Below are positions 1 through 64,000 of a stretch of DNA of 64,000 bases, piece by piece. Origin of the DNA: Candidatus Magasanikiibacteriota bacterium (GTDB lineage: Bacteria; Patescibacteriota; Patescibacteriia; Magasanikbacterales; GWA2-37-8); the NCBI GenBank assembly GCA_963802255.1, contig CAWDHY010000001.1, positions 107,274 to 171,273 of the forward strand. Reading direction: 5' to 3'. The notes beneath the pieces were generated by a model. That model ran no database searches. It had not been told where the DNA came from and was given only the letters and a program-made list of their open reading frames with translations. Position numbers and translations under genes: made by a program. Numbering within the stretch: position 1 is the first letter of the stretch; every line of letters begins with the position of its first letter.

Positions 1-4
1 ATGG

Positions 5-577
5 TTGAGAGATGCGCAAAAATTTGTTGCGTCGCTAAGCATTGTCGCCGGCATCGTCGCCGTGGTTATTTCACCGAGCTGGTGGACCATATCACTGCTG
101 GCATTACAGATTATCTTGTATTATGTATTTAAACGTTTATCTGTTGCCAAAAAGCCAAAGAATTGGGGAATTGTTTATGACAAGACAGACAAGAAACCAA
201 TTAACAGAGTTGTAGCAAGATTGTTCAGTAAACAGTTTAACAAACTGGTTGCGACCGAGGTGACGGATAATAATGGGAGATATTCATTTATGGTCGGTCC
301 GAATGAGTATTTTATAACTTTCGATAAAAACGGGTATGATAAATTGGTAAGTTCCGATATCCAAATAAAACAAAAAAATGAAGTGGTAAAGGTTGATATC
401 GGAATGGAAAAAGCGGGGTTGATGCCTAAAACACCTTCGCAAGTGAATACTCCACCGGGCATGACAACATCACCTGAATCTCCGCCACAGACGCCGTCTT
501 TGCCATCTTCGCCGACAACAGCCGCCTCAGCGTCTGAAACACCACCGGCTAATTTGCCATTGGACCCGCCAGTGTAA
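5..577 (+). CDS. hypothetical exported protein with a CarbopepD_reg-like beta-sandwich segment and a Pro/Ser/Thr-rich C-terminus; probably 5'-truncated by the window edge (track start is TTG)
   Basis: ORF track frame; motif TDNNGRYSF..GYDK resembles the carboxypeptidase-regulatory-like domain; low-complexity PxSP tail; strong terminator immediately downstream. Confidence 0.35.
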   Translation: MRDAQKFVASLSIVAGIVAVVISPSWWTISLLALQIILYYVFKRLSVAKKPKNWGIVYDKTDKKPINRVVARLFSKQFNKLVATEVTDNNGRYSFMVGPNEYFITFDKNGYDKLVSSDIQIKQKNEVVKVDIGMEKAGLMPKTPSQVNTPPGMTTSPESPPQTPSLPSSPTTAASASETPPANLPLDPPV

Positions 578-587
578 AAATAATTTA

Positions 588-615
588 AAACGCCGCCATT
601 TGGCGGCGTTTTTTA
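588..615 (+). terminator. rho-independent terminator (stem cgccgcca/tggcggcg followed by TTTTTT)
   Basis: perfect 8-bp GC-rich hairpin at 591-608 followed by a T-run. Confidence 0.7.
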
Positions 616-626
616 TACATATTATC

Positions 627-654
627 TTGACAAATATTACCGGCGGAGTATAAT
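627..654 (+). promoter_or_regulatory. sigma70-like promoter for tRNA-Ala (TTGACA, 16-nt spacer, TATAAT)
   Basis: -35 TTGACA at 627-632 and -10 TATAAT at 649-654, about 14 nt upstream of the tRNA 5' end. Confidence 0.55.
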
Positions 655-667
655 ATTTTTGCATTTC

Positions 668-744
668 GGGCCGTTAGCTCAGCTGGCTAGAGCGCTTCCA
701 TGGCATGGAAGAGGCCAAGGGTTCGAATCCCTTACGGTCCACCA
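668..744 (+). tRNA. tRNA-Ala (anticodon GGC), CCA encoded
   Basis: hand-folded cloverleaf; G3:U70 alanine identity pair; anticodon loop AUGGCAU; T-loop TTCGAAT; terminal CCA present. Confidence 0.9.
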
Positions 745-791
745 GAATGTTTAAGGAGACGCATGAGAGTGCGTCTCAAGTTATTAATATT

Positions 792-1877
792 ATGTCCTTA
801 TCCGTTGGCATCGTCGGTTTGCCGAATGTCGGCAAATCAACGCTTTTTAATGCTTTGACCCGCAGTAAGCTGGCCAATGCGCAAAATTACCCTTTTTGTA
901 CAATCGATCCAAATATCGGTGTTGTTGAAGTGCCCGATGAACGTCTGACCAAGCTGGCTGAAGTGTCAAAATCACAAAAAATTATTTCGACGACGATTGA
1001 GTTTGTGGATATCGCCGGTCTGGTTGCGGGCGCCTCGAAAGGTGAAGGTTTGGGGAATCAATTTTTATCGCATATAAGGGAAGTAGATGCCATTGTTCAG
1101 GTTGTGCGGGATTTTAAAGATTCAAATGTATTACACGTCAGCAATAAGGTTGATCCCAAAGAAGACGCAGAGATTATTAACCTTGAATTATCGCTGGCCG
1201 ATTTAGGCACAGTTAGCAAGCGTCTTGACTCAGTAAAGAAAAACGCCAAGGGCGCAGCCGCAAAGGATGCGCAGAAGGCAATTGAATTATTGGAGAGAGT
1301 CTACGCATATTTGCAAAATGGTGGAGCGGCCCGTGAACTTGAATATACAGAAGATGAAAAAAATATAATGCGAGATTTATGTCTTTTGACAATGAAGCCG
1401 ATGTTGTTTGTGCTGAATGTTGACGAGGCCGGATCAGCAAATGGCGTGCCGGTGAAAATTAATGAAGGCACAGTTCAAATTGAGATATGTGCAAAGTTGG
1501 AGTCTGAATTGGCAGACCTAAATGAAGCTGAAGCAAAAGAATATCTGAAAGGTATTGGCATGGCGGAGACAGGATTGGATAAACTGATCAGAGCGAGTTA
1601 TAATTTGTTGGATTTGGTAACATTTCTGACCAGTGGCGAACCGGAGACGCGCGCCTGGACGGTGAGAAATGGCGCAAAAGCGCCTGAAGCGGCGGGTGTT
1701 ATTCATACGGATTTTATAAAGGGTTTTATTAAGGCCGACGTAGTGAATTGGGAGGATTTTGTAAAATTTGGAGGTTGGAGTAAGATAAAGGAAACCGGGA
1801 AAATGAGATTGGAGGGTAAGGAATATATAGTTAATGATGGCGATGTCATATATTTTCATATCAATACCGTTAAATAA
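792..1877 (+). CDS. ychF: ribosome-binding ATPase YchF (Obg-family GTPase)
   Basis: G1 motif GIVGLPNVGKSTLFNALT, NYPFCTIDPNxG, TGS-like C-terminus. The track ORF begins at 705 inside the tRNA; the conserved N-terminus begins at ATG 792. Confidence 0.9.
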   Translation: MSLSVGIVGLPNVGKSTLFNALTRSKLANAQNYPFCTIDPNIGVVEVPDERLTKLAEVSKSQKIISTTIEFVDIAGLVAGASKGEGLGNQFLSHIREVDAIVQVVRDFKDSNVLHVSNKVDPKEDAEIINLELSLADLGTVSKRLDSVKKNAKGAAAKDAQKAIELLERVYAYLQNGGAARELEYTEDEKNIMRDLCLLTMKPMLFVLNVDEAGSANGVPVKINEGTVQIEICAKLESELADLNEAEAKEYLKGIGMAETGLDKLIRASYNLLDLVTFLTSGEPETRAWTVRNGAKAPEAAGVIHTDFIKGFIKADVVNWEDFVKFGGWSKIKETGKMRLEGKEYIVNDGDVIYFHINTVK

Positions 1878-1936
1878 TGTACTCTGCAAATTGCCTGAAA
1901 GTGGCGCTTAACAGGGTAAATACATAAATAATATTT

Positions 1937-2929
1937 ATGAAAAAAACAATTGGCATATTGGCGTTATTTATCGTTCTTATCGCTGGGGCGATGCTGTTTA
2001 GCGGGTGCGGAAAGAAATCTGATAATTCGGATATTAAGGACGGGAATACTCAGAAAATTGAAGATCAATCTGACAATTCAGAATTTATTATCGGTAAGCC
2101 TTGGATACAAGTAGTAAAAGAAGGTGTTTTTTTAGTTGTAGCTGACGCGGAAAATAAAGTTTTGAAAACAGGGGATGAAATAGATAATGGTGCGACAATT
2201 GAAACTGACGAGCATGGCTTGGCTAATGTATTTTTTCCGGACGGATCAGTAGCCAGACTTGATTCGCAGACCAAAATTACGGTTTTAACAGGAGATTTTA
2301 ATGAAAAAACTAAAACATTAACAGTCCGGATAAAATTAGTTGCCGGAAATTTATGGTCAAAAATTATGAAGCTGGCAACGCCAGAATCTGTTTGGGAAGT
2401 TCAGACCACTAATGCAGTCGCCGCGGTTCGTGGCACAGCATTTGGCATGAGTTTTTTTGAAGGAAATACCAGAGTGATCGGATCAGAGCATAATATTGAA
2501 GTTAACCCGGTTAATCCGGAGACGGGAGATGTTATTGAAAGCCAACGCGTAGTAGTTGAGGAACAAAAATATTTGGAGATATCAGATGTTTTGGCGCTTA
2601 ATTATGCCAGTGGGGAGAAATATCTGACAGATAGCATAAAGCAAATAAATGATGTTTTACTCAGCGAAGAGTGGATAAGGAATTCGCAGGAAGCCGACCG
2701 GGAAATAAATAATCGGTTGCAGAGTTTTGAAGAAAGCGGTTTAACAAGCGATCAGGCGCTTGAAAGATATCGTGAAACAATAAAAGAATTTGAGTTGTTA
2801 AATATCGGCGATGATTCGTCTTACAGAACAATTCAAAGTGATGACAGTATTGATTTGTTAGGTGTGACTCCGACTGATACCAGTACAACGACAGAACCGG
2901 TGGTGACTGAAAGAGTGCCACAGAAATAA
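1937..2929 (+). CDS. lipoprotein with a FecR-like domain
   Basis: signal peptide plus lipobox LFSGC; segment AVAAVRGTAFGMSF is typical of the FecR/DUF4974 fold. Confidence 0.45.
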   Translation: MKKTIGILALFIVLIAGAMLFSGCGKKSDNSDIKDGNTQKIEDQSDNSEFIIGKPWIQVVKEGVFLVVADAENKVLKTGDEIDNGATIETDEHGLANVFFPDGSVARLDSQTKITVLTGDFNEKTKTLTVRIKLVAGNLWSKIMKLATPESVWEVQTTNAVAAVRGTAFGMSFFEGNTRVIGSEHNIEVNPVNPETGDVIESQRVVVEEQKYLEISDVLALNYASGEKYLTDSIKQINDVLLSEEWIRNSQEADREINNRLQSFEESGLTSDQALERYRETIKEFELLNIGDDSSYRTIQSDDSIDLLGVTPTDTSTTTEPVVTERVPQK

Positions 2930-2973
2930 AAAACGGTCCGAATGGTGGGCCGCGAAAAAACTACTGAAGACAA

Positions 2974-4170
2974 TCAATTTTTTTTGAATCGCCAAATTTC
3001 CCGTCCGACTTTTTGATTCGGACGGACATATAACAGGGAATCATTGATTCGATTCTCTGTTTTTAGTAATGCTTCAGGCGTAAAGCCGAGTGTTTTTAAA
3101 TTTTCTTTAATATTTACAGTTATCCATTCACCCCTGTCTCTGAACCTCGGAAATACAATAATAACCCGCCCGCCCTTTTTTAAAATTTTTGAAAAAGATA
3201 TAAATGCCATCCGATAAAGTACGGAGAGTTCGGATGCTTGTCTGCGTAGTTCAGTCGTGTTTTCCTTGCCGTGGAGTGGCTTTCCAAGGAATGGCTCGGT
3301 AATAATATTATCCACTAATTCAGAACCAATAATTTTTGGAAGGGACGAAACGTCGGATTCGTGCAAATCTATTTGTATATTTTCCAGCCCTACATTTTTT
3401 GAAATCAGCCAATCAATATTTGACTGTGTATCAGCAATGGCTTTTCTTGATTTATCGGCACCAATAATTTTATCTACACCCATTATCATCGCCTCAGTAA
3501 TAATGGTACCTGAACCGCAAAAAGGATCTAAAATTGTATCCCTCTTTTTGATAAATGATAAATTTAGCATTATGCGCGCCAATTTCGGCGGTAACATTCC
3601 GCTTAAGTCATCGCGTTCCGGCCGGCCAAAATCACGGTCGCCCCATTCTTTGAACGGCTGGATCACGGTTGTTTTCGCGACAAAAAAATTACTGCCTTCT
3701 TGAGAGATTAAAAATTCCCTGCCTCGTCTATCCAGACCATTTTTTTCCACAGTTACCGTTGATAAAATAGCCTCCCCATTGAAAACATAACGCGCTGAAA
3801 TCCCTGATTGTTTAAGTCGTTTTTTGACTTCTTTGCCTATTATTTCAGAAAATTTTGCGTTTCCTCCCGCACAATAGTTGCTTATTCCAAATATTACTTT
3901 TCCCGGGATAGTGTTTAAATTTTCGTAAATTTTCGTTATCAGAGATTCTTCGTCGTCTGTTGAGAAAAGGCCAGTTGCGATTTTTACTGTGCCCCCCAAT
4001 CGCTTCATTATCTCACATTCATCAAAGTTTCTTCCGCTGACAATAAAAAATGGCGGTTTGTATATACCTCCATTACCATTAAGCTCTAAAACAGCGGATA
4101 TTTCGGCGGCGGAAAGATCAGGGAACGATCCTAAAATAAACCATTTTTCATTTTCAATTGAACGCAGCAT
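2974..4170 (-). CDS. class I SAM-dependent RNA methyltransferase (UPF0020/THUMP-associated family)
   Basis: motif I LDPFCGSGT, followed by IGADKS and a downstream acidic/aromatic motif. Confidence 0.55.
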   Translation of the reverse strand: MLRSIENEKWFILGSFPDLSAAEISAVLELNGNGGIYKPPFFIVSGRNFDECEIMKRLGGTVKIATGLFSTDDEESLITKIYENLNTIPGKVIFGISNYCAGGNAKFSEIIGKEVKKRLKQSGISARYVFNGEAILSTVTVEKNGLDRRGREFLISQEGSNFFVAKTTVIQPFKEWGDRDFGRPERDDLSGMLPPKLARIMLNLSFIKKRDTILDPFCGSGTIITEAMIMGVDKIIGADKSRKAIADTQSNIDWLISKNVGLENIQIDLHESDVSSLPKIIGSELVDNIITEPFLGKPLHGKENTTELRRQASELSVLYRMAFISFSKILKKGGRVIIVFPRFRDRGEWITVNIKENLKTLGFTPEALLKTENRINDSLLYVRPNQKVGREIWRFKKN

Positions 4171-4180
4171 GAAATAGAAA

Positions 4181-4582
4181 TTAATTTATCATGTTTTCGG
4201 CCGGCTCACTTGATGTTGTCATAATAATTTCAGAAACCGGTTTTTGATCCAAATAAATATATGAATTATAAAAAAATATGTTTCTCGCTTTTTCCGGTAT
4301 TGGTGAGGTGTTATTTTTTTTATCAATAATTTCTTCTACTCGCGTTACAGCCGAAGAATTTATATCAGCTGTAACTTCTAAACCCGTTTTTTGAATGATT
4401 TTTTCATTGGTTGAATTAAACAGGCTGACTGCACGGCGATATACAGATATTCCATAAATGCAAAGACAGATGGTGATAATGATTATGACAGAAAGCGAAG
4501 AAATGAGCCAAATAATGTAATTTTTTTCGCTCGCACTTAGAGGCCTCTTTAATATGGTTTTTTTATTCTGTCGGTTGGGCAT
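4181..4582 (-). CDS. single-TM membrane protein, distal gene of the pilus operon (PilP-like position)
   Basis: one N-terminal TM helix; 4-nt overlap with the upstream pilO-like gene. Confidence 0.3.
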   Translation of the reverse strand: MPNRQNKKTILKRPLSASEKNYIIWLISSLSVIIIITICLCIYGISVYRRAVSLFNSTNEKIIQKTGLEVTADINSSAVTRVEEIIDKKNNTSPIPEKARNIFFYNSYIYLDQKPVSEIIMTTSSEPAENMIN

Positions 4583-5108
4583 ATAGAGATAAATTTAGCC
4601 GCACGTTCGCATTTATTTGTGCACTATTTTCCGCGCTTAATGAACCGGATGGTAAAAACTCAATTTTTTGGATTGATATGACATATTTATATGTTTCCAG
4701 GGCAGATAAATATTTGATCATATTAGACAGCGGACCTGACACATTTAACACAATGTCAATCCGGTTGTCGGTATAATTATCCAAATTTGAACTGACAATT
4801 TTATAAGTTACGTTATTTATTGCCGCAATGTTCTCGAAGTCTGTAATTAAGGAAAGTTCATCTCCGGTTGTGAATAAAAATTGACCGAAGCTGTCTATGC
4901 GTCCACCGACTGATTTTATCATAGCTAAACTGTCTCGCAAATTTTCAGTGCTTAAATTTCTTTTGTTTAATGACTCAATCCGGGTGGAGATAGTGTTTGA
5001 TTGAGTGCTGATTCGGTTTGAAATGTAAACTCCAGCAACAATAAGCAATATATTCGCGGTCAGCGAAATTGCGAGAAAAATAACTGTTTTTTTAACGGCG
5101 ATATTCAT
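4563..5108 (-). CDS. pilO: type IV pilus assembly protein PilO-like
   Basis: N-terminal TM helix, coiled-coil and C-terminal domain; position after pilN. Confidence 0.45.
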   Translation of the reverse strand: MNIAVKKTVIFLAISLTANILLIVAGVYISNRISTQSNTISTRIESLNKRNLSTENLRDSLAMIKSVGGRIDSFGQFLFTTGDELSLITDFENIAAINNVTYKIVSSNLDNYTDNRIDIVLNVSGPLSNMIKYLSALETYKYVISIQKIEFLPSGSLSAENSAQINANVRLNLSLYAQPTE

Positions 5109-5660
5109 TTATTTGGCGGTTAAATTATTTTCCATTTTTATCGTCAGCTGGATTTGAAATGTGACATCATTTTTTTGCAGAAGCTGGGATGTGGGCAAGT
5201 ATGTTTTTTCTACCCAAGGGAGCGCGGCTAGCCGGGCTTCATAAGCAATAAGCGCGTCTCGGGTTTTAGCCGTGCCTGGTATATTTATTGAAAAATCATT
5301 TATATCAAGAGTGATGCCTGTAATTTTTATATCCTGCGGGACTGAATTAATAATTGACCAAAAACGGGAAGTCAGCAAGCCAAAATTTTTTCCGGCAAGA
5401 TTAAGCTGCTCGGCTCGGTCATTGATTTTGCGAATTTCTTCATTATAAAATGCGTAGCGTTGGCCTGAATCCATTGATAGCTGGTTTATTATCTTAACCT
5501 GATCAAAAAATAAGAAATATATTAATCCGAGAAAACCGTCAAAAATAATTAGGATAATAAAGAGACAGCGCATAACATTGCGAATCCAGGCCGCAAAGGC
5601 GACGGTTTTGACCACTCGTCGGTCTTCGTCTTTTAAAAAATTTAGATGAATTGGCATCAT
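5109..5660 (-). CDS. pilN: type IV pilus assembly protein PilN-like
   Basis: short cytoplasmic N-terminus (binds PilM), TM helix and periplasmic domain; immediately downstream of pilM. Confidence 0.55.
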   Translation of the reverse strand: MMPIHLNFLKDEDRRVVKTVAFAAWIRNVMRCLFIILIIFDGFLGLIYFLFFDQVKIINQLSMDSGQRYAFYNEEIRKINDRAEQLNLAGKNFGLLTSRFWSIINSVPQDIKITGITLDINDFSINIPGTAKTRDALIAYEARLAALPWVEKTYLPTSQLLQKNDVTFQIQLTIKMENNLTAK

Positions 5661-5661
5661 A

Positions 5662-6753
5662 CTATTTAATAAGCGGCCATTCGGTAGCTCTCAAGGCAAG
5701 CCCGATTGCCGAAGCCATTGCCAAGCTGTCTCCCTTTTCATTATTCAAATTTGGATTAAATAAATTTTTCCACACATTACCAGGGGCGGATTCAATTTTC
5801 AGCTTGTCTGACAAAAATTTGTCCAGATTAAACATCCCGGAAAGCCCCCCGGACATAGTAATGTGAGTGACCGGGTTTGGCTCGAAGAAATGGTCGCGGT
5901 AAAAAGCTGTCGCCTGATAGATACTATCAACCAATTTTTCGCTAAGTTCAGTTATGATTTTTAAATATGCTGGATATTTGTCGCAATAGTTTAGACCGTT
6001 ATTATCTTTTAGCGCCGTTGCCGCGGCTAACTCGATTTTGAACTGCTGCATGATGGAAGTATCAATTAAATCTCCGGAAAAATTTAGTAGTGAACTGAAC
6101 TGTATGGAACCTTTGTCATAAATTATCAAGCTTGAACGGGACCCGCCCAAGTCGAGGACCGCCCTGGCTTCGCCTGAGTATTCTTTGTCTGCGGTAATCA
6201 TTGACCGAGCAATGGAGAGGTCTTCGATTTCCAAAGCTAATGGCGATAAGGAAGCTGATTTTAACAGATTTGAGTATGATTCAACAATTGTTTTCGGCGT
6301 TGCGCCGAGAAGGGCGAAGGTGGCACTGGGTTTAAGTGTTTGTCCGCGGATTATCTGCCAGTCAATATTCATTTCATTAATATCCATCGGCAAATGCTTC
6401 GCTGCTTCAAATCGTATTGTTTCGTCGCTGATTTCATTTTCCGGAGCGCTGATGCGGATTAGCTTTAGAAATGTTTTTGTAATAGGCAGGTTAGCGACTA
6501 CCCATGGCGTATGAATTGCCGGAGCGTCTTTTTGTCTGCTTAACAAAATTTTAATTTTTTCCTTGGCTAATTCAGCCTGTAAAATTTCTCCGTTTGAAAT
6601 ACAACCGGCCGGTAAAGATATCTTTCGGATATCGCGTACCGCATATCGTGGTACACGTCCAATTCTGGTTTCCTTTTCAAGGCGTACAAGTTTGAGCGAT
6701 GAATCACCGATATCAAGCCCGAAGGCGTCATTGAATGGACTATTGATAAACAT
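5662..6753 (-). CDS. pilM: type IV pilus assembly ATPase-like protein PilM (actin fold)
   Basis: actin-like ATPase motifs (LDLGGSRSSLIIYDKG, GGLSG) and operon context. Confidence 0.75.
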   Translation of the reverse strand: MFINSPFNDAFGLDIGDSSLKLVRLEKETRIGRVPRYAVRDIRKISLPAGCISNGEILQAELAKEKIKILLSRQKDAPAIHTPWVVANLPITKTFLKLIRISAPENEISDETIRFEAAKHLPMDINEMNIDWQIIRGQTLKPSATFALLGATPKTIVESYSNLLKSASLSPLALEIEDLSIARSMITADKEYSGEARAVLDLGGSRSSLIIYDKGSIQFSSLLNFSGDLIDTSIMQQFKIELAAATALKDNNGLNYCDKYPAYLKIITELSEKLVDSIYQATAFYRDHFFEPNPVTHITMSGGLSGMFNLDKFLSDKLKIESAPGNVWKNLFNPNLNNEKGDSLAMASAIGLALRATEWPLIK

Positions 6754-6757
6754 AAGT

Positions 6758-7858
6758 CTAAATATTTTGTGCCAATGAATACATTGGCATGATGACCGCT
6801 ACAGCGATGCCGGCTACTCCAAAACCAAGCAATAAAATAATTACTGGTTCAATAATGGCAGTAAAATTATTCATGGTTGTCTCCACTTCATTATTATAAT
6901 ATTCCGATAATTCCACAAGCATATTTTCCATTCGGCCTGATTGTTCGCCGACCATTATCATTTCAATTACCATAGGCGGAAAAGTTACCGGAAAACGCGA
7001 CAGCACTTCAGATAGCGCTTCGCCCCGCTTCAATGCTTCTGATGTAGCGAGCAGATTATTCCTGAATACTACATTGCCCAAAACCTCTGATGAAATTCTG
7101 ACAGCTTCGACAACCGGGATGGTTGATGCCAGAAGAGATGAGAGTGTCAATGTGAATCGCGCCAAATTAATTTTTTTTATTATGACCCCGGCGATTGGAA
7201 GACGCAAATTTAAAGAATGTACAGCGTATTTAAATGATGGAAGTTTCATCAGGCGTGCGAATGAAGCGATAATTATACCGACAATGATCAATACCAGCCA
7301 CCAATAATTCTGAGCAAATTTTGTGAGACTGATTAGAAAACGAGTGGCTAACGGGAGCTCTGCATCCATCTCGTCAAACATAACCATGATTTTTGGCAAA
7401 ATATAGAAGACAACAAATATGGAAATGCCGACCATGGCAATAATAATAATGAGCGGATAAATCATGGCGCCACGCACCTTTGATGATATTTGTTGACTTT
7501 TTTTCATCTGGTTGCTGATTTGCGTAAGCGCTTCTTCCATTTTTCCGGCTACTTCGCCGGCCGCAATCATGCTGACATAAATTTTCGGAAAAATCTTGGG
7601 ATAGTGCGCAAGTACTTCGCTCAACTGTTTCCCGGTTTCTACCTGAGCTTTAATTTCAGAAATAATTTTTTTAAGTTTTTTATTTTTTACTTCCTGACTA
7701 AGCACGTGTAAACTGGCCACAATTGAAAGTCCGGCTTTTGTCATTATCTGCAGGTGATGAACAAATAGATATTTTTCAACAAAAGGCACGCTGGTCAGGT
7801 TGTCCGTGAGCCAGAATTCTATTTTTTTCCAAAAAGTTAGCTTATTTTCGCCCTCCAT
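6758..7858 (-). CDS. pilC: type IV pilus platform protein PilC (GspF family)
   Basis: two T2SSF repeats, polytopic membrane protein; follows pilB. Confidence 0.85.
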   Translation of the reverse strand: MEGENKLTFWKKIEFWLTDNLTSVPFVEKYLFVHHLQIMTKAGLSIVASLHVLSQEVKNKKLKKIISEIKAQVETGKQLSEVLAHYPKIFPKIYVSMIAAGEVAGKMEEALTQISNQMKKSQQISSKVRGAMIYPLIIIIAMVGISIFVVFYILPKIMVMFDEMDAELPLATRFLISLTKFAQNYWWLVLIIVGIIIASFARLMKLPSFKYAVHSLNLRLPIAGVIIKKINLARFTLTLSSLLASTIPVVEAVRISSEVLGNVVFRNNLLATSEALKRGEALSEVLSRFPVTFPPMVIEMIMVGEQSGRMENMLVELSEYYNNEVETTMNNFTAIIEPVIILLLGFGVAGIAVAVIMPMYSLAQNI

Positions 7859-7864
7859 AAATAT

Positions 7865-9592
7865 TTAGTCCTTGGTTACGCGTAAAATTTCGCTAATTGT
7901 GGTGATTCCCATTTTTGCCTTAATTAAGCCGTCCTCGGACATGGTTAGCATTCCGAATTTCTGGGCAATCGTCTTAAGATCGGCTGCTGTGGCGTGTTCA
8001 TTAATTTTCTTAGTTATTTCATTATTAATTTCCAGCACTTCATATATGCCAAGACGCCCTTTATATCCTGTTTGGTTGCATTTTGTGCAACCGGTACCGC
8101 GATAAAAAGTAATTTCTTCAAGAGTTTTTTCTCCCTCGTCTAAGACGCCAGCTTGTTTAAATAAATTAATAATTTTCTCTACGCCGAATACTTTGGATAA
8201 TTCATTTAAAGAATTTTTGTCCAATTTAAATTCGGATTTGCAAAATGTGCAAATTTTTCTTAACAACCTTTGTGCGACGATCAGGTTTACGGTATAAGCA
8301 ACGAGAAATGGGGGCACCCCCATGTCAATCAAACGCGGTAGCGTGGTAGGTGCATCATTGGTGTGTAAAGTTGAGAGCACCAGGTGTCCGGTCATGGCCG
8401 CATGAACAGAAATTTCAGCTGTTTCTTGGTCTCGGATTTCTCCGACCATGATTATATTTGGATCTTGTCGTAAAAAAGAACGCAACCCGGTGGCAAAAGT
8501 GAAGCCAACTCTGGGGTTAATCTGACTTTGGTTGATACCCTTTATACGGTATTCAATCGGGTCTTCAATAGTGGAAATGTTCACACCAGGCTGGTTAAGT
8601 ATGCTTAATACGGAGTAGAGCGTGGTGGTTTTACCGGAACCAGTTGGGCCCGTAACAAGAATCATGCCGTTTGGTTTTTTTATGGCGCGTTCAAGCGCTT
8701 CTTTTGGCCCTTTAAGAAAACCAAGCTGGTCTAATGTCAGGGATTTAGCGCCCTCCGGTAAGAGACGCATTACGATTTTTTCGCCGTCGTACACCGGGAT
8801 GATGGAAACCCGGAAGGCGGTTTTTTCATTTTGAATTCTAATTTTAAAACGGCCGTCTTGCGGAGCCATATGCTCATCAAGTTTGAGGTTCGCCAGAATT
8901 TTTATTCTGGCGACAATTCCGTTTTGTAAGCTTTTTGGCAGAGTCATTATTGGTTTCAACACACCATCAATGCGATAACGAATTCCTAATTCCATTTCAC
9001 TCGGTTCGATGTGTATATCTGAAGCACCTTCATAAATGGCATGTTCCAGGATACTATTAACAACATTAACAATCGGCAGTTCTTCAGCTACTTTTTTTAG
9101 GTCTCCGCTGGAAGCGGCTTCGGCCGATTTTTCCTGAATAATTTTAAACTCCTCTTCAAAACCCGTCCGATACATGCGCAGCGCCCCTTTCATTTCAGTC
9201 GGAGATGTTACCGCAATTTTTGGTTCTAATCCGGTTTTTCGGCGGATAAACTCGGCGGCTTCAATATCCGTCGGATCTGTCATCGCGAGCAAAACCTCAT
9301 TTTTTGTCTTGTCGTAAGCAACCACATTGTGCGTCAGCGCTAGAGGATTGGGGACAAGATTGATAACATCCTGCGGGATATCGCGGCCTTTGAAGGTTAC
9401 GAATTCCAGGCCGAGATATTCAGCTATCTTCAAAAAAAGCGCGTTTTCATCTAAAATATTTGCGCCTATGGCGATCTCAACTAAGTCCTTATTTTGCGCG
9501 GTAGCGTCTTTTTTTGCCTGTTCCCATTTCTTTTCATCGCTTAAAAGACCAAATTTTTTTACAACCTCCTCTAATATATTTATTGGTAGCAT
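7865..9592 (-). CDS. pilB: type IV pilus assembly ATPase PilB (GspE family)
   Basis: N-terminal GSPII domain, Walker A GPTGSGKTTTLYS, Asp/His boxes, C-terminal CxxC...CxxC. The track start at 9631 is TTG; the first ATG is at 9592. Confidence 0.9.
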   Translation of the reverse strand: MLPINILEEVVKKFGLLSDEKKWEQAKKDATAQNKDLVEIAIGANILDENALFLKIAEYLGLEFVTFKGRDIPQDVINLVPNPLALTHNVVAYDKTKNEVLLAMTDPTDIEAAEFIRRKTGLEPKIAVTSPTEMKGALRMYRTGFEEEFKIIQEKSAEAASSGDLKKVAEELPIVNVVNSILEHAIYEGASDIHIEPSEMELGIRYRIDGVLKPIMTLPKSLQNGIVARIKILANLKLDEHMAPQDGRFKIRIQNEKTAFRVSIIPVYDGEKIVMRLLPEGAKSLTLDQLGFLKGPKEALERAIKKPNGMILVTGPTGSGKTTTLYSVLSILNQPGVNISTIEDPIEYRIKGINQSQINPRVGFTFATGLRSFLRQDPNIIMVGEIRDQETAEISVHAAMTGHLVLSTLHTNDAPTTLPRLIDMGVPPFLVAYTVNLIVAQRLLRKICTFCKSEFKLDKNSLNELSKVFGVEKIINLFKQAGVLDEGEKTLEEITFYRGTGCTKCNQTGYKGRLGIYEVLEINNEITKKINEHATAADLKTIAQKFGMLTMSEDGLIKAKMGITTISEILRVTKD

Positions 9593-9851
9593 ATTGTATA
9601 AGCAAAAAATCACCGTGAAGGTGTAATTCAAGTGTATTATAGCATATAAATTGGATATTTGCGAGAGTTATGAACCTGCTTGTTAAATATTCTTGTTTTA
9701 TCAAATTTTTGTCATTATTTAGAGAGGATTATTTGAATTACATGCAATATTTTATGGGGTTAAACTGACAAAATCCGCTAAAATGTGTGGGTTTGGCACA
9801 GTTAAAGGAAGTCTGTAATAGATGATGCTATTTGGCTGGAATTTATCAGGG

Positions 9852-9879
9852 TTGACTAATTTTACGCTTATGCTATATT
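9852..9879 (+). promoter_or_regulatory. candidate promoter for rpsF operon (TTGACT, 16-nt spacer, TATATT)
   Basis: sequence match only, in the AT-rich divergent intergenic region between pilB and rpsF. Confidence 0.35.
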
Positions 9880-9936
9880 AAATGCGCTAAAAAGGTAAAC
9901 ATTTCAGATTTACCGTAATTTGTAAAAACGTATATT

Positions 9937-10515
9937 ATGAGAAAATATGAGCTATTGCTAGTTTTGCCTGGAACGCTTGATGAAAAAGAAGCGGAGGCCA
10001 AAACAAAAGAAGTAATGGACATTGTCAATGAATTCGGTCAGGAGGCGGACGTGAATGTGATGGGAAAAAATCGTTTGGCGTATCCGATAATGCAAGTACG
10101 TTATGGCTATTTTTATACAGTTGTCTTTTCCGCTGAACCGGAAAATGTGAAGAAGATTGAAGAGAAATTAAAATTGAGTCGCGGGTTACTTCGTGGGATC
10201 GTTACTCATTTTAATAAAGCGGTAGTCGGGTCTCAAAAAATTACATATTTTAATAATGAAGTGCCGCAGGATGAACAGGCACGGACTATTGTTATTGACA
10301 AGACGGAAGAGCAGGATATGGAATCGGAGCCAGTCCTAGAGTCGACGCCGGAGAACGCCACTGAGACGGTAGAACCAATTAGTGAAAATCCGGCTGAAAT
10401 TGAGCAGGAAATGATTGAGAAACCGAAACCACCAGTGAGAGCGAAAACACTTGATTTGAAAGACATTGATAAAAAATTAGATGAAATTTTGGCCGACGAT
10501 AGTATAAATATCTAA
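9937..10515 (+). CDS. rpsF: 30S ribosomal protein S6 with a long acidic C-terminal extension
   Basis: N-terminus MRKYELLLVL..DEKEAEA; classic rpsF-ssb-rpsR synteny. Confidence 0.85.
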   Translation: MRKYELLLVLPGTLDEKEAEAKTKEVMDIVNEFGQEADVNVMGKNRLAYPIMQVRYGYFYTVVFSAEPENVKKIEEKLKLSRGLLRGIVTHFNKAVVGSQKITYFNNEVPQDEQARTIVIDKTEEQDMESEPVLESTPENATETVEPISENPAEIEQEMIEKPKPPVRAKTLDLKDIDKKLDEILADDSINI

Positions 10516-10585
10516 ATAAACTAATGTTATTACCGCGAATTTTTCTTCGCCGGTTGGCGGAGTAAATTCAGAACTATATATTTCT

Positions 10586-11023
10586 ATGGATTTAAATAAA
10601 GTGATGATCATCGGCAATATGACCCGTGATCCGGAAGTGCGTACCACTCCAACTGGCCGTTCAGTAGCTTCTTTTAGTATTGCGACCAATCGTATCTGGA
10701 CGGACGCTAATGGGCAAAAACAAAAGCAGGCAGAATTTCATAATATTGTATTTTGGGCGAAATTAGCAGATATTGCCGGGCAATATCTGAAAAAAGGACA
10801 GAAAGTTTATGTGGAGGGGCGTCTGCAGACTCGCGAATGGACGGGCCAAGATGGCATCAAGCGATATCGCACGGAAATTATCGGTGAAAATATGATAATG
10901 CTTTCGGCTAAACAAGGCGGTGGTGGTGAATGGAGCGGAGGCGGAAATACACCGGCCACGGCAGAAGAGCCAATGGGGGAAGTGTCTGAAGAAGAGATAA
11001 AAGTTGAAGATATTCCTTTTTAA
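10586..11023 (+). CDS. ssb: single-stranded DNA-binding protein
   Basis: OB-fold N-terminus, Gly-rich linker, acidic tail ending DIPF. Confidence 0.9.
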   Translation: MDLNKVMIIGNMTRDPEVRTTPTGRSVASFSIATNRIWTDANGQKQKQAEFHNIVFWAKLADIAGQYLKKGQKVYVEGRLQTREWTGQDGIKRYRTEIIGENMIMLSAKQGGGGEWSGGGNTPATAEEPMGEVSEEEIKVEDIPF

Positions 11024-11046
11024 TCAATATTTATTTTTGTTCAATT

Positions 11047-11271
11047 ATGAATTCTACGAAAGTACAAGTAAGCAAGGCATGTCATTACTGTGTGAACAAC
11101 AAGACTGCGGTTGATTATAAGGATGTCGTCAATCTTCGTCGTTTTGTTTCTTCATATATGAAGATAGCGCCCAGACGAAGAAGCGGATTGTGCGCTAAAC
11201 ATCAGCGACAGGTGTCAAGCGCGATAAAGCGCGCGCGACAGGCCTCGCTTATGCCTTTTATACCAAAGTAA
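11047..11271 (+). CDS. rpsR: 30S ribosomal protein S18
   Basis: conserved S18 core (YKDV..LRRF..KI.PRR.SGLC.KHQR). Confidence 0.9.
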   Translation: MNSTKVQVSKACHYCVNNKTAVDYKDVVNLRRFVSSYMKIAPRRRSGLCAKHQRQVSSAIKRARQASLMPFIPK

Positions 11272-11277
11272 AAAAGA

Positions 11278-11305
11278 TTACCCCGCACCTGCGGGGTAAT
11301 TTAAT
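11278..11305 (+). terminator. hairpin attaccccgc-acct-gcggggtaat after rpsR (weak T-tract)
   Basis: 10-bp perfect stem; downstream tract TTAATAAT is only partly U-rich. Confidence 0.4.
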
Positions 11306-11308
11306 AAT

Positions 11309-12346
11309 ATGTCAACCTGGTCTGATTTAAAAAATAATCCGCGTCTTCACGAAATTTACAAAAAGCGTTTAGAAATAACCCATCTAATACGCAATTTTTT
11401 TTGGTCTGAAGATTTTCAGGAAGCGGAAACACCAGTCGCCTTAAGATTACCCGGACAGGAGCCGTATTTAAATCCTATTCAGGTTCTGATTCATGATCCG
11501 CACTGTGTTGAGAATAAATTTTATCTGCAAACATCCCCTGAATTTGCCATGAAAAAATTATTGGCCGCGGGTTATGACAAAATTTTTCAGATATGTAAAT
11601 GCTTCCGGGATTTCGAACAATTCGGCGGCAATCACAACACTGAATTTACTATGATTGAATGGTACCGCGCGCCGGGAACTTTTGAAGAAATAATGGATGA
11701 TACGGAAAAATTATTTAAATATGTGGCAGCTGAGTTAAAGGTGAAAAGTGTGAAGTACAAAGATAGAGAAGTCGATATTTCAGGTGGATGGGAAAGGATG
11801 AGTATGCGTGAGGTATGGAAAAAATATTTAAATGTTGAATTAGATGAATATTTGAAAAGTGAAACGATAGCGGAGTTGGCGCGAGAGCAAGGGTATGTGG
11901 CCGAAGAAAAAGAGGCGTATGAAGACTTATTTTACAAATTATTTTTAAATGAAATTGAACCAAAGCTTGGAGTGGAAAAGCCGATAATGATTTATGATTA
12001 TCCTGAACAGATGACGTCGCTTTCACGAATATCAAAAAATGATTCACGTTATGCTGAGAGATTTGAACTGTATATTGCAGGTTTGGAATTGGCCAACGCA
12101 TTCGGTGAAATAGTTGACCCGATCGAACAAAAAAAACGGCTTGAAGCAGACAAAAATAAGCGAAAAGAGCTGGGTAAAGAGATTTGGCCGGTAGACCCAG
12201 ATTTTATTTCCGCTCTTGAATCAGGTATCGTGAGTGCCGGTGGAATCGCCCTTGGTCTTGATCGGATGATAATGCTTTTTACCGGGGCAAATGACATAAA
12301 TGAAGTGATTTTTCAGGCCGTGGGCGACCTGATAGGAAATGAGTAA
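11309..12346 (+). CDS. epmA: EF-P lysine34--(R)-beta-lysine ligase EpmA (PoxA/GenX, truncated class II LysRS paralog)
   Basis: class II aaRS catalytic core (motif 2 FTMIEWYRA, motif 3 region) without an anticodon-binding domain; about 345 aa; located next to efp. Confidence 0.65.
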   Translation: MSTWSDLKNNPRLHEIYKKRLEITHLIRNFFWSEDFQEAETPVALRLPGQEPYLNPIQVLIHDPHCVENKFYLQTSPEFAMKKLLAAGYDKIFQICKCFRDFEQFGGNHNTEFTMIEWYRAPGTFEEIMDDTEKLFKYVAAELKVKSVKYKDREVDISGGWERMSMREVWKKYLNVELDEYLKSETIAELAREQGYVAEEKEAYEDLFYKLFLNEIEPKLGVEKPIMIYDYPEQMTSLSRISKNDSRYAERFELYIAGLELANAFGEIVDPIEQKKRLEADKNKRKELGKEIWPVDPDFISALESGIVSAGGIALGLDRMIMLFTGANDINEVIFQAVGDLIGNE

Positions 12347-12465
12347 TTGGATGGCGTATAATTAGTTGTTCTTTTTATAAATACAATATATTTGGATCAG
12401 AGTTTATAACTAACAAGTGGCCCGTGACTAATATGGTTGCGGCGTCTGCAACGAAGGAGGCCTTT

Positions 12466-12654
12466 ATGGAAACTATTATTGCTATTATAATATTTTTGGT
12501 CATAATTGGATCGTTGGCCGACAGCTCGAGTAAGAAGAAAAATACCTGCAGGCGGCCCTCTATACCTGCCCCCAAAAATCGTGAATATCGCCCTGATCCG
12601 AAGTGTGACATTTGCCATGATTCACCGTGTAGTTGTAGTGCCCTGGATAGCTAG
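12466..12654 (+). CDS. small membrane-anchored Cys-rich peptide (62 aa)
   Basis: strong SD AAGGAGG 6 nt upstream of ATG 12466; TM helix IIAIIIFLVIIGSL; tail with CRRP...CDICHDSPCSCS; hairpin plus T-run downstream. Confidence 0.4.
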   Translation: METIIAIIIFLVIIGSLADSSSKKKNTCRRPSIPAPKNREYRPDPKCDICHDSPCSCSALDS

Positions 12655-12688
12655 CAGGATCAATAAGGTGGTCGTTGGTAACTTCAAC

Positions 12689-12727
12689 AGGCGAGCGCGC
12701 TTCTCAACGCCCGCCTTTTTTCTTTAA
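12689..12727 (+). terminator. GC-rich imperfect hairpin followed by TTTTTTTCTTT
   Basis: ggcgagcgcgc...gcccgcc then T-tract. Confidence 0.3.
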
Positions 12728-12767
12728 AATATAGATCGGTTTCAATTTGCATGGGTCTTACGTCTGA

Positions 12768-12796
12768 TTGACATCTTTGTAAATTTTCGCTAAAAT
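12768..12796 (+). promoter_or_regulatory. sigma70-like promoter for efp (TTGACA, 17-nt spacer, TAAAAT)
   Basis: -35 at 12768-12773 and -10 at 12791-12796, about 30 nt upstream of the efp ATG. Confidence 0.55.
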
Positions 12797-12826
12797 CCCG
12801 CTGTCTTGAATTTTAATTAAAGATAT

Positions 12827-13387
12827 ATGGCCTCAACATCAGAAATAAGAAAAGGCGTGGTTATCCGCCACCAAAATAATTTATTCGTTGTCGTTGAATT
12901 TCAACATGTTAATCCGGGCAAGGGTGCAGCTTTTGTACGCACTCGCATGAAGTCTCTTGCCACCGGCAAGGTGATGGAAATTACCTATAAAACTGTTGAA
13001 TCAGTGGATATTGTATCGGTTGATTTTATGACTATGCAGTATCTTTACAAAACCGGCGACAATTATGCGTTTATGAATATGCAGTCATATGAACAGATTG
13101 AAATGAACGGAGATTTGGCCGGCGATGACGCAAAATATTTAAAAGAAGGACTGGAGGTAATTGTCGGTATGTATAATGGCCAGCCGGTTAGTATCCAACT
13201 CCCGAAAAAAGTTCAATACAAAGTGGTTGAAGCGCCACCTGCGGTAAAAGGAGACAGTGCCTCAGGAAATGTTACCAAGGAAGTTATTTTGGAGAACGGT
13301 TTGCATGTCGCGGCTCCGATATTTATTAAAGAAGGTGAAGATATTTTGGTTAATACTGAGACAGGTGAGTATTCGGCCAGAGCGTAA
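12827..13387 (+). CDS. efp: translation elongation factor P
   Basis: N-terminal KOW domain with loop NPGKGAAFVRT (the modifiable Lys in PGKG); three-domain length. Confidence 0.9.
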   Translation: MASTSEIRKGVVIRHQNNLFVVVEFQHVNPGKGAAFVRTRMKSLATGKVMEITYKTVESVDIVSVDFMTMQYLYKTGDNYAFMNMQSYEQIEMNGDLAGDDAKYLKEGLEVIVGMYNGQPVSIQLPKKVQYKVVEAPPAVKGDSASGNVTKEVILENGLHVAAPIFIKEGEDILVNTETGEYSARA

Positions 13388-13395
13388 AGTTTTAA

Positions 13396-13431
13396 TAAAA
13401 AACACCCCGACTATTTTCGGGGTGTTTTTTA
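13396..13431. terminator. bidirectional intrinsic terminator (acaccccga / tcggggtgt, A-tract and T-tract on either side)
   Basis: 9-bp stem flanked by AAAAA and TTTTTT; placed between convergent genes. Confidence 0.65.
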
Positions 13432-13438
13432 AATTTTT

Positions 13439-13645
13439 CTACCAATCATTTTTTGCACTATCGTCGTCATCATCATCATCATCATCTTCCTCCTCGTCGT
13501 CTTCTTCGAGGGCGGTGATTTCTTCCTCTTCCTCTTCATCTTTTTCTCCGGCTGTTTCATGGAACCCCACCATTTCCTCTTCTTTCTCATCTTCAACTAA
13601 GCCGTCATTTTCGCTGTCAAACTCGTCGATGTTGTTACTCGTCAT
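13439..13645 (-). CDS. small extremely acidic protein (68 aa, about 55% Asp/Glu, poly-D/E tail)
   Basis: ATG start; ends at the bidirectional terminator; the overlapping + strand ORF is a poly-Ser antisense artefact. Confidence 0.4.
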   Translation of the reverse strand: MTSNNIDEFDSENDGLVEDEKEEEMVGFHETAGEKDEEEEEEITALEEDDEEEDDDDDDDDDSAKNDW

Positions 13646-13724
13646 AGCTTGTATAAAAGCTTAAAAATAATTAATAAATTTTTCCAGCATAATAGCATGG
13701 AAATAAAAAATTGTCAATATTATA

Positions 13725-14018
13725 TTAGCGGAAAAATATATACCAGACAAGAAATATCTGAATAGCCAGAATTGCGGCAAGTGGCGCCTGAAAACTTATT
13801 TTTTTAGTTTTATGACGAAAAATTTTCATGCCGGCAAGGGCGCCCAATGATCCGCCTATTAGTGCTAAAATAAGGAGTGTTTTTTCGCTGATACGCCTGG
13901 CGCCGGTGATGCCTGATTTGGATTTATCAAGACCATATATTAAGAAGGCCGTCAGATTAAGGGCCGCAAGATAGGCTATTATTACCCAATGATAAATAGT
14001 GAATGTTATCTGATTCAT
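13725..14018 (-). CDS. DUF1294-family small membrane protein
   Basis: pattern LIYGLDKSKSG..RISEKTLLILALIGGSLGALAGMKIFRHKTKK matches DUF1294. Confidence 0.55.
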   Translation of the reverse strand: MNQITFTIYHWVIIAYLAALNLTAFLIYGLDKSKSGITGARRISEKTLLILALIGGSLGALAGMKIFRHKTKKISFQAPLAAILAIQIFLVWYIFFR

Positions 14019-14207
14019 ATTGATACCATTATATCAAAATATTCGTTGTTTATAAATATTGACTAATTATTTGTATTTTTGTAATATATCTCCACAATAA
14101 TACTGCCAGAGATGTTATCTGGTAATGCGGGTATCATATATGGCAAAAAGCATATATGACACCCTCGTTCGGAAATGTAAAAACTTTGTTTTTCCATTTC
14201 GCTCGTT

Positions 14208-14279
14208 GCGGGTATCATATAACGGCTATTATCCCAGTTTTCCAAACTGGTGACAGGGGTTCGACTCCCCTTACCCGCT
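14208..14279 (+). tRNA. tRNA-Gly (anticodon TCC)
   Basis: cloverleaf with acceptor GCGGGTA/TACCCGC, anticodon loop UUUCCAA, T-loop TTCGACT; a 14-nt copy of its 5' end (gcgggtatcatata) lies 81 nt upstream at 14127-14140. Confidence 0.85.
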
Positions 14280-14280
14280 C

Positions 14281-14314
14281 AAAAATAATCAGGGCTGAAA
14301 GCCCTGATTATTTT
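14281..14314 (+). terminator. hairpin aatcagggc-tgaa-gccctgatt followed by ATTTTT
   Basis: 9-bp perfect stem plus U-tract directly after the tRNA. Confidence 0.55.
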
Positions 14315-14320
14315 TGAATG

Positions 14321-14486
14321 TAGTGAAGGGAGTCGAACGGGCAGAAGCGAGACGCGAAGTTTTTGCGGAAGCAAAAACAAGTTGGCGAGAGTCGTCGGAC
14401 TGCCAGTGGCAGTCCGACGCTGCCCAGGACAAGGAGACGAGACGGTTGCGGCCGGCGAGGCGACGAGGAACTCCCCTTACCGCTCA
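14321..14486 (+). repeat. family-A tRNA-appended structured element, copy 1 (candidate ncRNA or miniature mobile element)
   Basis: roughly 80-90% identical by eye to the reverse complement of 24536-24698; 5' end gggagtcgaac is the reverse complement of the tRNA-Gly(TCC) T-loop region; 3' end ctccccttaccgctca copies the tRNA 3' end; internal hairpins show compensatory changes between copies; flanked by terminators. Confidence 0.6.
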
Positions 14487-14488
14487 AA

Positions 14489-14517
14489 ACACACAGACGC
14501 CAGACTGTGTGTTTTTA
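14489..14517 (+). terminator. hairpin acacacag-acgccaga-ctgtgtgt followed by TTTTT
   Basis: 8-bp stem plus T-run directly after the element. Confidence 0.55.
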
Positions 14518-14548
14518 TTCGTCGTTTAGTGATATTATATATCATAAT

Positions 14549-17074
14549 ATGCAGTTATCTATTACATCTCAAACAATTGATTGGCTATATAAGCGTTTTG
14601 AAACTTCAGAGCAGGGATTGTTGCCGACTGAAGCCGAACTCCGCCGAAAAAAATATGGCTTGAATGAATTATCGGCTAAAGAGATAAAGTGGTGGCATAT
14701 TTTAGGCCGTCAATTTAGGTCGCCTTTTATTTATTTGTTAATTTTTGCCGCAAGTTTGGCGCTTGTGATGAGAGAATTAATTGATGGTTTAATGATTTTG
14801 GTCTTCGTGATGATAAACGCTACCTTAGGGTTTGCGGAAGAATATCATTCAGAAAGATCTTTGCGCCTGTTAAAAAAGTTTGTAGTAACGAAAGCGCGCG
14901 TCAGGCGCCACGGCCATGAAATGCTGGTTGATTCATGTCTTCTTGTACCCGGCGATGTCGTTCTTATTGAAACGGGCGATGTGGTGCCGGCAGATTTACG
15001 TTTTATTATTACAAATGGGCTTTCAATTGACGAGTCGGTTATTACAGGAGAGTCGGCACCTCAAAATAAATCTGTTGCGACTTTAAAGCACGAAGCTAAA
15101 CAATTGAGTGATGCGACAAATTTTGGTTTTATGAGTACAGTTGTTTCTGCCGGAAAGGGTGTCGGTGTGGTTGTTAACACCGGAAAAGATACCGCGGTTG
15201 GGGGAATGGCAAAATTGACATCGGAAACTGAACGTAAAAGTTCTTTTGAAAAAGGTATCGCCAGATTCAGTTCATTCATATTGCGAATGGTTGTTCTAAT
15301 AATCGTATTGTTATTCGCGGCCAATATCATTATTAAAGGGCCGGAAGCTGATTTGGGTAATTTATTATTGTTTTCTATAGCACTTGCGGTTAGTGTTATT
15401 CCGGAAGCATTACCTCTAGTTACTACATTATCTCTCTCCCGGGGAGCTTTACGTATGGCAAAAGGAAGCGTTGTAGTTAAACGCTTGTCTGCGGTTGAAG
15501 ATCTGGGTAGCATAGAAGTTTTGTGTACTGATAAAACCGGAACAATAACGGAAAATAAATTGGTGGTGAAAGAAGTGTATTCCAAGGACGAAAGAGCGTG
15601 TTTGTTGAGCGCTGGTGCGGCATCGTCATTTATTGGTGAGGGGAAGCAGGAACCAAATAATGCATTTGATTTGGCCATCTGGAATAATTTAATTGCCACG
15701 GAGAAGAAAAGCGTACTGAAGTGTGGCCGGATAAATGAAATGCCGTTTGATCCTGCCAGGCGCAGAAATAGCGTGGTGGTGAAGAACAATGGCGGCTGCC
15801 GGTTAATTGTACGGGGCGCCGCTGAATCGGTACTGCCTCTTTGCGAACATTTAGGGAATGGGGAATTAAAAAGGATACTGAAATGGGTTGCGGATAAAGG
15901 TGTGGAAGGTTGCCGCACAATAGTTGTGGCTGAGAAAAAATGTGAAGAGATGATTTCCTATGATGACGGGGCTGAAAAAAAATTGATATTTATCGGAGCA
16001 ATCGCTTTTGACGATCCGATAAAGTCGTCAACAATTTCCGCTATTGAAAAAGCTAGACGCCTGGGCGTTCAAGTTAAAATACTAACCGGCGATAGCCGGG
16101 AAGTGGCCGGCGCCGTGGCGCTAAAAGTTGGTTTAATTGATGACGCAAGCAAAATTATCACAGGAGAAGAAATTGATGTTTTACCGGAAAAAAAGCGTGC
16201 CGCGGTGATATTCGAAAATAGCGTTTTTGCCAGAGTTTCTCCGGAGCAGAAATACCGGATTATTGAAGTACTCCAAAGCAAACATGAAGTTGGCTTTTTA
16301 GGAGAAGGTATCAATGACGCGCCGGCGCTAAAATTGGCCAATGTTGCCTTAGCGGTTAACAGTGCGTCGGATATCGCGCGGGAAGCATCAGACATAGTAT
16401 TGCTTCATTCAAGTTTGGCGGTAATTATTGACGGGATAAAAAATGGCCGGGAGGTTTTTGCTAATACGGTGAAATATTTAAAGGTCACTTTAGTTTCAAA
16501 TTTTGGAAATTTTTATGCTATTGCCGCCGCGTCTCTGATCGTGCCTTTTCTGCCGATGTTGCCGGTTCAAATATTGCTTCTTAATTTGCTGTCTGATTTT
16601 CCGATGGTTGCAATCGCCACTGATAAAGTGGACAAAGAGGAACTGCGGCGGCCACGTTCGTATAATATCCGCGAGGTTGTTCTGATGGCTATTATTTTAG
16701 GTTTAGTCAGTACGATATTTGATTTTATATTTTTTGCAATATTTTTTCACCGCGAACCAGCTGTACTGCAAGCAGGGTGGTTTATCGGCAGCGTATTAAC
16801 CGAATTAATTTTAATATATTCTATTCGAACGCGGCTGGCTTTTTGGAAGGCAAAAATGCCCTCTTGGCCGCTTCTCATATTAACTGTTTCGGCTGTAATA
16901 TTCTCCGTGTTTTTACCACTTTCACATTTTGGCCGGTCCATTTTTAAATTTGGCATATTGTCACTGCGGGATATTTTCACGATATTAATCGTTGTTTTTA
17001 TCTACTTTATTATCACCGAACTATTGAAGCGTATATATTATGCAAAAATAGGTAACGGAAAATTAGCCGCTTGA
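14549..17074 (+). CDS. cation-transporting P-type ATPase (P2/P3-like, Mg2+/Ca2+ type)
   Basis: phosphorylation motif CTDKTGTITENK, TGES-like region, hinge GEGINDAPAL, ten predicted TM helices. The track ORF begins at 14363 inside the element; the first ATG with the conserved N-terminus is at 14549. Confidence 0.85.
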   Translation: MQLSITSQTIDWLYKRFETSEQGLLPTEAELRRKKYGLNELSAKEIKWWHILGRQFRSPFIYLLIFAASLALVMRELIDGLMILVFVMINATLGFAEEYHSERSLRLLKKFVVTKARVRRHGHEMLVDSCLLVPGDVVLIETGDVVPADLRFIITNGLSIDESVITGESAPQNKSVATLKHEAKQLSDATNFGFMSTVVSAGKGVGVVVNTGKDTAVGGMAKLTSETERKSSFEKGIARFSSFILRMVVLIIVLLFAANIIIKGPEADLGNLLLFSIALAVSVIPEALPLVTTLSLSRGALRMAKGSVVVKRLSAVEDLGSIEVLCTDKTGTITENKLVVKEVYSKDERACLLSAGAASSFIGEGKQEPNNAFDLAIWNNLIATEKKSVLKCGRINEMPFDPARRRNSVVVKNNGGCRLIVRGAAESVLPLCEHLGNGELKRILKWVADKGVEGCRTIVVAEKKCEEMISYDDGAEKKLIFIGAIAFDDPIKSSTISAIEKARRLGVQVKILTGDSREVAGAVALKVGLIDDASKIITGEEIDVLPEKKRAAVIFENSVFARVSPEQKYRIIEVLQSKHEVGFLGEGINDAPALKLANVALAVNSASDIAREASDIVLLHSSLAVIIDGIKNGREVFANTVKYLKVTLVSNFGNFYAIAAASLIVPFLPMLPVQILLLNLLSDFPMVAIATDKVDKEELRRPRSYNIREVVLMAIILGLVSTIFDFIFFAIFFHREPAVLQAGWFIGSVLTELILIYSIRTRLAFWKAKMPSWPLLILTVSAVIFSVFLPLSHFGRSIFKFGILSLRDIFTILIVVFIYFIITELLKRIYYAKIGNGKLAA

Positions 17075-17081
17075 TCGTTTC

Positions 17082-17110
17082 TTGACAAAATGGAGTTATT
17101 TTTGTACAAT
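17082..17110 (+). promoter_or_regulatory. sigma70-like promoter (TTGACA, 17-nt spacer, TACAAT) driving the tRNA-Gly(GCC)/tRNA-fMet cluster
   Basis: -35 at 17082-17087 and -10 at 17105-17110, just after the ATPase stop. Confidence 0.5.
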
Positions 17111-17138
17111 GTTGACACAAATACAGAGTAAATATCGC

Positions 17139-17360
17139 GCGGGTATGCTCAGGTATAGCCGCGTCGCTCGGAAACAATGAACGAGCTAGCTTATTCATTG
17201 TGTTCCTCACTCGCGGGTATACTCAGGTATATCCGCTCATTCGGAGAAAGTATACGAGTTTGCTCGTCTACTCTGCTCCTCATTTCGCGGGTATACTAAG
17301 GTATACCCACTCATTCGCGGAAAATGTCAAAATAAATTTTGCCACTTTGCCGCTCATTTC
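17139..17360 (+). repeat. three degenerate ~74-nt tandem pseudo-copies of the tRNA-Gly(GCC) 5' region
   Basis: gcgggtat(g/a)ct(c/a)aggtata recurs at 17139, 17213 and 17287 with a 74-nt period, each preceded by ctca(t)ttc as at the real tRNA; each unit begins with a hairpin gggtatac..gtataccc. Confidence 0.6.
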
Positions 17361-17432
17361 GCGGGTATAGTACAACGGTTAGTATACGTCCTTGCCAAGG
17401 ATGAGATGGCGGTTCGATTCCGCTTACCCGCT
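17361..17432 (+). tRNA. tRNA-Gly (anticodon GCC)
   Basis: cloverleaf; anticodon loop UUGCCAA; T-loop TTCGATT; acceptor GCGGGTA/TACCCGC. Confidence 0.85.
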
Positions 17433-17472
17433 CTGAATATTATTGCGGATACTTGTCCGCGATAATATTCAG
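17433..17472. other. 17-bp inverted repeat hairpin (ctgaatattattgcgga / tccgcgataatattcag) between the two tRNAs
   Basis: near-perfect 40-nt palindrome with no U-tract; likely a processing or spacer structure. Confidence 0.5.
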
Positions 17473-17482
17473 GGGAAAATAT

Positions 17483-17555
17483 AGCGGGGTAGAGCAATTG
17501 GCAGCTCGTCGGGCTCATAACCCGAAGGTTCCCGGTTCAAGTCCGGGCCCCGCAA
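17483..17555 (+). tRNA. initiator tRNA-fMet (anticodon CAT) with an A1xA72 mismatch
   Basis: three consecutive G:C pairs 29-31:39-41 in the anticodon stem, loop CUCAUAA, unpaired 1:72, discriminator A; no encoded CCA. Confidence 0.8.
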
Positions 17556-17915
17556 CAAAGTTGCGAAGGGGCAGTAACCACTGCTCTTTTGTATTTGTGC
17601 CGCGCAGGGACGCTTTGCGTCCCGTAGGCGGCTAACCATGTTTTGCGTGAATCGGTTCAAGTCCGGGCCCCGCAACAAAGTTGCGAAGGGGCAGTAACCA
17701 CTGCTCTTTTGTATTTGTGCCGCGCAGGGACGCTTTGCGTCCCGTAGGCGGCTAACCATGTTTTGCGTGAATCGGTTCAAGTCCGGGCCCCGCAACAAAG
17801 TTGCGAAGGGGCAGTAACCACTGCTCTTTTGTATTTGTGCCGCGCAGGGACGCTTTGCGTCCCGTAGGCGGCTAACCATGTTTTGCGTGAATCGGTTCAA
17901 GTCCGGGCCCCGCAA
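17556..17915 (+). repeat. 3 x 120-nt tandem array; each unit is a 94-nt structured spacer plus a 26-28-nt copy of the tRNA-fMet T-loop/acceptor 3' end
   Basis: period 120 (ggttcaa at 17534, 17654, 17774, 17894); units virtually identical; internal hairpins gcagtaaccactgc and gggacgc-ttt-gcgtccc; the track ORF 17469..17918 is a translation of this repeat. Confidence 0.85.
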
Positions 17916-17958
17916 CAACTAAAAACATCTCCGCATAAGCGGAGATGTTTTTAGTTGT
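17911..17958. terminator. bidirectional terminator with a 22-bp perfect inverted repeat (caacaactaaaaacatctccgc / gcggagatgtttttagttgttg)
   Basis: long perfect stem with U-tracts on both strands; closes the tRNA array and the convergent perM-like gene. Confidence 0.6.
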
Positions 17959-17968
17959 TGCAATGAAA

Positions 17969-19024
17969 TTATTTATTTTTATCCAAATTCTTTCGGAAAG
18001 AGTTTTCGTACATATCCCAAAATGCCATCATCAGCGCGGCAATAATCGGACCGATGATAAAACCAGAAATTCCAAATACAGCAATGCCGCCTAATGTGGA
18101 GAGTAATACTAGCAATGGGTGCATCTGCGAGTCTTTCCCAACCAATATTGGTCGTAAAAAATTATCAATAGTGCCGATTACCAGTCCGCCAAAAAGTATC
18201 ATGCCGATGCCGGTCCAAGTGTGCCCGGTGATAAGCATAACGATAGCGACCGGCAACCAAATAAAGTATGGGCCGACGCCAGGGACTGAAGACGCGAGAA
18301 CCATCAGAATGCCCCAGATAATAGCTCCGTCGATTCCGACAACAGCAAACATTAAACCGCCCAGCGCGCCCTGTATTAATCCGACAATCAGCGATCCTTT
18401 TATTGTTGCTCTTGCCGTTGAAGTGAATTTATCATAAAGCATTTTTTCATGTTCATCCCCAAGCGGGCACAGATGCATCATCTTTTTGAGAATTTTTTCT
18501 CCGTCTCGTATAAAAAAGAACAGGGTATAAAAAGAAACAAATAACATTATTAAAAATATAATAGTGTTTTGAGTGAACGACTTTGCGCTGCTGATAAGAA
18601 ATGTCGTCACGCCTTTTGTTAATTCTGAAAATTTTGCCGCCCAAAAAGCTTCGTCGATATTTAATCTTGTGGTATAAGGGTTATTTTTCACCCACTCTAT
18701 AGCATTGTGTATGCTATTGTTAATCTCTCCTCCATTTGAGGCGAGGGATGAATATAAATTAATTGATTCTTTTACGACCAGAGAGCTGACTAAAATAAGC
18801 GGAATTATTATAATGAAAAAAATGACCGTCATTGTAATGGCCGTACTTAAATTTGGGACATTCAATTTTTTATTTACTATGCGGTAGAGCGGATAAAAGA
18901 TACCGGCGATAATTGCCGCCCAGAAAATTGGATAGGCAAATGTTTTTATTATCCAAAGAAAAGCGATTGATACAATCGCGAGTAATGTTAAGAAAAGAAA
19001 GTTGCGGATTTTAGCAAAGTCCAT
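17969..19024 (-). CDS. AI-2E family transporter (PerM/UPF0118)
   Basis: about 8 TM helices with the characteristic AI-2E layout and a conserved C-terminal block. Confidence 0.55.
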   Translation of the reverse strand: MDFAKIRNFLFLTLLAIVSIAFLWIIKTFAYPIFWAAIIAGIFYPLYRIVNKKLNVPNLSTAITMTVIFFIIIIPLILVSSLVVKESINLYSSLASNGGEINNSIHNAIEWVKNNPYTTRLNIDEAFWAAKFSELTKGVTTFLISSAKSFTQNTIIFLIMLFVSFYTLFFFIRDGEKILKKMMHLCPLGDEHEKMLYDKFTSTARATIKGSLIVGLIQGALGGLMFAVVGIDGAIIWGILMVLASSVPGVGPYFIWLPVAIVMLITGHTWTGIGMILFGGLVIGTIDNFLRPILVGKDSQMHPLLVLLSTLGGIAVFGISGFIIGPIIAALMMAFWDMYENSFRKNLDKNK

Positions 19025-19074
19025 ATTAGATTATAAATAAATGATCGTGTGTTTATTGTATCAAAATGTCGGCA

Positions 19075-20496
19075 TTACATCAATTTATTTAAAAAGGGGA
19101 ATGCTTCATAAAGGGTCTGCTTTGAAATTACACGAAGAACAAGAATTAAGGCGGCGTAGATAAATATGCCCAACAATATTGAAATAAAAAGGTTTAATGG
19201 TTGCATGAAATAGACTGAAAACCCCATAATGGCGCTGGCAAATAGGATTTTTGTAAATGCTGACAAACGAGGCCAAAAACCGGAGAAAATACCGGTAATT
19301 ATCATAAGTCCGGCGCCGGCAAAAATTTCTGAACCGACGCGTACCCAGGCGGCGCCAAAGCCGCCGAATTTTGGGATTAATATGAAATAGGCGATAGTCG
19401 CGAGAATAGCGGCCGGCGCGTATATCCAAAGAGCATGTTTTTGCCGTCCGATAGCAAGATTTATGTGCCCGAAAACCATGCCAAAACAAAACCCGAAAAT
19501 CGTTAGAATTTGAATTTTAAGATATGGCCCGGATAAGATAAAATCAGGGCCTGCGACAAAGCGCATAATTGGTTCGGCGAGAACAAATGTGCCCACAGCA
19601 ATAGGAATTAAAAATAGGGCCATCAGGTCGAAACCCCGCTGTGATTGTTTTACAAAATCTTGCCGGATATTTCTTGAATATGCGAATGTGATAAGAGGCA
19701 GAAGCATTCCTATTAGCATTGAAGAAATTTGTAGGGCGATATCAATTATTCTATAGGCGGCGCCATACAAACCAACTTCTGTTTGTGTCACATAAAGAGG
19801 CAGGATAAGACGGTCACCCTGCAAATAAAAACAATTAAAAATGACCGCAAGAGCGACCGGCCATATTTTTTTGAATATGGCGCGACTGATAACACGGTCA
19901 ATCTCAATTTTTATCGGTTCGGCTTTATACCACAAAAAGCCTGTGTAGGCGATAGAGCCCAGAGTAATGACGGCCATCATAGGGAGAAAACCGGCGTTTC
20001 CGAGAGCAATGAGCGAAAGTCCGGATACGAGTACAATCCTGCCAATTACTTCGCCGATAGCCTGAATGTGAAGAGCCAGTCTGGTTTGATAAAAAGCAAC
20101 AAAAATTTGGTTGAGAGATACACCGATAAACGATATGGACATGATCACTGCGGCCCATTTAATTGGCGCGGGATAAGGGAAGAAGAAAATTGTTAACGGC
20201 ACTAAACCTTGTGTCAGCACAGCGGTGATAAGTCGCCAAGTAAAAAGATTATTCAGCAGTTTCTTCTTATCGTGTTCCGGTTCGGAAAGCATGTTGGCGG
20301 TTACAACGTGAAAACCAAAATCCGTAAATATGCCAATGAATTGCAAAAAACCGATGGCAGTAGTGTACCAGCCAAATTTTTCAACACCGAGGCTTCTGGT
20401 CATGATAGCGACGGCGGCGAGACCAAGTAAAGTGCTGACAATTTTTCCGCCCAGTTGCCAGATTGTATTATTTGCGATTTTTCTTATTTCGGACAT
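19075..20496 (-). CDS. oligosaccharide/polysaccharide flippase (MOP superfamily, Wzx/MurJ-like)
   Basis: about 12-14 TM helices; N-terminus IWQLGGKIVSTLLGLAAVAIMTRSLG is typical of Wzx-type flippases. Confidence 0.55.
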   Translation of the reverse strand: MSEIRKIANNTIWQLGGKIVSTLLGLAAVAIMTRSLGVEKFGWYTTAIGFLQFIGIFTDFGFHVVTANMLSEPEHDKKKLLNNLFTWRLITAVLTQGLVPLTIFFFPYPAPIKWAAVIMSISFIGVSLNQIFVAFYQTRLALHIQAIGEVIGRIVLVSGLSLIALGNAGFLPMMAVITLGSIAYTGFLWYKAEPIKIEIDRVISRAIFKKIWPVALAVIFNCFYLQGDRLILPLYVTQTEVGLYGAAYRIIDIALQISSMLIGMLLPLITFAYSRNIRQDFVKQSQRGFDLMALFLIPIAVGTFVLAEPIMRFVAGPDFILSGPYLKIQILTIFGFCFGMVFGHINLAIGRQKHALWIYAPAAILATIAYFILIPKFGGFGAAWVRVGSEIFAGAGLMIITGIFSGFWPRLSAFTKILFASAIMGFSVYFMQPLNLFISILLGIFIYAALILVLRVISKQTLYEAFPFLNKLM

Positions 20497-20644
20497 ATTA
20501 GGCGAATTATATCATAAAAAAGTATAAATAGTAAGAAAAATCACACAATAAAATATCTATATAATTAGCAATATAATGATTTTTTTGATATAATATTTTA
20601 GGCTGGTTACGTTTTTTGATTTGATCCGTTATTCATTACTGAAT

Positions 20645-22528
20645 ATGTTAAAAAAGCATACAATTATTTTTTCTCTGGCAGCCATTGGCGCTCTGTTTTT
20701 TGGCGTTCAAAATGCATCGGCAATTGATTTTACGCCGCCTCCATTTAGAGATTTAAATTATGCGGGGTCCTATGTCAGCCAAACAGTAGCTGACCCGGTG
20801 ACAATTGAGGCGGGGAAAAGCCGGGAGGTTACAGTAAAGATAAAAAATACCGGCAAGGCCACATGGTATAACACCGGCGCAAATTATATTTCTGTTTATA
20901 CGGTTAATCCGAATTACAGAAACAGCGCGTTTGCTTCAAGCAACTGGATGTCAAAAAATCAGGTGACAAAAATATCAGCAACAACAAAACCAGGCGAGGT
21001 CGCTGAAGTAAAAATAACTTTAACCGCACCAAGTAAAATCGGTGATTATCGCGAGGATTTTTATTTGGCCGCCGAGAATAAAACATGGATAAAAAGCAGT
21101 TATTTCTTTTTAAAAATTAAAGTCGTTCCGTCAACCGGTGCAGTTAGTGTAAACAGTGGCTCAACAGATACAGCGCAGGAAACGGCCGGGAATTCTACTG
21201 AGGGCGTAAATGATCAGGCGCAGGAAGTTGTTAATGAATATCAGGCCAACCTAGTCGCTTTTTCCTCCCGCCAAGTCACGGCACGAGGCGGTGATTTAAT
21301 TAACTTTAAGGTGAGGTACCGAAACAATGGCACTATTGCGTGGAACAATTATCTTTGGCAGGAAGCCGGAAGCAGCCGGAAAGGAGCTGATTCGGCGCGA
21401 GTAATTTTAGCCGATCAAAGCTGGGTTAATGAAAAAAAGATTTATGAAAAAACCGGTGCCGTTGTACCGGGCGGGGTAATGGAAATTAGTTACGCATTCC
21501 GGGCTCCGGCTGAGCAGGGTGAGTATGTAGCTCGTTTTCAACTGACCGCAGATGGGCATACTTTAGATGGCGGGACTTTGGAGATGCCGGTGACAGTTAC
21601 TGCCGATGCTCCGGTCGGCTATACTTCGCCGACATTCACAAATAATGCTACAAGAGCTCTGGTCCCAGAGACGAAAATACGGGTTGGTTTGTACAAGGTG
21701 GAAAAACCGGTTAAATTCCAGTCTACATATAATTACCAAATTTGGGCTGGTCTGATTTTAAAAGGAATATTGCCGGCAAATGAACTCGCCGAAATTAAAT
21801 ATTTTGATGGGATATATACTTTTACCGCCGCATCTTTGAGTTTTACCGCACGAGATTTGGTTCGGTTTGTCCCTGAAGATGCGAATGGATATTTTACGCT
21901 GACAAATTACGAACGTTATGTCAGCTGGAAGGGCGCTAAGAATTTTAATGCCTATCGCGGAACCATGGAATTTAAGTATTCGAATAATAGTGCTGCGCCA
22001 TGGGTGGTAAATGAATTACCGCTCGACACTTATGTTGCAGGTATCGCTGAAACATCAAATGGTGCGGCCATGGAATATATTAAGGCATTACTTGTTGCCG
22101 CGAGAAGTTACGCTTATTATCATATTAATAATGGCACGCCGGCTGACCAGCGAACTTTCGATGTTGTAGCAACAACGGCCGATCAGCTTTATTTGGGATA
22201 TAATTCAGAAGTGTTAATGCCACGAGTGGTTCAGGCGGCGAGGGCGACATATGGTGAAATGGTAACATATGGCGGTACACCGGTAGTGACTCCATATTTT
22301 GGCCATTCAGACGGGCGCACCAGGACATGGAAAGAAGTTTGGGGTGGTACTGATAAACCTTGGCTTATAAGTGTAGAATGCAAATATGATGCCGGACAAA
22401 GTATGTTCGGGCACGGTGTCGGGATGAGCGCGCAAGACGCTGCTTATCGCGCAGATAAAGACGCGTGGACTTATGAGCAACTGTTGAAGCATTATTATAC
22501 CGGTGTACAAGTGGAGAGAATATTTTAG
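20645..22528 (+). CDS. secreted SpoIID/LytB-domain protein (peptidoglycan lytic/amidase-enhancer family) with N-terminal Ig-like repeats
   Basis: signal peptide; C-terminal block AMEYIKALLVAARSYAYYH..FDVVATTADQLYLGYN matches the SpoIID/LytB domain. The track start at 20621 is TTG; ATG is at 20645. Confidence 0.6.
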   Translation: MLKKHTIIFSLAAIGALFFGVQNASAIDFTPPPFRDLNYAGSYVSQTVADPVTIEAGKSREVTVKIKNTGKATWYNTGANYISVYTVNPNYRNSAFASSNWMSKNQVTKISATTKPGEVAEVKITLTAPSKIGDYREDFYLAAENKTWIKSSYFFLKIKVVPSTGAVSVNSGSTDTAQETAGNSTEGVNDQAQEVVNEYQANLVAFSSRQVTARGGDLINFKVRYRNNGTIAWNNYLWQEAGSSRKGADSARVILADQSWVNEKKIYEKTGAVVPGGVMEISYAFRAPAEQGEYVARFQLTADGHTLDGGTLEMPVTVTADAPVGYTSPTFTNNATRALVPETKIRVGLYKVEKPVKFQSTYNYQIWAGLILKGILPANELAEIKYFDGIYTFTAASLSFTARDLVRFVPEDANGYFTLTNYERYVSWKGAKNFNAYRGTMEFKYSNNSAAPWVVNELPLDTYVAGIAETSNGAAMEYIKALLVAARSYAYYHINNGTPADQRTFDVVATTADQLYLGYNSEVLMPRVVQAARATYGEMVTYGGTPVVTPYFGHSDGRTRTWKEVWGGTDKPWLISVECKYDAGQSMFGHGVGMSAQDAAYRADKDAWTYEQLLKHYYTGVQVERIF

Positions 22529-22582
22529 GAACTGATTAATTAAAAATACCGGCTTTTTCGAGCCGGTATTTTTAATTATAGA

Positions 22583-23137
22583 TTATTTTTTTATTACTAC
22601 CTGTTCGCTATGATATTTTTTGTCTTCCGCCGATAAATCCAGAATCATCTCCCGTATATTATGCGGTCTTGGAATATTGTGCAGAGTAAATTTTGGTAAA
22701 GCACCTGCCGTCTGGATAATCACGCTTCCATAATTAAAAAGAGTTGCGAATACACCTTTTACTTCAGAGGTTGCGTCTTGTACTTGGTATAAATCCACCT
22801 CGGCCACCGTTCGGGAAAACAAGCTATTCTGATCAATATCGACTAGGCGATCATTTGTCATTATTAAGACATCAAGATAAAAAGTAACAAAATACGTAAA
22901 AAAATAAAGGATGACGGAAAGGTAGTAAATGCTTGCGAATAATACCAGTAATGGATATACAGTTGAACTTGTTAACCAGCTGGAAAAATTGGAACTTATC
23001 ATCCAGTATAAGCCAAAAGGCACGGCTAATAAAATGATAAGAAAACCGATTGCTGGAAGAAATGTAAACCAATGCCGGCGAAGACGGCAAATGACTTTTT
23101 CGTATGATTTTGCATGTATAAAAGAATCAATTCCCAT
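22583..23137 (-). CDS. membrane-anchored bacterial PH-domain protein (bPH_2/YdbS-like)
   Basis: two N-terminal TM helices followed by a soluble domain consistent with bPH_2. Confidence 0.4.
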   Translation of the reverse strand: MGIDSFIHAKSYEKVICRLRRHWFTFLPAIGFLIILLAVPFGLYWMISSNFSSWLTSSTVYPLLVLFASIYYLSVILYFFTYFVTFYLDVLIMTNDRLVDIDQNSLFSRTVAEVDLYQVQDATSEVKGVFATLFNYGSVIIQTAGALPKFTLHNIPRPHNIREMILDLSAEDKKYHSEQVVIKK

Positions 23138-23146
23138 ATCGTAAGA

Positions 23147-23461
23147 TTATTGAAATTTTTTAAATGACAGCAAATCACCAAACCAGGCGGTGTCAAAAAT
23201 AGTAACGCTTTGTTGCCAATCTATATCTGATAGCAGATACCAAGTCCCCCAGAGTACCAGAAGAGACACAACGATCAACATGATTGCCACTAAAATACTG
23301 GTAAATGTTAGAGCCGCAGTTTGAAACAAGTGGCCGACATTAATTAAGAAAAAAAGCCCGAATATGATTAAAAAAAGTAAAAAAATTATCAGGAAGATGT
23401 AAAGTGGAATTGATATCATATAAACAAATTCTTTATAAAAGAGTATTATTTTTTGGCTCAT
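23147..23461 (-). CDS. small polytopic membrane protein (hypothetical)
   Basis: three TM helices; ATG at 23461 (the track start is TTG at 23470). Confidence 0.3.
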
Positions 23462-24461
23462 CAAATCCAAGATGGCGATAGGCGAGAGAAGTCGCTTTTC
23501 GGCCGCGCGGAGTTCGCTCTAAAAAGCCAGTTTGCAAAAGATATGGTTCATAAACATCTTCAATCGTATCCATCTCCTCGGCTGCAGCAGCTGCAAGCGT
23601 ATTTAAACCGACCGGTCCTCCGCTAAATTTTTCAATCATGGTCGCAAGAATGCGGCGGTCGATATCGTCTAAACCATGTTCGTCGATAGAGAGAAGGGCT
23701 AAAGCGCTTTTTGCCGCAGACAAATCGATTAGGCCTTCATTGTGCACTTCGGCAAAATCACGCACGCGCTTGAGAAGACGATTTGCCACTCTTGGTGTTC
23801 TTCTGGCGCGTCCTGCAATCAGAGAGGTAGAATCCGAATCAATTTCAACATTTAAAATTGTCGCATTTCGAGAAAGGATTTTCTCAATGTCAGATGGTTC
23901 ATAAAAATTTAAATGAAAACTGTGACCGAAGCGGTCGCGGAGAGGTCCGCTGATCATACTCATTTTTGTAGTTGCGCCAATCAAGGTGAATCGATTTAGA
24001 GGCATGCGGATAGTGCGTGCGGCCGGGCCGGAACCGATAATGATATCCAAAGAATAATCTTCCATTGCCGGATATAATATTTCCTCAATCGTTTTGTTTA
24101 ATCGGTGAATTTCATCAATAAATAATATTTCACCCTCTTCCAAATTTGAGAGAATGGCGGCTAGATCACCAACTTTTTCTAAAGCCGGGCCAGAAGTCAC
24201 CTTCACGTTGGAATTCATTTCTCTGGCGATGATATGCGCAAGAGTTGTCTTGCCGAGGCCGGGATTGCCATACAATAAAACATGTTCCAGCGGTTCATTG
24301 CGCTTTTTAGCCGCCTGAATAGAAATATTTAGATTCTGTTTTATCTGCTCTTGGCCGACAAAATCTTTTAATTCGGAAGGTCGCAGTGTATTTTCGAATA
24401 CCGTTTCTTCCGGCCCGGCAGACGGTCCTGTTAAATTTTCATTATCGAATTCTTCATTCAT
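23433..24461 (-). CDS. ruvB: Holliday junction branch-migration helicase RuvB
   Basis: AAA+ Walker [16 protein letters not shown], sensor motifs and a winged-helix C-terminus. Confidence 0.9.
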
Positions 24462-24497
24462 AATGCAGGTATTGTAGTATATGCAGGACTAAAAGTC

Positions 24498-24535
24498 CAT
24501 AAAAAAATACCCCGAAGAAAGCGGGGATTTTTTTG
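24498..24535. terminator. hairpin ccccgaagaaagcgggg with U-tracts on both strands
   Basis: 5-bp GC stem with 7-nt loop; T-run on + strand, A-run on + strand (= T-run on minus strand). Confidence 0.5.
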
Positions 24536-24698
24536 TGGTCCGGGTGGGAATTACTCGTCGTCTCGCCGACCACAATCGGCTCGACTCCTTGCCCTGGGCA
24601 GCGACGGACTGCCACGGGCAGTCCGTCGACTCTCGCCAGCTCGTTTTTGCTTCCGAAAAAACTTCGCTTCTCGCTTCTGCCCGTTCGATTCCCTCGTC
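24536..24698 (-). repeat. family-A tRNA-appended structured element, copy 2 (downstream of tRNA-Leu-TAA)
   Basis: homologous to 14321-14486; 5' end (minus strand) gggaatcgaac is the reverse complement of the tRNA-Leu(TAA) T-loop region; 3' end attcccacccggaccac at 24536-24552 copies the tRNA 3' 17 nt. Confidence 0.6.
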
Positions 24699-24699
24699 T

Positions 24700-24737
24700 G
24701 ACATTTAAAAATACGGCTCCAACAAAAATTGGAACCG
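24700..24737 (-). terminator. hairpin acggttccaa-ttttt-gttggagccgt followed by ATTTTT (minus strand)
   Basis: 10-bp stem with one mismatch, directly after tRNA-Leu. Confidence 0.5.
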
Positions 24738-24748
24738 TACTATTAAAG

Positions 24749-24830
24749 TGGTCCGGGTGGGAATCGAACCCACACGCCTTGCGGCAAGGGATTTTAAGTC
24801 CCTCGTGTATACCAGTTTCACCACCGGACC
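24749..24830 (-). tRNA. tRNA-Leu (anticodon TAA)
   Basis: cloverleaf with a long variable arm (13 nt), anticodon loop CUUAAAA, T-loop TTCGATT. Confidence 0.85.
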
Positions 24831-24832
24831 AT

Positions 24833-25120
24833 TTATTGATTTTTAAATAAAACACTTGTTATTTTGTCCTTTTCTTCCTGTAATACTTGTAATTGATTTA
24901 TTAATATCGAAATTTGTTTTTTTATTTTATCTTCCTCATGAATCTGGTTAATTATTATCAAATCGTCAGTATCTGCTGTTGTGCCGGCTCTATGTTCCAA
25001 CTCCATTTTATGCGCGTTTTTTTTGGTTTCTACGATGAGCTTCTCTAAATCAATAATTTGCCGATTCACTTTTTCAAGCTGCGGTTTCATCGTTTCAAAT
25101 TGGGGCGTTCTTTCTCTCAT
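24833..25120 (-). CDS. small coiled-coil protein (hypothetical; cell-division/ZapB-like architecture)
   Basis: SD GAGGAA upstream of the ATG; heptad-rich sequence. Confidence 0.3.
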   Translation of the reverse strand: MRERTPQFETMKPQLEKVNRQIIDLEKLIVETKKNAHKMELEHRAGTTADTDDLIIINQIHEEDKIKKQISILINQLQVLQEEKDKITSVLFKNQ

Positions 25121-25191
25121 ATGGTTTCCTCATATTTTACCAGAAGCCGCGCCGTTAATCAAAACGGGTCTATGTGATATAATATATCCGC

Positions 25192-26997
25192 ATGAATGTC
25201 AAGAGGAAAAAAAATGGCGATAGCGGCTTTACATTGGTTGAAGTGATTGTGGCAATAGCCGTCTTTACATTATTCGCGCTCGGCGTTTACGAGGGCGTTC
25301 GTTATATTTACAAAATTGTTTATATGTCCAGAGTGAGAATCCTGGAAACAGCGATTTTGACCGAGGAACTGGAAATAGCCCGTAATTTGCCGTATGCAAG
25401 CGTAGGAATTTCAGGTGGCATTCCAAGTGGCCTTCTTACTCGTTCGAAAACAGTAAACCGCAACGGGATAATTTTTGATATTATCACAACTGTTAGAAAT
25501 ATTGATGATCCCTTTGACGGAATGGCCACCGGAACTGTTCCGCTCGATACATCGCCGGCAGATTATAAATTGGTAGAAATTTCTGCAATTTGTGACAGTT
25601 GTTTGCAAGGTGAACCTGTAATATTAAATACCATTATCGCTCCAAAAAATCAGGAAGGTGCAACGGAAAATGGTTCGTTGTACATTAATGTTTTTGATTC
25701 AATCGGTCTGCCGGTGCAGGGCGCAACTGTTTATATTTATAATCCCTCGACCACCCCGCCCCTTTCATTTGATGATGTAACCGATAATGATGGCTGGTTG
25801 CGTATTGTTGATCTTCCTACGAGCACTGTAAATTATCACATACTAATCTCAAAAGACGAATACTCTTCCGATTATACGGTAACTTCCACTATTCTATTGC
25901 CAAGTCCTGTAAAACTCCCGGCAACGGTTACGAGCCAAAATGTTACTGAAATATATTTTTCCATTGATCGGCTGGGGTCGCTTATGTTCCACACAATCAA
26001 CTCTAGCTGTGGAGTTTCTGGAGGTAAAGCCGTTTCTGTGCAGGGCGAAAAAATTATCGCCCGTGAGCCGGATGTATTTAAATATGACATGACACATACT
26101 ACAGACGGCAATGGAGACTATTTAATATCCGGTGCTGAGTGGGATAAATACTGGTTTAGCGCGTCCGGTACAAACTGGACCTTGGGCGGTACTGTCCCAA
26201 TGATGCCGTCGGATTTAAATGCCGGCGCAAGCCAAGAGATTTTCTTAATTGTACGTCCGTATTCTGAAAATTTTTTATTAGTAAATGTTCAGGATTCAGC
26301 CACAAAATTGCCACTGTCAGAAATTAGCGTGCGTCTGTATAAAGCCGGGTATGATAGGACGTTGGTGACCGGTCTTGGATATTCGCGCCAAACAGATTGG
26401 TCCGGTGGAGGCGGACAAGTCGATTATTTGGACGAAACAAAATATTATAGTGGTGATGGGAACCTGGAAACTTATATGCCGGCAGGGGATATCAAATTAA
26501 CAAAGATTGGGTCGGATTACCTGATGAACGGCTGGCTGGAATCATCAACTTATGATTTGGGTAGTTCTGTAAATTTTCAAAATATTATTTTTGAACCGAT
26601 TAATCAACCGTCGGAAACAGGCAACGACCCGGTCCGCTTTCAAATAGCGACAAGTAATAGCAGTACGCCTGAAGTATGGGATTTTATCGGCCCTGACGGC
26701 TCTTCGGCATCATTTTATACTGCGACCAATACTTTGATTCACGACAGCCATGACGGACAGCAATATTTAAGGTACAAAGTATTTTTGTCAACGGAAGATA
26801 CGTTGTTTACGCCAATTTTATCAGAGCTGTCATTCACTTATACGAATTTATGCGTGCCACCCGGACAAAGTTATTTTGACGGGCTGGAAGCGGCCGATTA
26901 TTATTATGATATTTCACGGACCGGCTATACAACGGTATCAGGAATCGTGACCGTAACAAGCACGCCGGTAATAAGAGTTTTAATGTCTGTTGAATAA
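25192..26997 (+). CDS. large type IV pilin-like protein (minor pilin with prepilin N-terminus, 601 aa)
   Basis: class III signal peptide KKNGDSG|FTLVEVIVAIAVF with Glu at +5; large beta-rich C-terminal region. Confidence 0.6.
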   Translation: MNVKRKKNGDSGFTLVEVIVAIAVFTLFALGVYEGVRYIYKIVYMSRVRILETAILTEELEIARNLPYASVGISGGIPSGLLTRSKTVNRNGIIFDIITTVRNIDDPFDGMATGTVPLDTSPADYKLVEISAICDSCLQGEPVILNTIIAPKNQEGATENGSLYINVFDSIGLPVQGATVYIYNPSTTPPLSFDDVTDNDGWLRIVDLPTSTVNYHILISKDEYSSDYTVTSTILLPSPVKLPATVTSQNVTEIYFSIDRLGSLMFHTINSSCGVSGGKAVSVQGEKIIAREPDVFKYDMTHTTDGNGDYLISGAEWDKYWFSASGTNWTLGGTVPMMPSDLNAGASQEIFLIVRPYSENFLLVNVQDSATKLPLSEISVRLYKAGYDRTLVTGLGYSRQTDWSGGGGQVDYLDETKYYSGDGNLETYMPAGDIKLTKIGSDYLMNGWLESSTYDLGSSVNFQNIIFEPINQPSETGNDPVRFQIATSNSSTPEVWDFIGPDGSSASFYTATNTLIHDSHDGQQYLRYKVFLSTEDTLFTPILSELSFTYTNLCVPPGQSYFDGLEAADYYYDISRTGYTTVSGIVTVTSTPVIRVLMSVE

Positions 26998-27000
26998 TTT

Positions 27001-27639
27001 ATGAGAAAATCGGGGAAGAAATTCAGAAAAAATTTATTGTCATTTTCAGAAGGATTTTCTTTGCTGGAAGTTATTATTTCAGTCAGTATTTTTTTGTTAG
27101 TGATGGGCGGCATAACAGCCCTTTTCATTTTTGGTTTTCGCTCAAGAGCAATTATTATGGAACAGCTTCTGACTCAGACTGAAGGGCGGGCTATCGTTCA
27201 AAATCTGGTAAATGAGTTAAGAAGCGCCAGGCAGTCGTCTATCGGCGCTTACTCGATTGAAAAGGCGGTTAATAATGAAATAATATTTTTTTCAAATATT
27301 GACGCCGATTCATATCGCGAACGGATAAGGTATTTTCTGGATGGGACAGATTTAAAAAAAGGGGTGACCAAACCTACAGGCAACCCGATGTCGTATAATA
27401 CTAGCACAGAATCGGTTGTGATTATTGCCCATGATGTGATTAATCCGACTTCAACGCCAGTTTTTAAATATTATGACCAGTCTTACACCGGTACACAGGA
27501 TCCATTGACGATGCCGGTAAATATTACACAAATTCGTATTGTTAATGTTCATCTGATCATGGAGGAAGACCCAAATATATCGCCGGAACCGTTCGTTGTT
27601 CAGGCGAAAGCTGAAATACGGAATTTAAAAAATAATTGA
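27001..27639 (+). CDS. type IV minor pilin-like protein
   Basis: prepilin motif SFSEG|FSLLEVIISVSIFLLV with Glu at +5. Confidence 0.6.
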   Translation: MRKSGKKFRKNLLSFSEGFSLLEVIISVSIFLLVMGGITALFIFGFRSRAIIMEQLLTQTEGRAIVQNLVNELRSARQSSIGAYSIEKAVNNEIIFFSNIDADSYRERIRYFLDGTDLKKGVTKPTGNPMSYNTSTESVVIIAHDVINPTSTPVFKYYDQSYTGTQDPLTMPVNITQIRIVNVHLIMEEDPNISPEPFVVQAKAEIRNLKNN

Positions 27640-27640
27640 T

Positions 27641-29032
27641 ATGAAAAAAAGTTTTTTCGAAAAACATAAAAGAAAAATATTCACCAATAATCGCGGGACA
27701 GTATTGTTATACGCAACTGTATTTGGTTTTATAGCTTTTTCCATTGTTGTGGGGGCGATTTCCGGATATGCCATCTCCGAGCACCGAGCTTCAGTATATA
27801 AACATGGCAGGGAAATGGCCTTTCAGATTGCCGAAGCGGGTATCAATTATTATCGTTGGCATCTGGCCCATAATAAAGAGGACTTTCAAGATGGTACCGC
27901 CACGTCCGGACCGTACATTCATATATATGAAGATAAAGATGGAACAGCGATCGGACATTTTTCTCTAAATATTATTCCACCACTGATTGGTTCCAGCATT
28001 GTTACGGTTGAGTCAACCGGCTGGTTGGATAAACAGCCAAATAGCCGACGATCAATACGTGCTTTAATTGGCTTTTCTTCTCTTACTGATTTCTCCATAT
28101 TAACAGATTCCGATATTTGGATTGGCGACGATGAAACAGTGCATGGAAATTTTCATTCAAATGGCGGCGTTCGTTTTGATGGAGTTGGTGATGCCCCGAT
28201 TACAAGCGCGGTTCCCACTTATATTTGTAAAGAGCATATTGGTTGCGGCAATATTGAAAAGCCCGGTATTTGGGGAACTGGCGGCCCTAAAGATTTTTGG
28301 GAATTTCCTGTACCGGCAAAAGACTTTGACGCAGTGACATCAAAATTGTCTGATATCAAAACCGGGGCCCAGCCGGAAAACGGCGGTTTATATTTGACAT
28401 CATCCGGTAAATCAGGCTGGAGAATACGGTTCCGTTCTGATGAAAAAATTGATGTGAATAAGGTTAAAAGCGTAAATTGCTATAATGGTAAAGATATTGG
28501 TTCAAATAAATATGTAAATTATTGCATTGATATTAAAACAGTTGATACTACCGAGACATATGATATGCCGACCAGCAGTTTTATTTATGTTGAAGATACG
28601 GTTTGGGTTGATGGAGTGGTAAGAGGAAGGGTTACTATTGGCACGGCTGAAGGAAAATCAATCATTATTAATGACAATCTAACATATTCGTCAAAGGACG
28701 GAAGCGATACTCTGGGTCTAATTGCCGATCAAAATGTATTATTGCCATATAATTCACCAAATAATTTGGAAATAAATGCCGCCATGTTAGCTCAAAATGG
28801 TGCAGCAAAGCGCTATTATTACCCTGGCAATAAGAGAGATAATTTGATTGTTTATGGTTCGGTAATTTCTTCAGGCATTTGGACTTGGACTTGGGTTTCA
28901 GGAGGCGGACAAGTCATGTCCGGCTACTCCAGCACTTCAATGATATATGATACCAATCTCACATATGGGCCGCCGCCGGGATTTCCGGTTGGTTCGGATT
29001 ATAAGCTGATCAGTTGGGAAGAAATTGACTGA
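27641..29032 (+). CDS. pilus-associated protein with a pilin-like hydrophobic N-terminus (PilX-like position)
   Basis: N-terminal basic segment plus hydrophobic helix but no Glu at +5; translationally coupled to the upstream minor pilins. Confidence 0.35.
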   Translation: MKKSFFEKHKRKIFTNNRGTVLLYATVFGFIAFSIVVGAISGYAISEHRASVYKHGREMAFQIAEAGINYYRWHLAHNKEDFQDGTATSGPYIHIYEDKDGTAIGHFSLNIIPPLIGSSIVTVESTGWLDKQPNSRRSIRALIGFSSLTDFSILTDSDIWIGDDETVHGNFHSNGGVRFDGVGDAPITSAVPTYICKEHIGCGNIEKPGIWGTGGPKDFWEFPVPAKDFDAVTSKLSDIKTGAQPENGGLYLTSSGKSGWRIRFRSDEKIDVNKVKSVNCYNGKDIGSNKYVNYCIDIKTVDTTETYDMPTSSFIYVEDTVWVDGVVRGRVTIGTAEGKSIIINDNLTYSSKDGSDTLGLIADQNVLLPYNSPNNLEINAAMLAQNGAAKRYYYPGNKRDNLIVYGSVISSGIWTWTWVSGGGQVMSGYSSTSMIYDTNLTYGPPPGFPVGSDYKLISWEEID

Positions 29033-29035
29033 TTA

Positions 29036-29066
29036 TTTGCTTATACAGGAGATTTTTTGGTATAAT
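29036..29066 (+). promoter_or_regulatory. candidate extended -10 promoter (TGgTATAAT) for galU
   Basis: TGGTATAAT at 29058-29066, about 30 nt upstream of the galU ATG. Confidence 0.4.
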
Positions 29067-29095
29067 GCAACAAATATTATTATTAAATTTCAGAT

Positions 29096-29959
29096 ATGCC
29101 TATCAGAAAAATTGTTATTCCTGTAGCCGGAGTCGGCACTCGTTTTTTGCCTGCCACAAAAGCACAGCCAAAAGAAATGTTACCTGTTGTAGATAAACCG
29201 ATTATTCAATATGTGGTTGAGGATGCCGTGCGGGCGGGAATTACTGATATTATTTTTATTACCGGGCCGTCAAAACGGGCGGTTGAAGACCACTTCAGCC
29301 CAAATTATGAGTTAATTAGTTTATTAAAAAAAACAGGTAAAGAAGATGTAGCTGAAGAAGTAAAAAAAATTGCGGACATGGCTAATTTTATTTTTATCAG
29401 GCAAAAAGGTCCGTATGGCAACGGCACACCCGTCCTTTGTTCAAAACCTATTATTGGCGATGAGCCGTTTGCGGTGATGTGGGGAGATGAGTTTTTTTAC
29501 ACGCCAAAAAAATCCCAGCTAAAGCAATTGATTGATGTATTTGATAAGTACGGCGATCCGGTACTGACCGCGCATCAGGTAGATGCTGAAGGCACAAGAA
29601 AATACGGTATCATTGACGGTATTAAACTGGAAAATAATGTATATCAGGTAAAAAATATTGTGGAAAAACCTGGGCCGGAAAATGCACCGTCCCGTTTGGC
29701 CAGTTTAGGTGGGTATATTTTAACGCCGGATATTTTTGAGGCATTAGAAAATACAAAACTTGGGAAAGGGGGAGAGCGGTGGTTGGTAGATGCAATTTTT
29801 AAGCTTTTAAAAAGGCGGCCGATTTATGCCCGTCAGATAGATGGAGAATACTATGATACGGGATCAAAACTGGGTTATTTAAAAGCGAATGTTGATTTTG
29901 CTTTACGCGATAAAAAATTGGGAAAAGAGTTTAGAAAATACCTGAAAAGTGTGATATAA
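29096..29959 (+). CDS. galU: UTP--glucose-1-phosphate uridylyltransferase GalU
   Basis: N-terminus RKIVIPVAGVGTRFLPATKAQPKEMLPVVDKPIIQY is the canonical GalU signature. Confidence 0.85.
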   Translation: MPIRKIVIPVAGVGTRFLPATKAQPKEMLPVVDKPIIQYVVEDAVRAGITDIIFITGPSKRAVEDHFSPNYELISLLKKTGKEDVAEEVKKIADMANFIFIRQKGPYGNGTPVLCSKPIIGDEPFAVMWGDEFFYTPKKSQLKQLIDVFDKYGDPVLTAHQVDAEGTRKYGIIDGIKLENNVYQVKNIVEKPGPENAPSRLASLGGYILTPDIFEALENTKLGKGGERWLVDAIFKLLKRRPIYARQIDGEYYDTGSKLGYLKANVDFALRDKKLGKEFRKYLKSVI

Positions 29960-29996
29960 TTATATTACCAATATTTGTTTGGTAATTTAGCCATAA

Positions 29997-31412
29997 ATGT
30001 CTATGGCACATAAAAAATATATAAATATTTTTGCCACCATGTTGCTTGTGGCGTTTTTGGTATTTACAGGTTTTGGCTGTAAAGGGTTAACTGCAGAGCA
30101 ACAATCAGCCACCAAACCGGTGTCCTTGGAATATTGGACAGTTTATGATGACGTTGATGCAATAAATGAATTAGTTTCAAGATACAAAGCGGAGCGTCCA
30201 TATTTAAGCATTACTGTTAAACAGTTGCGGTCGGAAGAGCTTTACGATCGTTTGCTTGAGGCGCTGGCTGAAGACAAAGGTCCGGATATTATTTCCGTGC
30301 ATGTGCGTGAACTGAAAAAATTTCAGAGTAAGCTGGCGACAATGCCGCCCAGCGTTTCAGACACGACTATGGTAAACCAGAAAAATGTTATCGGGCAAGT
30401 TGAAACGATTGTTAATATCCGGCCGGTTGCTATGCCAACTGCATTTAATATTGACAGGGAATATTTAAAGACGGTAAAAACGGACGTCATTCTTGATAAT
30501 AAGATATATGGGCTGCCCCTTTCACTTGATACGATGGCTATTTTTTATAATAAAGATTTACTAGACAGATCGCAAATAGCTGAGCCGCCGACAACATGGG
30601 CGGAATTTCAATCAGCGGTTAGAAAAATATCAAAATTTAATGCAGAGACAGGCCAAATAGTGCAATCCGGCGCCGCGTTGGGAAGTGCAAGCAATATTGT
30701 TGGGATTGATGATATTTTGTATATTTTGTTCAAACAGAGCAACGTAGAAGTAGTCAATCGGGATAATCGGGCGGTTTTTAATATCGCTCCATCAGGCTTG
30801 GGCAGTGGAGTGGAATCACCGGCCGCATCTGTCATGACTTTTTATTCTGATTTTGCCAATCCGACGCGTGACACTTATTCTTGGAACGAATCGATGGATG
30901 ATTCTTTAGAAAGTTTTATTCAGGGGAAAGTCGCATTTTTTATCGGCTATAGCTATCACAATTCGCAAATAAAAACACGGGCGCCACAACTTAATTTTGG
31001 CGTATTGCCTATGCTTCAGCTTGATCCTGAAAAACCCGCGAATGCGGCAAATTATTGGATACAAACAGTGGTGGGTAAATCAAAACATCCTGGTGAGGCG
31101 TGGGGATTGATAAATTTTTTAACGCACACAAAAGCAACCGAAGATTATTTAAATAAAACTAAACGCCCGACAGCCCTTAGGAGTCTTGTTGATAAACAAA
31201 AAGAAGATATTGATTTAAGCCCGTTCGTTTCACAGTTGTTGATTGCGGAAAATTGGTACAGGGGCACGGATTATGAAGCGGCGGTTCAGGCGTTTAAGGA
31301 CATGACGACCGAGTGGCAATCAGTGCCGCCGAATTATGCCGGCAGAGAAGCACAGTGGGGGCAGGAAGTACTGAACCGCGCTGCAGCAAAAATTAACCAG
31401 ACGCTGAAATAA
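29997..31412 (+). CDS. extracellular solute-binding lipoprotein (ABC transporter substrate-binding protein, family 1-like)
   Basis: signal peptide plus lipobox FTGFGCKG; about 470 aa; SBP-like composition. Confidence 0.5.
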   Translation: MSMAHKKYINIFATMLLVAFLVFTGFGCKGLTAEQQSATKPVSLEYWTVYDDVDAINELVSRYKAERPYLSITVKQLRSEELYDRLLEALAEDKGPDIISVHVRELKKFQSKLATMPPSVSDTTMVNQKNVIGQVETIVNIRPVAMPTAFNIDREYLKTVKTDVILDNKIYGLPLSLDTMAIFYNKDLLDRSQIAEPPTTWAEFQSAVRKISKFNAETGQIVQSGAALGSASNIVGIDDILYILFKQSNVEVVNRDNRAVFNIAPSGLGSGVESPAASVMTFYSDFANPTRDTYSWNESMDDSLESFIQGKVAFFIGYSYHNSQIKTRAPQLNFGVLPMLQLDPEKPANAANYWIQTVVGKSKHPGEAWGLINFLTHTKATEDYLNKTKRPTALRSLVDKQKEDIDLSPFVSQLLIAENWYRGTDYEAAVQAFKDMTTEWQSVPPNYAGREAQWGQEVLNRAAAKINQTLK

Positions 31413-31413
31413 T

Positions 31414-32400
31414 ATGAAGAATATTTTTAGAATATTAATTGCATCGGTTATTTTCAGTTGTTTGTTTTTGGTTGCGCAGAGCCAAGCGGCTGCTCTTTAT
31501 TGTCACGATGGCGATAACTGCTACGAAGTAAATGAATCAAATTTGGCAGATTGTGCCAATATTAGTGAGACGCCATGTTCGACTAGCAGTTCTTCCGGTG
31601 CGTCAGCACAACCGACAAGTAAAATAATTCCGGCATGTCTTTTGGGGAATAATATAGACGGAAGTTGTGATAACATAAATATTTTTATCACATTTGCCAT
31701 AAATATCGGCATATATATTTTTGGCTTTATCGGGGCATTGGCTCTTCTGATGTTTGTTTATGGCGGTTTTATTTTGATAATGTCACAGGGCAACCAGGAA
31801 AAAGTTAAAAAAGGGACGGGCGCAATCACTGCGGCGGTTATAGGGTTAGTAATTGCATTTAGCGCTTACGCGCTGATTACATTCCTGAGTAATACTATTG
31901 GTGTAAAATCAGGGAAGAGCATAAATTTTGTGGAGACAGTATTTGCACAATCTTCAGAAGAAGGTAATGGCTGTATCATTGATGGAAAATGTATAATTTT
32001 GTCTGATCCGGGTGAATTTTGTGGCGATCCATGCAATTACGATTTAGAATTATTAACCCCGGTGGAATTAAATGAAATGCAGGACGTGCTCGAAGGCGGG
32101 CAGACAAAGCCGGCACAAAAGGGTATCTCTTCACTGGTAGCGGGCGCAAAAAAATTAAATCCAATGCAAATCAGCTCTCCGTATAGTCTGCTTGCGGGTG
32201 GAGTAAATATTTTGCTTGCGTTCATGGGTTCTATTGCATTATTGTTGTATATTTATGCCGGTTTTATCTGGATGTCTGCGGGAGGATCGGCAGACAAGAT
32301 TACTAAGGCCAAAAAAATTCTCATCTGGACAACTTTCGGGATTCTCGCGATGACCGGTAGTTACATGGTTGTTAATACTATACTCAAGCAAATAGGCTAA
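31414..32400 (+). CDS. two-TM pilin-like protein (TrbC/VirB2-like), double-domain paralog 1
   Basis: signal peptide; two copies of the core (LLMFVYGGFILIMSQGNQEKVKKG..IGLVIAFSAYALITF and LLYIYAGFIWMSAGGSADKITKAKKIL..GILAMTGSYMVVNTIL) separated by a Cys-rich segment. Confidence 0.6.
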   Translation: MKNIFRILIASVIFSCLFLVAQSQAAALYCHDGDNCYEVNESNLADCANISETPCSTSSSSGASAQPTSKIIPACLLGNNIDGSCDNINIFITFAINIGIYIFGFIGALALLMFVYGGFILIMSQGNQEKVKKGTGAITAAVIGLVIAFSAYALITFLSNTIGVKSGKSINFVETVFAQSSEEGNGCIIDGKCIILSDPGEFCGDPCNYDLELLTPVELNEMQDVLEGGQTKPAQKGISSLVAGAKKLNPMQISSPYSLLAGGVNILLAFMGSIALLLYIYAGFIWMSAGGSADKITKAKKILIWTTFGILAMTGSYMVVNTILKQIG

Positions 32401-32406
32401 ACAAAT

Positions 32407-32805
32407 ATGAGACTACTTAAACAGATACTAATTTTTACACTACTGTTGAATGGCGTTATGATACTTGCACCGGTCGTATGTTTTTCAAGTGAAGTAAAAA
32501 CAGTAGATCTTGAAAACCCGATACAGTTAAAAGATAGTAAGGGTAAAGTGCTGAAAGATGAAGCGATTACCCCGGCTGTAATAATAGGTACGGTAATAAA
32601 GTCGTTTTTAGGGGTTGTCGGCGGCTTATCATTGGTAATGATGGTTTATGGAGGTTTTCAGTGGCTCACCTCTGCCGGGAATGACGAAAAGGTTAAGCGC
32701 GGCACACAAACGATGATGTGGTCAATAATCGGATTAGTGGTGGTTTTAGCCAGTTATTTACTGGTCAATACTGTTCTTAGATTTTTGGCTGGTGCAAAGT
32801 CTTGA
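32407..32805 (+). CDS. two-TM pilin-like protein, paralog 2
   Basis: core LVMMVYGGFQWLTSAGNDEKVKRGTQTM..IGLVVVLASYLLVNTVL. Confidence 0.6.
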   Translation: MRLLKQILIFTLLLNGVMILAPVVCFSSEVKTVDLENPIQLKDSKGKVLKDEAITPAVIIGTVIKSFLGVVGGLSLVMMVYGGFQWLTSAGNDEKVKRGTQTMMWSIIGLVVVLASYLLVNTVLRFLAGAKS

Positions 32806-32896
32806 TGATTGCGTAAAATATCATTTTAAGATAAAATATTTTTAAGTAATGATTATCCGGCACATAAGTGCCAATTCCTTGAAAGGGGGTGAAATT

Positions 32897-33310
32897 ATGA
32901 AAAAATTAGTAGTATTTGCAGCTTCATTTGCCTTGTTATTGGGTGGTTTTATGAGTTTCAATGTAGCTCCGGCATATGCCAGCGAAGGCGTTCTCGGTAC
33001 AGATGATTTAGGCATTGGATATGCAGCTGATACAGGTCTCGGTAGTGAAGATGTTCGTGCCACAGTTGCACGTATCATCCGAGTGGCCATGGGCCTGCTA
33101 GGTATCGTCGCTGTTGTTATTATTTTGATCGGTGGTTTTAAATGGATGACTGCCGGCGGTAATGAAGAACAGGTCGGAGAAGCTAAAAAATGGATATTCT
33201 CCGGTGTGATTGGTTTGGCTATTATTTTGTCAGCATATGCGTTAGCCAGCTTTATTATTTCTCAATTAGTCACGGCAACAACCGGGACGGGTTCCGGTAC
33301 GGGACTATAA
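32897..33310 (+). CDS. two-TM pilin-like protein, paralog 3
   Basis: SD GGGGGTG upstream of ATG 32897; core IILIGGFKWMTAGGNEEQVGEAKKWI..IGLAIILSAYALASFII. Confidence 0.6.
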   Translation: MKKLVVFAASFALLLGGFMSFNVAPAYASEGVLGTDDLGIGYAADTGLGSEDVRATVARIIRVAMGLLGIVAVVIILIGGFKWMTAGGNEEQVGEAKKWIFSGVIGLAIILSAYALASFIISQLVTATTGTGSGTGL

Positions 33311-33398
33311 GTTTTTTCTGTCAGGGGGTTCGCGCGCGCAACCCCCTGACAGAAATTCCGGTTTGGTTTTTTTAAAAAGAATCCAGACCAGAATAAAT

Positions 33399-33818
33399 AT
33401 GGCCATTAAAAGGCTTTTTCTAGTGTTGATATTAACGGGGGCATTTTTTTTGCCTGTGTTTGTTGGCGCTCAAGGAGAAATGAATGATAAATATGGTCTT
33501 GATAAAACAGCGAATAAGACTAAATTACCAACTCTTGGTATAAGCAAACAAACACCGGAAACGCTGGCTAATACTATTGTAACGACAGTTTTAATGTTCG
33601 TCGGAACGATTTTTTTCTTGTTGGTTTTGTATGCAGGATTATCCTGGATGACGGCCGGCGGATCTTCTGAAAAAGTTAATAAAGCTAAAATGATGCTGGA
33701 AACAGCGGTAATTGGCTTGTTAATTGTTGCTGCCTCATATGCTATTTCAATATTTGTATTTGAAAGGCTGACAACCCCGCCGGAAGTAACTGCTCCGGCA
33801 ACCTCAACAGCGCAATAA
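33399..33818 (+). CDS. two-TM pilin-like protein, paralog 4
   Basis: core LLVLYAGLSWMTAGGSSEKVNKAKMML..IGLLIVAASYAISIFVF. Confidence 0.55.
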   Translation: MAIKRLFLVLILTGAFFLPVFVGAQGEMNDKYGLDKTANKTKLPTLGISKQTPETLANTIVTTVLMFVGTIFFLLVLYAGLSWMTAGGSSEKVNKAKMMLETAVIGLLIVAASYAISIFVFERLTTPPEVTAPATSTAQ

Positions 33819-33821
33819 TGT

Positions 33822-34811
33822 ATGATTAAAAATTTTACAAAATTAACCGCAGCAGTTGTGGCCGCCTCGATCATGGTTGCATCATTGTGGATGGCGATAA
33901 ATGTTGTGAAGGCTCAAGGCGACGCGACATATGGCCTGCAAACAGCCGGCCAACAATCAGGTTTGGCATCAAATCAAATTTCCGCGGGTGCAGCGGGTGG
34001 AAGTATCCCGAAAGTTTTGGGTAATTTAGTATCAATTGCGTTGTCTTTAGTTGGCGTTTATTTTTTTATTTTGATTTTATACGCCGGACTTACATGGATG
34101 ACTGCCGCCGGTTCGCAGGAAAAGGTGGCATCGGCAAAAAGTCGTCTGCAGTCGGCGGCGATCGGCTTAGTTATTGTGCTTTCTGCTTATACTATTACCA
34201 GCTTTGTTTTTGATACTTTTATTCAAGAATCAGGAGAAGTATGCGCGAATACCCCGGATGGAGTATATGCTGCGGAATGTGCGGCTAAGGGCCTAAACCA
34301 AGTATGTAAAAGTCAAAAATGTGTAAGTGAGTGTGAATATGCCTTTAAAGATGCCGGAGGATCTTGTATTGATATCAATACAAAGTCATGCGAAGACAAA
34401 AAAATTATTTCAGGATTATGCAGTACTGAAGGTTTTGAATGTTGTATTCCTACTGAAGCATACGCCGCATGGGTTAGTTCTGGGGCTTCAGCGCCGGAGT
34501 CTGTGGAAAGCGGTACCTCGGAAAAAACCGCCTGTGAGAAGCAGCCGGGTTTCCAATGTGCGGAAAAATTTACTTGCGAGGACATTTTAAACGGGAAATC
34601 TTCCGACCCGCAAGGTTGCCCCACCGGGCAAGTTTGTTGTAAGAATTGTATGAAATTGGGGGGGCATTGTATTGATACTACAAGATTTGTCTGCAATAAT
34701 GAGCAAAAAAATCAGAAAAGCGGTTTTTGCTACGGAGCATATCAGGCCGCTGATTTTAAGTGTTGCATCGGCACATATGAATCGCAAGTCAGTGATATAT
34801 ATTTTAAATAA
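33822..34811 (+). CDS. two-TM pilin-like protein, paralog 5, with a ~190-aa Cys-rich C-terminal domain
   Basis: core ILILYAGLTWMTAAGSQEKVASAKSRL..IGLVIVLSAYTITSFVF; more than 20 Cys in the C-terminal region. Confidence 0.6.
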   Translation: MIKNFTKLTAAVVAASIMVASLWMAINVVKAQGDATYGLQTAGQQSGLASNQISAGAAGGSIPKVLGNLVSIALSLVGVYFFILILYAGLTWMTAAGSQEKVASAKSRLQSAAIGLVIVLSAYTITSFVFDTFIQESGEVCANTPDGVYAAECAAKGLNQVCKSQKCVSECEYAFKDAGGSCIDINTKSCEDKKIISGLCSTEGFECCIPTEAYAAWVSSGASAPESVESGTSEKTACEKQPGFQCAEKFTCEDILNGKSSDPQGCPTGQVCCKNCMKLGGHCIDTTRFVCNNEQKNQKSGFCYGAYQAADFKCCIGTYESQVSDIYFK

Positions 34812-34817
34812 TACTTT

Positions 34818-35291
34818 ATGAAAAAAATTATTGTATACATAATTGTCTCTCTGGCTATTTTGGCTCCGCAGTTTGTTTTTGCTGACGCATTGGGGACAAG
34901 TTTATTAAATAAATCAGTTGGGGGAGTTGGCCTTGAATCCAGTCTTGAGACAAGCACCGCGAATGTAATAATCGCAGTTTTGGCAGTAGTTGGGACAGTA
35001 TTTTTAGTTTTAACGGTTGTTGCCGGAATTATGTGGATGACCGCTTCCGGCAATGAAGAAAAAATTACAAAGGCAAAAAAAATTATAATTGGTGCGATTA
35101 TCGGCTTGGCAATTACGTTATTTGCCTACACCATTACCGCCTTTGTTTCTTCGCGATTAGTCCAAAGCGGCAATGTTGAAGGAACGAGTAATTGTAATCA
35201 AATGGGAGGAACTTGTGTGAGCGTCAGTACATGCCCTTCGGGTAATGTTATCGGTTCATGTCCGTCAGGAGATGTTTGCTGCAGTTTATAA
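34818..35291 (+). CDS. two-TM pilin-like protein, paralog 6, with a short Cys-rich tail
   Basis: core VVAGIMWMTASGNEEKITKAKKII..IGLAITLFAYTITAFV; tail CNQMGGTCVSVSTCPSGNVIGSCPSGDVCC. Confidence 0.6.
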   Translation: MKKIIVYIIVSLAILAPQFVFADALGTSLLNKSVGGVGLESSLETSTANVIIAVLAVVGTVFLVLTVVAGIMWMTASGNEEKITKAKKIIIGAIIGLAITLFAYTITAFVSSRLVQSGNVEGTSNCNQMGGTCVSVSTCPSGNVIGSCPSGDVCCSL

Positions 35292-35296
35292 TAATT

Positions 35297-35830
35297 ATGA
35301 AATTGCATAAAAAAATATTGGTTATTTTATTTGCACTGATTATTTTTCCTGTTTGCGTCGGCGCAGCCGATGAACCGAGAGGCCTTCAGACAGCAGGATC
35401 AAAACTCGGGAGCATACAATCATCAGTCGGTTTGTCATCAGATATATCTTCATTCACTGAAAATGCTTTGAAAGGTTTTTTCTATTTATTAGGCACGGCC
35501 TTTCTTATTTTGACCATATACGGTGGATTTGTCTGGATAAAAGCGGCCGGACGCGATGAAGAAGTAACCCGGGCAAAAAAAATTATCACCACGGCAGTTA
35601 TTGGCTTACTAATTTTGCTTTCATCATACGCCATTACTTTCTTTGTTTTATTGCGGATAGCGGGCGCACCAGTCAGCGGCGAACCTATAAGCGGGCCATC
35701 CGGCGGTAGTACCGCAGGCTTGGGGTGCTGTATGTCAACTGAAAATCCGGCTAATATTACGCCGATGTCAAAAGAGGCTTGCGTTGCAAAAGGCGGGGCA
35801 TTTATGTGGACGTCTTCACCATGCAAATAA
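35297..35830 (+). CDS. two-TM pilin-like protein, paralog 7, with a Cys-rich tail
   Basis: ATG at 35297 (the track begins at 35258); core LTIYGGFVWIKAAGRDEEVTRAKKII..IGLLILLSSYAITFFVL; tail GCCMSTENP..CVAKGG..SSPCK. Confidence 0.6.
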   Translation: MKLHKKILVILFALIIFPVCVGAADEPRGLQTAGSKLGSIQSSVGLSSDISSFTENALKGFFYLLGTAFLILTIYGGFVWIKAAGRDEEVTRAKKIITTAVIGLLILLSSYAITFFVLLRIAGAPVSGEPISGPSGGSTAGLGCCMSTENPANITPMSKEACVAKGGAFMWTSSPCK

Positions 35831-35855
35831 TCTATTAATATTTATCAGGGAAAAT

Positions 35856-36425
35856 ATGTTTAAAAAAAGATTACTGTTTATCGCAATGCTCGGTCTTTTT
35901 ATTTTTCCGATAATTGCTTATTGTGCTCCGAATATAGGGCTTGGACAGAGTGGAATGGCGCAAAATATTGCCGGTCAAGCTGGCTATGACACGAGTGGAG
36001 ATGAATACGCTTTATCGCGGACCATTGGCGGAATAATACGTGGTGTTTTATCTTTAGTTGGTGTAATTTTTTTGGTTCTAACTATTTACGCTGGCCTTCT
36101 TTGGATGACGGCATCGGGAGCGGAAGATAAAATCTCTAAAGCAAAAGATATTTTAAAATCGTCGGTTATCGGTTTAGCCATTGTTGCTTCGGCGTATGGT
36201 ATAACCGCATTGGTTATGAGTTTTGTCATCGGCGCATCGGCTCCAAGCACGGATACCGGCCAATACGGGCCAGAATCAACAATGGGCTGTTGTTATTGGG
36301 AGGCAGAAAAGAAGTGCGCCCAAACTACATCGGCGGCGACATGCGGACAAAAATGGGAAGATGCGAGGTGGTATGCCGGAGAATCATGCACTCCATATTT
36401 TGATTGTGAACATATTGAATATTAA
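35856..36425 (+). CDS. two-TM pilin-like protein, paralog 8, with a Cys-rich tail
   Basis: ATG at 35856; core LTIYAGLLWMTASGAEDKISKAKDIL..IGLAIVASAYGITALVM; tail GCCYWEAEKKC..CGQKWEDARWYAGESCTPYFDCEH. Confidence 0.6.
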   Translation: MFKKRLLFIAMLGLFIFPIIAYCAPNIGLGQSGMAQNIAGQAGYDTSGDEYALSRTIGGIIRGVLSLVGVIFLVLTIYAGLLWMTASGAEDKISKAKDILKSSVIGLAIVASAYGITALVMSFVIGASAPSTDTGQYGPESTMGCCYWEAEKKCAQTTSAATCGQKWEDARWYAGESCTPYFDCEHIEY

Positions 36426-36429
36426 TTTT

Positions 36430-36861
36430 ATGAATAAATTAAAAACAATCCTTATTTGCGGGATGTTATTATTTGGAGGTTTTTTATTTGCCAATCAAGC
36501 GACGGCAAGCCTTTCGGAAATGGAGGGTCAGTTATCGGCGGCCGCAGAGGAAGGCGCCGGTTATAGTTCACCGCAAGACCCGCGCGTTACCATAGCGACA
36601 ATTATCCGCGCCGCTCTTGGGGTGATTGGCATTATTTTTTTAGTACTGACTCTATATGCCGGCGGATTATGGATGATGTCAGGTGGCAATGAAGAACAAA
36701 TTACAAAGGCAAAAAATACCTTAAAAGCATCGATAATAGGTTTAATTATTGTAATTAGCGCTTATTCTATTACAATTTTTATTTCTTATCTGGCTATTGG
36801 CGGAAATCGCGATGCGATAAAAGTTAATCCGCCGTCAAGCCAAAATCAGCCGTTTAATTAA
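36430..36861 (+). CDS. two-TM pilin-like protein, paralog 9
   Basis: ATG at 36430; core LTLYAGGLWMMSGGNEEQITKAKNTL..IGLIIVISAYSITIFI. Confidence 0.6.
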   Translation: MNKLKTILICGMLLFGGFLFANQATASLSEMEGQLSAAAEEGAGYSSPQDPRVTIATIIRAALGVIGIIFLVLTLYAGGLWMMSGGNEEQITKAKNTLKASIIGLIIVISAYSITIFISYLAIGGNRDAIKVNPPSSQNQPFN

Positions 36862-37943
36862 TCGTTAAACGCCAGCCGCAATATTGACTCAGCAGCGTTC
36901 ATTGGAAGAATAGGAGAAGAAAATTTTAATGAACCGTTAAGGGTAAGGTCAATCAAATCAGCAATTTTATTATGGTCGGCTACCAGCCGGCCATAATTAT
37001 TTTTTTCAATAAAGCGGATGTTAGCCTTTTCTTGTCCAGGTATAGGGCTTATCAGCAATAGTGGTTTGCGCAAATGCATGCATTCGGTAATTGTTAATCC
37101 TCCCGGTTTAGTGATTACCAAATCCGCCACAGTCATAAGTTCATCAATGCGTTCAGTAAAATCAATTAAACGATAATTGATATTTTTTGGAGCTATAAGA
37201 CGGTTTAATTTTCCATAAAGGCGCCGGTTATTTTTACCGGAAATTACAATTAAATTAACATTTTTTTTATTTTTAAATATTTTTTTTACCAATGATGCGG
37301 TGTCGGCAAGTCCTGTGCCGCCAGACATAACCAGGATCGTCGGGTATTCGTTTATTAATCCAAAATCCTTTATCGTTTGATTGATATTTTTTTCTTCAAA
37401 AAATTGCGGATGTATGGGAATACCCGTAGCGAAAGCTTGGCGTCCAAGTTTTAAAATTTCTTCCGCAATGCTATTTTCCGGAGTAAAAAAATATCTGATT
37501 TTAGGATCAAGCACAATCCTGTTTAGCTCATAATCAGTAATTAGCATGTCGAGAGGGATGGTCTTGGCAAAAGATTTCAAAAATGGAGAAGCTAAAAAAT
37601 GCGTGCAAATAATCCTGTCCGGACTAAATTGTTTGACAAAGCGATGCAATTTTTTGGTATTTATCTGAAAAATTGAAGAAAAATAATTCAAAAATTTTGC
37701 CGCCATGGCTGAATCCGAACCGTCATAAAGCAAGCCATAAACATCCGGAAGATGCTTCGCTAAAAAATGATAGCTAGAAGCTGTTTTTTTGACTATACCG
37801 TCAGAATAGTCGATTAAATCAATATGACTGGCTTCAATATCCGGGTGGAATTTTACGCAAGTTAAACGCAAAGCTTCAGCAGCGCGTTTGTGTCCGGCGC
37901 CGGCTGAACAGGAAACGAAGAGAATTTTTTTTGGAGTGGCCAT
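36858..37943 (-). CDS. glycosyltransferase of the MGDG-synthase/UgtP (GT28-like) family
   Basis: N-terminus KKILFVSCSAGAGHKRAAEAL matches the MGDG_synth domain; GT-B C-terminal half. Confidence 0.55.
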   Translation of the reverse strand: MATPKKILFVSCSAGAGHKRAAEALRLTCVKFHPDIEASHIDLIDYSDGIVKKTASSYHFLAKHLPDVYGLLYDGSDSAMAAKFLNYFSSIFQINTKKLHRFVKQFSPDRIICTHFLASPFLKSFAKTIPLDMLITDYELNRIVLDPKIRYFFTPENSIAEEILKLGRQAFATGIPIHPQFFEEKNINQTIKDFGLINEYPTILVMSGGTGLADTASLVKKIFKNKKNVNLIVISGKNNRRLYGKLNRLIAPKNINYRLIDFTERIDELMTVADLVITKPGGLTITECMHLRKPLLLISPIPGQEKANIRFIEKNNYGRLVADHNKIADLIDLTLNGSLKFSSPILPMNAAESILRLAFND

Positions 37944-38084
37944 AATGTATAAATTACATTACCAAAAAAGATGTCTCTTGGCAATTTGCTTTGTTAAACC
38001 CGTTTGTCGGTGCGCAGATCATAGTTCATTTCCCGGTGAAATAAAAAAACAAGCCCAGGCATAAAGCCGGAACTTATTTTTTAG

Positions 38085-38156
38085 GGCGACTACTGGGAAT
38101 TGAACCCAGGTATCTGGTGCCACAAACCGGTGTTCTACCATTGAACTATAGCCGCC
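38085..38156 (-). tRNA. tRNA-His (anticodon GTG) with encoded G-1
   Basis: extra 5' G opposite the discriminator C; anticodon loop UUGUGGC; T-loop TTCAATT. Confidence 0.85.
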
Positions 38157-38255
38157 ATGTAATCAAAAAAGGTGAAATGATTATATCAAACTTGTTATCT
38201 TAAAGCAATAATCATTGTGCGGCGCTCAGCGTCTCAATTACAACGCTTAGCGTTG

Positions 38256-38327
38256 TGACCCCGCTAGGAATCGAACCTAGGTCCACAGCTTAGAAGGCTG
38301 TTGTTCTATCCATTGAACTACGGGGCC
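38256..38327 (-). tRNA. tRNA-Arg (anticodon TCT)
   Basis: cloverleaf; anticodon loop CUUCUAA; T-loop TTCGATT. Confidence 0.85.
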
Positions 38328-38411
38328 GATTAAGAAAACATAGCCATTTTAGCATATTTTGCCCGAAAAATCAAGATGAGGTATAATATATACTATTAAT
38401 TGATATTTTAT

Positions 38412-38888
38412 ATGTATAGAATAGTACTACTGATAGTGGCGATAGCCAGTTTGCTATTTATCGGTGTTCAAGTGCAGGCGTCTGGTTTTGGTTTAAAGGA
38501 TACGGCGACAAAAGCCGGTTATGAGACGAGTGGAGAAGCGGCATCTGTCACCGGCCGAATTCAAACTATCGTTTCAGCAATTCTTGGTTTTGTAGCCTTA
38601 TTATTTTTTGGTCTTACTTTGTATGGTGGTTTAACTTGGCTAACCGCGAGAGGCAAGGAAGACAAAATTACTGAAGCTAAAGGCATACTTGAGGCCGCAG
38701 CCATTGGTTTGGTAATAATTGCCGCATCATACGCAATAGCAAATTTCATATTAGGACGGATATCACAATCTGCTGTCGGCTGTTGTAGCTATACTACAGA
38801 AGCAGGTATGGAATTTACAAATATTTCAAAAGAAGAGTGCGACACTCACAGCGGTGATTGGTCTGCCGGAGACTGCGGTGCCATATAG
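38412..38888 (+). CDS. two-TM pilin-like protein, outlying paralog 10, with a Cys-rich tail
   Basis: TATAAT box at 38382; ATG at 38412 (the track TTG is at 38400); core LTLYGGLTWLTARGKEDKITEAKGIL..IGLVIIAASYAIANFIL; tail GCCSYTTEAGMEFTNISKEECDTHSGDWSAGDCGAI. Confidence 0.55.
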   Translation: MYRIVLLIVAIASLLFIGVQVQASGFGLKDTATKAGYETSGEAASVTGRIQTIVSAILGFVALLFFGLTLYGGLTWLTARGKEDKITEAKGILEAAAIGLVIIAASYAIANFILGRISQSAVGCCSYTTEAGMEFTNISKEECDTHSGDWSAGDCGAI

Positions 38889-39006
38889 TATCCCATTGAC
38901 AAATCGCATCATCCCTGCTATCCTGTAAGTACTTAAATAGGGGTTAAAAACCCTCCGAACCGGCAAAGCACATGCCTTTTCTGCGCTCGGTAAATGATAT
39001 GCATGT

Positions 39007-39372
39007 ATGTTAGAAACAAGAAAAAAGCAGACACTTATTAAAAAGTACGCCACTCATGACGGTGATACCGGGTCAAGTGAGGTACAAATCGCTATTTTGA
39101 CAGCGGAAATAGAGGAGTTAATTAGCCACCTAAAGACGCATCCGAAAGATCATTCGTCCAGGCGCGGTCTTTTGCGTAAAGTAAGCTCCCGCCGGCGTTT
39201 AATGAGATATTTGAAAAAGGAAAATCCGGAATCTTATGAAGTGCTTGCGAAGAAATTGAAGATCAAGCAGGCAAGATTGGCGAAAAATCCACGTCAGGCA
39301 GGTGATGAAAATGAAGACGAATCTGTTGTGGACGAAGCAGTAATTGCAAATGAAGATGAAACCCAGTCTTAA
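39007..39372 (+). CDS. rpsO: 30S ribosomal protein S15 with a ~30-aa acidic C-terminal extension
   Basis: S15 core (TGS.EVQIAILT..I..L..H...H.KDHHSRRGLL..V..RR.LL.YL); rpsO-pnp synteny. Confidence 0.85.
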   Translation: MLETRKKQTLIKKYATHDGDTGSSEVQIAILTAEIEELISHLKTHPKDHSSRRGLLRKVSSRRRLMRYLKKENPESYEVLAKKLKIKQARLAKNPRQAGDENEDESVVDEAVIANEDETQS

Positions 39373-39922
39373 TAAAAAGATAAGCTCGCTTAAGCACCCC
39401 GATCAAAGAGTTGGGGTGTTTATTGATGTTCAAAACATGTACTACAGCGCGAAAAATCTTTTTAGTTCAAAAGTTAATTTCGGTAATATTTTGAAAGAGG
39501 CTGTTGCTGGCAGAAAATTAATAAGAGCTATCGCCTATGTAGTACGGACTGAAACAAAGGAAGAGCAGCCATTTTTTGACGCACTAAACAATCTGGGTAT
39601 GGAAACCAAAGAGCGCCCGCTTCAAATCTTTTGGGGTGGAGAGAAAAAAGCTGATTGGGATGTCGGCCTGACCGTCGATGCCATTCGTCTATCAAACAGC
39701 CTAGATGCGATTGTATTGGTCTCCGGCGATGGGGATTTTTTGCCATTGATTGAATATCTGAAATATAATCAAGGCAAACAGGTTGAAGTGATGGCCTTCG
39801 GGGAAACCTCATCCGGTAAATTGCGGGATGTGGTAGATAATTTTACTGATTTAAGCGCAGATAAGGGTAAGTATTTGATTCAAGACAGAAGGTATCCGAG
39901 AGCAACCGCTAAGCCGAGATAA
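39344..39922 (+). CDS. NYN-domain (LabA-like) putative ribonuclease
   Basis: motifs VGVFIDVQN and LVSGDGDF are typical of the NYN/PIN-like fold; the start may be an internal Met (39350/39356), since the track ORF overlaps the rpsO tail. Confidence 0.55.
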   Translation: MQMKMKPSLNKKISSLKHPDQRVGVFIDVQNMYYSAKNLFSSKVNFGNILKEAVAGRKLIRAIAYVVRTETKEEQPFFDALNNLGMETKERPLQIFWGGEKKADWDVGLTVDAIRLSNSLDAIVLVSGDGDFLPLIEYLKYNQGKQVEVMAFGETSSGKLRDVVDNFTDLSADKGKYLIQDRRYPRATAKPR

Positions 39923-40019
39923 TTAATTTATTATTTATTAATGAAGCTGGTACGCGGACAGATAGACTCTTCGCAAGAGGTGTCTGCAGCTCGCGAGTCA
40001 GCTTCGGAAAGGCATTCAT

Positions 40020-42248
40020 ATGAATGTAAAAAATTGGTCCATGGAATGGGGTGGCCGCACTTTATCTGTGGAGACTGGAAAGCTTGCTTTATTAACACAA
40101 GCTTCTTGTACAGTACGCTATGGTGATACTGTTATTTTAGCAACTGCAGCTATGAGTAAGACGACCCGTGATGGGATAGATTTTTTTCCTCTGATGGTAA
40201 ATTTTGAGGAAAAACTTTATGCTGCAGGAAGAATTAAGGGTAGTCGTTTCATCAAACGTGAGGGACGTCCAAGTGAAGAGGCAACTTTATCCGGACGGAT
40301 GGTTGATCGGGCTATCAGACCTTTATTTGATAGTGATATGCGTAATGAAGTGCAGGTTATTTTAACTGCTCTATCATGGGATGGTGAAAATGATGCTCAA
40401 GTACCGGCTTTTGTCGCCACATCAATTGCATTAGCTATATCAGAAATTCCATGGAATGGCCCAATTTTTGGTGCTCGAGTCGGCAAAGTTGATGGTAATT
40501 TAATCATTAATCCAACCTTTTCTGAACGAAAAGCAGGTACATTAGATGTAGTAGTGGCTGGTACACCGGATAAGGTGGTAATGGTAGAGGCTGAGATGAA
40601 AGAGGTCCCAGAAGATGAGGTAATTTCTGCTATGGAATTTGGTGCCAAGGAATCAGCTAAAGTTTTGGATTTTATCAAAAAAATTCAGGCCGAAATTGGC
40701 CAACCAAAGATAAATTTACACGATAATCTGCCTGAAGATGAAACTAAATTACGTGAGACAGAAAAGCAAGTTAGAGATTTCATCGCGTCTCATGTAGATG
40801 ATTGGATTTTTAATACCCCTAAGGTTAGCCGGAAAGAACGGGTGATTATGGTGGAAAGATTTGAAGAAGCTATTAAGGAAAAATTAGTAGCCGAAGAGAC
40901 TGATGAAAAAATAATGAATATTATTCTCGGACGAGTCAAGATTTATGTGGAAGAATTTATTACCAAAAGAATTTTGGATAAAGATCAACGTCTTGATGGT
41001 AGAAAATTGAATGAAATTCGTGAATTATACATTGAGATCGGTCTTTTACCACGAACTCATGGTACCGGCTTGTTTCAACGTGGTGATACTCAGGTGCTTT
41101 CAGTAGTTACTCTTGGTTCACCTGGTGATGTGCAGACTTTAGATACAATGGAAACGGAAGGAAATAAGCGTTACATGCACCACTACAATGATACTCCGGC
41201 CACTTATGGTGAAACCGGACCTATTCGGGGCCTGGGGAATCGGGCTATCGGACATGGTGCCTTAGCCGAAAGAGCATTAATACCGGTATTACCGGCTGAA
41301 GCAGATTTTCCTTATGCTATTCGTGTCGTTTCTGAAGTTTTTGGTTCCAATGGTTCAAGTTCAATGGCTTCAACTTGTGGTTCATCCCTTGCTTTAATGG
41401 ATGCCGGTGTGCCAATTAAAAAACCAGTCGCCGGTATTGCTATGGGTTTAGCATCTGACAAATCAGGTAATTGGAAAATTTTGACCGACTTACAGGATAT
41501 TGAAGATGGTCCGGGTGGTATGGACTTCAAGATTACTGGTACAGTTGATGGTATTACTGCTATGCAGATGGATACTAAGACTGATGGTTTGAGCTGGGAG
41601 ATTGTCAATCAAACTTTTAAACAGTCTCGCGAAGCCAGATTAAAAATTCTTGAGGCGATGAAAAAAGTTATTGCTGAACCAAAAAAAGAAATGTCGCCGT
41701 ATGCTCCACGCATTGTGACGGTTGTGATTGACCCGGAAAAAATTCGCGATGTCGTTGGTCAGGGCGGTAAAGTAATCAACAAGATTATAGAAGAAACTGG
41801 CGTTCAAATAGATATTGAACAGGATGGTCGGGTGATTATTACTTCAAACAATGCTGAAGGATTACAGAAAGCTGTGAAAATTGTGGAGAACATTACTCAC
41901 GAAGTCGTAGCCGGTGAAGTGTATGATGGTACTGTAGTTCGAATTGAAGATTTTGGTGCTTTTGTGAACATCTTGCCAGGTAAAGACGGGTTAGTTCATG
42001 TGACTGATATGGCTTGGGGATACACTAGTAAACCTAGTGATGTGATAAATATGGGTGATATTGTAAAAGTTGTGGTAAAAGAAATTGACAGTATGGGTCG
42101 GGTTAATCTGAGTATGAAAGCTCTGTTACCAAAACCTGAAGGTTATGTTGAACGACCGCCAATGGAACGTAGAGGTGGATTCAGTGGCGGACGAGGCGGA
42201 GGCGGGCGCGACCGAAAAAGTGGCGGAGGTTTTAGAGGCGGAAGATAA
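40020..42248 (+). CDS. pnp: polynucleotide phosphorylase
   Basis: two RNase PH domains, KH and S1 domains, Gly/Arg-rich C-terminal tail. Confidence 0.95.
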   Translation: MNVKNWSMEWGGRTLSVETGKLALLTQASCTVRYGDTVILATAAMSKTTRDGIDFFPLMVNFEEKLYAAGRIKGSRFIKREGRPSEEATLSGRMVDRAIRPLFDSDMRNEVQVILTALSWDGENDAQVPAFVATSIALAISEIPWNGPIFGARVGKVDGNLIINPTFSERKAGTLDVVVAGTPDKVVMVEAEMKEVPEDEVISAMEFGAKESAKVLDFIKKIQAEIGQPKINLHDNLPEDETKLRETEKQVRDFIASHVDDWIFNTPKVSRKERVIMVERFEEAIKEKLVAEETDEKIMNIILGRVKIYVEEFITKRILDKDQRLDGRKLNEIRELYIEIGLLPRTHGTGLFQRGDTQVLSVVTLGSPGDVQTLDTMETEGNKRYMHHYNDTPATYGETGPIRGLGNRAIGHGALAERALIPVLPAEADFPYAIRVVSEVFGSNGSSSMASTCGSSLALMDAGVPIKKPVAGIAMGLASDKSGNWKILTDLQDIEDGPGGMDFKITGTVDGITAMQMDTKTDGLSWEIVNQTFKQSREARLKILEAMKKVIAEPKKEMSPYAPRIVTVVIDPEKIRDVVGQGGKVINKIIEETGVQIDIEQDGRVIITSNNAEGLQKAVKIVENITHEVVAGEVYDGTVVRIEDFGAFVNILPGKDGLVHVTDMAWGYTSKPSDVINMGDIVKVVVKEIDSMGRVNLSMKALLPKPEGYVERPPMERRGGFSGGRGGGGRDRKSGGGFRGGR

Positions 42249-42258
42249 AAAATGTAAT

Positions 42259-42295
42259 AATACAACGGGCTAACGCCCGTTGTATTGATTTATAG
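42259..42295 (+). terminator. hairpin tacaacgggc-taa-cgcccgttgta followed by TTGATTTAT
   Basis: 11-bp stem after the pnp stop. Confidence 0.5.
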
Positions 42296-42313
42296 AGGAT
42301 TTTGTGTTATATT
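42285..42313 (+). promoter_or_regulatory. candidate promoter for tRNA-Leu(TAG) (TTGATT, 17-nt spacer, TATATT)
   Basis: sequence match; overlaps the 3' side of the pnp terminator. Confidence 0.35.
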
Positions 42314-42322
42314 GTGCTGTAC

Positions 42323-42406
42323 GCCGGGGTGGTGAAATTGGTAGACACGCAGGCCTTAGGAGCCTGTTCCCGCAAGGGATTGGAGGTTCGAGTCCTCTCT
42401 CCGGCA
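42323..42406 (+). tRNA. tRNA-Leu (anticodon TAG)
   Basis: long variable arm; anticodon loop CUUAGGA; T-loop TTCGAGT; acceptor GCCGGGG/CTCCGGC. Confidence 0.85.
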
Positions 42407-42436
42407 CAAAACGAGCCAATAGTTTGGCTCGTTTTT
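42407..42436 (+). terminator. hairpin aacgagcc-aatagtt-tggctcgtt followed by TTTT
   Basis: 9-bp stem plus U-tract right after the tRNA. Confidence 0.55.
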
Positions 42437-42556
42437 AGGACGAGAACGCCGGAGCGATGTTTGACGAACTTGCAGGTGAGGCAAACCGCGAGGCGGTGAC
42501 TAGCCCGAGTAGGCGGAAGCCAACGAGAGGCGAGGTCGAGTCCTCTCCCCGGCACC
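42437..42556 (+). repeat. family-B tRNA-appended structured element, copy 1 (downstream of tRNA-Leu-TAG)
   Basis: shares cores acgccggagcgatgt and accgcgaggcggtg(a/g)ctag with the element at 56351-56506 (minus strand); 3' end ggtcgagtcctctccccggcacca at 42534-42556 copies the tRNA 3' end; 5' end aggac-gagaac resembles an inverted T-arm. Confidence 0.55.
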
Positions 42557-42577
42557 AGTAGCAACTAAATATTTTAT

Positions 42578-42606
42578 AAAAATGGCCGTAATGGTCATTT
42601 TTATTT
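42578..42606 (+). terminator. weak hairpin (atggcc/ggtcat) flanked by A-tracts and T-tracts
   Basis: imperfect stem with TTTTTATTTT downstream. Confidence 0.3.
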
Positions 42607-42710
42607 TGTGAGTCACGGGGACTTGACCTATTCGTTAATTTGTAGTATAGTTTGAGGTTCAAGAAAGTAGAAAGTTGGCTGAAAAACGTTCTTTAACAAA
42701 GGAGAAAGCG

Positions 42711-43268
42711 ATGCAAAAAGCATTATTTTTATTCATATTCGCCATGTTTGTCGGCTGTGGGGCATCTGACCGTTTTGAAGTGATTGATGGTGGTGGTAGT
42801 GATTCTGACTCGGATAACGACACCGACACAGACACCGACACAGACACCGACACAGACACAGACACCGACACAGACACCGACACAGACACCGACACCGAGA
42901 CGGAGACTGAGGCTGATGCTGGCCCTCAGACGTGTGAAACGGCTTCTGACTGCGATGAAGACGAGGTCTGTGGTTATGAAACGCAAACTTGCTATCTGCA
43001 GCCAGAGCCCGGTGCGGACCAGTATTGGTACTGCTGGGATGATGGTCCGGACAGCGAAGGCCCTAGCTGTGACTCCTTTGATTTCGGCGGTTGCGATTAT
43101 TGGTCGCCAGAGGAGTGGCATTGGACCGATGTCCATCCCGCTTGCGGCTCTAACTATCCGCCGCCAGCTTGCCCGACGCATTATCCGACCACTCCAGCCT
43201 GTTGCCTCAAAAACAACGGTGAGGATGAGGACTGCATCGGCCAGGCCTTTTTTCCCCCTATTGTATAG
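42711..43268 (+). CDS. acidic Cys-rich lipoprotein with a (DT)12-(ET)2 repeat; GC-rich and compositionally atypical
   Basis: SD AAGGAG 6 nt upstream of ATG 42711 (the track start is 42675); lipobox FVGC|G; 18 Cys; local GC well above the window background. Confidence 0.55.
   Translation: MQKALFLFIFAMFVGCGASDRFEVIDGGGSDSDSDNDTDTDTDTDTDTDTDTDTDTDTDTDTETETEADAGPQTCETASDCDEDEVCGYETQTCYLQPEPGADQYWYCWDDGPDSEGPSCDSFDFGGCDYWSPEEWHWTDVHPACGSNYPPPACPTHYPTTPACCLKNNGEDEDCIGQAFFPPIV
42819..42902 (+). repeat. hexanucleotide simple-sequence repeat (GACACN)n encoding (DT)12
   Basis: gacaccgacaca... tract inside the lipoprotein gene. Confidence 0.9.
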
Positions 43269-43384
43269 ACCTAGGTCTGCTCTTTCCCTGCCATACGCCC
43301 GGCTATCCATGCCGGGTTTTTTTTCGCTATTTTTGCATATTTATTTGGTTATTATTTATCCACATTTTGTCCCATTTCATGCTC

Positions 43385-43413
43385 TTGACAACTTTTTTAT
43401 ACTCTGTTAATAT
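43385..43413 (+). promoter_or_regulatory. sigma70-like promoter (TTGACA, 17-nt spacer, TAATAT), candidate rRNA promoter
   Basis: -35 at 43385-43390 and -10 at 43408-43413, about 360 nt upstream of the 23S 5' end. Confidence 0.45.
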
Positions 43414-43769
43414 GTGCCTACGATTAAAACCCCTTTGGGGACCACGTCCAATCTCATGGATACAAATCGTATCCGCCTGGACCTCTGGGTAAGACTTTTA
43501 CTCAATTGTAAAAGACAGGTAATGTTAACCATTATCAAACAACTCAAATCTTACTCATAGTATCCAAGCGGTTCAAACTCACAAAAATTGAGTCGCTTGT
43601 CGCGGCTCATTTTTTTATCTCACACTCCGGCCAATATATTGGCAGGAGCAATGAGACAAGAAATGGATTGCACGTTGACAATTTAAATAGTTCAACAAAA
43701 AAAGCAGATTTATATCTGCTGGGTAGAACGCAACAAAACACTGTTTGGTGTTTTCGTTGTGTGCAATTT

Positions 43770-46870
<3,101 letters not shown>

Positions 46871-46957
46871 AAGTAGTGTTTTCTCACAGAATTTTCTGTT
46901 TTACAATTGAACTATATATTAAATCCGACCAGTGTCGGAACGAACTGAGTACAGAGT

Positions 46958-47064
46958 TCAGGTGCCTTAAGCGACAGGGTCACACCCGATCCCATCCCGA
47001 ACTCGGCAGTTAAGCCTGTCAGCGCCGATGATAGCGTGACCCGCAAAAGTAGGCCGGCGCCTGA
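46958..47064 (+). rRNA. rrf: 5S ribosomal RNA
   Basis: helix I tcaggtgcc/ggcgcctga; internal cccatcccgaactcggcagttaagc; flanked by a long processing stem gaactgagtacagagttcagg/cctgaaccttgtactcagtt. Confidence 0.8.
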
Positions 47065-47188
47065 ACCTTGTACTCAGTTTTTTTGTACCTGTACATAAGA
47101 ATAAATGACGCCGGTCGCTTCTAAGATGAATGCTTCATTTTTTAGCAAGAAAATGATAAAATAGACATATAAATTAACCCGCAAATAT

Positions 47189-47848
47189 ATGCGTATTGAG
47201 AAGGGTTTAATTGAGAAGACTGCCGCTTATGTTAAAGCTAAAATGTCAGATGAACATACCGGGCATGACTGGCATCATATTCAGCGCGTCAGGAAAATGG
47301 CGAAGAGGATTCAGGAAAAAGAGGGTGGTGAACGTGATCTGATAGAACTGGCAGCCTTGTTGCACGAGTTGGGAGATTATAAATTACATGAATTCAATAA
47401 AATTAAAGGTTCTTTTGTCTTGCTTGGGATGATGGATGTGCTGGGGATTGAAGACAATTTGAAGGACCGACTTGTGAAGGTTATTGAAGAATCAAAATTT
47501 TTGGGGGACGAAACCGTCAAACCGAGGTCAATTGAAGGATGTATTTTACAGGATGCCGACTGGCTGGATAATATTGGCGCGATAGGCGTGGCCAGAACAT
47601 TTGCGACAGGTGGCAGTATGAAACGCATGATGCACAATCCTTCAAAGAAGCCCAGAGGGCATTTAAGCAAGGCGGATTATCAGTTTAGAAAAAAAGACGG
47701 CACAAGCATTAATTTTTTCTATGAAAAAGTGCTGAAATTACCGGGTATGTTTAATACGGAAACGGCAAAAAAAATTGCCAGGCATCGCGTCAAATTTCTT
47801 GAACAATTTATTAAAGAATTTTTAGCCGAATGGAGCGGCGAAAAATAA
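47189..47848 (+). CDS. HD-domain metal-dependent phosphohydrolase
   Basis: HD motif H..HI.RV..MAK...EKEGG...LIELAALLHELGD. Confidence 0.6.
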   Translation: MRIEKGLIEKTAAYVKAKMSDEHTGHDWHHIQRVRKMAKRIQEKEGGERDLIELAALLHELGDYKLHEFNKIKGSFVLLGMMDVLGIEDNLKDRLVKVIEESKFLGDETVKPRSIEGCILQDADWLDNIGAIGVARTFATGGSMKRMMHNPSKKPRGHLSKADYQFRKKDGTSINFFYEKVLKLPGMFNTETAKKIARHRVKFLEQFIKEFLAEWSGEK

Positions 47849-47849
47849 A

Positions 47850-47893
47850 CCCGGCCTCGGGGCTTGACCCGAGGCATCCGGGCGGATTTTTTA
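47850..47893 (+). terminator. GC-rich hairpin cctcggg-gcttga-cccgagg followed by TTTTTT
   Basis: 7-bp stem nested in an outer ccgg/ccgg stem, then a T-run. Confidence 0.5.
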
Positions 47894-47934
47894 GACAAGG
47901 TGTCGGCTCCGCCGACGAATATCTATACATATTG

Positions 47935-47970
47935 CCCGCTTATCCCGCGACACGTCGCGGGATAAGCGGG
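47935..47970. repeat. 36-nt perfect GC-rich palindrome (cccgcttatcccgcgac-ac-gtcgcgggataagcggg)
   Basis: 17-bp perfect inverted repeat in an AT-rich context; it is the third consecutive GC hairpin between the HD gene and lacD-like gene. Confidence 0.8.
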
Positions 47971-47987
47971 CTCCTAATAACATATAT

Positions 47988-48800
47988 ATGCTTAAATCAT
48001 TTCAAAAAGACGGCAAATATTTAATGCTTGCCCTTGATCACCGGGGCAGTTTTAAAAAATTTATTAATAAAAGCGACCCGGAATCTGTTACCGATGAGGA
48101 AATTATTAAAGTTAAAAAAATGATTATAGATGCGACAAGAGATGATTTCTCAGGCGTGCTTGTGGACCCGGACTTGGGGTTGAAGGCGTTTGAGAATCCG
48201 GACAAGCCATATCTTCTTTGTATTGAAAAAACCGGGTACAGCGAAGAAAAAGGCGAGAGGACAACACAGCTTGAATACACCGTAGAACAACTTAAAGAAA
48301 AGGGCGCGAGTGGTGTTAAAATTTTACTTTATTTTAATCCGGAAGCATCCAATTGTTCTGCTCAACTGGAAACGGCGAGAATTGTATTGAATGATTGTCG
48401 TGCATTAGATATGCCTTTATTTTTGGAAATCGTAACCTATGGCAATGAAGCAATAGCCAAAGACAGGTCAGAATGGGTTCTACGTTCAGTTGATGATTTT
48501 TTAAGAGAAAATATTGTTCCCGATGTCTTCAAATTGGAATATCCGGGTGATGCAATAGCGTGCAAGAAAATCACCTCAATGTTAGGTCGAACACCATGGA
48601 TTCTTTTAACGAGAGGTGAACCATATGAAGTATTTTTGGAACAATTAATGACTGCGTACGCGAATGGAGCTGTCGGTTTTTTGGCAGGAAGGGCGATTTG
48701 GCAGGAGGTAGCAAATTACGAAGATGATGATGAACGAGAGCGCTTTTTAAACACGATTGCGAGTGAGAGATTTAAAGAAATTTGTGATGTTGTCGCATAA
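47988..48800 (+). CDS. class I aldolase of the tagatose-1,6-bisphosphate aldolase (LacD) family
   Basis: blocks LALDHRGS, LVDPDLGL, EKTGY, VKILLYFNPE and LFLEIVTYG parallel LacD conserved blocks. Confidence 0.55.
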   Translation: MLKSFQKDGKYLMLALDHRGSFKKFINKSDPESVTDEEIIKVKKMIIDATRDDFSGVLVDPDLGLKAFENPDKPYLLCIEKTGYSEEKGERTTQLEYTVEQLKEKGASGVKILLYFNPEASNCSAQLETARIVLNDCRALDMPLFLEIVTYGNEAIAKDRSEWVLRSVDDFLRENIVPDVFKLEYPGDAIACKKITSMLGRTPWILLTRGEPYEVFLEQLMTAYANGAVGFLAGRAIWQEVANYEDDDERERFLNTIASERFKEICDVVA

Positions 48801-48891
48801 TATTTGTTTTTGTACACAGCTTGTCCACAGATCAAAAATAGATCAGAAAATAGCTAATTTTAGCGCTAATTATATTGAAATTTGAGATGTT

Positions 48892-49533
48892 ATGAGAAAT
48901 TTCGATGTCGTTTTCATTGATTTGGATGATACCGTCTATGATACCCGAAAATTGAAAGAGGATATCTATAAATTGTTTCGACCTTCGGGAATTAATCATG
49001 AGCAATTTATTCGCGCTTATCGGTTGGCGGCTGAATTGCCGACACCCGGATATTTTCATTATACTTTTGAAAAACAAATTGAGGCGGTGAAAGAATTAGG
49101 GTATAAGCCGCCTAATAATATATTGAACGATTTGAATTCTTTGCTGGATGATAACTATCTAGTGCCTGACACCAAAAATTTTATTAATTTTTTAAAAATA
49201 ATTTGCGGAAAAGTTATTTTATTAACTGCAGGAACAATAGAGTTCCAAAAAAGAAAAATTGAAGCTTCCGGGGCAGACAAATTGGTTGATGAAGTGATAC
49301 AAATTCCTGGAGGGAAAGATAAAGTATTGTCTGCATTTGTTAAAAAAAATAAAAAAATATTATTTATCAATGATAACCTGGATGAAAATATAATGATAAA
49401 TAATCTCTTTTCAGATGTTTTTGTTTTAACATTGTTTAATTTTTCATATTGGAAGGAAGAAGATTGCGAAGCAAGCGGCATTCCTTGGTTCAAATCATTG
49501 AATGACATTAAAAAATATTTGCAGTCAAATTAA
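48892..49533 (+). CDS. HAD-superfamily hydrolase
   Basis: motif I VVFIDLDDTVYDT (DxDxT). Confidence 0.6.
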   Translation: MRNFDVVFIDLDDTVYDTRKLKEDIYKLFRPSGINHEQFIRAYRLAAELPTPGYFHYTFEKQIEAVKELGYKPPNNILNDLNSLLDDNYLVPDTKNFINFLKIICGKVILLTAGTIEFQKRKIEASGADKLVDEVIQIPGGKDKVLSAFVKKNKKILFINDNLDENIMINNLFSDVFVLTLFNFSYWKEEDCEASGIPWFKSLNDIKKYLQSN

Positions 49534-49535
49534 TT

Positions 49536-50282
49536 ATGTTTAATACAAAAAAAATTGGCGTAGTTATTCTAGCTGCCGGCAAGGGAAAAAGGATGCAAAG
49601 CGAATTACCGAAAGTTATGCACCCATTGCGCGGGAAGCCTCTAATCAATTATGTAGTAAAAGCTGTTGAAGGTATAAAAATTAAACCAATTGTGATAGTG
49701 CCGGATGACAGCGATTTGGTTCGGGAATATTTAGGTAAAAGAGCGGATTATGCCGTTCAGACAGAGAGATTAGGCACTGGTCATGCTGTCCAAATGGCCG
49801 AAGAAAAACTTAGCGGTAAAGCTGATCATGTCGTAGTATTATATGGCGATATGCCTTTTATTACTGTCAGGTCCTTGCAAAATATTATTGATGACCATAT
49901 AGCCAGAAGTAACATGGTAACGCTCGCAACTGTAACAGTTCCGGACTTTCGGGATTGGCGTACGCAGTTTTATGATTTTGGGCGAATTATAAGAGATAAA
50001 AATGGCGATATTATCAAAATCGTAGAAAAAAAAGATGCGAGCCCTGCGGAATTAAATGTTAAAGAACTGAACTCGGCCTTTTTTTGCTTTAATGGAGAAT
50101 GGCTCTGGGATAATTTAAGAAATTTAAAAAATAATAATGCGGCTGGGGAATTATATTTAACCGATCTTGTAAAAATTGCCTTTGATACAGGAGCGCCGCT
50201 GTCTTCGGTAAATATAGAAGCACGTGAAGCTGTTGGTATTAACACAAAAGAGCATCTGACTAAGGCTCAGGAGATTTATTAA
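49536..50282 (+). CDS. sugar-phosphate nucleotidyltransferase (GlmU N-terminal-like, NTP_transferase)
   Basis: VVILAAGKGKRM..LPKVMHPL..KP signature of nucleotidyltransferases. Confidence 0.6.
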   Translation: MFNTKKIGVVILAAGKGKRMQSELPKVMHPLRGKPLINYVVKAVEGIKIKPIVIVPDDSDLVREYLGKRADYAVQTERLGTGHAVQMAEEKLSGKADHVVVLYGDMPFITVRSLQNIIDDHIARSNMVTLATVTVPDFRDWRTQFYDFGRIIRDKNGDIIKIVEKKDASPAELNVKELNSAFFCFNGEWLWDNLRNLKNNNAAGELYLTDLVKIAFDTGAPLSSVNIEAREAVGINTKEHLTKAQEIY

Positions 50283-50283
50283 T

Positions 50284-51240
50284 ATGGCGAAGAAAAAGAA
50301 AATTGTTGTATTAGGCGGAGGTAACGGGTCTGCAGTGGCATTGGTCTCATTAAAAAAATATATAAAAGCATTCGATATCTCAGCTGTTATTTCCATGAGT
50401 GATTCAGGTGGGTCATCCGGAAGATTGCGTAAGGAGCTTAAGACATTGCCACCGGGCGATATTTTACGCGCAGTATTGGCTCTTTCAGGATATGATTATC
50501 CGATGCTTCGCAAAATTTTTTATCAGCCTCGTTTTTCTTGCTCCGGAAAATTAAAGGGACATAATTTAGGTAATTTATTTTTAACTTTAATTGCCAAATA
50601 TTGCGGCAGTTTTACCAAAGCGTTAGAAGTACTTTCTCAAAGTGTCGGCGCGGTCGGGAAAATTTTTCCGGTAACGACAAAACCGGTAGACTTGGTAGCT
50701 GAATTGGTTAATGGAGAGATTGTCAGAACGGAGGCTTTTATTGATGAGCCAAAATATAATCACGGATCAAAAATTAAGAGAATTTGGCTTGAGCCGAAGT
50801 GCACGCTTAACCCCGAAGCCGCGAAAGCCATTAAATCAGCTGATTATATTATTTTGAGTCCGGGAAGTTTGTATACCAGTATTATTGCCACGCTTTTGCC
50901 AAAAGGGATGTTTGAGGCGATAAAAAAATCAAAAGCAAAATTGATATATGTTGCGGGGAACGCCTATCGCCTGAATGGTGAAACCGGGCCGGAACGTTTG
51001 AGTGATTTTATCTGGCAACTTGAGCAATATTTGCCTCGGCAGATTATGCTTATCGTGCATAATAGTCATGTCCCCAAAGGTCCGGAGAAAAAGTTTTATA
51101 AAGACAGAAAATGGGGAATTTTTGATTTTGACCGCAAATATTTAAAAAATCACAAAATTATAAGCAGTGATTTAGAAAGAACCGGCGGCGGGCTGTGTGA
51201 TATTAAATTAGGAAAAATATTTAAAAAAATATTAATATAA
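50284..51240 (+). CDS. YvcK/CofD-family (UPF0052) protein
   Basis: IVVLGGGNGSAV..SDSGGSSGRLR matches the YvcK gluconeogenesis-factor/CofD fold. Confidence 0.65.
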   Translation: MAKKKKIVVLGGGNGSAVALVSLKKYIKAFDISAVISMSDSGGSSGRLRKELKTLPPGDILRAVLALSGYDYPMLRKIFYQPRFSCSGKLKGHNLGNLFLTLIAKYCGSFTKALEVLSQSVGAVGKIFPVTTKPVDLVAELVNGEIVRTEAFIDEPKYNHGSKIKRIWLEPKCTLNPEAAKAIKSADYIILSPGSLYTSIIATLLPKGMFEAIKKSKAKLIYVAGNAYRLNGETGPERLSDFIWQLEQYLPRQIMLIVHNSHVPKGPEKKFYKDRKWGIFDFDRKYLKNHKIISSDLERTGGGLCDIKLGKIFKKILI

Positions 51241-51244
51241 GAAT

Positions 51245-52138
51245 ATGCTTTGTCAGCGCATCAAAATGAAAAATCCGAATATTCTTGCGGTCTGTCCTGA
51301 TGGTCATTATTCTCTTTTAGATTCCGGTGAAGGCGAAAAATTGGAGCAGTATGGAGAATATGTTTTGTCCCGTCCGGATCCGCAGGCCTTGTGGCGAAAG
51401 CGATTGCCGGTAAAAGATTGGTCACGGGCGGACGCGGTATTTCTTCGTGACGGCCGTTCCACTGAATGGAAATTAAAACCGAATTTACCTAAGCGCTGGA
51501 TTGTGGAAGTACAGGATTTAAAATTTTGGGTCAAGCCAACTTCATTCAAACATACCGGTCTTTTCCCTGAGCAGTCCAGCAATTGGTATTGGTTGACCGG
51601 TATGATTATGGCTGCCAAGAAAGAGCTGGAAGTTTTGAATTTGTTTGGCTATACTGGCGGTGCAACTCTTGCCTGCGCCAAGGCGGGCGCCAGGGTGTGT
51701 CATGTGGATGGGTCAAAAGTTGCCGTCACTTGGGCTCGCGAGAACGCTGAATTAAATGGTTTACAGAATAAACCGATCCGCTGGATAATTGATGATGCGG
51801 TAAAATTTGTTAAGCGTGAAATAAAGCGGGGGCATAAATATGACGGAATAATTATGGATCCGCCGGCATATGGGCATGGACCGGATGGAGAAATGTGGAA
51901 AATCGAAGAAAATTTTTTAGATCTACTCGATTTATGCAAACAGCTTTTGTCTGAAAAGCCGTCATTTTTTATCGTTAACGGTTATTCTTCCGGTTACTCG
52001 GCGATAGCTTATGAAAATTCATTGGGAGACCTGCTGGGGGCAGGCGGTGAGATTGAAAAAGGAGCGCTAACCATTCGCGAACGCGATACCGAACGCATTT
52101 TACCCTGTGGGATTTTTGCCCGCTGGCATGCCAAATAA
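51245..52138 (+). CDS. class I SAM-dependent methyltransferase (RlmI-like)
   Basis: motif I NLFGYTGGATLACA, motif IV IIMDPPAYG. Confidence 0.6.
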   Translation: MLCQRIKMKNPNILAVCPDGHYSLLDSGEGEKLEQYGEYVLSRPDPQALWRKRLPVKDWSRADAVFLRDGRSTEWKLKPNLPKRWIVEVQDLKFWVKPTSFKHTGLFPEQSSNWYWLTGMIMAAKKELEVLNLFGYTGGATLACAKAGARVCHVDGSKVAVTWARENAELNGLQNKPIRWIIDDAVKFVKREIKRGHKYDGIIMDPPAYGHGPDGEMWKIEENFLDLLDLCKQLLSEKPSFFIVNGYSSGYSAIAYENSLGDLLGAGGEIEKGALTIRERDTERILPCGIFARWHAK

Positions 52139-52140
52139 TT

Positions 52141-52785
52141 ATGCAGTTAAGAGTGCTTTATGAAGATAATCATCTTATTGCCGTATATAAACCGGCCGGT
52201 GTTTTAACTCAAGGAGATAAAACAGGCGATACGTGTCTGATGGATGATGTTAAAAAATATCTGAAAGAAAAATATAAGAAATCAGGAAATATTTTTTTAG
52301 GCCTTCTTCACCGGCTTGACCGGCCGGTATCAGGAATTGTGTTGTTTGCAAAAACAAGTAAAGGCGCCTCTCGTTTGTCGGAGCAGATTAGAAATCATGA
52401 ATTTAAGAAAGAATATCAGGCGCTTGTTGAGGGCGAACTCATAAAAAAAGCGATGCTAAAAAATTATCTGTTGCACGATAAAAAAACCAATAAGGCAAAA
52501 ATATTTGATTCCAAATATGAGGGGGCTTTACCGGCGGAACTATTTTATGAAGTAATTGAAAACCGCGGTAATAATACTTTGATAAAAATTAATTTAAAAA
52601 CCGGCCGGCACCATCAAATCAGATCGCAATTGGCACACATTGGACATCCGGTCGTGGGCGATATTAAATATGGTGCCAAAGCACCGCTGTCAGATCAGTC
52701 AATCGCTTTATGCGCGACTATAATAATATTTCAAACTGCCACGGGTGGTGAAAAGAAGCGGATATCAATAAATGCGCTTTTTTAA
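52141..52785 (+). CDS. RluA-family pseudouridine synthase
   Basis: catalytic motif HRLDRPVSGIVLFAKT. Confidence 0.75.
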   Translation: MQLRVLYEDNHLIAVYKPAGVLTQGDKTGDTCLMDDVKKYLKEKYKKSGNIFLGLLHRLDRPVSGIVLFAKTSKGASRLSEQIRNHEFKKEYQALVEGELIKKAMLKNYLLHDKKTNKAKIFDSKYEGALPAELFYEVIENRGNNTLIKINLKTGRHHQIRSQLAHIGHPVVGDIKYGAKAPLSDQSIALCATIIIFQTATGGEKKRISINALF

Positions 52786-52804
52786 TTTGTCTATATACAA
52801 TGTA

Positions 52805-54079
52805 ATGATTGAACAAATTATTGATTTACACATTCATTCAAAATATTCGCGTGCTTGCTCGCGTGATTTGGAGTTGCCGAATATTGCGGTAGCGTGTGAA
52901 AAAAAGGGGATTGATATTTGTGCCACAGGTGATTTTACGCATCCCGGGTGGTATGAACATATTAAAAATATTCTTACTGAAGATAAGCCTGGTATATTCA
53001 AACTAAAGGACAATAGCTCAAAAACTCGGTTTATTCTTTCAACCGAAATATCCTGCATATACAAGCATAAAGACGCCACCAGGCGTCTGCATTTGGTTAT
53101 ATTGGCTCCGAATATTGAATCAGTAGGCAAACTTAATGGCATTTTAGAGAAAAAAGGAGCAAATTTGCGTTCAGACGGGCGTCCTATTTTAGGGCTATCC
53201 GGTAAGGCAGTCCTTCAGATCATTCTGGATATTGATAAGCGTTTTATGCTAATTCCGGCTCATGCCTGGACGCCATGGTTTTCTATTTTTGGATCAAAGT
53301 CCGGTTATAATAAATTGGATGATTGTTTTGAAGAACTTACACCATATGTGCGGGCCTTAGAAACAGGTTTGTCAAGCGACCCGATTATGAATCATATGTG
53401 GAGCGCGCTGGATAATTTCACGCTTGTTTCAAATTCTGACGCGCATAGCTTGGGAAAACTTGGGCGCGAAGCAAATGTATTTGAATTTAATAATGAAAAA
53501 GAAATTACTTACGACGAGATTTGTCGGGTGATTAAGGAAGGAGATAAGAAAAAATTTAAATATACGATAGAATTTTTTCCTGAAGAAGGAAAATATCATT
53601 TTGACGGACACGCCGATTGTTGTATTTCATTTGATCCTGAAAAGACAAAAAAAGAAAATTTTTCATGTCCGAAATGCGGTAAAAAATTAACTATCGGAGT
53701 ATTAAGTAGAGTAATAGAACTGGCCGACAGAAAGGAAAGTGAAATTCCAAAAAATAAATTCATACCGCATCGTTACATTGTGCCATTAAGTGAATTGATT
53801 TCTTTTGTGCTCGGTGTGGGAGAAAAAAGTAAAAAGGTTAATAGCGAATACGAAAAATTGATAAAAATTTTTGAAAATGAGTTTAATATATTGTTGAAAA
53901 CTCCTGTGGATGAATTGGAAAGTCATGTTAGTGATAAAAATATAGCATTAGCAATTTCAAATATGAGGCAGGGGATTATTAAGGTAAGTCCCGGTTATGA
54001 TGGGGTGTTCGGCACTTTTGATTTATTGTTAAACGAAAGTAAAAAAAGCATTCTTCAAGACAGATTATGGCAGGATTAA
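52805..54079 (+). CDS. PHP-domain protein with a C-terminal Zn-ribbon (endonuclease Q-like, TIGR00375 family)
   Basis: LHIHSKYS PHP signature; CPKCGKK Zn-ribbon. The track start at 52772 overlaps the rluA-like gene; internal ATG at 52805. Confidence 0.45.
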   Translation: MIEQIIDLHIHSKYSRACSRDLELPNIAVACEKKGIDICATGDFTHPGWYEHIKNILTEDKPGIFKLKDNSSKTRFILSTEISCIYKHKDATRRLHLVILAPNIESVGKLNGILEKKGANLRSDGRPILGLSGKAVLQIILDIDKRFMLIPAHAWTPWFSIFGSKSGYNKLDDCFEELTPYVRALETGLSSDPIMNHMWSALDNFTLVSNSDAHSLGKLGREANVFEFNNEKEITYDEICRVIKEGDKKKFKYTIEFFPEEGKYHFDGHADCCISFDPEKTKKENFSCPKCGKKLTIGVLSRVIELADRKESEIPKNKFIPHRYIVPLSELISFVLGVGEKSKKVNSEYEKLIKIFENEFNILLKTPVDELESHVSDKNIALAISNMRQGIIKVSPGYDGVFGTFDLLLNESKKSILQDRLWQD

Positions 54080-54123
54080 ATAATTAAAAAATCACCCTGA
54101 TATACAGGATGATTTTTTTAAGA

Positions 54124-54243
54124 CTATTTGCGTTTTTTCGCTTTTTTAGTCTTTTTAGCTTTTTTCTTTGTGACTTTCTTGGCTACTTTCTTCTTTGTCA
54201 CTTTCTTGGCTACTCTCTTTTTTGCGACTTTCTTCTTTGCCAT
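54124..54243 (-). CDS. 39-aa lysine-rich basic protein (AKKV/TKK repeats, histone H1-like)
   Basis: perfect SD AAAGGAGGTG 7 nt upstream of ATG 54243; sequence MAKKKVAKKRVAKKVTKKKVAKKVTKKKAKKTKKAKKRK; the + strand ORF 54128..54331 is its Phe-rich antisense artefact. Confidence 0.5.
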   Translation of the reverse strand: MAKKKVAKKRVAKKVTKKKVAKKVTKKKAKKTKKAKKRK

Positions 54244-54526
54244 AGTAGACACCTCCTTTCAACTTCGCATAAATGCGAAGAAGGATGAAAATTTTTTCAA
54301 ACTCGCGATCGCGAGAAAAAATTTTTTTTAAAAAGTTTCTGCTAACAAGCATGCAGCACAAACTTCATCGACCTATATTTATTATAGAACGGTTTTTTAA
54401 ATAAGGGAAGAGTGTTAAGTAAAGTTATACACAGGTTGATGCTTGAGCAATTTATTGAGAGGCCGGAATTGACGGATTAATTTTTTTTTGTTTAAATATA
54501 GATATATATTATTGATAATTATATAT

Positions 54527-55369
54527 ATGATTACTGAAAATCATGAGCCAAATCATGATCAGGCAAAAAATTTAGCGTTCGAAATGGAAAACTCGGATAT
54601 AAGAGACATAGTTGCGTTGGGGGCGGTGGAATATTTCAAACGTGAATTTCCGGATATTAAACATTCGTTTGCAAAAAATCAAAATTGCGTCTGTTGTATT
54701 GACGAAGGAACTGCCCATAAAGATATCAATGGTGAAATGAAATTTGCCTTAGCCGGTTCTGGGATGCTATTCCCCGCCGTGAGTGAACAAGAACGGCTGG
54801 AAGCGGTGGCAAAAATTTTAATTGAACGCGGAGTAACGGATATTACGAGTCATGGAGGCTGTGGAGCAGCCGGCCTGGCATACCATCGCGATTTTCCTGA
54901 TGCTGATACGCATGATAACTTAAAAGAGAAAATTGAAAATTACTCAAAAAGCTGGGCGGACAAGTTAGCAAATAAAATTAAAGAACTTGGTCATCCGGCG
55001 GAGCGTACTCACATATTGGCGGAAGATATGGAACGTCCGGTAGAATTTCATAACGCGCGCGTGGTGTATTATGATGGTGTTGGCGGATTTAATCCGAATA
55101 AAGAAATTGGTTTACCAATGGGTTTTGTAATTGAGCGGACATACTTGCCGGTCAGTTACGCTGTTGAAGAATCAAAGGTGGCGATTAGTATTGCGTTCGG
55201 AGCTCATGGTTTTGGAGAATTATTTTCTTCCGATTTACCTTTTGTAATTATTGTTCTGGCAAAAAATGAAGAAGACCTCACCGGTTTAAAAAATGAAATT
55301 TTGGATATTTTATCGGATAATGAAAATTTCATCGCCGGGAAAATTAAAATTGACGGGTTAGTAATATAA
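54527..55369 (+). CDS. hypothetical protein (Cys/His-containing motifs CVCCIDEGTAH and TSHGGCGAAG)
   Basis: ORF track; first ATG at 54527 (the track TTG is at 54488). Confidence 0.4.
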   Translation: MITENHEPNHDQAKNLAFEMENSDIRDIVALGAVEYFKREFPDIKHSFAKNQNCVCCIDEGTAHKDINGEMKFALAGSGMLFPAVSEQERLEAVAKILIERGVTDITSHGGCGAAGLAYHRDFPDADTHDNLKEKIENYSKSWADKLANKIKELGHPAERTHILAEDMERPVEFHNARVVYYDGVGGFNPNKEIGLPMGFVIERTYLPVSYAVEESKVAISIAFGAHGFGELFSSDLPFVIIVLAKNEEDLTGLKNEILDILSDNENFIAGKIKIDGLVI

Positions 55370-55460
55370 ATTTTTTTGTATTAAACAGCTGTATATTTAT
55401 GGCTGTTTTTTTTATTAAAAAACCCGCCAGCGGTTGATGGCATGGCGGGTCGTAACGAGC

Positions 55461-56048
55461 TTAATCTTTTTTCCGCGTTAAGCGGCGGCGGAACAAAACC
55501 AGAAAAGTGATTATGCCACAGCCGATAAATAAATATATCGGATAGGTGGCAATAGCGAAATTCCATTTTTCAATGGCAAAAAGATTTAGCGTATTGCCAA
55601 GGAAAAAAAGAATCCAAGCGATGCGGTCTTCATCTTCCGGCTTCTTGTATGTCTTCCGTATGGTGGGTAAAGCGCCGGCGCAGTCTATTGTTATATTAAT
55701 AAACAGCGCGAGTAAGGGGGAATCAAATATAAACCAGAGCGCACCGCTCATTGCGGCGCAGCCAATGCATGCCCGGTCAAACCGCGTCCAGCCGCCTTCG
55801 CCAAATTTTAATGCCAGAAGAGCAGTAATAAAAGGCCCGATAACATAGCTAATAGCCACCCAAATCGTGTCTTTAGCGCCCGAAGCACTGTAGCTTGAAG
55901 CCAACATCAACCCTACAACGGTCCAAATCCACCAGGAAGCTCGGTTCGGTTTGGTTTTACCGCGCAAAATGGAAATGATGTAGGGGATAAAGGCGGCAAG
56001 TGATATAACACCAGCCACCATTCCAAATGTGGCTGTGTCAAATGTCAT
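55461..56048 (-). CDS. polytopic membrane protein, putative small-molecule transporter (7 TM)
   Basis: SD AAAGGAGAG upstream of ATG 56048; hydrophobic profile of a 7-TM transporter; the track ORF extends to 56099. Confidence 0.35.
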   Translation of the reverse strand: MTFDTATFGMVAGVISLAAFIPYIISILRGKTKPNRASWWIWTVVGLMLASSYSASGAKDTIWVAISYVIGPFITALLALKFGEGGWTRFDRACIGCAAMSGALWFIFDSPLLALFINITIDCAGALPTIRKTYKKPEDEDRIAWILFFLGNTLNLFAIEKWNFAIATYPIYLFIGCGIITFLVLFRRRLTRKKD

Positions 56049-56176
56049 CTTACTCTCCTTTTTTTGTTTAGATTTTAAAGAACGGATTAATCTAATCATA
56101 AAGCGCTGGTCTTGTCAATTATTCGGTCTGCAATCTTGATTATTTATCAATTTTGTGATATACTGTTTTGTGCTGC

Positions 56177-56248
56177 GCCCCTATAGTTTAATGGATAGAA
56201 TATCAGGCTTCGAACCTGAAGATGGGAGTTCAATCCTCTCTGGGGGCA
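56177..56248 (+). tRNA. tRNA-Arg (anticodon TCG)
   Basis: cloverleaf; anticodon loop CUUCGAA; T-loop TTCAATC. Confidence 0.8.
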
Positions 56249-56249
56249 C

Positions 56250-56281
56250 AAAAAAATAAGGGTCATGCCTTATTTTTTTTG
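56250..56281. terminator. bidirectional terminator (aaaaaataagg-gtcatg-ccttatttttt)
   Basis: palindromic hairpin with A-tracts and T-tracts. Confidence 0.5.
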
Positions 56282-56350
56282 CATCTTTAATTATTTGGTC
56301 GCTTCGCCCCAACAAAACAAAAAAGCCCCCAAAGGGGTTCTTTTGTTTTT

Positions 56351-56506
56351 GTGGGTCGCCAGGGATTCGGCTTCAACTAAAATTTTCTTCCAAAAATTTT
56401 GTCTAGCCACCGCCTCGCGGTCGCGCTCGCTCTTTTGCATCGCGCGACATCGCTCCGGCGTCCGAATCCCTGTCGCGACCAAAACTGTTTGGTCGCTTCG
56501 CCCAAA
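56351..56506 (-). repeat. family-B tRNA-appended structured element, copy 2 (downstream of tRNA-Lys-CTT)
   Basis: minus-strand 3' end ccgaatccctggcgacccac (56351-56370) copies the tRNA-Lys 3' 20 nt exactly; 5' end cagggattcggac is an inverted copy of the Lys T-arm; family-B core motifs; the box tttggtcgcttcgccc plus a terminator module is duplicated at 56294-56345 and 56488-56537. Confidence 0.55.
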
Positions 56507-56539
56507 CAAAAAAATCCCTGACGGGACTTTTTTGTTTTG

Positions 56540-56612
56540 TGGGTCGCCAGGGATTCGGACCCTGGACCTTGTCCTTAAGAGGGACCTGCTCTACCAACTG
56601 AGCTAGCGACCC
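56540..56612 (-). tRNA. tRNA-Lys (anticodon CTT)
   Basis: cloverleaf; anticodon loop CUCUUAA; T-loop TCCGAAT; acceptor GGGTCGC/GCGACCC. Confidence 0.85.
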
Positions 56613-56625
56613 ATGAGAGCTTTTT

Positions 56626-57390
56626 TTACAAAGCATCTCCAGGCTTTCGATTAATTATTTTCACTTTTGGCCCTTTCCATTCCTTAACTTTTAAACCCAT
56701 TTCCGCGGCTTCTGTCTGTGCTTCTTGCTTGCTCATACCTTCTCCTGACGCGATCAGTTCTTTTCCAAGATATACACCAACTTTAAAATTTTTTGCATGA
56801 TCGGGTCCAACCTCTCCGAGCACTTTATATGACGGAGTTACGCCGGCCAATTCTTGCGCTGATTCCTGAAAACGGCTCTTTGCATCCATATATAAACCAT
56901 TTTCTAAAATATACGGCAGCTTGGAAATGACGGTGCGTAAGATAAATTCTTTTGCCGTTTCATATCCCCGGTCCATGTATATCGCACCGGTTACTGATTC
57001 CATAGTATTAGCCATAATATAATCACGCGCTTTTGTGCCGGCGTCTTTTGATTCTCCATGGCTTAAAAAAAGATACGGTTCCATTCCAAGTTCATAGGCG
57101 ATACTTGCCAATGTTTTGGCGTTAACCAGCGCCGCCCGCCAGTTTGTCAATTCGCCTTCGGGATTGCCGAAATGGGTGAATAAATATTCGGTGACAATCA
57201 GTTCAACCACGGCGTCGCCCAAAAATTCTAAACGCTCATTATGAGCAAGCGGAAACTCACGATGTTCATTAAGATATGAGCGGTGCACGAACGCCTGTAC
57301 GAGAACATCAGGATTAATAAATTTAACGCCAAGTTTTTTTTCAATGGCGGTAAAATCCTTACTGTTAACTTCGGGATTATCGATAACCAT
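56626..57390 (-). CDS. rnc: ribonuclease III
   Basis: signature ERLEFLGDAVVELIVTEYLF plus a dsRBD C-terminus. Confidence 0.9.
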   Translation of the reverse strand: MVIDNPEVNSKDFTAIEKKLGVKFINPDVLVQAFVHRSYLNEHREFPLAHNERLEFLGDAVVELIVTEYLFTHFGNPEGELTNWRAALVNAKTLASIAYELGMEPYLFLSHGESKDAGTKARDYIMANTMESVTGAIYMDRGYETAKEFILRTVISKLPYILENGLYMDAKSRFQESAQELAGVTPSYKVLGEVGPDHAKNFKVGVYLGKELIASGEGMSKQEAQTEAAEMGLKVKEWKGPKVKIINRKPGDAL

Positions 57391-57484
57391 ATGAATTAAT
57401 GATTACCGTGAAAGCGAGTATTCAATCATTATTGTTCTTTTGGATACCCTGTTTCACGGGGCGGCTTTTTGCCGCCCAATATAA

Positions 57485-57937
57485 TTATTTTTTTGTTTCT
57501 TTTAATGTGTCACCGCTTGTTTCCGGTGACATATTTTTGTAAATTGCTCCTAGTACGCCGTTTACAAATTTTCCGGAAGAAGGCCCGCCAAATCCCTTTG
57601 CCAATTCGATGGCCTCATTGATTGCCACTTTTGGAGGTACCTCTTTGGAAAAAGCCAGTTCGTAGATGCCTATTCGCAGAATGTTTCGGTCGATGACAGT
57701 GATTTGGTCAATTGGCCAATCAGGCGCGTATTCAGAAATAATTATGTCAATTTTTTTTAAATTTGCGATGACGCCGTTGATTAAGCTAACCGAAAATTCT
57801 TTTTCCGTCAGGTCTTCGCCAAATTCAGATAAATTGTGTTCCAGGATTGCTGTTAATCGGTCATTATCTTGTCCACGAAAATCCCACTCAAACATTGTTT
57901 GCATGGCGATACTGCGCGCCAGATGGCGGTTGGACAT
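57485..57937 (-). CDS. nusB: transcription antitermination factor NusB
   Basis: NusB fold signature (AR..A.Q.L...D) and length. Confidence 0.8.
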
Positions 57938-58033
57938 ATGTTTTTTAAATTTACCCTGTTAAATAAAATTTTGTTTTGCAAAATTTCCACCCCTAAATTT
58001 AACTTGGTTTATCCTATTGAATATTCCCCTAAA

Positions 58034-58246
58034 TTATTTTTTTGCTTTTTTTGCGGCGCGCGCGGTTTGTCGTTTTACGCTAATAACCTGTGCTCCTCGA
58101 TATGTGCCGCAAAATCCGCAGGCACGATGAGGCCTGACCGGTTTGCCGCATTTTGGGCAGAGGTTATATGTTTTTTCTGATAATGCAAAATGCGCTGCTC
58201 GGCGTCGTTTATGTGACGATGTCCGTCGATGACCTGGTAATCCCAT
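58034..58246 (-). CDS. rpmF: 50S ribosomal protein L32
   Basis: LPGHRRTSSHKRRRAAHF..CPKCG...HRACGFCGTYRG matches the L32 consensus with a CxxC...CxxC Zn ribbon. Confidence 0.75.
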   Translation of the reverse strand: MGLPGHRRTSSHKRRRAAHFALSEKTYNLCPKCGKPVRPHRACGFCGTYRGAQVISVKRQTARAAKKAKK

Positions 58247-58431
58247 ATAAATATTTCTAATTTCTCCCGGCTTAAAGCCGGGGTCCCGCCAAAGTGTCGG
58301 GATAATTTCTAATGTCTTAATCCTATATGATAGGAAAATTGGCCTCTATTGTACAATAAAACCGTATTTTTTGCAAGTTGAGTATTCTTTTGGCTTATTT
58401 TAGGTAAAAAATGTATTTTATCGCCTTACTC

Positions 58432-58460
58432 TTGACAAAAGGGTAAAAATATGCTATACT
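58432..58460 (+). promoter_or_regulatory. sigma70-like promoter (TTGACA, 17-nt spacer, TATACT) reading into the high-GC insert
   Basis: -35 at 58432-58437 and -10 at 58455-58460. Confidence 0.55.
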
Positions 58461-58492
58461 AATCCGTTATGATAATAAATGCTTTATTTCCT

Positions 58493-58551
58493 GAGAGAGG
58501 GATATAGGGCATATACGAATAGTTTTGGCCTCTCTCAAACAGAGGTTTTTT
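58493..58551 (+). promoter_or_regulatory. leader with mutually exclusive helices: GAGAGAGG/CCTCTCTC versus terminator CCTCT-ctcaaac-AGAGG followed by TTTTTT
   Basis: the sequence allows either an 8-bp antiterminator-like pairing or an intrinsic terminator at 58529-58551; about 150 nt of leader remains before the downstream ATG. Confidence 0.3.
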
Positions 58552-58702
58552 GTTCCTTACAAGAGTTTAAACGCTGAATAAAGGGTTGTAGTGTAGAGAT
58601 AGAATCTGATTGATCTGTCTAATGAATAATAATTTAACACCAACCTTTTATTGAGCGCTAAAGCTCACAAAAAACGTCCGCGTAGCGGGCAGGAGGTATG
58701 CA

Positions 58703-59125
58703 ATGAATCCGAAGATCGAAGTGGCCTGCTGCGTGTGCCAGAAAAACAAGTGCAAGGCATTCGAGGCCAGCACCTTCTCCCGCGTGAAGATCGCGGAGTC
58801 GCTCGGGCGGAAGCCCGAGGTGAAGGACCTGGTCGAGAAGTTCGCCATCTGCCCCAAGTGCCGCGAGAACGCGTTCGAGCGCTTCGAGGCGGAGGCGCAG
58901 GCCGAGAACCAGAAGTACGAGCCGCGCAACGAGCGCCGGATCGGCTGGCTCTGCCACGCGGCGAGCTGCCTCGAGGAGGAGGCGGCGTCCGTGAAGGCCA
59001 TGGCCAAACTCGGCGACCTCTTCGACTTCAAGTCGGTCGCGCCGGAGCCGGCCCCCGTGACCAAGCTGCCGGTCAAGCCGGCGGCCCCCAAGGTCCGCGG
59101 CAAGAAGGCGGTCAAGACGGGCTAA
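58703..59125 (+). CDS. foreign high-GC gene encoding a 140-aa Zn-ribbon-like protein (CCVCQKNKC ... CPKCREN)
   Basis: SD GGAGG upstream; GC3 near 90% against a genome-wide AT-rich codon bias; Cys pairs; C-terminal Pro/Ala/Lys-rich tail. Confidence 0.55.
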   Translation: MNPKIEVACCVCQKNKCKAFEASTFSRVKIAESLGRKPEVKDLVEKFAICPKCRENAFERFEAEAQAENQKYEPRNERRIGWLCHAASCLEEEAASVKAMAKLGDLFDFKSVAPEPAPVTKLPVKPAAPKVRGKKAVKTG

Positions 59126-59338
59126 CCATCGGTGGCGCCCGTCAGTGTCTCAGACAAATGAAGAAATGGAGGATCCGAATGCCCTTTCCCTAACGCTATC
59201 GCACCAAGACAGCGATACCCCCGTGTACGGGGTGAGGAGATCACATACCTCAGCCGGCAAGTTGTGAGAATCCACGCTGTGGACGCGAAGCCGAGTAACG
59301 CGTGAATCTCGGTGTTTCAACCTCAACATGTCGTACTT

Positions 59339-59372
59339 TTGCCCCCGCACAGAAATGTGCGGGGCTTTTTAT
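59339..59372 (+). terminator. hairpin gcccccgcac-agaaat-gtgcggggc followed by TTTTTATTT
   Basis: 10-bp GC-rich stem plus U-tract closing the high-GC block. Confidence 0.65.
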
Positions 59373-59379
59373 TTAGATA

Positions 59380-59408
59380 TTGACAATTTTTAAAAAAACG
59401 CGTATTAT
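59380..59408 (+). promoter_or_regulatory. sigma70-like promoter (TTGACA, 17-nt spacer, TATTAT)
   Basis: -35 at 59380-59385 and -10 at 59403-59408; downstream SD GGAGGAGG before ATG 59453. Confidence 0.5.
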
Positions 59409-59452
59409 GATGTTTCGAGAAAAAAGCAGGAAAGCAATCGGAGGAGGAATAG

Positions 59453-59737
59453 ATGTGTTCTTTAAAAAACCTGTTCACATTAGGAAAATTGGTCTTGTTG
59501 GTCCAGTCGGCCATCGCCGGCGTGATATTTTTGGCTATATCCATAACTGCGTTGGTAAATCCGGCTTTTGTTGAAACAGTGAGTTCATTTGACTGTTTCG
59601 CCCGATCCTGGATAATCGCTCAGTATTGGCTGCCAAATATGTCAACTCATGCAGTAGTTGTTTGTGCTTCGTTTTTGCTTGGAGCATTTAACACCATCAT
59701 CGTATTGGCTACATCCTGTTCCAGGATTCGCCGATAG
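59453..59737 (+). CDS. small membrane protein (94 aa, 3 TM)
   Basis: strong SD GGAGGAGG 5 nt upstream; hydrophobic helices. Confidence 0.4.
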   Translation: MCSLKNLFTLGKLVLLVQSAIAGVIFLAISITALVNPAFVETVSSFDCFARSWIIAQYWLPNMSTHAVVVCASFLLGAFNTIIVLATSCSRIRR

Positions 59738-59750
59738 AAAGGGGTAGACT

Positions 59751-60017
59751 GTGACAAATTTGATCAAAAAAATTTTTTTAACGGTTCTTTCATTATTGCT
59801 TACATTCAGTGTTGCGGTGATACAGTCAGTTGCCGTTATTTTTTTTCTGATTCTCGGTATTTGGCTTCTGAATGAAGCCTTTCAACAACCGCCCTGGATT
59901 TCCGCATTTATCACTTTCGGAAGCATGGCATGTTTTTACGGCTCTTATGCATTGTCCGATATCGATTTGCCAATGTTTCAACGGTGGCAGCATTTTGTAC
60001 AAACTCGTTTGAGATGA
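59751..60017 (+). CDS. small membrane protein (88 aa, 3 TM)
   Basis: tandem with the previous gene; hydrophobic helices. Confidence 0.35.
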   Translation: MTNLIKKIFLTVLSLLLTFSVAVIQSVAVIFFLILGIWLLNEAFQQPPWISAFITFGSMACFYGSYALSDIDLPMFQRWQHFVQTRLR

Positions 60018-60126
60018 TACGAATACTGTCCTGCATCACCGAGCGCGACTCTTCATGGAGGCGCGCTTTTTTATTTGCAATTGCTAAAATTCATCTAATA
60101 AGATAAGATTATTAAGATATATTAAT

Positions 60127-61119
60127 ATGCTTCGGATTGAAACAAAATTTGACATGGCGAATAGCTGGCTAAAAGAAAACGCGGAAAACGCGCCTTTTTG
60201 TCAGTCTTTTGAATGGGAAGAAATATTATCGCGTGAACTCAAAAATATTGAACGGCTGGTTATTTTTGATGATGAAAAACCGGTTGCTATGGCGCTTATA
60301 GAATATCATAAAATACTCTTTGGCTGGTCATACGCATTTTGTCCAAAAGGACCTGTGTACAGAACAGGTATTGAAGAAACAACTTTTAATCTGATTAATG
60401 AGGAATTGCAAAAATATTTTTCTGATAAAAAATGCGTTTTTTTCAGGATTGAACCGTCAAAGAAAATTTTTGGGTCGGAGAAGGTAAATGATTTCAATCC
60501 TCGCGCAACCATGGTTTTGGATTTGCGGATAACACCGGAAGAATTACTGAAAGGAATGCATCAGAAAACCCGGTACAATATAAATTTGGCGCAAAAAAAA
60601 GATTTGAGAGTGAGTGATGCGAAAGATGCGGACAGTTTTATTGAATTAATGAAACAAACCGGCAGGCGTGACAATTTTCGCTTGCACGCAGTCAGACATT
60701 ATCATGAAATTATTTTTTCATCGTTTTCGCATCAGCTTACCATATATTATGGGCCGAAAGCGATTGCGACTGCGGTGTTTATCGGATTTGGCGATACCTT
60801 TACATATTTATTCGGCGCATCCGACTATCAAAGCCGATCTTTAATGGCGCCATATCTGATTCAGTGGGAGGGCATCAAAATGGGGCAAAGATACGGATAC
60901 AAATATTATGATTTTTTTGGTGTTGCTCCGAAAATAGCCGGGCAGGATAATATTGAATCATATCAATATGACCTCAAGCATCAGTATGCCGGAGTGACCA
61001 GATTTAAGCAGGGTTATGGCGGTCATTATCACGAAGACCCGGGAACATTCGATCTGGTTATCGTGCCGTGGAAATATAATTTATATAAGTTTTTGCGTTT
61101 GTTGCGGCGACTGATTTAA
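60127..61119 (+). CDS. FemAB-family aminoacyltransferase (peptidoglycan cross-bridge formation)
   Basis: length and blocks typical of FemX/FemAB (N-terminal FCQSFEWEEIL, central GNAT-like fold). Confidence 0.55.
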   Translation: MLRIETKFDMANSWLKENAENAPFCQSFEWEEILSRELKNIERLVIFDDEKPVAMALIEYHKILFGWSYAFCPKGPVYRTGIEETTFNLINEELQKYFSDKKCVFFRIEPSKKIFGSEKVNDFNPRATMVLDLRITPEELLKGMHQKTRYNINLAQKKDLRVSDAKDADSFIELMKQTGRRDNFRLHAVRHYHEIIFSSFSHQLTIYYGPKAIATAVFIGFGDTFTYLFGASDYQSRSLMAPYLIQWEGIKMGQRYGYKYYDFFGVAPKIAGQDNIESYQYDLKHQYAGVTRFKQGYGGHYHEDPGTFDLVIVPWKYNLYKFLRLLRRLI

Positions 61120-61131
61120 GTAAGGTCATCA

Positions 61132-61203
61132 GTCCTCATAGTTTAATGGATAGAATATCTCCCTCCGAAGGAGACGGTCCAGGTTCGATTCCTGGTGAGG
61201 GCA
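61132..61203 (+). tRNA. tRNA-Arg (anticodon CCG)
   Basis: cloverleaf; anticodon loop CUCCGAA; T-loop TTCGATT; its D-arm is nearly identical to tRNA-Arg(TCG). Confidence 0.85.
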
Positions 61204-61220
61204 CATAACAATAATGATAT

Positions 61221-61652
61221 ATGCCGGCAAAAATAGGACAATCAAAACAAGGCCATCTGATGCATTTTACTTCAGCCGCTGTTATTAGGCGTGATGGAAA
61301 AATTTTAATGATTGACAGAAAAATATTTCCATTGGGTTTTGCCTGTATCGCCGGTCATATTGAAGAAGGCGAAACGCCTGAAGAAGCTTTGACCAGAGAA
61401 GTTGGAGAAGAAAGCGGTTTGAAAATAATTAAAAGCAAAAAAATATTTGAAGAGGAAGTTGATGAAAATGTCTGCAGCCGGGGCGTGACCGTTCATTACT
61501 GGCATGTATATGAATGCATATGCGAAGGCGAACCGGTATTGTTTCCTTTGGAAGAGAAATCAATAGGATGGTTTTCACCTGAAGAAATTCAAGTAATGAC
61601 TCTTGAACCGGTTTGGGATTATTGGCTGAAAAAAATGAAAATTATCAGTTGA
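61221..61652 (+). CDS. NUDIX hydrolase
   Basis: Nudix box GHIEEGETPEEALTREVGEESGL. Confidence 0.7.
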   Translation: MPAKIGQSKQGHLMHFTSAAVIRRDGKILMIDRKIFPLGFACIAGHIEEGETPEEALTREVGEESGLKIIKSKKIFEEEVDENVCSRGVTVHYWHVYECICEGEPVLFPLEEKSIGWFSPEEIQVMTLEPVWDYWLKKMKIIS

Positions 61653-61714
61653 AGATTATCTAAAAAACTGCCGGTTGTAAACGGCAGTTTTTTAAGTTAG
61701 AAAATTTTTATGTT

Positions 61715-64000
61715 TTATGCCAGCGTATCTCCATTGATCTCCATTACAGTTACGCTCGCAACTTTGTCATTTTCTTCTTTAAAGCGCATTAAGCGCACTC
61801 CTTGGGTGGCTCGCCCTGAAACAGAGACAGCTTTAAGAGGCATTCTGATGACTTGGCCCTTCGAGGACATCAATAATAAATCATATTTATCTTCTTTAGA
61901 CCCGTCAACCAGTCTGGCATGAATTAAATTGCCGGTTTTTTGCGTAATTTCCGCTGTTTTGATTCCACTGCCACCGCGTCCCTGCACCTTGTATTGTGAT
62001 AAAGCAGTACGTTTGCCGATTCCGTTTTCCCCGACGATCAAAAGTTCCAGATTTTTATTATTCGGGTCGACTATATCCATAGAGATAACTTCATCTTTGT
62101 CGTGCAGACGCATGCCCCGCACACCGGCCGCGTTTCTCCCCATTGGGCGTACATCGCCTTCTTCAAAACGAATGGCCTGGCCTTTAAGCGTGATAATACT
62201 GATTTCATCGTGACCGGTTGATGGTTTAACCCATTCCATAGAATCCTCGCCTTTCAATTTTAAGGCGATTAAACCGCTCCGGCGCACATTAGAAAAATCC
62301 GAAAGCGCTGTTTTTTTGATCAAACCCTTTTGGGTGACCATCACCAGATATTTAATTTCAGACAAATTGCCCATAGTTAACAGAGCAGTAACTTTTTCAT
62401 TTGGCGCAAGCTGTAGGAAATTCACCAATGCTTGCCCTTTGGCGGTCCTGCTTCCTTGCGGAATATCATAGGCAAAAAGCTGAAAAACCCGCCCGCGATT
62501 GGTAAAAAACAAGACATTGTCATGCGTGTTGGTCATTTGAAGCTGGTCAACCGATTCTTCTTCTTTTGTTGTCACACCTATTACGCCTTTTCCGCCGCGC
62601 GATTGCTGGCGAAAAGTATCCGGAGGCAAACGTTTTACATAGCCGTCGGTTGTGGTCATAATAATTGTCGGCTCATTTGGCACAAGGTCTTCAACAGTAA
62701 ATTCTTTAATACCATGAGCGACAATTTGAGTCCGGCGCGGTTGAGAATATTTGGTTTTGATTTCTTCGGTTTCAGTTTTTACAATTTTTAATATTTTCGT
62801 TTCTGAAGCAAGGATTGATTCCAATTCCTTGACTAACGACTTTTTTTCTTTCAGCTCATCTTCTATTTTTTGTCGTTCTAAGTTCGCGAGTTGCTGCAGT
62901 TTCATCTCCAAAATTGCCGTTGCCTGGCGGTCGGTAAATTTAAATTTTTTGATTAAGTTTATTTTTGCCTCTTCTTTGTCTTTTGAAGCGCGGATTGTTT
63001 TTATTACCAGTTCAATTTTATCCAATGCCATGGCGAGACCCTCTAAAATGTGCGCCCGGTCTTTGGCTTTTTCCATATCATATTCGGTGCGGCGGCGGAT
63101 GACCACTTGGCGGTGCTTGATAAATTCTTCAAGGATGGTTTTTAAATTAAGAATACGCGGTTGTATCCCGTCAACTAATGCCAGCATGTTTGAATGAAAG
63201 GTTGTCTGCAATTCGGTCATTTTAAACAACTGATTCAGAATTTTTTTCGGGTAGGAATCTTTTTTCAGTTCAATCACCACGCGAACACCGTCTTTATTTG
63301 ATTCGTCACGGAGATCTTTTATACCTTCAATTTTTTTCTCCTGCACCAAGTCGGCGATTTTTTCCAAAAGGGTCGCCTTGTTAACCTGATACGGGACTTC
63401 GGAAACTATTATCTGAAAGTGGCCGGTTTTCGTTTCGTTGATTTCTGCTTTTGCTCTAAGCACAATACCGCCTTTGCCGGTTGCATACATGGCGGCTATG
63501 TCTTTTTTATTGTAAATAATACCACCGGTGGGAAAGTCCGGGCCTTTTATTACTTCGGCCAATTCTTCAACAGTTGATTTTGGTTTTTCGATTAATAACG
63601 ACACGCCGTCGCAAAGTTCCCCCAAATTATGTGGCGGAATGGAAGTCGACATACCGACAGCAATGCCCATGGTGCCGTTTAAAAGCAAGTTTGGCACTTT
63701 GGAAGGCATTACAGTTGGTTCTTGGTGTGAACCGTCATAAGTTGGAATGTAATCAACGGTATTTTTATCAATATCTACAATCATTTCTTCAGCAAGCGAG
63801 GTGAGTTTGGCTTCGGTATAACGCATGGCCGCGGCCGGGTCACCGTCCATGGAGCCGAAGTTTCCTTGCCCGTCCACAAATACTTGCCGCATGGAGAAAT
63901 CTTGCGCCATACGAACCATAGAATCGTAGATGGCGGCGTCGCCGTGCGGATGATATTTGGCCATTACCTCACCGACCACGTGCGCCGATTTTCGGAACTT
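61715..64000 (-). CDS. gyrA: DNA gyrase subunit A (5'-partial; the N-terminus lies beyond the window end)
   Basis: [18 protein letters not shown], the GyrA-box region and C-terminal beta-pinwheel repeats; the ORF continues past position 64000. Confidence 0.9.

What the first reader, a model, noticed from the sequence alone, without database searches (positions are those of the whole stretch)
42711..43268. GC-rich, Cys-rich acidic lipoprotein with a slippage-prone (GACACN)n repeat, between tRNA-Leu and the rRNA promoter
The gene is compositionally atypical, like the 58.7-kb block (high GC, G/C-ending codons). It encodes a lipoprotein (lipobox FVGC) with 18 Cys and a perfect hexanucleotide repeat encoding (DT)12(ET)2. 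Repeat-unit gain or loss changes length in frame, so this is a candidate for length-variable surface display rather than on/off switching. Highly acidic DT repeats resemble Ca-binding or cell-wall-spanning spacers of Gram-positive adhesins. It is located directly downstream of the family-B element at tRNA-Leu(TAG), consistent with arrival by the same insertion process.
Basis: seen in the sequence. Interest (0 to 1): 0.55.

Follow-up and report, generated by a model that had tools for sequence, protein, structure and literature searches.

The report
Acidic-stalk, cysteine-rich lipoprotein in a variable slot
This is a real gene for a small surface lipoprotein of an uncultivated Patescibacteria (Magasanikbacteria-like) bacterium, built as lipid anchor, Asp-Thr repeat stalk and a 12-cysteine head of unknown fold; it sits in a gene slot that related genomes fill differently, and it was not brought in by the small element next to the tRNA.

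Summary
The ORF at 42711-43268 (+) is real. It has a conserved promoter, ribosome-binding site and terminator, and it evolves under purifying selection (pN 0.15, pS 0.72 against an orthologue).

- There are 13 Cys, not 18.
- The tract is (DT)13(ET)2, not (DT)12.
- The repeat is GACACM with C/A alternation, not a perfect hexamer.

The GC excess is real. GC3 is 0.55 against 0.40 expected from the gene's own amino acids (z = 4.6).

The product has three parts: a lipobox signal peptide, a 58-residue polyanionic spacer, and a ~110-aa domain in which 11 of 12 Cys are invariant. That domain has no Pfam, PDB or fold match, although the model is confident (pLDDT 86). Searches of billions of proteins found only about ten relatives, all in low-GC Patescibacteria-like contexts.

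Related genomes carry the gene in the same tRNA-Leu(TAG)-to-23S slot but lack the ~190-nt element, so the proposed arrival by "the same insertion process" is not supported. The slot itself is variable. It holds this gene (A), a second GC-rich lipoprotein gene (B), or both, in a pattern that does not follow PNPase relatedness.

Spacer length differs between homologues (46-81 aa). Strain-level slippage could not be tested.

The most likely function is surface display of a ligand-binding head. This is inferred, not shown.

The parts
42323..42407 (+). tRNA-Leu(TAG). This is the conserved left border of the variable slot.
   Evidence: ARAGORN and Rfam at 54.9 bits. The same tRNA precedes the homologous genes in L001, L002, L009, L010, L011 and L012.
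42408..42605 (+). Lineage-specific insert of about 190 nt. It is context, not part of the gene. It holds a hairpin followed by a T-run, a GC-rich core, a 20/23 copy of the tRNA-Leu 3' end at 42533-42555 followed by CCA, and a second hairpin.
   Evidence: It is absent from syntenic L001. A related element with a shared core (ACGCCGGAGCGATGT...ACCGCGAGGCGGTG) lies 3' of tRNA-Lys(CTT) at about 56330-56540 (-). There is no Rfam match.
42623..42651 (+). Sigma-70-type promoter-like site, TTGACC-17-TATAGT.
   Evidence: It matches 10 of 12 consensus positions. The block is conserved in L001 upstream of the orthologue (columns 360-420).
42700..42704 (+). Shine-Dalgarno sequence AGGAG, 6 nt before the ATG.
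   Evidence: Read from the sequence. L001 has AAAGGGGAAAGCGATG at the same place.
42711..43268 (+). Coding sequence of 185 aa plus stop (gene A).
   Evidence: The ORF is. It is the only frame open in all five full-length homologues. Against L001, pN is 0.148 and pS is 0.717.
42711..42758 (+). Lipoprotein signal peptide (residues 1-15) plus the lipid-attachment Cys16 (lipobox M-F-V-G-C).
   Evidence: Read from the sequence. G15-C16-G17 is invariant among the close orthologues. More distant homologues have LACG or LGCD.
42759..42932 (+). Polyanionic spacer, residues 17-74. It has 23 D/E and 1 K/R, and a 40-residue run of alternating acidic/X dipeptides.
   Evidence: An equivalent D-[STAI] tract of different length and sequence is present in every homologue.
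42819..42908 (+). Tandem DNA array: 13 units of GACAC[C/A] (42819-42896) followed by GAGACG GAGACT. It encodes (DT)13(ET)2.
   Evidence: TRF score 120. Perfect 12-nt period over 41 nt and perfect 30-nt period over 65 nt. The orthologues' arrays are degenerate, with 64-86% matches.
42933..43265 (+). C-terminal domain with 12 Cys, rich in aromatic residues and Pro (residues 75-185). It is an orphan family.
   Evidence: 11 of 12 Cys, plus W, D, Y, W and P positions, are invariant in 9 sequences. The AF2 model has pLDDT 86.3 and pTM 0.75. There is no PDB, BFVD or Pfam match.
43297..43325 (+). Intrinsic-terminator-like hairpin GCCCGGC-loop-GCCGGGT followed by a T-run.
   Evidence: The hairpin is conserved after the orthologue in L001 (columns 1085-1110).
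43385..43413 (+). 23S rRNA promoter-like site (TTGACA-17-TAATAT, with TG). This is the right border of the slot.
   Evidence: It lies within a block (43353-45045) that is 94% identical to L001. The 23S rRNA is at 43760-46861.

Best explanation
Gene A encodes a small envelope lipoprotein of a Magasanikbacteria-like (Patescibacteria/CPR) bacterium.

Proposed mechanism:
- The Sec/SPII signal peptide is cut at the lipobox, and Cys16 is lipidated. This tethers the protein to the outer face of the cytoplasmic membrane.
- A ~58-residue, almost purely anionic Asp-X spacer, here mostly (Asp-Thr)13, acts as an extended, self-repelling and possibly cation-binding stalk.
- The stalk carries a compact ~110-aa head. 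The head is probably locked by six disulfides and is rich in conserved aromatic residues. It most likely binds a ligand such as a glycan or a partner-cell surface component.

The stalk is encoded by a tandem array, so gain or loss of 6-, 12- or 30-nt units changes stalk length without breaking the frame.

The gene is a self-contained cassette with its own promoter, RBS and terminator. It sits in a hypervariable slot between tRNA-Leu(TAG) and the 23S rRNA promoter. Relatives fill that slot with this gene (A), a second GC-rich lipoprotein gene (B), or both. The cassettes' high GC is best read as foreign or ancient horizontal origin with graded amelioration.

Shown: gene reality, architecture, conservation, orphan status, slot variability, and independence from the mini-element.

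Inferred: lipidation, disulfides, stalk behaviour, ligand binding, and the origin by transfer.
For: Gene reality:
- Promoter, RBS and terminator are conserved with L001.
- Only this frame is open in all homologues.
- In the head domain, pN is 0.148 and pS is 0.717. The domain is 76% identical to its L001 orthologue, close to the neighbouring PNPase at 81%.

Architecture:
- The lipobox is at Cys16 in all full-length homologues, followed by a D-X tract and then the Cys domain.
- Linker length varies from 46 to 81 aa while the head stays conserved.
- 11 of 12 Cys are invariant, and there are no CxxC or CxxH motifs.
- The head model is confident and mainly beta (pLDDT 86.3).

Orphan status:
- Foldseek against PDB and BFVD finds nothing with E below 1.
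- A PDB sequence profile search gives 0 hits.
- Pfam, NCBIfam and PHROGs give only sub-threshold low-complexity hits.
- The exhaustive profile search of 1.84 billion representatives gives 5 hits.

Variable slot:
- A alone: the window.
- A and B: L001/L002, L005, L008, L010.
- B alone: L009, L011, L012.
- The pattern does not follow PNPase similarity. Window-L011 is 86%, window-L001 is 81%, and L001-L009 is 85%.

Composition:
- A and B exceed their flanks in GC3 in every locus.
- The distant homologue P0007 matches its host at GC3 0.345.

Background from the literature:
- CPR genomes are reported to encode Cys-rich extracellular proteins that vary between strains and are thought to mediate attachment. 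The same paper reports multiple lgt copies (PMC4736985).
- Staphylococcal SD repeats have been proposed to be cell-wall-spanning stalks (PMC3794999).
Against: - No experimental or expression data exist.
- Lipidation machinery (Lgt/LspA) and a disulfide-forming system were not looked for in this genome.
- The head model rests on only 8 sequences. A full-length model built from 3 sequences was poor (pLDDT 41.5).
- No integrase, and no direct repeat flanking the cassette, supports a specific transfer mechanism.
- Synonymous sites are saturated between orthologues. Retained high GC3 could therefore reflect gene-specific constraint rather than incomplete amelioration.
Confidence: 0.55

Rival explanations
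1. The acidic tract is the functional part, not a passive stalk. On this reading the protein is a membrane-tethered polyanion that binds Ca2+/Mg2+ or sets envelope charge, much as teichoic acid does. The Cys domain would only be a stabilising cap.
For: The mature protein has 46 D/E and 2 K/R. An acidic D-X tract is present in every homologue and also in the unrelated neighbouring lipoprotein B. It also occurs in other Cys-rich lipoproteins of L007 and L013.
Against: The tract's sequence and length are the least conserved part. The head is the most conserved part: 76% identity to the L001 orthologue, with pN well below pS. That pattern fits a spacer plus a functional head.
Confidence: 0.15
2. 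One reading: the gene is cargo that arrived recently with the small element inserted at tRNA-Leu(TAG).
For: The gene is GC-rich. It lies about 105 nt downstream of the ~190-nt insert, which duplicates the tRNA 3' end.
Against: L001 and L010 have the gene directly after tRNA-Leu with no such element. The duplicated tRNA end lies upstream of the gene and none lies downstream. The orthologues are as diverged as PNPase, which means they are old. The element has a second copy at tRNA-Lys with no such gene next to it.
Confidence: 0.03
3. The protein is an accessory component of the type-IV-secretion-like or conjugation-like apparatus of these bacteria, such as a tip adhesin or a lipoprotein.
For: Homologue P0004 lies immediately downstream of a PrgI / TraC-like / VirB4-type ATPase cluster. 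The window and L001 carry 6-7 PF18895 T4SS_pilin paralogues 4-10 kb upstream.
Against: Only one of about ten contexts shows direct adjacency. In the window the gene is separated from the pilin genes by tRNAs, S15, NYN and PNPase, and it has its own promoter and terminator. Relatives that keep the pilin genes have lost the gene (L009, L011).
Confidence: 0.1
4. It is not a gene. The ORF is a by-product of a GC-rich, stop-poor stretch.
For: Long ORFs also occur in another forward frame and on the antisense strand: 208 aa in a second + frame and 193 aa on the - strand.
Against: Those alternative frames carry stops in the homologues. Only the annotated frame is open in all five. pN is well below pS. 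The Cys pattern is invariant across 31-76% identity. Expression signals are conserved.
Confidence: 0.02

Closest known systems
Staphylococcal Sdr/Clf MSCRAMM adhesins (Ser-Asp dipeptide-repeat stalk)
   Same: Both have a long alternating Asp-X dipeptide tract placed between the envelope anchor and a globular ligand-binding domain. In the staphylococcal proteins the tract has been proposed to span the wall and expose the binding domain (PMC3794999). Tract length varies between homologues in both.
   Different: The topology is reversed: here an N-terminal lipid anchor replaces the C-terminal LPXTG sortase anchor. The repeat is Asp-Thr rather than Ser-Asp, and has 13-20 dipeptides against 25-275. 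The head is an unrelated 12-Cys domain, not IgG-like A domains. NCBIfam scores are 22-25 bits against cut-offs of 999-2500.
Size-variable repeat lipoproteins of Mycoplasma (Vlp, Vsa) (from my own knowledge)
   Same: Both are lipobox-anchored surface proteins of a small-genome bacterium. In both, in-frame tandem repeats change protein length rather than switching expression on and off.
   Different: In Mycoplasma the repeats form the C-terminal bulk of the protein and there is no conserved globular head. Expression there is also phase-variable, through a promoter homopolymer or DNA inversion. The promoter spacer here (42629-42645) has no homopolymer. This gene is single-copy, not part of a paralogue array.
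Cysteine-rich extracellular proteins of CPR bacteria (Peribacteria; PMC4736985)
   Same: Both are secreted, Cys-rich proteins that vary between strains or lineages. Both are proposed to mediate attachment in symbiotic CPR bacteria. One distant homologue, P0005, joins this head domain to disintegrin-like or Myxococcus-type Cys repeats.
   Different: The Peribacteria proteins are very large, averaging about 1,650 aa. This one is 185 aa, lipid-anchored, and has a single orphan domain. No sequence relationship to those proteins was tested or found.
tRNA-linked genomic islets
   Same: The gene is adjacent to a tRNA gene. It has atypical GC. Its presence and absence do not follow relatedness.
   Different: There is no integrase and no flanking direct repeats around the cassette. 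The unit is a single gene of about 0.7 kb with its own promoter and terminator.

Membership tests
Bacterial lipoprotein (SPII signal, PROSITE PS51257-type lipobox) | A positively charged n-region, an uncharged hydrophobic core, and then [LIVMF..][..][AGS]-Cys within the first 15-35 residues. | tested here: met
   The N-terminus is MQK-ALFLFIFAMFV-G-C16. The same layout, with Cys16, is present in P0001-P0004 and the L010 homologue.
Bacterial lipoprotein (SPII signal, PROSITE PS51257-type lipobox) | Lgt and LspA are encoded in the genome, and the protein is actually lipidated. | not tested
   The window was not scanned for lgt or lspA, and the rest of the genome is not available. Lipidation needs experiment. 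A paper on another CPR class reports multiple lgt copies (PMC4736985).
MSCRAMM Sdr/Clf adhesins | A Ser-Asp repeat region that scores above the family cut-off. | tested here: not met
   NCBIfam SdrD, ClfB, ClfA and SdrC score 22.7-25.1 bits against cut-offs of 999-2500. The matches cover only the low-complexity tract.
MSCRAMM Sdr/Clf adhesins | A C-terminal LPXTG sortase signal and N-terminal IgG-like A domains. | tested here: not met
   The C-terminus is ...GQAFFPPIV, with no LPXTG motif. No Pfam domain is detected.
Phase-variable contingency locus (simple-sequence repeat giving on/off switching) | A repeat unit that is not a multiple of 3 inside the ORF, or a homopolymer or repeat in the promoter spacer. 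| tested here: not met
   Units are 6, 12 or 30 nt, all in frame. The promoter spacer TATTCGTTAATTTGTAG has no repeat.
Length-variable repeat protein (in-frame tandem-repeat polymorphism) | A homogeneous tandem DNA array in frame. | tested here: met
   13 GACACM units, with perfect 12-nt periodicity over 41 nt and perfect 30-nt periodicity over 65 nt.
Length-variable repeat protein (in-frame tandem-repeat polymorphism) | Observed differences in copy number between strains or reads of the same population. | not testable with these tools
   No same-species sequence was found. Only between-species linker differences (46-81 aa) were seen.
tRNA-associated genomic island | tRNA adjacency, atypical composition, and presence/absence polymorphism. 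| tested here: met
tRNA-associated genomic island | An integrase gene, and direct repeats of the tRNA 3' end bracketing the island. | tested here: not met
   There is no copy of the tRNA-Leu 3' end downstream of the gene in the window or in L001. The slot has no room for an integrase.
Known Cys-rich small domains (Pfam Scytovirin PF20888, DX module PF01666, knottins) | A score above the Pfam gathering threshold, or a significant structural match. | tested here: not met

The most novel reading that the evidence does not exclude
Genes A and B would be members of a pool of GC-rich, self-contained 'surface-lipoprotein cassettes'. These would be exchanged among Patescibacteria and slotted next to tRNA genes by a mechanism that needs no resident integrase, so that host-contact surface proteins are swapped quickly. 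The 12-Cys head would be a truly new disulfide-rich fold that recognises a partner-cell envelope component.
Probability: 0.12. Interest if true: 0.6.

Novelty: new variant of a known kind. Interest (0 to 1): 0.35.

Why it matters
Patescibacteria (CPR) live attached to or dependent on other cells, and the surface molecules that mediate this contact are almost entirely unknown. This locus offers three things:
- A small, tractable candidate of 185 aa with one orphan domain.
- A clear architecture: lipid anchor, polyanionic stalk, disulfide-rich head.
- A hypervariable slot that could be compared across populations to see how such bacteria change their surface.

The head domain is a cheap target for structure determination and may be a new fold. 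As it stands, the finding is an uncharacterised accessory lipoprotein, not a new mechanism.

Tried and rejected
- **Family assignment.** Pfam, NCBIfam and PHROGs gave only sub-threshold or low-complexity hits. A PDB sequence profile search gave 0 hits.
- **Mobile-element origin.** There were no matches in phage records, plasmid records or IMG/VR.
- **Strain-level repeat variation.** Exact look-ups of this protein and of the window's PNPase found nothing. S15 matched only a 1.2-kb contig without DNA. The genome and metagenome scans returned only more distant orthologues.
- **Full-length AF2 model.** Built from 3 sequences, it was uninformative (pLDDT 41.5).
- **Structured RNA in the region.** Rfam at a permissive threshold found only the tRNA.
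- **Overlapping or antisense gene.** Rejected, because the alternative frames carry stops in the homologues.
- **GC excess explained by amino-acid composition alone.** Rejected (z = 4.6).
- **GC excess explained by translational codon selection.** Unlikely. Tyr is TAT 6 to TAC 1, while Glu shifts to GAG.
- **GC3 is intrinsically required by this protein family.** Weakened, because distant homologue P0007 has host-like GC3 of 0.345.

Full report
**1. What is in the sequence**

The ORF at 42711-43268 (+) encodes 185 aa. An AGGAG sits at 42700-42704, 6 nt before the ATG. A TTGACC-17-TATAGT promoter-like site lies at 42623-42651. A GC-rich hairpin plus T-run lies at 43297-43325.

The product begins MQKALFLFIFAMFVGC. 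It has a basic n-region, an uncharged hydrophobic core and a lipobox ending in Cys16.

The mature protein has 46 D/E and only 2 K/R. It has 13 Cys, not the 18 reported: Cys16 plus 12 in the C-terminal 111 residues.

The repeat is 13 units of GACAC[C/A] at 42819-42896, followed by GAGACG GAGACT. It encodes (DT)13(ET)2. It is not a perfect hexamer. Periodicity is perfect at 12 nt over 41 nt and at 30 nt over 65 nt, which points to recent duplications of 12- and 30-nt blocks.

**2. Composition**

Gene GC is 0.538 and GC3 is 0.554. The 62 long ORFs in the window average GC 0.41 and GC3 0.39. I re-drew codons for the same amino acids from the usage of 33 reference genes. Expected GC3 is 0.396 (z = 4.6). 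For the head domain alone z = 3.5.

Part of the total GC excess comes from the amino acids themselves (GC1 0.56, GC2 0.50), but the third-position excess is real.

The shift is a general G/C enrichment: GAC over GAT, GAG over GAA, TGC over TGT. It does not look like translational selection, because Tyr stays TAT.

Two other lipobox ORFs in the window (1937-2929 and 29997-31412) have ordinary composition. The anomaly is therefore not a general property of lipoprotein genes.

**3. It is a real, conserved gene**

A word-indexed search of 5.8 billion protein clusters found two relatives. P0001 comes from a Candidatus Magasanikbacteria MAG (GCA_026396515.1, Lac Pavin sediment). P0002 comes from a JGI metagenome.

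The MAG locus L001 is collinear with the window from about 36 to 50 kb, in this order:
- PF18895 pilin-like genes
- tRNA-His and tRNA-Arg
- S15, NYN and PNPase
- tRNA-Leu(TAG)
- this gene
- 23S and 5S rRNA
- HD and DeoC

Promoter, RBS and terminator are conserved. In the head domain, pN = 0.148 and pS = 0.717, which is saturated. Protein identity is 76%, close to the neighbouring PNPase at 81%. Only the annotated frame is open in all five full-length homologues.

**4. The family and its architecture**

An exhaustive HMM search of 1.84 billion representatives with the head-domain profile gave only five hits.
- P0003 (186 aa) and P0004 (163 aa) have the same three-part design.
- P0005 (540 aa) joins the head to disintegrin-like Cys repeats.
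- P0006 is a fragment.
- P0007 (646 aa) has the domain flanked by D-S/D-T tracts.

Two further copies turned up in L005 and L010.

Across nine sequences at 31-76% identity, 11 of 12 Cys are invariant. So are a Trp-Asp pair, one Tyr, one further Trp and three Pro. There are no CxxC or CxxH metal motifs. An extracytoplasmic domain with six disulfides is the simplest reading, but this is inference.

**5. The spacer**

Every homologue has an Asp-X tract between the lipid Cys and the head, but its length and sequence differ. Linkers are 58 (window), 65, 81, 68 and 46 residues.

In the relatives the tract mixes DS, DT, DI and DA. Its codons are heterogeneous: TRF gives 64-78% matches, and at most 4.7 hexamer copies at 86%. 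The window's tract is the only clean array.

The 5' edge of the tract (GATTCTGACTCGGATAAC) still aligns with the heterogeneous array in L001. The homogeneous DT block therefore looks like a recent expansion in this lineage.

Variation within a population could not be tested, because no same-species sequence is in the collections.

**6. Relationship to the element at tRNA-Leu**

The window has about 190 nt after the tRNA (42408-42605) that L001 lacks. This insert holds a 20/23 copy of the tRNA-Leu 3' end followed by CCA at 42533-42555.

A related element with the shared core ACGCCGGAGCGATGT...ACCGCGAGGCGGTG lies 3' of tRNA-Lys(CTT). It ends in a copy of that tRNA's own 3' end. The 'family-B element' is therefore real.

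The gene nevertheless lies outside the duplicated ends. No further copy follows it in the window or in L001. L001 and L010 have the gene without the element. The claim of arrival by the same insertion process is not supported.

**7. The slot is variable**

Searching with the second lipoprotein of L001 (gene B) found 13 relatives. Their contexts, together with those of gene A, show the following for the interval between tRNA-Leu(TAG) and the 23S promoter:
- A only: the window.
- A and B: L001/L002, L005, L008, L010. L010 also carries extra small genes.
- B only: L009, L011, L012.

Each gene has its own promoter-like site and terminator.

The pattern does not follow PNPase similarity. The window's closest relative, L011 (86%), has only B. 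L001 (81% to the window) has both. L009 (85% to L001) has only B. This requires repeated loss or gain.

A and B exceed their flanks in GC3 everywhere:
- L001: A 0.62 and B 0.73, against about 0.40 for neighbouring genes.
- L006: A 0.62, against 0.32-0.41.
- L010: A 0.69 and B 0.80.
- L011: B 0.50, against 0.34 for PNPase.

The size of the offset varies. The distant homologue P0007 is host-like, with GC3 0.345. This fits foreign origin with graded amelioration better than a fixed codon requirement. Because synonymous sites are saturated between orthologues, I cannot exclude gene-specific constraint.

There is no integrase and there are no flanking repeats. No homologue was found in phage, plasmid or IMG/VR collections.

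**8. Mechanism (inferred)**

The protein is probably lipid-anchored on the outer face of the membrane. The polyanionic spacer would hold a disulfide-locked, aromatic-rich head away from the membrane and through the wall or S-layer.

This works like the Ser-Asp stalk proposed for staphylococcal Clf/Sdr adhesins (PMC3794999), but with reversed topology and no family membership. It also fits the published view that CPR bacteria invest in Cys-rich extracellular proteins that vary between strains and serve attachment (PMC4736985).

A weaker lead is a link to type-IV-secretion-like machinery, since P0004 lies next to PrgI, TraC-like and VirB4 genes. A cation-binding role for the tract is a second alternative.

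**9. Verdict**

The gene is an uncharacterised accessory surface lipoprotein with an orphan Cys-rich head, sitting in a hypervariable tRNA-to-rRNA slot. I rate it a new variant of a known kind, of moderate interest.

Noticed in passing
window 42408-42605 and about 56330-56540 (-): These are two copies of a mini-element of about 130-190 nt. Each lies immediately 3' of a tRNA gene: tRNA-Leu(TAG) and tRNA-Lys(CTT). They share a core (ACGCCGGAGCGATGT ... ACCGCGAGGCGGTG[A/G]CTAG). Each ends in an imperfect copy of the 3' end of its own neighbouring tRNA. The tRNA-Leu copy is absent from syntenic L001. It folds better than shuffled controls (z = -4.1) and has no Rfam match.
   Followed up: partly
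window 17533-17918: There are 3.2 perfectly identical tandem copies of a 120-nt unit. Each unit begins with the T-arm and acceptor 3' end of the adjacent tRNA-Met(CAT) at 17483-17556. This could be repeated insertion or amplification of another element that targets tRNA ends. It makes a local GC peak of 0.52.
   Followed up: no
window 43760-46861, especially about 45046-45198: The 23S rRNA is 3102 nt, against 2975 nt in L001. The window carries roughly 125 extra AT-rich nucleotides at about 45046-45198. The 23S and 5S genes have their own promoter and no 16S gene upstream, so the rRNA operon is split.
   Followed up: partly
window 58651-59400: A sharp GC-rich block (GC 0.61 over 58801-59400). 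It contains an ORF at 58703-59125 (140 aa) with CxxC-type Cys pairs. It is unrelated in sequence to the lipoprotein.
   Followed up: no
L001 10664-11218; L005 752-1291; L008 967-1218; L009 5001-5492; L010 5001-5468; L011 5001-5504: Gene B is a second orphan lipoprotein of about 155-180 aa, with a short acidic linker and a conserved 'EVEVCSV..RFVF.HGEG' domain. Its GC3 reaches 0.80. It occupies the same slot between tRNA-Leu and 23S in relatives. The window lacks it, and no remnant is visible.
   Followed up: partly
L006 3489-6506 and 8001-8492; window about 32849-36425 and 38400-38888: Homologue P0004 lies directly downstream of a cluster of PrgI, TraC-like and VirB4-type ATPase genes. The window and L001 carry 6-7 paralogous PF18895 'T4SS_pilin' genes a few kb upstream of the locus.
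   Followed up: no
L007 752-9623 and L013 4394-9941: In two other low-GC genomes, several lipoproteins with D-S/D-T linkers and many Cys (up to 55) are clustered upstream of Wzy_C and GT4 glycosyltransferase genes. Their GC3 ranges from host-like (0.35) to 0.83. This looks like an island of similar surface proteins at different stages of amelioration.
   Followed up: partly

What the first reader, a model, noticed from the sequence alone, without database searches (positions are those of the whole stretch)
54124..54330. 39-aa lysine-rich (AKKV/TKK)n protein with a perfect SD and palindromic upstream sites, missed by the 60-aa ORF cutoff
The minus strand encodes MAKKKVAKKRVAKKVTKKKVAKKVTKKKAKKTKKAKKRK, preceded by AAAGGAGGTG. 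Upstream are a TTGAAA...CATTTAT promoter-like pair and two inverted repeats (ttcgcat-aa-atgcgaa and ctcgcgatcgcgag) that look like operator sites. The composition matches histone H1-like or Hc-type nucleoid proteins and KOW-less ribosomal tails. The track instead shows the Phe-rich antisense ORF 54128..54331.
Basis: seen in the sequence. Interest (0 to 1): 0.5.

Follow-up and report, generated by a model that had tools for sequence, protein, structure and literature searches.

The report
Unannotated oligolysine peptide gene cassette
A real but never-annotated 39-codon gene for an almost pure-lysine peptide is shared by a group of ultra-small Patescibacteria, with its own conserved promoter, folded RNA leader and terminator, and it most likely makes a tiny polycation that coats DNA or RNA.

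Summary
The minus strand at 54243..54124 encodes MAKKKVAKKRVAKKVTKKKVAKKVTKKKAKKTKKAKKRK, behind a strong Shine-Dalgarno (SD) sequence and in front of a bidirectional terminator.

It is a real gene. I found 54 cassettes (49 distinct coding sequences, 15-75 aa) in Magasanikbacteria-like genomes and metagenomes. The evidence for coding is:
- an SD and ATG in every member but one;
- AAG codons placed so as to break up A-runs;
- only synonymous changes between the window and its closest relative.

Gene callers miss the family almost completely: 1 of 22 exact look-ups was found, and that one was unnamed.

The conserved promoter lies about 130 nt upstream (TATAAT 54386..54381). It is preceded at a fixed distance by a DnaA-box-like 9-mer.

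No protein or RNA family matches. The resemblance to H1/Hc2 proteins is compositional only.

Best reading: a tightly regulated, genetically encoded polycation that binds nucleic acids. A ribosome-associated role is the main rival. Function is inferred, not shown.

The parts
54423..54434 (-). Upstream conserved motif CTGTGTATAACT. It contains TGTGTATAA, the reverse complement of a DnaA-box consensus match (TTATACACA fits TTATNCACA).
   Evidence: 49 of 50 cassettes have TGTGNAWAA. The 12-mer ends 35-37 nt before the TATAAT in 47 of 48 cases. The only variable base is the N of the consensus. It is unique in the window as a 12-mer. The consensus is taken from PMC2533591. Binding by DnaA is inferred, not shown.
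54404..54409 (-). Probable -35 hexamer TTCCCT, 17 nt upstream of the -10.
   Evidence: At this position the family has TTCACA or TTTCAT (10 each), TTCCAT and similar hexamers. The match is weak in the window itself and was not called by the promoter scan.
54381..54386 (-). -10 hexamer TATAAT.
   Evidence: It is invariant in all 12 sequences found through synteny, where nothing forced it. In the metagenome set it was part of the search pattern.
54368..54374 (-). AGGTCGA, the predicted 5' end of the transcript and a conserved leader start.
   Evidence: (G)GTCGA lies 6-8 nt after the TATAAT in 11 of 12 synteny-derived relatives. The transcription start is inferred from the promoter geometry and was not mapped.
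54332..54366 (-). Leader hairpin P1: an AU-rich stem capped by the conserved loop ATGCTTGT (54352..54345).
   Evidence: The stem changes in a compensatory way, GTTTGTGCT/GGCAGAAAC versus TTTTTACA/TGTAAAAA. For the whole P1+P2 structure the covariation score is 0.286, against 0.106 for shuffles (0 of 500 as high) and 0.07-0.13 for slid controls. P1 has 37 G.U against 17 A.C pairs, which favours the sense RNA.
54288..54325 (-). Leader element P2: a T-tract, then the GC-rich perfect palindrome CTCGCGATCGCGAG (54315..54302), then an A-tract. It could be a long hairpin or a symmetric DNA site.
   Evidence: The palindrome sequence differs between lineages but stays self-complementary: 40 of 50 members have a perfect palindrome of 8 nt or more, against 3.7 in shuffles. 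Four of the 5 tip pairs show changes on both sides. It folds as a long hairpin in the window.
54263..54280 (-). Leader hairpin P3 (CTTCGCA-TTTA-TGCGAAG), directly 5' of the SD.
   Evidence: A hairpin of unrelated sequence occupies this position in most relatives, and it is absent in L005-type members. In the window's predicted fold its base pairs with part of the SD. Across the family the mean unpaired probability of the SD is 0.44.
54250..54259 (-). Shine-Dalgarno sequence AAAGGAGGTG.
   Evidence: GGRGG is present in 48 of 49 distinct members and ends 8 nt before the ATG in 33 of them.
54124..54243 (-). Coding sequence of the 39-aa oligolysine peptide, with TAG stop at 54126..54124.
   Evidence: AAG codons break up A-runs: the mean longest run is 6.29 against 8.54 in synonymous shuffles, and 0 of 1000 shuffles are as low. 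All 8 differences from L001 in the shared C-terminal 17 codons are synonymous.
54086..54118 (.). Intrinsic terminator hairpin with an A-tract before it and a T-tract after it. It is bidirectional and shared with the convergent Endonuclease Q gene (52772..54079 +).
   Evidence: The terminator scan finds 14 pairs followed by TTTTTT. Every family member with enough downstream sequence has a hairpin followed by a T-run right after the stop.

Best explanation
This is a self-contained, monocistronic gene of about 290 nt (roughly 54374..54086, minus strand). Its product is a 39-residue, intrinsically disordered oligolysine peptide with a charge of about +24. It belongs to an unannotated family of 15-75-aa peptides in Magasanikbacteria-like Patescibacteria. 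Transcription starts at a conserved sigma-70-type promoter. A fixed-position DnaA-box-like site precedes that promoter. The mRNA carries a conserved, folded 131-nt leader (P1, P2, P3), a near-perfect SD and its own terminator. Because only charge, composition and the termini are conserved while length drifts through in-frame repeat gain and loss, the peptide most likely acts as a bulk polycation. It would bind and neutralise polyanions, chiefly DNA and/or RNA and possibly polyphosphate, in the manner of protamine, the H1 C-terminal domain or Hc2. A free polycation of this kind would plausibly be harmful to the cell in excess (own inference), so I expect its dose to be set tightly. The upstream site would act at the level of transcription, possibly coupling expression to replication through DnaA. 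The leader would act after transcription, possibly by feedback from the peptide itself or through a trans-acting factor that binds the invariant P1 loop. Shown: the gene is real, the peptide sequence is under purifying selection, P1 is an RNA structure, and the promoter architecture is conserved. Inferred: expression level, the binding partners, DnaA involvement and what the leader does.
For: Conservation: the ORF is syntenic in 11 of 11 complete bacterial relatives. A scan with a leader-only pattern recovers about 42 further cassettes, each with an SD-led K-rich ORF, and chance matches have none. There is none in 607 kb of control loci. The cassette persists with its own terminator where the EndoQ neighbour is absent. 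Coding: SD spacing, A-run avoidance and frame statistics, and 8 of 8 synonymous differences between the window and L001. Ribosome sliding on A-runs gives the rationale for A-run avoidance (PMC4363877). Polycation behaviour: K 55.5%, A 19.6%, V 8.4%, R 5.6%, P 3.3%; no D, E, aromatic residue or Cys; length 15-75 aa even among close relatives. Known lysine/alanine-rich bacterial proteins bind DNA (Hc2, whose length also varies by lysine-rich pentamers, PMC2848022), associate with polyphosphate granules (AlgP, PMC9239181) or bind RNA (PhaF, PMC12818456). Regulation: conserved promoter and DnaA-box-like motif. P1 covariation. The sense leader folds 3.4 kcal/mol better than the antisense, p = 3e-5. 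The whole transcript has a folding z-score of -5.16.
Against: There is no expression, binding or localisation data. There is no detectable homology to any H1-like, Hc1/Hc2 or other family, so the functional class rests on composition alone. The shortest members (15 aa) are very small for a nucleoid protein. Only a single DnaA box is present, whereas stable DnaA binding usually needs clusters (PMC2533591), and the 9-mer occurs at chance frequency in the window. The genomic context (EndoQ, RluA-type and RlmI-type enzymes, RNase III, sometimes a GNAT) reflects conserved gene order and gives no specific functional link. A structured, conserved leader is equally typical of ribosomal-protein genes.
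Confidence: 0.5

Rival explanations
1. It is a lineage-specific small ribosomal or ribosome-associated protein, a functional analogue of bS22, bL37, bTHX or eL41. It would thread into rRNA and neutralise charge, and the conserved leader would serve autogenous translational control, as in ribosomal-protein operons.
For: It is a tiny, extremely basic peptide with a near-perfect SD and a dedicated strong-looking promoter. It has a conserved structured 5' leader with covariation, which is the hallmark of ribosomal-protein autoregulation. The neighbours include rRNA-modification enzymes and RNase III. Patescibacteria are reported to have reduced ribosomes and fewer biogenesis factors (abstract of PMC12641178).
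Against: There is no match to any ribosomal-protein model in Pfam or NCBIfam, nor to any PDB chain, a set that includes all solved ribosomes. Length varies 15-75 aa, and 39 versus 25 aa between genomes whose EndoQ is 79% identical, which fits poorly with a fixed structural slot. The P1 loop sequence TGCTTG is absent from the window's own 23S and 5S rRNA, so there is no obvious rRNA mimicry; the 16S could not be checked. The gene is not in a ribosomal-protein operon.
Confidence: 0.2
2. The RNA or the act of translating it is the functional entity and the peptide is incidental. It could be a regulatory small ORF that senses lysyl-tRNA supply or translation of polybasic stretches, or a dual-function small RNA whose conserved leader (P1 loop, P2) acts in trans.
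For: The most strictly conserved sequence blocks are in the leader (GTCGA, the ATGCTTGT loop, P2) rather than in the peptide. Iterated lysine codons are known to slow or derail ribosomes (PMC4363877, PMC9207662). The stop codon and its context are oddly conserved: TAG in 36 of 49 and TCTT after the stop in 25 of 49.
Against: There is no downstream gene to regulate. A terminator follows the stop within a few nucleotides and the next gene is convergent. AAG codons are placed so as to avoid slippery A-runs, the opposite of what a stalling sensor would need. The differences between the window and L001 are all synonymous, which shows selection on the amino-acid sequence. The termini M(A/P)AKKK and KKRK/KKAR are conserved.
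Confidence: 0.1
3. It is an exported polycationic effector, an antimicrobial or cell-penetrating peptide that these episymbiotic bacteria use on host or competitor cells.
For: The very high positive charge and short length resemble cell-penetrating or membrane-binding oligolysines. Some members, such as L054 and L090 with (I/V)VKK or VAKK periodicity, could form weakly amphipathic helices. The episymbiotic lifestyle of Patescibacteria is own knowledge.
Against: There is no signal peptide, leader-cleavage motif or adjacent transporter, immunity or maturation gene. Hydrophobic content is low and is almost only Ala and Val; L and I total about 0.5% and there are no aromatic residues. Typical cationic antimicrobial peptides are far more hydrophobic (own knowledge). 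No copy occurs on viral or other mobile contigs.
Confidence: 0.07
4. It is not a gene. The A-rich stretch is a non-coding spacer or repeat, the lysine ORF is accidental, and the antisense Phe-rich ORF or the +1 sense ORF is the real feature.
For: The sequence is of low complexity. Gene callers do not call it, and on one Logan contig the +1 sense frame was called as a partial edge gene. The antisense frame is open in 47 of 49 members.
Against: An SD and ATG at the optimal distance, an in-frame stop just before a terminator, and conserved termini occur in essentially all of the 49 distinct members. The sense +1 and +2 frames are open in only 23 and 7 of 49. Antisense openness follows automatically from AAR codons, and no SD is apparent before that ORF's TTG start at 54128 in the window sequence. 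The antisense and +1 products are absent from a 15-billion-protein collection. Synonymous-only divergence and A-run avoidance are further evidence.
Confidence: 0.03

Closest known systems
Chlamydial histone H1-like protein Hc2 (hctB) and the C-terminal domain of eukaryotic linker histone H1
   Same: The composition is lysine- and alanine-rich and of low complexity. It is built from short K-rich repeats such as VAKKK and AKKK. Length varies between strains or lineages through repeat number, as described for Hc2 (165-237 aa, lysine-rich pentamers; PMC2848022). Binding of polyanions is expected to be non-specific.
   Different: There is no detectable homology: Hc2 HMM 6.7 bits against a 135-bit cut-off. 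The peptide is 3-10 times shorter (15-75 aa) and has no globular or N-terminal domain. It occurs in a different phylum and has its own conserved leader and promoter. DNA binding is untested.
AlgP, PhaF and the Burkholderia-type H1-like proteins (KPAA/AAKP repeat proteins of Proteobacteria)
   Same: These are K/A/P-rich disordered polycationic regions that associate with polyphosphate granules (AlgP, PMC9239181) or bind RNA (PhaF, PMC12818456). They show that such sequences can have targets other than DNA. The best, though sub-threshold, NCBIfam hit of the longest family member is NF038053, hist_H1_lk_Burk.
   Different: The score is 14.7 bits against an 80-bit cut-off, and only for the 75-aa member; the window's peptide has no hit. 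Those proteins are much larger and have additional domains. The peptide here is poor in Pro (3%).
Protamines and synthetic oligolysines or polyamines (functional analogues)
   Same: They are short, almost purely cationic and structureless, and act through charge neutralisation and condensation of nucleic acids (own knowledge).
   Different: Protamines are eukaryotic and arginine-rich. Polyamines are metabolites, not gene products. No bacterial gene-encoded equivalent of this size turned up in the literature searches.
Tiny basic ribosomal proteins (bS22, bL37, bTHX, bL34, bL36, eL41) and their autoregulatory mRNA leaders
   Same: They are similar in size and charge, strongly expressed and often unannotated. 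A structured leader ahead of the SD is typical of autogenous control of ribosomal-protein genes (own knowledge).
   Different: No sequence match to any of them or to any PDB chain. The length is not fixed. No Rfam leader family matches, even at E up to 10. The P1 loop shows no mimicry of 23S or 5S rRNA.
DnaA-regulated promoters (for example dnaA, nrd and sda in model bacteria)
   Same: A consensus 9-mer TTATNCACA lies upstream of a sigma-70-type promoter, and variation is confined to the N position.
   Different: There is a single box (two in L010) rather than a cluster. The position is about -50 to -60. The sequence specificity of DnaA in Patescibacteria and its binding here are untested. The locus is not near a GC-skew switch.

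Membership tests
Histone H1-like DNA-binding protein Hc2 (NCBIfam NF038052) | Whole-protein HMM score at or above the curated cut-off of 135 bits | tested here: not met
   The window peptide has no hit even at E up to 10. The 75-aa family member scores 6.7 bits.
Histone H1-like DNA-binding protein, Burkholderia type (NCBIfam NF038053) | Whole-protein HMM score at or above the curated cut-off of 80 bits | tested here: not met
   The window peptide has no hit. The 75-aa member scores 14.7 bits, E = 0.028.
Hc1 and any other Pfam family | A Pfam-A match | tested here: not met
   No family at E up to 0.01 for the 39-aa peptide.
H1-CTD / Hc2-like functional class (works like, not member of) | K/A-rich low-complexity repeats with no acidic residues, and length polymorphism through repeat number | tested here: met
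   K 55.5%, A 19.6%, no D or E. Length is 15-75 aa with (V)AKKK-type repeats, and the window differs from L001 by an in-frame 14-codon block.
H1-CTD / Hc2-like functional class | Binds and compacts DNA | not testable with these tools
   This needs gel-shift or condensation assays with synthetic peptide, or heterologous expression.
Small basic ribosomal proteins (bS22, bL37, bTHX, bL34, bL36, eL41) | Sequence match to the family model or to a ribosomal chain of a solved structure | tested here: not met
   Pfam none, NCBIfam none, and no PDB chain at E up to 10.
Small basic ribosomal proteins | Essentially constant length among relatives, reflecting a fixed structural slot | tested here: not met
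   Length is 15-75 aa; it is 15-26 aa within the L003-L007 group and 39 versus 25 aa for the window and L001.
Small basic ribosomal proteins | Physical presence in the ribosome | not testable with these tools
   This needs ribosome purification with intact-mass MS, or cryo-EM.
Leader peptide / attenuation upstream ORF | A regulated gene downstream on the same transcript | tested here: not met
   The terminator starts 5 nt after the stop and the next gene (EndoQ) is convergent. The same layout holds across the family.
Any Rfam family (cis-regulatory leader, riboswitch, small RNA) | A covariance-model match at or near the gathering score | tested here: not met
   There is no hit at gathering thresholds. 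The best hit at E up to 10 is 19.9 bits against a 43-bit threshold, to an unrelated family.
DnaA box | A 9-mer matching TTATNCACA | tested here: met
   The window has TTATACACA (reverse complement at 54433..54425). It is present in 49 of 50 cassettes at a fixed distance from the -10.
DnaA box | Clustered boxes, and demonstrated DnaA binding | tested here: not met
   There is one box per cassette (two in L010). Binding itself cannot be tested here.
Intrinsic (rho-independent) terminator | A GC-containing hairpin followed by a T-run directly after the gene | tested here: met
   14 pairs followed by TTTTTT at 54118..54086. A hairpin with a T-run follows the stop in all members that have enough sequence.
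Sigma-70-type promoter | A -10 TATAAT with a -35-like hexamer 17 nt upstream, and a mapped transcription start | tested here: inconclusive
   TATAAT is invariant, and -35 is TTCACA or TTTCAT in many members but only TTCCCT in the window. It was not called by the consensus scan. The start site is unmapped.
Cationic antimicrobial peptide | An export signal, substantial hydrophobic or amphipathic content, and linked transport or immunity genes | tested here: not met
   There is no hydrophobic N-terminus. L and I total about 0.5% and there are no aromatic residues. No transporter or immunity gene is adjacent.

The most novel reading that the evidence does not exclude
These ultra-small bacteria encode a 'genetic polyamine': an oligolysine of loosely constrained length made in bulk to neutralise DNA and/or rRNA charge. 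Its synthesis would be coupled to the replication cycle through a DnaA box, much as histone synthesis is coupled to S phase. A new cis-regulatory RNA (the P1 loop AUGCUUGU and the palindromic P2) would meter it after transcription. Its charge might be tuned by the small GNAT acetyltransferase that recurs nearby. The perfect palindromy of P2 could then mark a symmetric DNA site (an operator or a methylation site) overlaid on the leader.
Probability: 0.15. Interest if true: 0.85.

Novelty: new variant of a known kind. Interest (0 to 1): 0.62.

Why it matters
Patescibacteria make up a large share of bacterial diversity, have minimal genomes and are almost entirely uncultured, so what is known of their cell biology comes from annotation. 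Here is a gene with every hallmark of strong, controlled expression that is effectively absent from a collection of about 15 billion predicted proteins. Tryptic proteomics could not detect it either, because its longest tryptic fragment is 3 residues. If it is an abundant nucleic-acid counter-ion, it bears on how these tiny cells pack DNA and stabilise reduced ribosomes. It also adds a stand-alone, repeat-evolving oligolysine to the known bacterial chromatin-like and RNA-binding proteins. Separately, the 131-nt leader is a new candidate structured RNA motif with good covariation and no Rfam counterpart. The fixed DnaA-box-like site gives a testable link between replication and expression of this gene. 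The case also shows concretely that length cut-offs and low-complexity filters hide conserved genes.

Tried and rejected
- Homology searches with the peptide found nothing usable. The large protein search returned 1843 word-sharing candidates and none at E up to 1e-3, as expected once composition is corrected for. Pfam, NCBIfam and PDB sequences also gave nothing. I did not use the representative-library search or structure prediction, because a 39-aa low-complexity query cannot reach significance there and a disordered polycation has no fold to compare.
- Exact look-ups of 22 peptide, alternative-start, antisense and +1-frame products found only one, an unnamed long-start form from L002.
- Rfam gave no family at gathering or permissive thresholds.
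- The idea that the P1 loop mimics an rRNA hairpin was rejected for 23S and 5S, where TGCTTG is absent. The 16S is not in the window.
- The idea that the DnaA-box-like motif marks an origin or terminus was rejected. GC skew is positive throughout, there is no box cluster, and no DnaA motif was found in six-frame translations.
- The idea that the P2 core is a restriction or methylation target under genome-wide avoidance gave no clear signal. GATC (126 observed, 194 expected) and TCGA (106 observed, 167 expected) are mildly depleted, and TCGCGA and CGATCG are at expectation.
- A second cassette in the window was ruled out. The covariance model gives one strong hit, and the 19-bit hit at 32797..32899 is an ordinary gene start.
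- There is no phage-borne copy: none of the 18 viral pattern matches carries the ORF or the motif.
- Genomic context was examined as a clue to function. EndoQ, the RluA-type enzyme, RNase III and the GNAT reflect the conserved gene order of the clade rather than an operon.
- Literature searches for a prior description of lysine-rich small proteins in Patescibacteria found none.
Full report

Yes. On the minus strand an ATG at 54243 opens a 39-codon ORF that ends at TAG 54126..54124. It encodes MAKKKVAKKRVAKKVTKKKVAKKVTKKKAKKTKKAKKRK. The peptide has 22 Lys and 2 Arg, no acidic residue, a charge of about +24 and a pI of 12.

AAAGGAGGTG lies at 54259..54250, and its GGAGG core ends 8 nt before the ATG. 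The antisense 67-aa Phe-rich ORF 54128..54331 is also there.

It is a 14-pair hairpin flanked by an A-tract and a T-tract at 54118..54086. This is a bidirectional intrinsic terminator shared with the convergent gene 52772..54079.

The ORF is the most K/R-rich of 881 ORFs of at least 20 aa in the window.

**2. Is it a gene?**

The window is from a Patescibacteria (CPR) genome. The convergent neighbour is an Endonuclease Q homologue, with E = 1.8e-52 to PfuEndoQ. Its closest relatives in species-representative genomes are Magasanikbacteria-like metagenome-assembled genomes.

In all 11 bacterial relatives whose sequence reaches the site, a minus-strand ORF of 15-58 aa sits right after the EndoQ gene. 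It starts M(A/P)(A)KKK, ends KKRK, KKAR or KRR, and follows GGAGGTG or GGGGGTG.

I then used the single metagenome scan on a pattern drawn only from the upstream leader: TATAAT, GTCGA and ATGCTTGT. Of 120 matches, 42 were followed within 420 nt by a K/R-rich ORF, and nearly all of these also carried a further upstream motif that the pattern did not demand. With SD-led starts assigned, the ORF begins about 90-130 nt after the match in most. The remaining, chance, matches had neither feature.

A blind scan of every fetched locus for an SD plus ATG opening an ORF with K+R at or above 50% found 54 ORFs (49 distinct coding sequences). Every one except the divergent L012 lies behind that leader. None occurs in 607 kb of unrelated control loci or in 18 viral contigs.

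Several signals show selection on translation and on the peptide itself.
- **SD spacing:** GGRGG ends 7-11 nt before the ATG in 48 of 49 members.
- **A-run avoidance:** AAG codons are placed so as to interrupt A-runs. The mean longest run is 6.29 against 8.54 in synonymous shuffles, with 0 of 1000 shuffles as low. Five members have a run of 8 or more, against 36 expected. This fits the known sliding of ribosomes on lysine-encoding A-runs (PMC4363877).
- **Alternative frames:** the other sense frames are open in only 23 and 7 of 49 members. The antisense frame is open in 47, an automatic consequence of AAR codons.
- **Synonymous divergence:** between the window and L001, all 8 differences in the shared C-terminal 17 codons are third-position and synonymous. 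The two peptides otherwise differ by an in-frame 14-codon block.

I put the probability that this is a translated gene at about 0.9.

Public annotation misses it. Of 22 exact look-ups (family peptides, alternative starts, and the antisense and +1 products), only one is in the 15-billion-protein collection. That one is an unnamed long-start form from L002. On one short Logan contig a different frame was called as a partial gene at the contig edge.

**3. Anatomy of the cassette**

All features are on the minus strand, listed from upstream to downstream.

| Element | Coordinates | Description |
|---|---|---|
| Upstream motif | 54434..54423 | CTGTGTATAACT |
| -35 | 54409..54404 | TTCCCT; TTCACA or TTTCAT in many relatives, 17 nt from the -10 |
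| -10 | 54386..54381 | TATAAT, invariant in the unforced synteny set |
| Predicted 5' end | 54374..54368 | AGGTCGA |
| P1 | 54366..54332 | AU-rich stem with loop ATGCTTGT |
| P2 | 54325..54288 | T-tract, GC-rich palindrome, A-tract |
| P3 | 54280..54263 | Hairpin next to the SD |
| SD, coding sequence, terminator | 54259..54086 | As described in section 1 |

- **Upstream motif.** TGTGNAWAA is present in 49 of 50 cassettes, and the 12-mer ends 35-37 nt before the -10 in 47 of 48. The only variable base (C, T or G) is the N of the DnaA-box consensus TTATNCACA (consensus from PMC2533591).
- **P1.** The stem changes in a compensatory way between lineages, GTTTGTGCT/GGCAGAAAC versus TTTTTACA/TGTAAAAA. 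For the P1+P2 structure the covariation score is 0.286, against 0.106 for shuffles (0 of 500 as high) and 0.07-0.13 for slid controls. P1 has 37 G.U against 17 A.C pairs, so the structure belongs to the sense RNA.
- **P3.** Its sequence is unrelated between lineages, and it is missing in some.
- **Whole transcript.** It folds with a z-score of -5.16. Sense leaders fold 3.4 kcal/mol better than their reverse complements (36 of 50, p = 3e-5).
- **Searches with the leader.** Rfam has no counterpart. A covariance model of the leader finds one copy in the window at 114 bits. It finds a marginal hit at the right place in the Kerfeldbacteria locus L012, at 22.6 bits.

**4. An unresolved feature: P2**

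The P2 core differs between lineages: CTCGCGAG, CTCGCGATCGCGAG, CTTGCGATCGCAAG, CCCTAGGG-type, TGCCATGGCA and CGCCGCGGCG. Yet it remains a perfect palindrome with no spacer in at least 40 of 50 members, against 3.7 in shuffles. Terminator loops in the same cassettes are self-complementary in only 1 of 49.

Changes on both arms argue for base pairing. A hairpin, however, does not need a self-complementary loop. A symmetric double-stranded DNA site (for a dimeric regulator or a methylase) or RNA-RNA dimerisation therefore cannot be excluded.

Two other features are unexplained. The stop codon is TAG in 36 of 49 members, and TCTT follows the stop in 25 of 49, in a genome whose long ORFs end in TAA (30 of 38). 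GTCGA at the 5' end of the leader is invariant.

**5. What does it do?**

Nothing here measures function, so what follows is inference.

What is conserved is extreme positive charge, a K/A/V/R/P/T alphabet and the two termini. Length is not conserved: 15-75 aa overall, 15-26 aa within one tight group, and 39 versus 25 aa between the window and a relative whose EndoQ is 79% identical. That pattern fits a bulk polyanion binder rather than a protein with a fixed structural slot.

The nearest precedents are the H1 C-terminal domain and chlamydial Hc2, whose length also varies by lysine-rich pentamers (PMC2848022). Others are AlgP at polyphosphate granules (PMC9239181) and the RNA-binding disordered region of PhaF (PMC12818456). 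Protamines and polyamines are looser analogues.

A conserved promoter with an upstream site, and a conserved structured leader, make sense for a product whose dose has to be controlled. I give about 0.5 to 'regulated nucleic-acid/polyanion-binding polycation', without being able to choose between DNA and RNA.

- **Main rival (0.2):** a lineage-specific ribosome-associated peptide with an autoregulatory leader. For it: the size, the charge and the leader. Against it: the variable length, the lack of any match to ribosomal chains or models, and no mimicry of 23S or 5S rRNA by the P1 loop.
- **Regulatory-ORF or functional-RNA reading (0.1):** weakened by the terminator directly after the stop, by A-run avoidance and by synonymous-only divergence.
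- **Exported antimicrobial peptide (0.07):** lacks an export signal, hydrophobicity and linked genes.
- **'Not a gene' (0.03).**

**6. Context**

EndoQ is the convergent neighbour in 35 of 45 cassettes that have enough sequence. Where it is missing, the cassette keeps its own terminator.

In those cases the neighbour is often a 110-130-aa GNAT acetyltransferase. The same GNAT lies 1.3-6 kb downstream in 13 further loci, 19 of 54 in all, but it is not in this window. An acetyltransferase near an oligolysine gene is suggestive. The pattern, however, is what a conserved gene order (RNase III ... cassette ... EndoQ, RluA-type enzyme, GNAT) would produce anyway.

The DnaA-box-like site is not linked to an origin. 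GC skew is positive across the whole window, and the 9-mer occurs at chance frequency there.

**7. Known or new?**

Membership of every family I considered failed the tests available here: the Hc2 and Burkholderia H1-like HMMs, Pfam, the ribosomal proteins, Rfam, and the leader-peptide layout. Literature searches found no description of such peptides in Patescibacteria.

Functionally it looks like a very small, stand-alone version of a known kind, the lysine-rich nucleic-acid-binding proteins, joined to a previously undescribed leader RNA and promoter architecture. I therefore rate it 'new variant of a known kind', with interest 0.62.

The main limits are:
- there are no expression or binding data;
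- the metagenome set was gathered with a pattern that forces TATAAT, GTCGA and ATGCTTGT, so conservation of those three elements rests on the 11-12 synteny-derived loci;
- taxonomic breadth beyond Magasanikbacteria-like lineages, with one divergent Kerfeldbacteria locus, is unknown.

Noticed in passing
L014, L017, L055, L060, L104, L111 (25-90 nt after the peptide stop); 13 further loci at 1.3-6 kb; not in the window: A small GNAT acetyltransferase (110-130 aa, Pfam Acetyltransf_1 E down to 5e-18) recurs downstream of the oligolysine cassette in convergent orientation, in 19 of 54 loci. It could acetylate the peptide, or it could simply be part of the conserved gene order.
   Followed up: partly
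window 54126..54120 and the equivalent positions in family loci: The peptide gene ends in TAG in 36 of 49 members and TCTT follows the stop in 25 of 49. The window's long ORFs end in TAA (30 of 38), with TAG in only 3. The reason is unknown.
   Followed up: partly
window 54315..54302 and family loci: The P2 core is a perfect spacer-less palindrome in at least 40 of 50 cassettes even though its sequence changes between lineages. Terminator loops in the same cassettes are self-complementary in 1 of 49. This is not explained by a simple RNA hairpin.
   Followed up: partly
window 52772..54079 (+): The convergent neighbour is a clear Endonuclease Q homologue (PHP domain; E = 1.8e-52 to Pyrococcus EndoQ structures 5zb8 and 7k30). 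It is conserved across Magasanikbacteria-like genomes.
   Followed up: partly
window 54488..55369 (+); likely true start ATG 54527: The divergent upstream neighbour is a protein of about 280 aa with no Pfam hit and no PDB sequence match. It is conserved in at least 18 of the family loci. Its function is unknown.
   Followed up: partly
window 43760..47065 (+): A 23S rRNA gene (3102 nt against a 2925-position model, so probably with an insertion) is followed by 5S. There is no 16S gene anywhere in the 64-kb window, so the rRNA operon appears to be split.
   Followed up: no
window 43364..43356 (-): A canonical DnaA-box 9-mer (TGTGGATAA, the reverse complement of TTATCCACA) lies about 400 nt upstream of the 23S rRNA gene. 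It is one of only four TGTGNATAA matches in the window, which is chance level overall.
   Followed up: no
window 56539..56612 (-) and 56177..56249 (+): tRNA-Lys(CUU), which decodes AAG, lies 2.3 kb upstream of the lysine-peptide gene, next to tRNA-Arg(UCG). Several long spurious ORFs overlap these tRNA genes. L010 has a near-identical spurious ORF (LAQLVEQVPLKDKVQGPNPW), which suggests the tRNA-Lys gene is also near its cassette.
   Followed up: no
whole window: GATC (126 observed, 194 expected) and TCGA (106 observed, 167 expected) are moderately under-represented relative to a Markov expectation. This is possibly a trace of restriction-modification pressure.
   Followed up: no
Logan contig from ERR12035938, equivalent to window ~54155..54325 (-): A gene caller placed a partial 56-aa gene in the +1 sense frame across the lysine ORF at a contig edge. 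This is an example of mis-annotation caused by the low-complexity region.
   Followed up: partly

Follow-up and report, generated by a model that had tools for sequence, protein, structure and literature searches.

The spacer downstream of the tRNA-Lys(CTT) gene in the window (the whole stretch of 64,000 nucleotides analysed here) contains a second copy of the 3' end of that tRNA, accompanied by a terminator and a short box, and the question is what this copy represents. The first-pass annotation had read it as a dedicated module (box, terminator, tRNA end) occurring twice, about 194 nt apart. The repeat is real, but neither a dedicated module nor a free-standing terminator module is involved: positions 56351-56503 (minus strand) form a single structured element of 153 nt, and the copied tRNA end is the standard 3' arm of that element. 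It belongs to a Patescibacteria-wide family of structured non-coding elements of about 130-190 nt, located immediately 3' of tRNA or tmRNA genes and on the same strand, which is apparently undescribed.

Repeats and terminators at the tRNA-Lys(CTT) locus

The surroundings of the element comprise the following features:

56539-56612, minus strand: tRNA-Lys(CTT) (ARAGORN; Rfam tRNA model, 63.1 bits)
56504-56538, minus strand: terminator 1, made of an A-tract, a GTCCC-gtca-GGGAT stem-loop and a U-tract (inverted repeat I4; folds as a hairpin)
56311-56350, minus strand: terminator 2, made of an A-tract, an ACCCC-tttg-GGGGC stem-loop and a U-tract (inverted repeat I2; terminator scan)
56294-56310, minus strand: box 2, a truncated second unit, GGGGCGAAGCGACCAAA (repeat; alignment to relatives)
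56177-56281, plus strand: convergent tRNA-Arg(TCG) (56177-56249) with its own hairpin and T-tract (56250-56281)

The 20-mer GTGGGTCGCCAGGGATTCGG (plus strand; 3' end of tRNA-Lys) is present in two exact copies (56351-56370 and 56539-56558), and none of 100 shuffles contained any match to it with 2 mismatches allowed. The 16-nt box TTTGGTCGCTTCGCCC also occurs twice without a mismatch (56294-56309 and 56488-56503, a spacing of 194 nt). Direct repeats of 51 nt (D1, 78% identity) and 32 nt (D3, 88% identity) were found in the same region, and the homology between the two repeated segments extends beyond the 20-nt tRNA end. An exact inverted copy of the Lys T-arm, also described in the first-pass annotation, was found over 13 nt (cagggattcggac, 56460-56472). 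The T-loop of this tRNA, as read from the sequence, is unusual (TCCGAAT, with C55). The convergent tRNA-Arg(TCG), which had been placed at the other end of the same spacer, does end there, in its own hairpin; the tRNA and this hairpin are a neighbour of the tRNA-Lys element and not a component of it.

The layout of a bidirectional intrinsic terminator (A-tract, GC stem of 4-5 bp, U-tract) is present at both 56504-56538 and 56311-56350, the former directly 3' of tRNA-Lys(CTT); a strict terminator scanner called terminator 2 alone, on the plus strand. Read on the plus strand, the hairpins are AGCCCC-CAAA-GGGGTT and ATCCC-TGAC-GGGAC, that is, unlike GC stems of the same shape within similar A/T tracts, as had been observed. 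The idea of a special stem swap did not hold, since each lineage compared has a GC stem of its own (both window copies, L155 and L001/L003). The differences are ordinary fast turnover of GC stems within conserved A/U tracts.

A structured element with arms matched to its tRNA

From 5' to 3', the element consists of a weak acceptor complement, a hairpin, a 13-nt antisense segment (antiT), an 89-nt core and a direct copy of the tRNA 3' end:

56497-56503, minus strand: element 5' end, GGGCGAA (family comparison; fold)
56475-56496, minus strand: hairpin H1, GCGACCAAA-cagt-TTTGGTCGC (folds; column covariation across 104 copies)
56460-56472, minus strand: antiT, CAGGGATTCGGAC, exact reverse complement (13/13) of tRNA nt 53-65 (I3, I5)
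56371-56459, minus strand: family-B core, 89 nt (covariance model R1; alignments A4 and A5 with covariation)
56351-56370, minus strand: 3' arm, CCGAATCCCTGGCGACCCAC, exact direct copy (20/20) of tRNA nt 55/56-74

The box is the element's own 5' end: its first half is GGGCGAA, a weak complement of the tRNA 3' terminus (TGGG complements CCCA), and its second half is the 5' strand of H1, the 3' strand of which doubles as acceptor complement. In other members of the family, an acceptor complement of 7-12 nt lies about 38 nt upstream of the core. H1 is identical in L155, has an identical stem in L008 and shows one compensatory difference in L090. The core is built of helices P1 and P2, hairpin Pa, triplet helix P4 and hairpin Pb (here an AT-rich variant), with two invariant blocks in P1/P2 (GCCGGAGCGATG at 56448-56459 and CCGCGAGGCGGTG at 56398-56410). 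The attribution of this body to family B by the first-pass annotation was borne out: the core is common to the copy that follows tRNA-Leu(TAG) (42444-42536) and matches covariance model R1 with 82.9 bits (E = 1e-13), antiT abuts the core, and the 3' arm equals the end of the upstream tRNA. Folded alone, the window copy reached -75.1 kcal/mol (z = -7.3) with a minimum-free-energy structure equal to the family consensus, in which the 3' arm is predicted to pair with antiT and the 3' strand of H1.

Compensatory changes were found in 24 of the 32 pairs predicted by RNAalifold. Paired cells amounted to 90.9% (76.8% in shuffles) and double changes to 327 (96 in shuffles), values that none of 500 shuffles reached and for which slid controls were all low. 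Among mismatches, G-U outnumbered A-C by 27 to 4 (p = 3e-5). This strong covariation of the core helices, together with the excess of G-U over A-C, indicates that the element acts as an RNA on the tRNA strand. A resemblance of the core to a K-turn or a T-box was considered by eye; the sequence falls outside the K-turn consensus register.

A protein-coding gene was rejected: the window copy stops 15 codons after a conserved ATG, copies differ in length by 8 or 9 nt, and substitutions follow base-pair covariation. The 168 nt between the tRNA-end repeats contain only spurious ORFs that run across the structured region, and no integrase or other ORF was found in or beside the element. A hidden tRNA or pseudo-tRNA in the body was also rejected, as no tRNA-clan match was obtained on either strand.

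Throughout the family, the 5' side is antisense to tRNA nt 53 to about 73/74, with a variable H1 set into it, and the 3' side, which follows a two-armed core, is a direct copy of nt 56/57-74, sometimes with CCA. In 86 of the 99 tRNA-linked loci, 10 nt or more of the locus's own tRNA 3' end recur as a direct copy, which mostly starts 37-41 nt past the core block; in 60 of the 99, 8 nt or more of the T-arm recur as an inverted copy, which in nearly all cases abuts the core. The core has constant outer junctions. On one side the last position of the antisense arm is always the complement of nt 53; on the other, after a conserved core end (CG[A/C][G/A]NNN[C/A]G), the 3' arm begins at nt 56-58. The last 4 nt of antiT follow the T-loop of the tRNA in 86 of 88 loci (GAAC in 81/83 with a TTC loop, GGAC in 5/5 with a TCC loop), thereby tracking nt 55, a position that falls outside the 3' arm. 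In cases where arm and tRNA disagree, antiT agrees with the tRNA 35 times and with the arm once. In 9 of 53 loci, CCA is encoded by the element but not by the tRNA gene.

Two simpler origins of the arms were discarded. The 5' acceptor-like segment is not a copy of the tRNA 5' strand (as a whole-tRNA origin would have it), being at acceptor G-U pairs the Watson-Crick complement of the 3' strand in 4 cases versus 2, with 1 fitting neither, which are small numbers. A retroviral-type primer-binding site was rejected as a simple model, since in the loci inspected the antisense arm stops at nt 73/74 and carries no CCA complement.

The elements could also be programmable RNA devices acting on the cognate tRNA or its gene, a reading that we consider highly improbable. 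The antisense arm could then be a guide over the nt 56/57 junction of the T-loop, the core of about 90 nt a small ribozyme or ribonucleoprotein scaffold, and the 3' arm a replacement 3' exon (nt 57-76), encoding CCA more often than the tRNA gene does. Such devices could mend damaged 3' ends of tRNAs or substitute new ones, or they could home into T-loops by the reverse reaction. They would explain why the guide matches the real tRNA and not its own 3' arm, why unrelated cores follow a common arm logic, and why the outer junctions of the core are fixed.

Distribution and turnover of the family

The core pattern CCGGAGCGATG-N15-45-CGCGAGGCGGTG used for the genome scan was taken from this window, so that its two invariant blocks are partly fixed by the search design. 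More than 118 matches were obtained, in Magasanik-, Sacchari-, Uhr-, Kuenen-, Komeili-, Yanofsky-, Morani-, Ryan-, Kaiser- and Taylorbacteria and in Paceibacterota. A tRNA gene lies at most 350 nt upstream on the same strand in 99 of the listed matches (mostly at 28-110 nt), with about 20 tRNA identities represented; in one copy the upstream gene is a tmRNA. A terminator often separates the element from its tRNA, and some copies (L050, L017, L041) belong to tRNA operons and are not preceded by a terminator.

No match to the element was obtained in the 64-kb window by cmscan against Rfam 15 at gathering thresholds. Relaxed searches (E up to 10 on 56250-56545; E up to 1 at five further loci) gave only weak, chance-level matches, which left the core uncovered. 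A literature search returned no description of these elements, the sole tRNA-linked feature of Patescibacteria that it turned up being group I introns at position 35/36 (PMC13011429).

In the window, 5 of the 11 tRNAs carry such an element. Other core families (A, Met type and more) show the same arm logic; tRNA-Met is followed by three exact tandem units, and family A has 26 metagenome matches. Different core families with the same arms occur in tandem, and two different cores were found behind identical 5' modules. A distant relationship between families A and B was rejected, since covariance model R1 detected neither A nor Met-type elements. Within the window, the identity between paralogues is about 70% in family B and 88% in family A and does not exceed that seen with orthologues from other species; with copies of one genome so diverged, a recent burst of transposition is not seen and was rejected.

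Box 2 spans the element 5' end through the 5' strand of H1, where homology stops; it is the stump (about 18 nt) of a second unit that was partly tandem-duplicated. The same layout is found in L090, where the copies remain identical (100%) for 70 nt past the tRNA end, and partial second units are also present in L018, L125, L043, L051, L117 and L074. L155, a closer relative, has one element and no second box. Its tRNA-proximal terminator gave the best alignment with the distal terminator of the window (terminator 2), and the two are homologous. At the tRNA-Lys locus, a unit made of the tRNA end, the terminator and the 5' part of the element was partly tandem-duplicated, and the two terminators have since diverged in their GC stems. 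The appearance of a repeated module also comes from the build of the family, in which a copy of the tRNA end closes each element and a terminator belonging to the element often comes next. The extended duplication (tRNA end and terminator) is found in only 7 of 79 loci and reaches into the element itself, which identifies it as a secondary tandem duplication; a long target-site duplication was accordingly rejected as a general signature of insertion.

That the locus results from a one-off duplication of the tRNA 3' flank, or from an assembly artefact, with no wider meaning, is scarcely credible. In close relatives (L152-L154), short-read contigs end at tRNA-Lys or shortly after it, so that the region is evidently hard to assemble. 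Nevertheless, over 100 independent genomes and metagenomes share this architecture, as do two loci of this window; the window copies differ by substitutions and indels, unlike a collapse pattern, and the element is present at tRNA-Lys in the independent assemblies L155 and L090. The spread of the family and these two assemblies in effect refute this explanation.

Presence is patchy among close relatives (a stump only in L001, a truncated element in L003, none in L006 and L004). The element is also kept at the same tRNA across species (Lys in the window, L155 and L090; Leu-TAG in the window and L046). A host function, which we judge rather unlikely, would make each element a tRNA-specific non-coding RNA and the partner of its neighbouring tRNA, the conserved core binding a common protein. 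The antisense arm could pair with the T-arm and the acceptor 3' strand, or with the gene, and control folding, 3' processing, read-through transcripts or stability. In another version, the tRNA-like closing helix with NCCA could titrate or divert, as a decoy, an enzyme or toxin with specificity for acceptor stems. The core blocks do not vary even between remote lineages of Patescibacteria, and different species retain the element at the same tRNA; both facts suit a host function at least as well as selfishness. The strongly covarying helices, the over-representation of CCA at the element 3' end and the copies in operons with no preceding terminator also speak for it. The complementarity of antiT to the tRNA (35:1, and following nt 55) despite decay of the 3' arm hints that the element interacts functionally with the tRNA or the corresponding gene, an interaction that a purely selfish model does not need. 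Against a host function stand the patchiness in close relatives, the truncated and decayed copies, the tandem arrays, the several unrelated cores with the same arms and the terminator often present between tRNA and element. The Ala copy, furthermore, has lost G3-U70 and is therefore not an aminoacylation mimic.

We consider it probable that the element is a satellite RNA of tRNA genes, recombination-prone and selfish or semi-domesticated. Its RNA would be made on the tRNA strand by read-through or by co-transcription with the tRNA, and its two tRNA-derived arms would form a long closing helix with a 3' end resembling that of a tRNA. Direct and inverted repeats with the tRNA gene would drive unequal recombination and gene conversion, yielding tandem arrays, stumps, clean losses and core swapping, with the arms kept matched to the tRNA. 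We infer expression, processing, selfishness and propagation by recombination, as well as the function and the mechanism of mobility, from these patterns. It counts against a satellite that arrival at a new tRNA would presumably require three interleaved tRNA-specific segments to be rewritten, and that the copies of one genome have diverged (about 70-88% identity) and show no recent burst.

Significance and comparison with known systems

The ultra-small Patescibacteria form a major and poorly understood portion of bacterial diversity. If the above holds, a large share of their tRNA genes would be shadowed by structured RNAs of a previously uncatalogued class, absent from Rfam 15. The family would provide a natural conserved scaffold with locus-specific, tRNA-matched guide-like segments, and a new explanation for duplications of tRNA ends, which are usually taken as integrase scars. 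In practice it would also cause breaks in assemblies and wrong annotation of Patescibacteria genomes, and, for organisms with minimal genomes, it would offer a concrete and testable way into tRNA biology or into genome dynamics linked to tRNAs.

Integrative elements that target tRNA or tmRNA genes and carry att duplications (tyrosine-integrase islands and prophages, including those of the T-loop sublocation, and non-autonomous CIMEs) resemble the present family in their insertion 3' of an intact tRNA, in the direct copy of the tRNA 3' end (T-loop to 3' end) that bounds them, in the use of tmRNA sites and in tandem arrays. The elements described here might be scars or miniature derivatives of integrase-driven elements, the tRNA-end copies being attL and attR and a T-loop-targeting recombinase acting in trans, which we hold to be quite improbable. 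In a variant, a folded single strand might integrate, its arms rebuilding the duplex of the 3' part of the tRNA gene; integron attC sites and the CTX phage integrate as folded single strands. The insert is indeed bounded by a direct repeat (20 nt exact at this locus) that extends from the T-loop through the tRNA 3' end, in most cases no further than nt 74, a segment reportedly forming the classic identity block of tRNA-targeting integrases, and the arms are predicted to fold as a duplex mimic of the 3' segment of the tRNA gene. However, neither integrase nor cargo lies between the repeats, and the core pattern had 0 matches in the 2.9 million viral contigs of IMG/VR, on which ground a phage or plasmid origin was rejected. 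The right junction lacks the T-stem 5' strand and T54-T55 expected before the 3' arm in a symmetric core site. One core family would moreover require a different attP for each of about 20 tRNAs, insertion at a new tRNA would yield a hybrid, non-functional tRNA, and covariation with G-U tolerance indicates selection at the RNA level. Unlike integrative elements, those described here measure 130-190 nt, hold a covarying conserved RNA core between their repeats and add an inverted copy of the tRNA 3' region.

MITE- and REP-type repeats (Correia/NEMIS, RUP, BOX, ERIC, REP/BIME) are similarly small, non-coding and multi-copy, with inverted terminal arms that form a long RNA hairpin, a modular or mosaic organisation with tandem and truncated copies, and likely co-transcription with adjacent genes. 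In the present family, by contrast, no common terminal inverted repeats were found: the arms are locus-specific copies of tRNA 3' ends that vary with the local tRNA, and not a constant transposase-binding sequence. The flanks, where no short direct repeat indicative of a target-site duplication was found, are terminator tracts (U-tract of terminator 1, A-tract of terminator 2) or unrelated sequence. The element is also strictly located behind tRNA or tmRNA genes on the same strand, and its core is conserved across whole candidate phyla.

Guide-bearing RNAs (the internal guide sequence of group I introns, EBS/IBS of group II introns, the bridge RNA of IS110) share with the element a structured core and a variable antisense segment, which here spans a fixed junction (tRNA nt 56/57), and the sequence 3' of the core corresponds to the target downstream of that junction. 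The core of about 90 nt is far below the size of group I or II introns, and the element has neither a Rfam ribozyme match nor a recombinase gene. A group I intron in a Patescibacteria tRNA gene interrupts the anticodon loop, has a core of about 200 nt or more and leaves the tRNA undetectable unless spliced. Here the upstream tRNA is intact, so that nothing requires splicing, the core measures 89 nt and no Rfam intron match was obtained.

In tRNA-like RNAs (the tRNA-like domain of tmRNA, YrlA, mascRNA, viral 3' tRNA-like structures), as in the element, the closing helix copies the 3' strand of the acceptor and T-stem and the molecule ends at the discriminator and C, or at CCA; as the element lies within tRNA transcription units, the tRNA-processing enzymes would be the obvious route of its maturation. 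Unlike these RNAs, it has no D arm, no anticodon arm and no T-arm or T-loop, the latter because the 3' half of the T-loop is paired to the antisense strand, and its discriminator and C74 are often paired. Rfam models of the tRNA clan do not match it, and each copy mimics its own neighbouring tRNA.

Repeats and structured element at tRNA-Lys(CTT)

The two tRNA genes of this region were predicted by ARAGORN and Rfam, and tRNA-Lys has rnc, nusB and rpmF as neighbours:

56539-56612, minus strand: tRNA-Lys(CTT)
56177-56249, plus strand: tRNA-Arg(TCG), converging on tRNA-Lys(CTT)

The last 20 nt of tRNA-Lys (plus strand GTGGGTCGCCAGGGATTCGG) have an exact second copy at 56351-56370 (0 of 100 shuffles matched the 20-mer with at most 2 mismatches), and a 16-nt box, TTTGGTCGCTTCGCCC, has exact copies at 56294-56309 and 56488-56503. 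In both modules a hairpin (A-tract, short GC stem, U-tract) lies between the tRNA-end copy and the box, with a different stem in each. The body between the two modules is GC-rich (window G + C, 41.5%) and at its start, 56460-56472, 13 nt of the tRNA T-arm are present exactly in reverse complement. These four features had been described in the first-pass annotation and were all found again. Its interpretation as a repeated module was retained for the duplication, which is real, but not for the box, which the layout across loci identifies as the 5' end of a structured element; in the window it consists of a weak acceptor complement (GGGCGAA) followed by the 5' strand of the first hairpin, GCGACCAAA.

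The architecture of this family-B element was established by inspection of many loci and from an alignment of 104 sequences; from the tRNA outwards it comprises:

Terminator after the tRNA, optional
Complement of the acceptor 3' strand, often with the discriminator and C74
H1, a hairpin with a 7-9 bp stem and a tetraloop, its sequence free and covarying
antiT, an antisense T-arm copy, complement of nt 53 to about 65
Core, in order: P1 (CGCC/GGCG), internal loop (GGA/GA), P2 (GCG/CGC), hairpin Pa, GUG, triplet helix P4, hairpin Pb, CG
3' arm, a direct copy of nt 56/57 to 74, or to CCA

By itself, the window element folds into the family consensus (-75.1 kcal/mol, z = -7.3), and it scores 82.9 bits against the family covariance model (whose E-values are approximate, calibration having been shortened).

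RNA-level selection and matching of the arms to the tRNA

The element is under RNA-level selection on the tRNA strand. Compensatory changes were found in 24 of 32 RNAalifold pairs; in a pairing test using a cleaner core alignment and a structure specified by the authors, 90.9% of core cells pair (76.8% in shuffles) and 327 cells are changed on both sides (96 in shuffles), values reached by 0 of 500 shuffles, and all slid controls collapse. P4 occurs as GCU/AGC, CCC/GGG, GCC/GGC and GUC/GAC. G-U is more frequent than A-C in the variable helices, 27 to 4 (p = 3e-5), an excess expected of RNA from the tRNA-sense strand and not of its complement or of a strand-neutral DNA palindrome. No conserved ORF was found in the element, and searches against Rfam 15 gave no match at any threshold tried.

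U55 is near-universal in the T-loop of tRNAs. The T-loop of the window tRNA-Lys is TCCGAAT, as in four fetched loci (L001, L003, L004 and L155), and C55 occurs in 17 of 233 tRNAs in the fetched loci, elements being present or absent; C55 tRNAs with a B element always have the matching G in the antisense arm. AntiT tracks the T-loop of its own tRNA: its last four bases are GAAC at 81 of the 83 loci where the loop is TTC and GGAC at all 5 loci with C55 (window tRNA-Lys among them); in 3 of these 5, nt 55 is absent from the 3' arm. At differences between 3' arm and tRNA, antiT has the tRNA version in 35 cases and that of the arm in 1. The acceptor-side segment looks like a complement rather than a copy, being at acceptor G-U pairs the Watson-Crick complement of the 3' strand in 4 cases versus a copy of the tRNA 5' strand in 2; one tRNA-Ala locus has lost the G3-U70 pair. 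The homology of the 3' arm to the tRNA usually ends at nt 74. CCA is over-represented: in 9 of 53 loci with a CCA-less tRNA gene the element itself encodes CCA in the correct place.

The arms are matched to the adjacent tRNA: taken together, these results indicate that the 5' arm mirrors the tRNA 3' region in antisense and stays faithful to the real tRNA, and that the element has a 3' end of tRNA-like shape. The continued match of antiT to the real tRNA and the strong conservation of the core make a dedicated host function a serious, if rather unlikely, rival to the tRNA-gene satellite preferred below. A guide combined with a ribozyme or ribonucleoprotein device, acting at T-loop position 56/57, would be remarkable if true and is considered very improbable.

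Family B and related elements

For family B, one genome per species was scanned with the pattern CCGGAGCGATG-N15-45-CGCGAGGCGGTG, the two blocks being those conserved between the two family-B copies of the window, so that the invariance of these blocks is fixed by the sampling pattern itself. At least 118 stretches matched. Among the matches listed, all sources except 2 chance hits are Patescibacteria (including Magasanik-, Sacchari-, Uhr-, Kuenen-, Komeili-, Yanofsky-, Morani-, Ryan-, Kaiser- and Taylorbacteria, and Paceibacterota), or unlabelled or mislabelled metagenome-assembled genomes with the same features. A same-strand tRNA lies upstream of 99 of the matches listed, mostly at 28-110 nt, with identities covering about 20 amino acids; at one locus the upstream gene is tmRNA. 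At 86 of these 99 loci, 10 nt or more of the tRNA 3' end are repeated exactly in direct orientation, usually from 37-41 nt past the second block onwards and with CCA when gene-encoded; at 60, 8 nt or more of the T-arm recur exactly in inverted orientation, nearly always ending one base before the first block. Judged against Rfam 15 and a limited literature search, the family is new, and it is widespread.

In the window, inspection of the 3' flank of each of the 11 tRNAs revealed a GC/purine-rich body in 5. In four of them (families A and B) it opens with an inverted copy of the tRNA's own T-arm and closes with a direct 3'-end copy. Besides the tRNA-Lys element, the five comprise:

14323-14485, plus strand: family-A element downstream of tRNA-Gly(TCC)
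24535-24697, minus strand: family-A element downstream of tRNA-Leu(TAA)
42437-42555, plus strand: second family-B element, 3' of tRNA-Leu(TAG), 81.5 bits with R1, the covariance model built from family B
17483-17961, plus strand: tRNA-Met(CAT) and a tandem array of three 100%-identical 120-nt units

The two family-A cores are 88-89% identical, with compensatory changes among the differences, and each element has its 5' antisense T-arm copy, 3' copy of its own tRNA 3' end and own terminator. The 3' arm of the tRNA-Leu(TAG) element is one base off the tRNA (CCCCGGC vs CTCCGGC) and equals the Watson-Crick-paired version in L046. The Met-type units form a separate core family without terminators between units; each opens with the complement of the acceptor 3' strand (GTTGCGaaGGGGC) and closes with the last 23 nt of the tRNA, and the array is followed by a perfect 23-bp palindromic terminator containing the tRNA-end bases GCAAC.

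Other repeats were noted in the window. Upstream of tRNA-Gly(GCC), at 17137-17360 (plus strand), three 74-nt repeats each carry a copy of the tRNA 5' end (GCGGGTATAC) and then its inverted complement, forming a hairpin, and a similar single unit lies 5' of tRNA-Gly(TCC) at 14108-14207 (plus strand); these look like a 5'-side counterpart of the 3'-side elements. Downstream of tRNA-Arg(TCT), at 38156-38254 (minus strand), a mini-module has two hairpins with GCTGAGC/GCTAAGC loops (aacgctgagcgtt ... gggacgctgagcgtCCCAC); the same mini-module lies 3' of tRNA-Lys in L004 (10856-10900), its second hairpin there rebuilding the last bases of the tRNA 3' end, and it may be a miniature form of the same arm logic. 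Repeats with a 12-nt period (GACACCGACACA...) form a run at 42795-42922 (plus strand), about 400 nt downstream of the tRNA-Leu(TAG) element; this run would encode an Asp/Thr-rich low-complexity stretch if in reading frame.

The family-A pattern was found in 26 metagenome loci, with the same arm logic, at Trp, Gln, Gly, Leu, Glu, His, Arg and Ser tRNAs. In the complete set of fetched loci, in which element-bearing ones are over-represented, 118 of 247 tRNAs are followed by a direct repeat of 12 nt or more of their own 3' end; 29 of these 118 match neither core A nor an exact B block and include B copies that have diverged, other types of core and a few cases of similar tRNAs side by side. Mixed tandems occur (A then B in L133; another type then A in L141). 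In L070 (620-1040) two elements lie behind the tmRNA gene; their 5' modules (GGAGATG, H1, GGAGGAATCGAA) are identical but their cores differ, unclassified in the first and family B in the second, and the 3' part of the first core is present again, as a duplicate, downstream of the second element. This arrangement is evidence that cores are exchanged as modules. The common feature of this superfamily is the tRNA-derived arm pair around a structured core.

Duplication, loss and exchange

Partial duplication and loss are recurrent. The repeat is confined to the tRNA end in 72 of 79 loci (about 90%); in the other 7, window included, a further copy of the terminator and of the element's 5' portion follows the 3' arm, as it does, by inspection, in L074. 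Relatives span a range of states at tRNA-Lys. L155, whose RNase III is 87% identical to that of the window, has tRNA-Lys, a terminator, a single complete B element whose H1 is that of the window, the 3' arm, a single terminator and convergent tRNA-Arg, with no second box at this locus. L090, with a tRNA-Lys of the same acceptor, has a repeat 100% identical for 70 nt past the tRNA end that stops inside H1. L001 (RNase III also 87%) retains only the tRNA, terminator and a 12-nt box remnant, a stump-only state that recombination between repeats would explain, and in L003 the box, H1 and some of antiT remain ahead of a rearrangement. In L003 (3716-3930) tRNA-Arg(TCG) and its promoter have the opposite orientation to that in the window, with the breakpoint inside antiT of the truncated element (…GGTCGCGACAGGGATT|aatcttg…).

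The distal module of the window (second terminator and second box) aligns best with the tRNA-proximal module of L155. The simplest history of the window locus is that an ancestral single element at tRNA-Lys would have given a tandem unit by unequal exchange between two tRNA-end repeats, which an internal deletion would have reduced to a stump. The swapped terminator stem noted earlier is normal terminator turnover and not a designed feature, since the GC stem is unlike in every lineage compared while the A and U tracts persist. Pb of the window is the AT-rich variant common to copies at Ser, Pro, Leu, Ala and Gln tRNAs of related genomes, and that of L155 at the same tRNA is GC-rich; this distribution shows mosaic exchange between copies. 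Short-read contigs of close relatives (L152, L153, L154) end inside or just after tRNA-Lys, and repeats at this gene probably break assemblies.

We infer that the element is probably a recombination-prone satellite of tRNA genes, expressed with tRNA and processed like it. Among known systems, the direct repeat would fit an integrase scar; the comparison fails on cargo and on core-site symmetry, and the range of about 20 tRNAs and the RNA-type covariation also make such an origin improbable.
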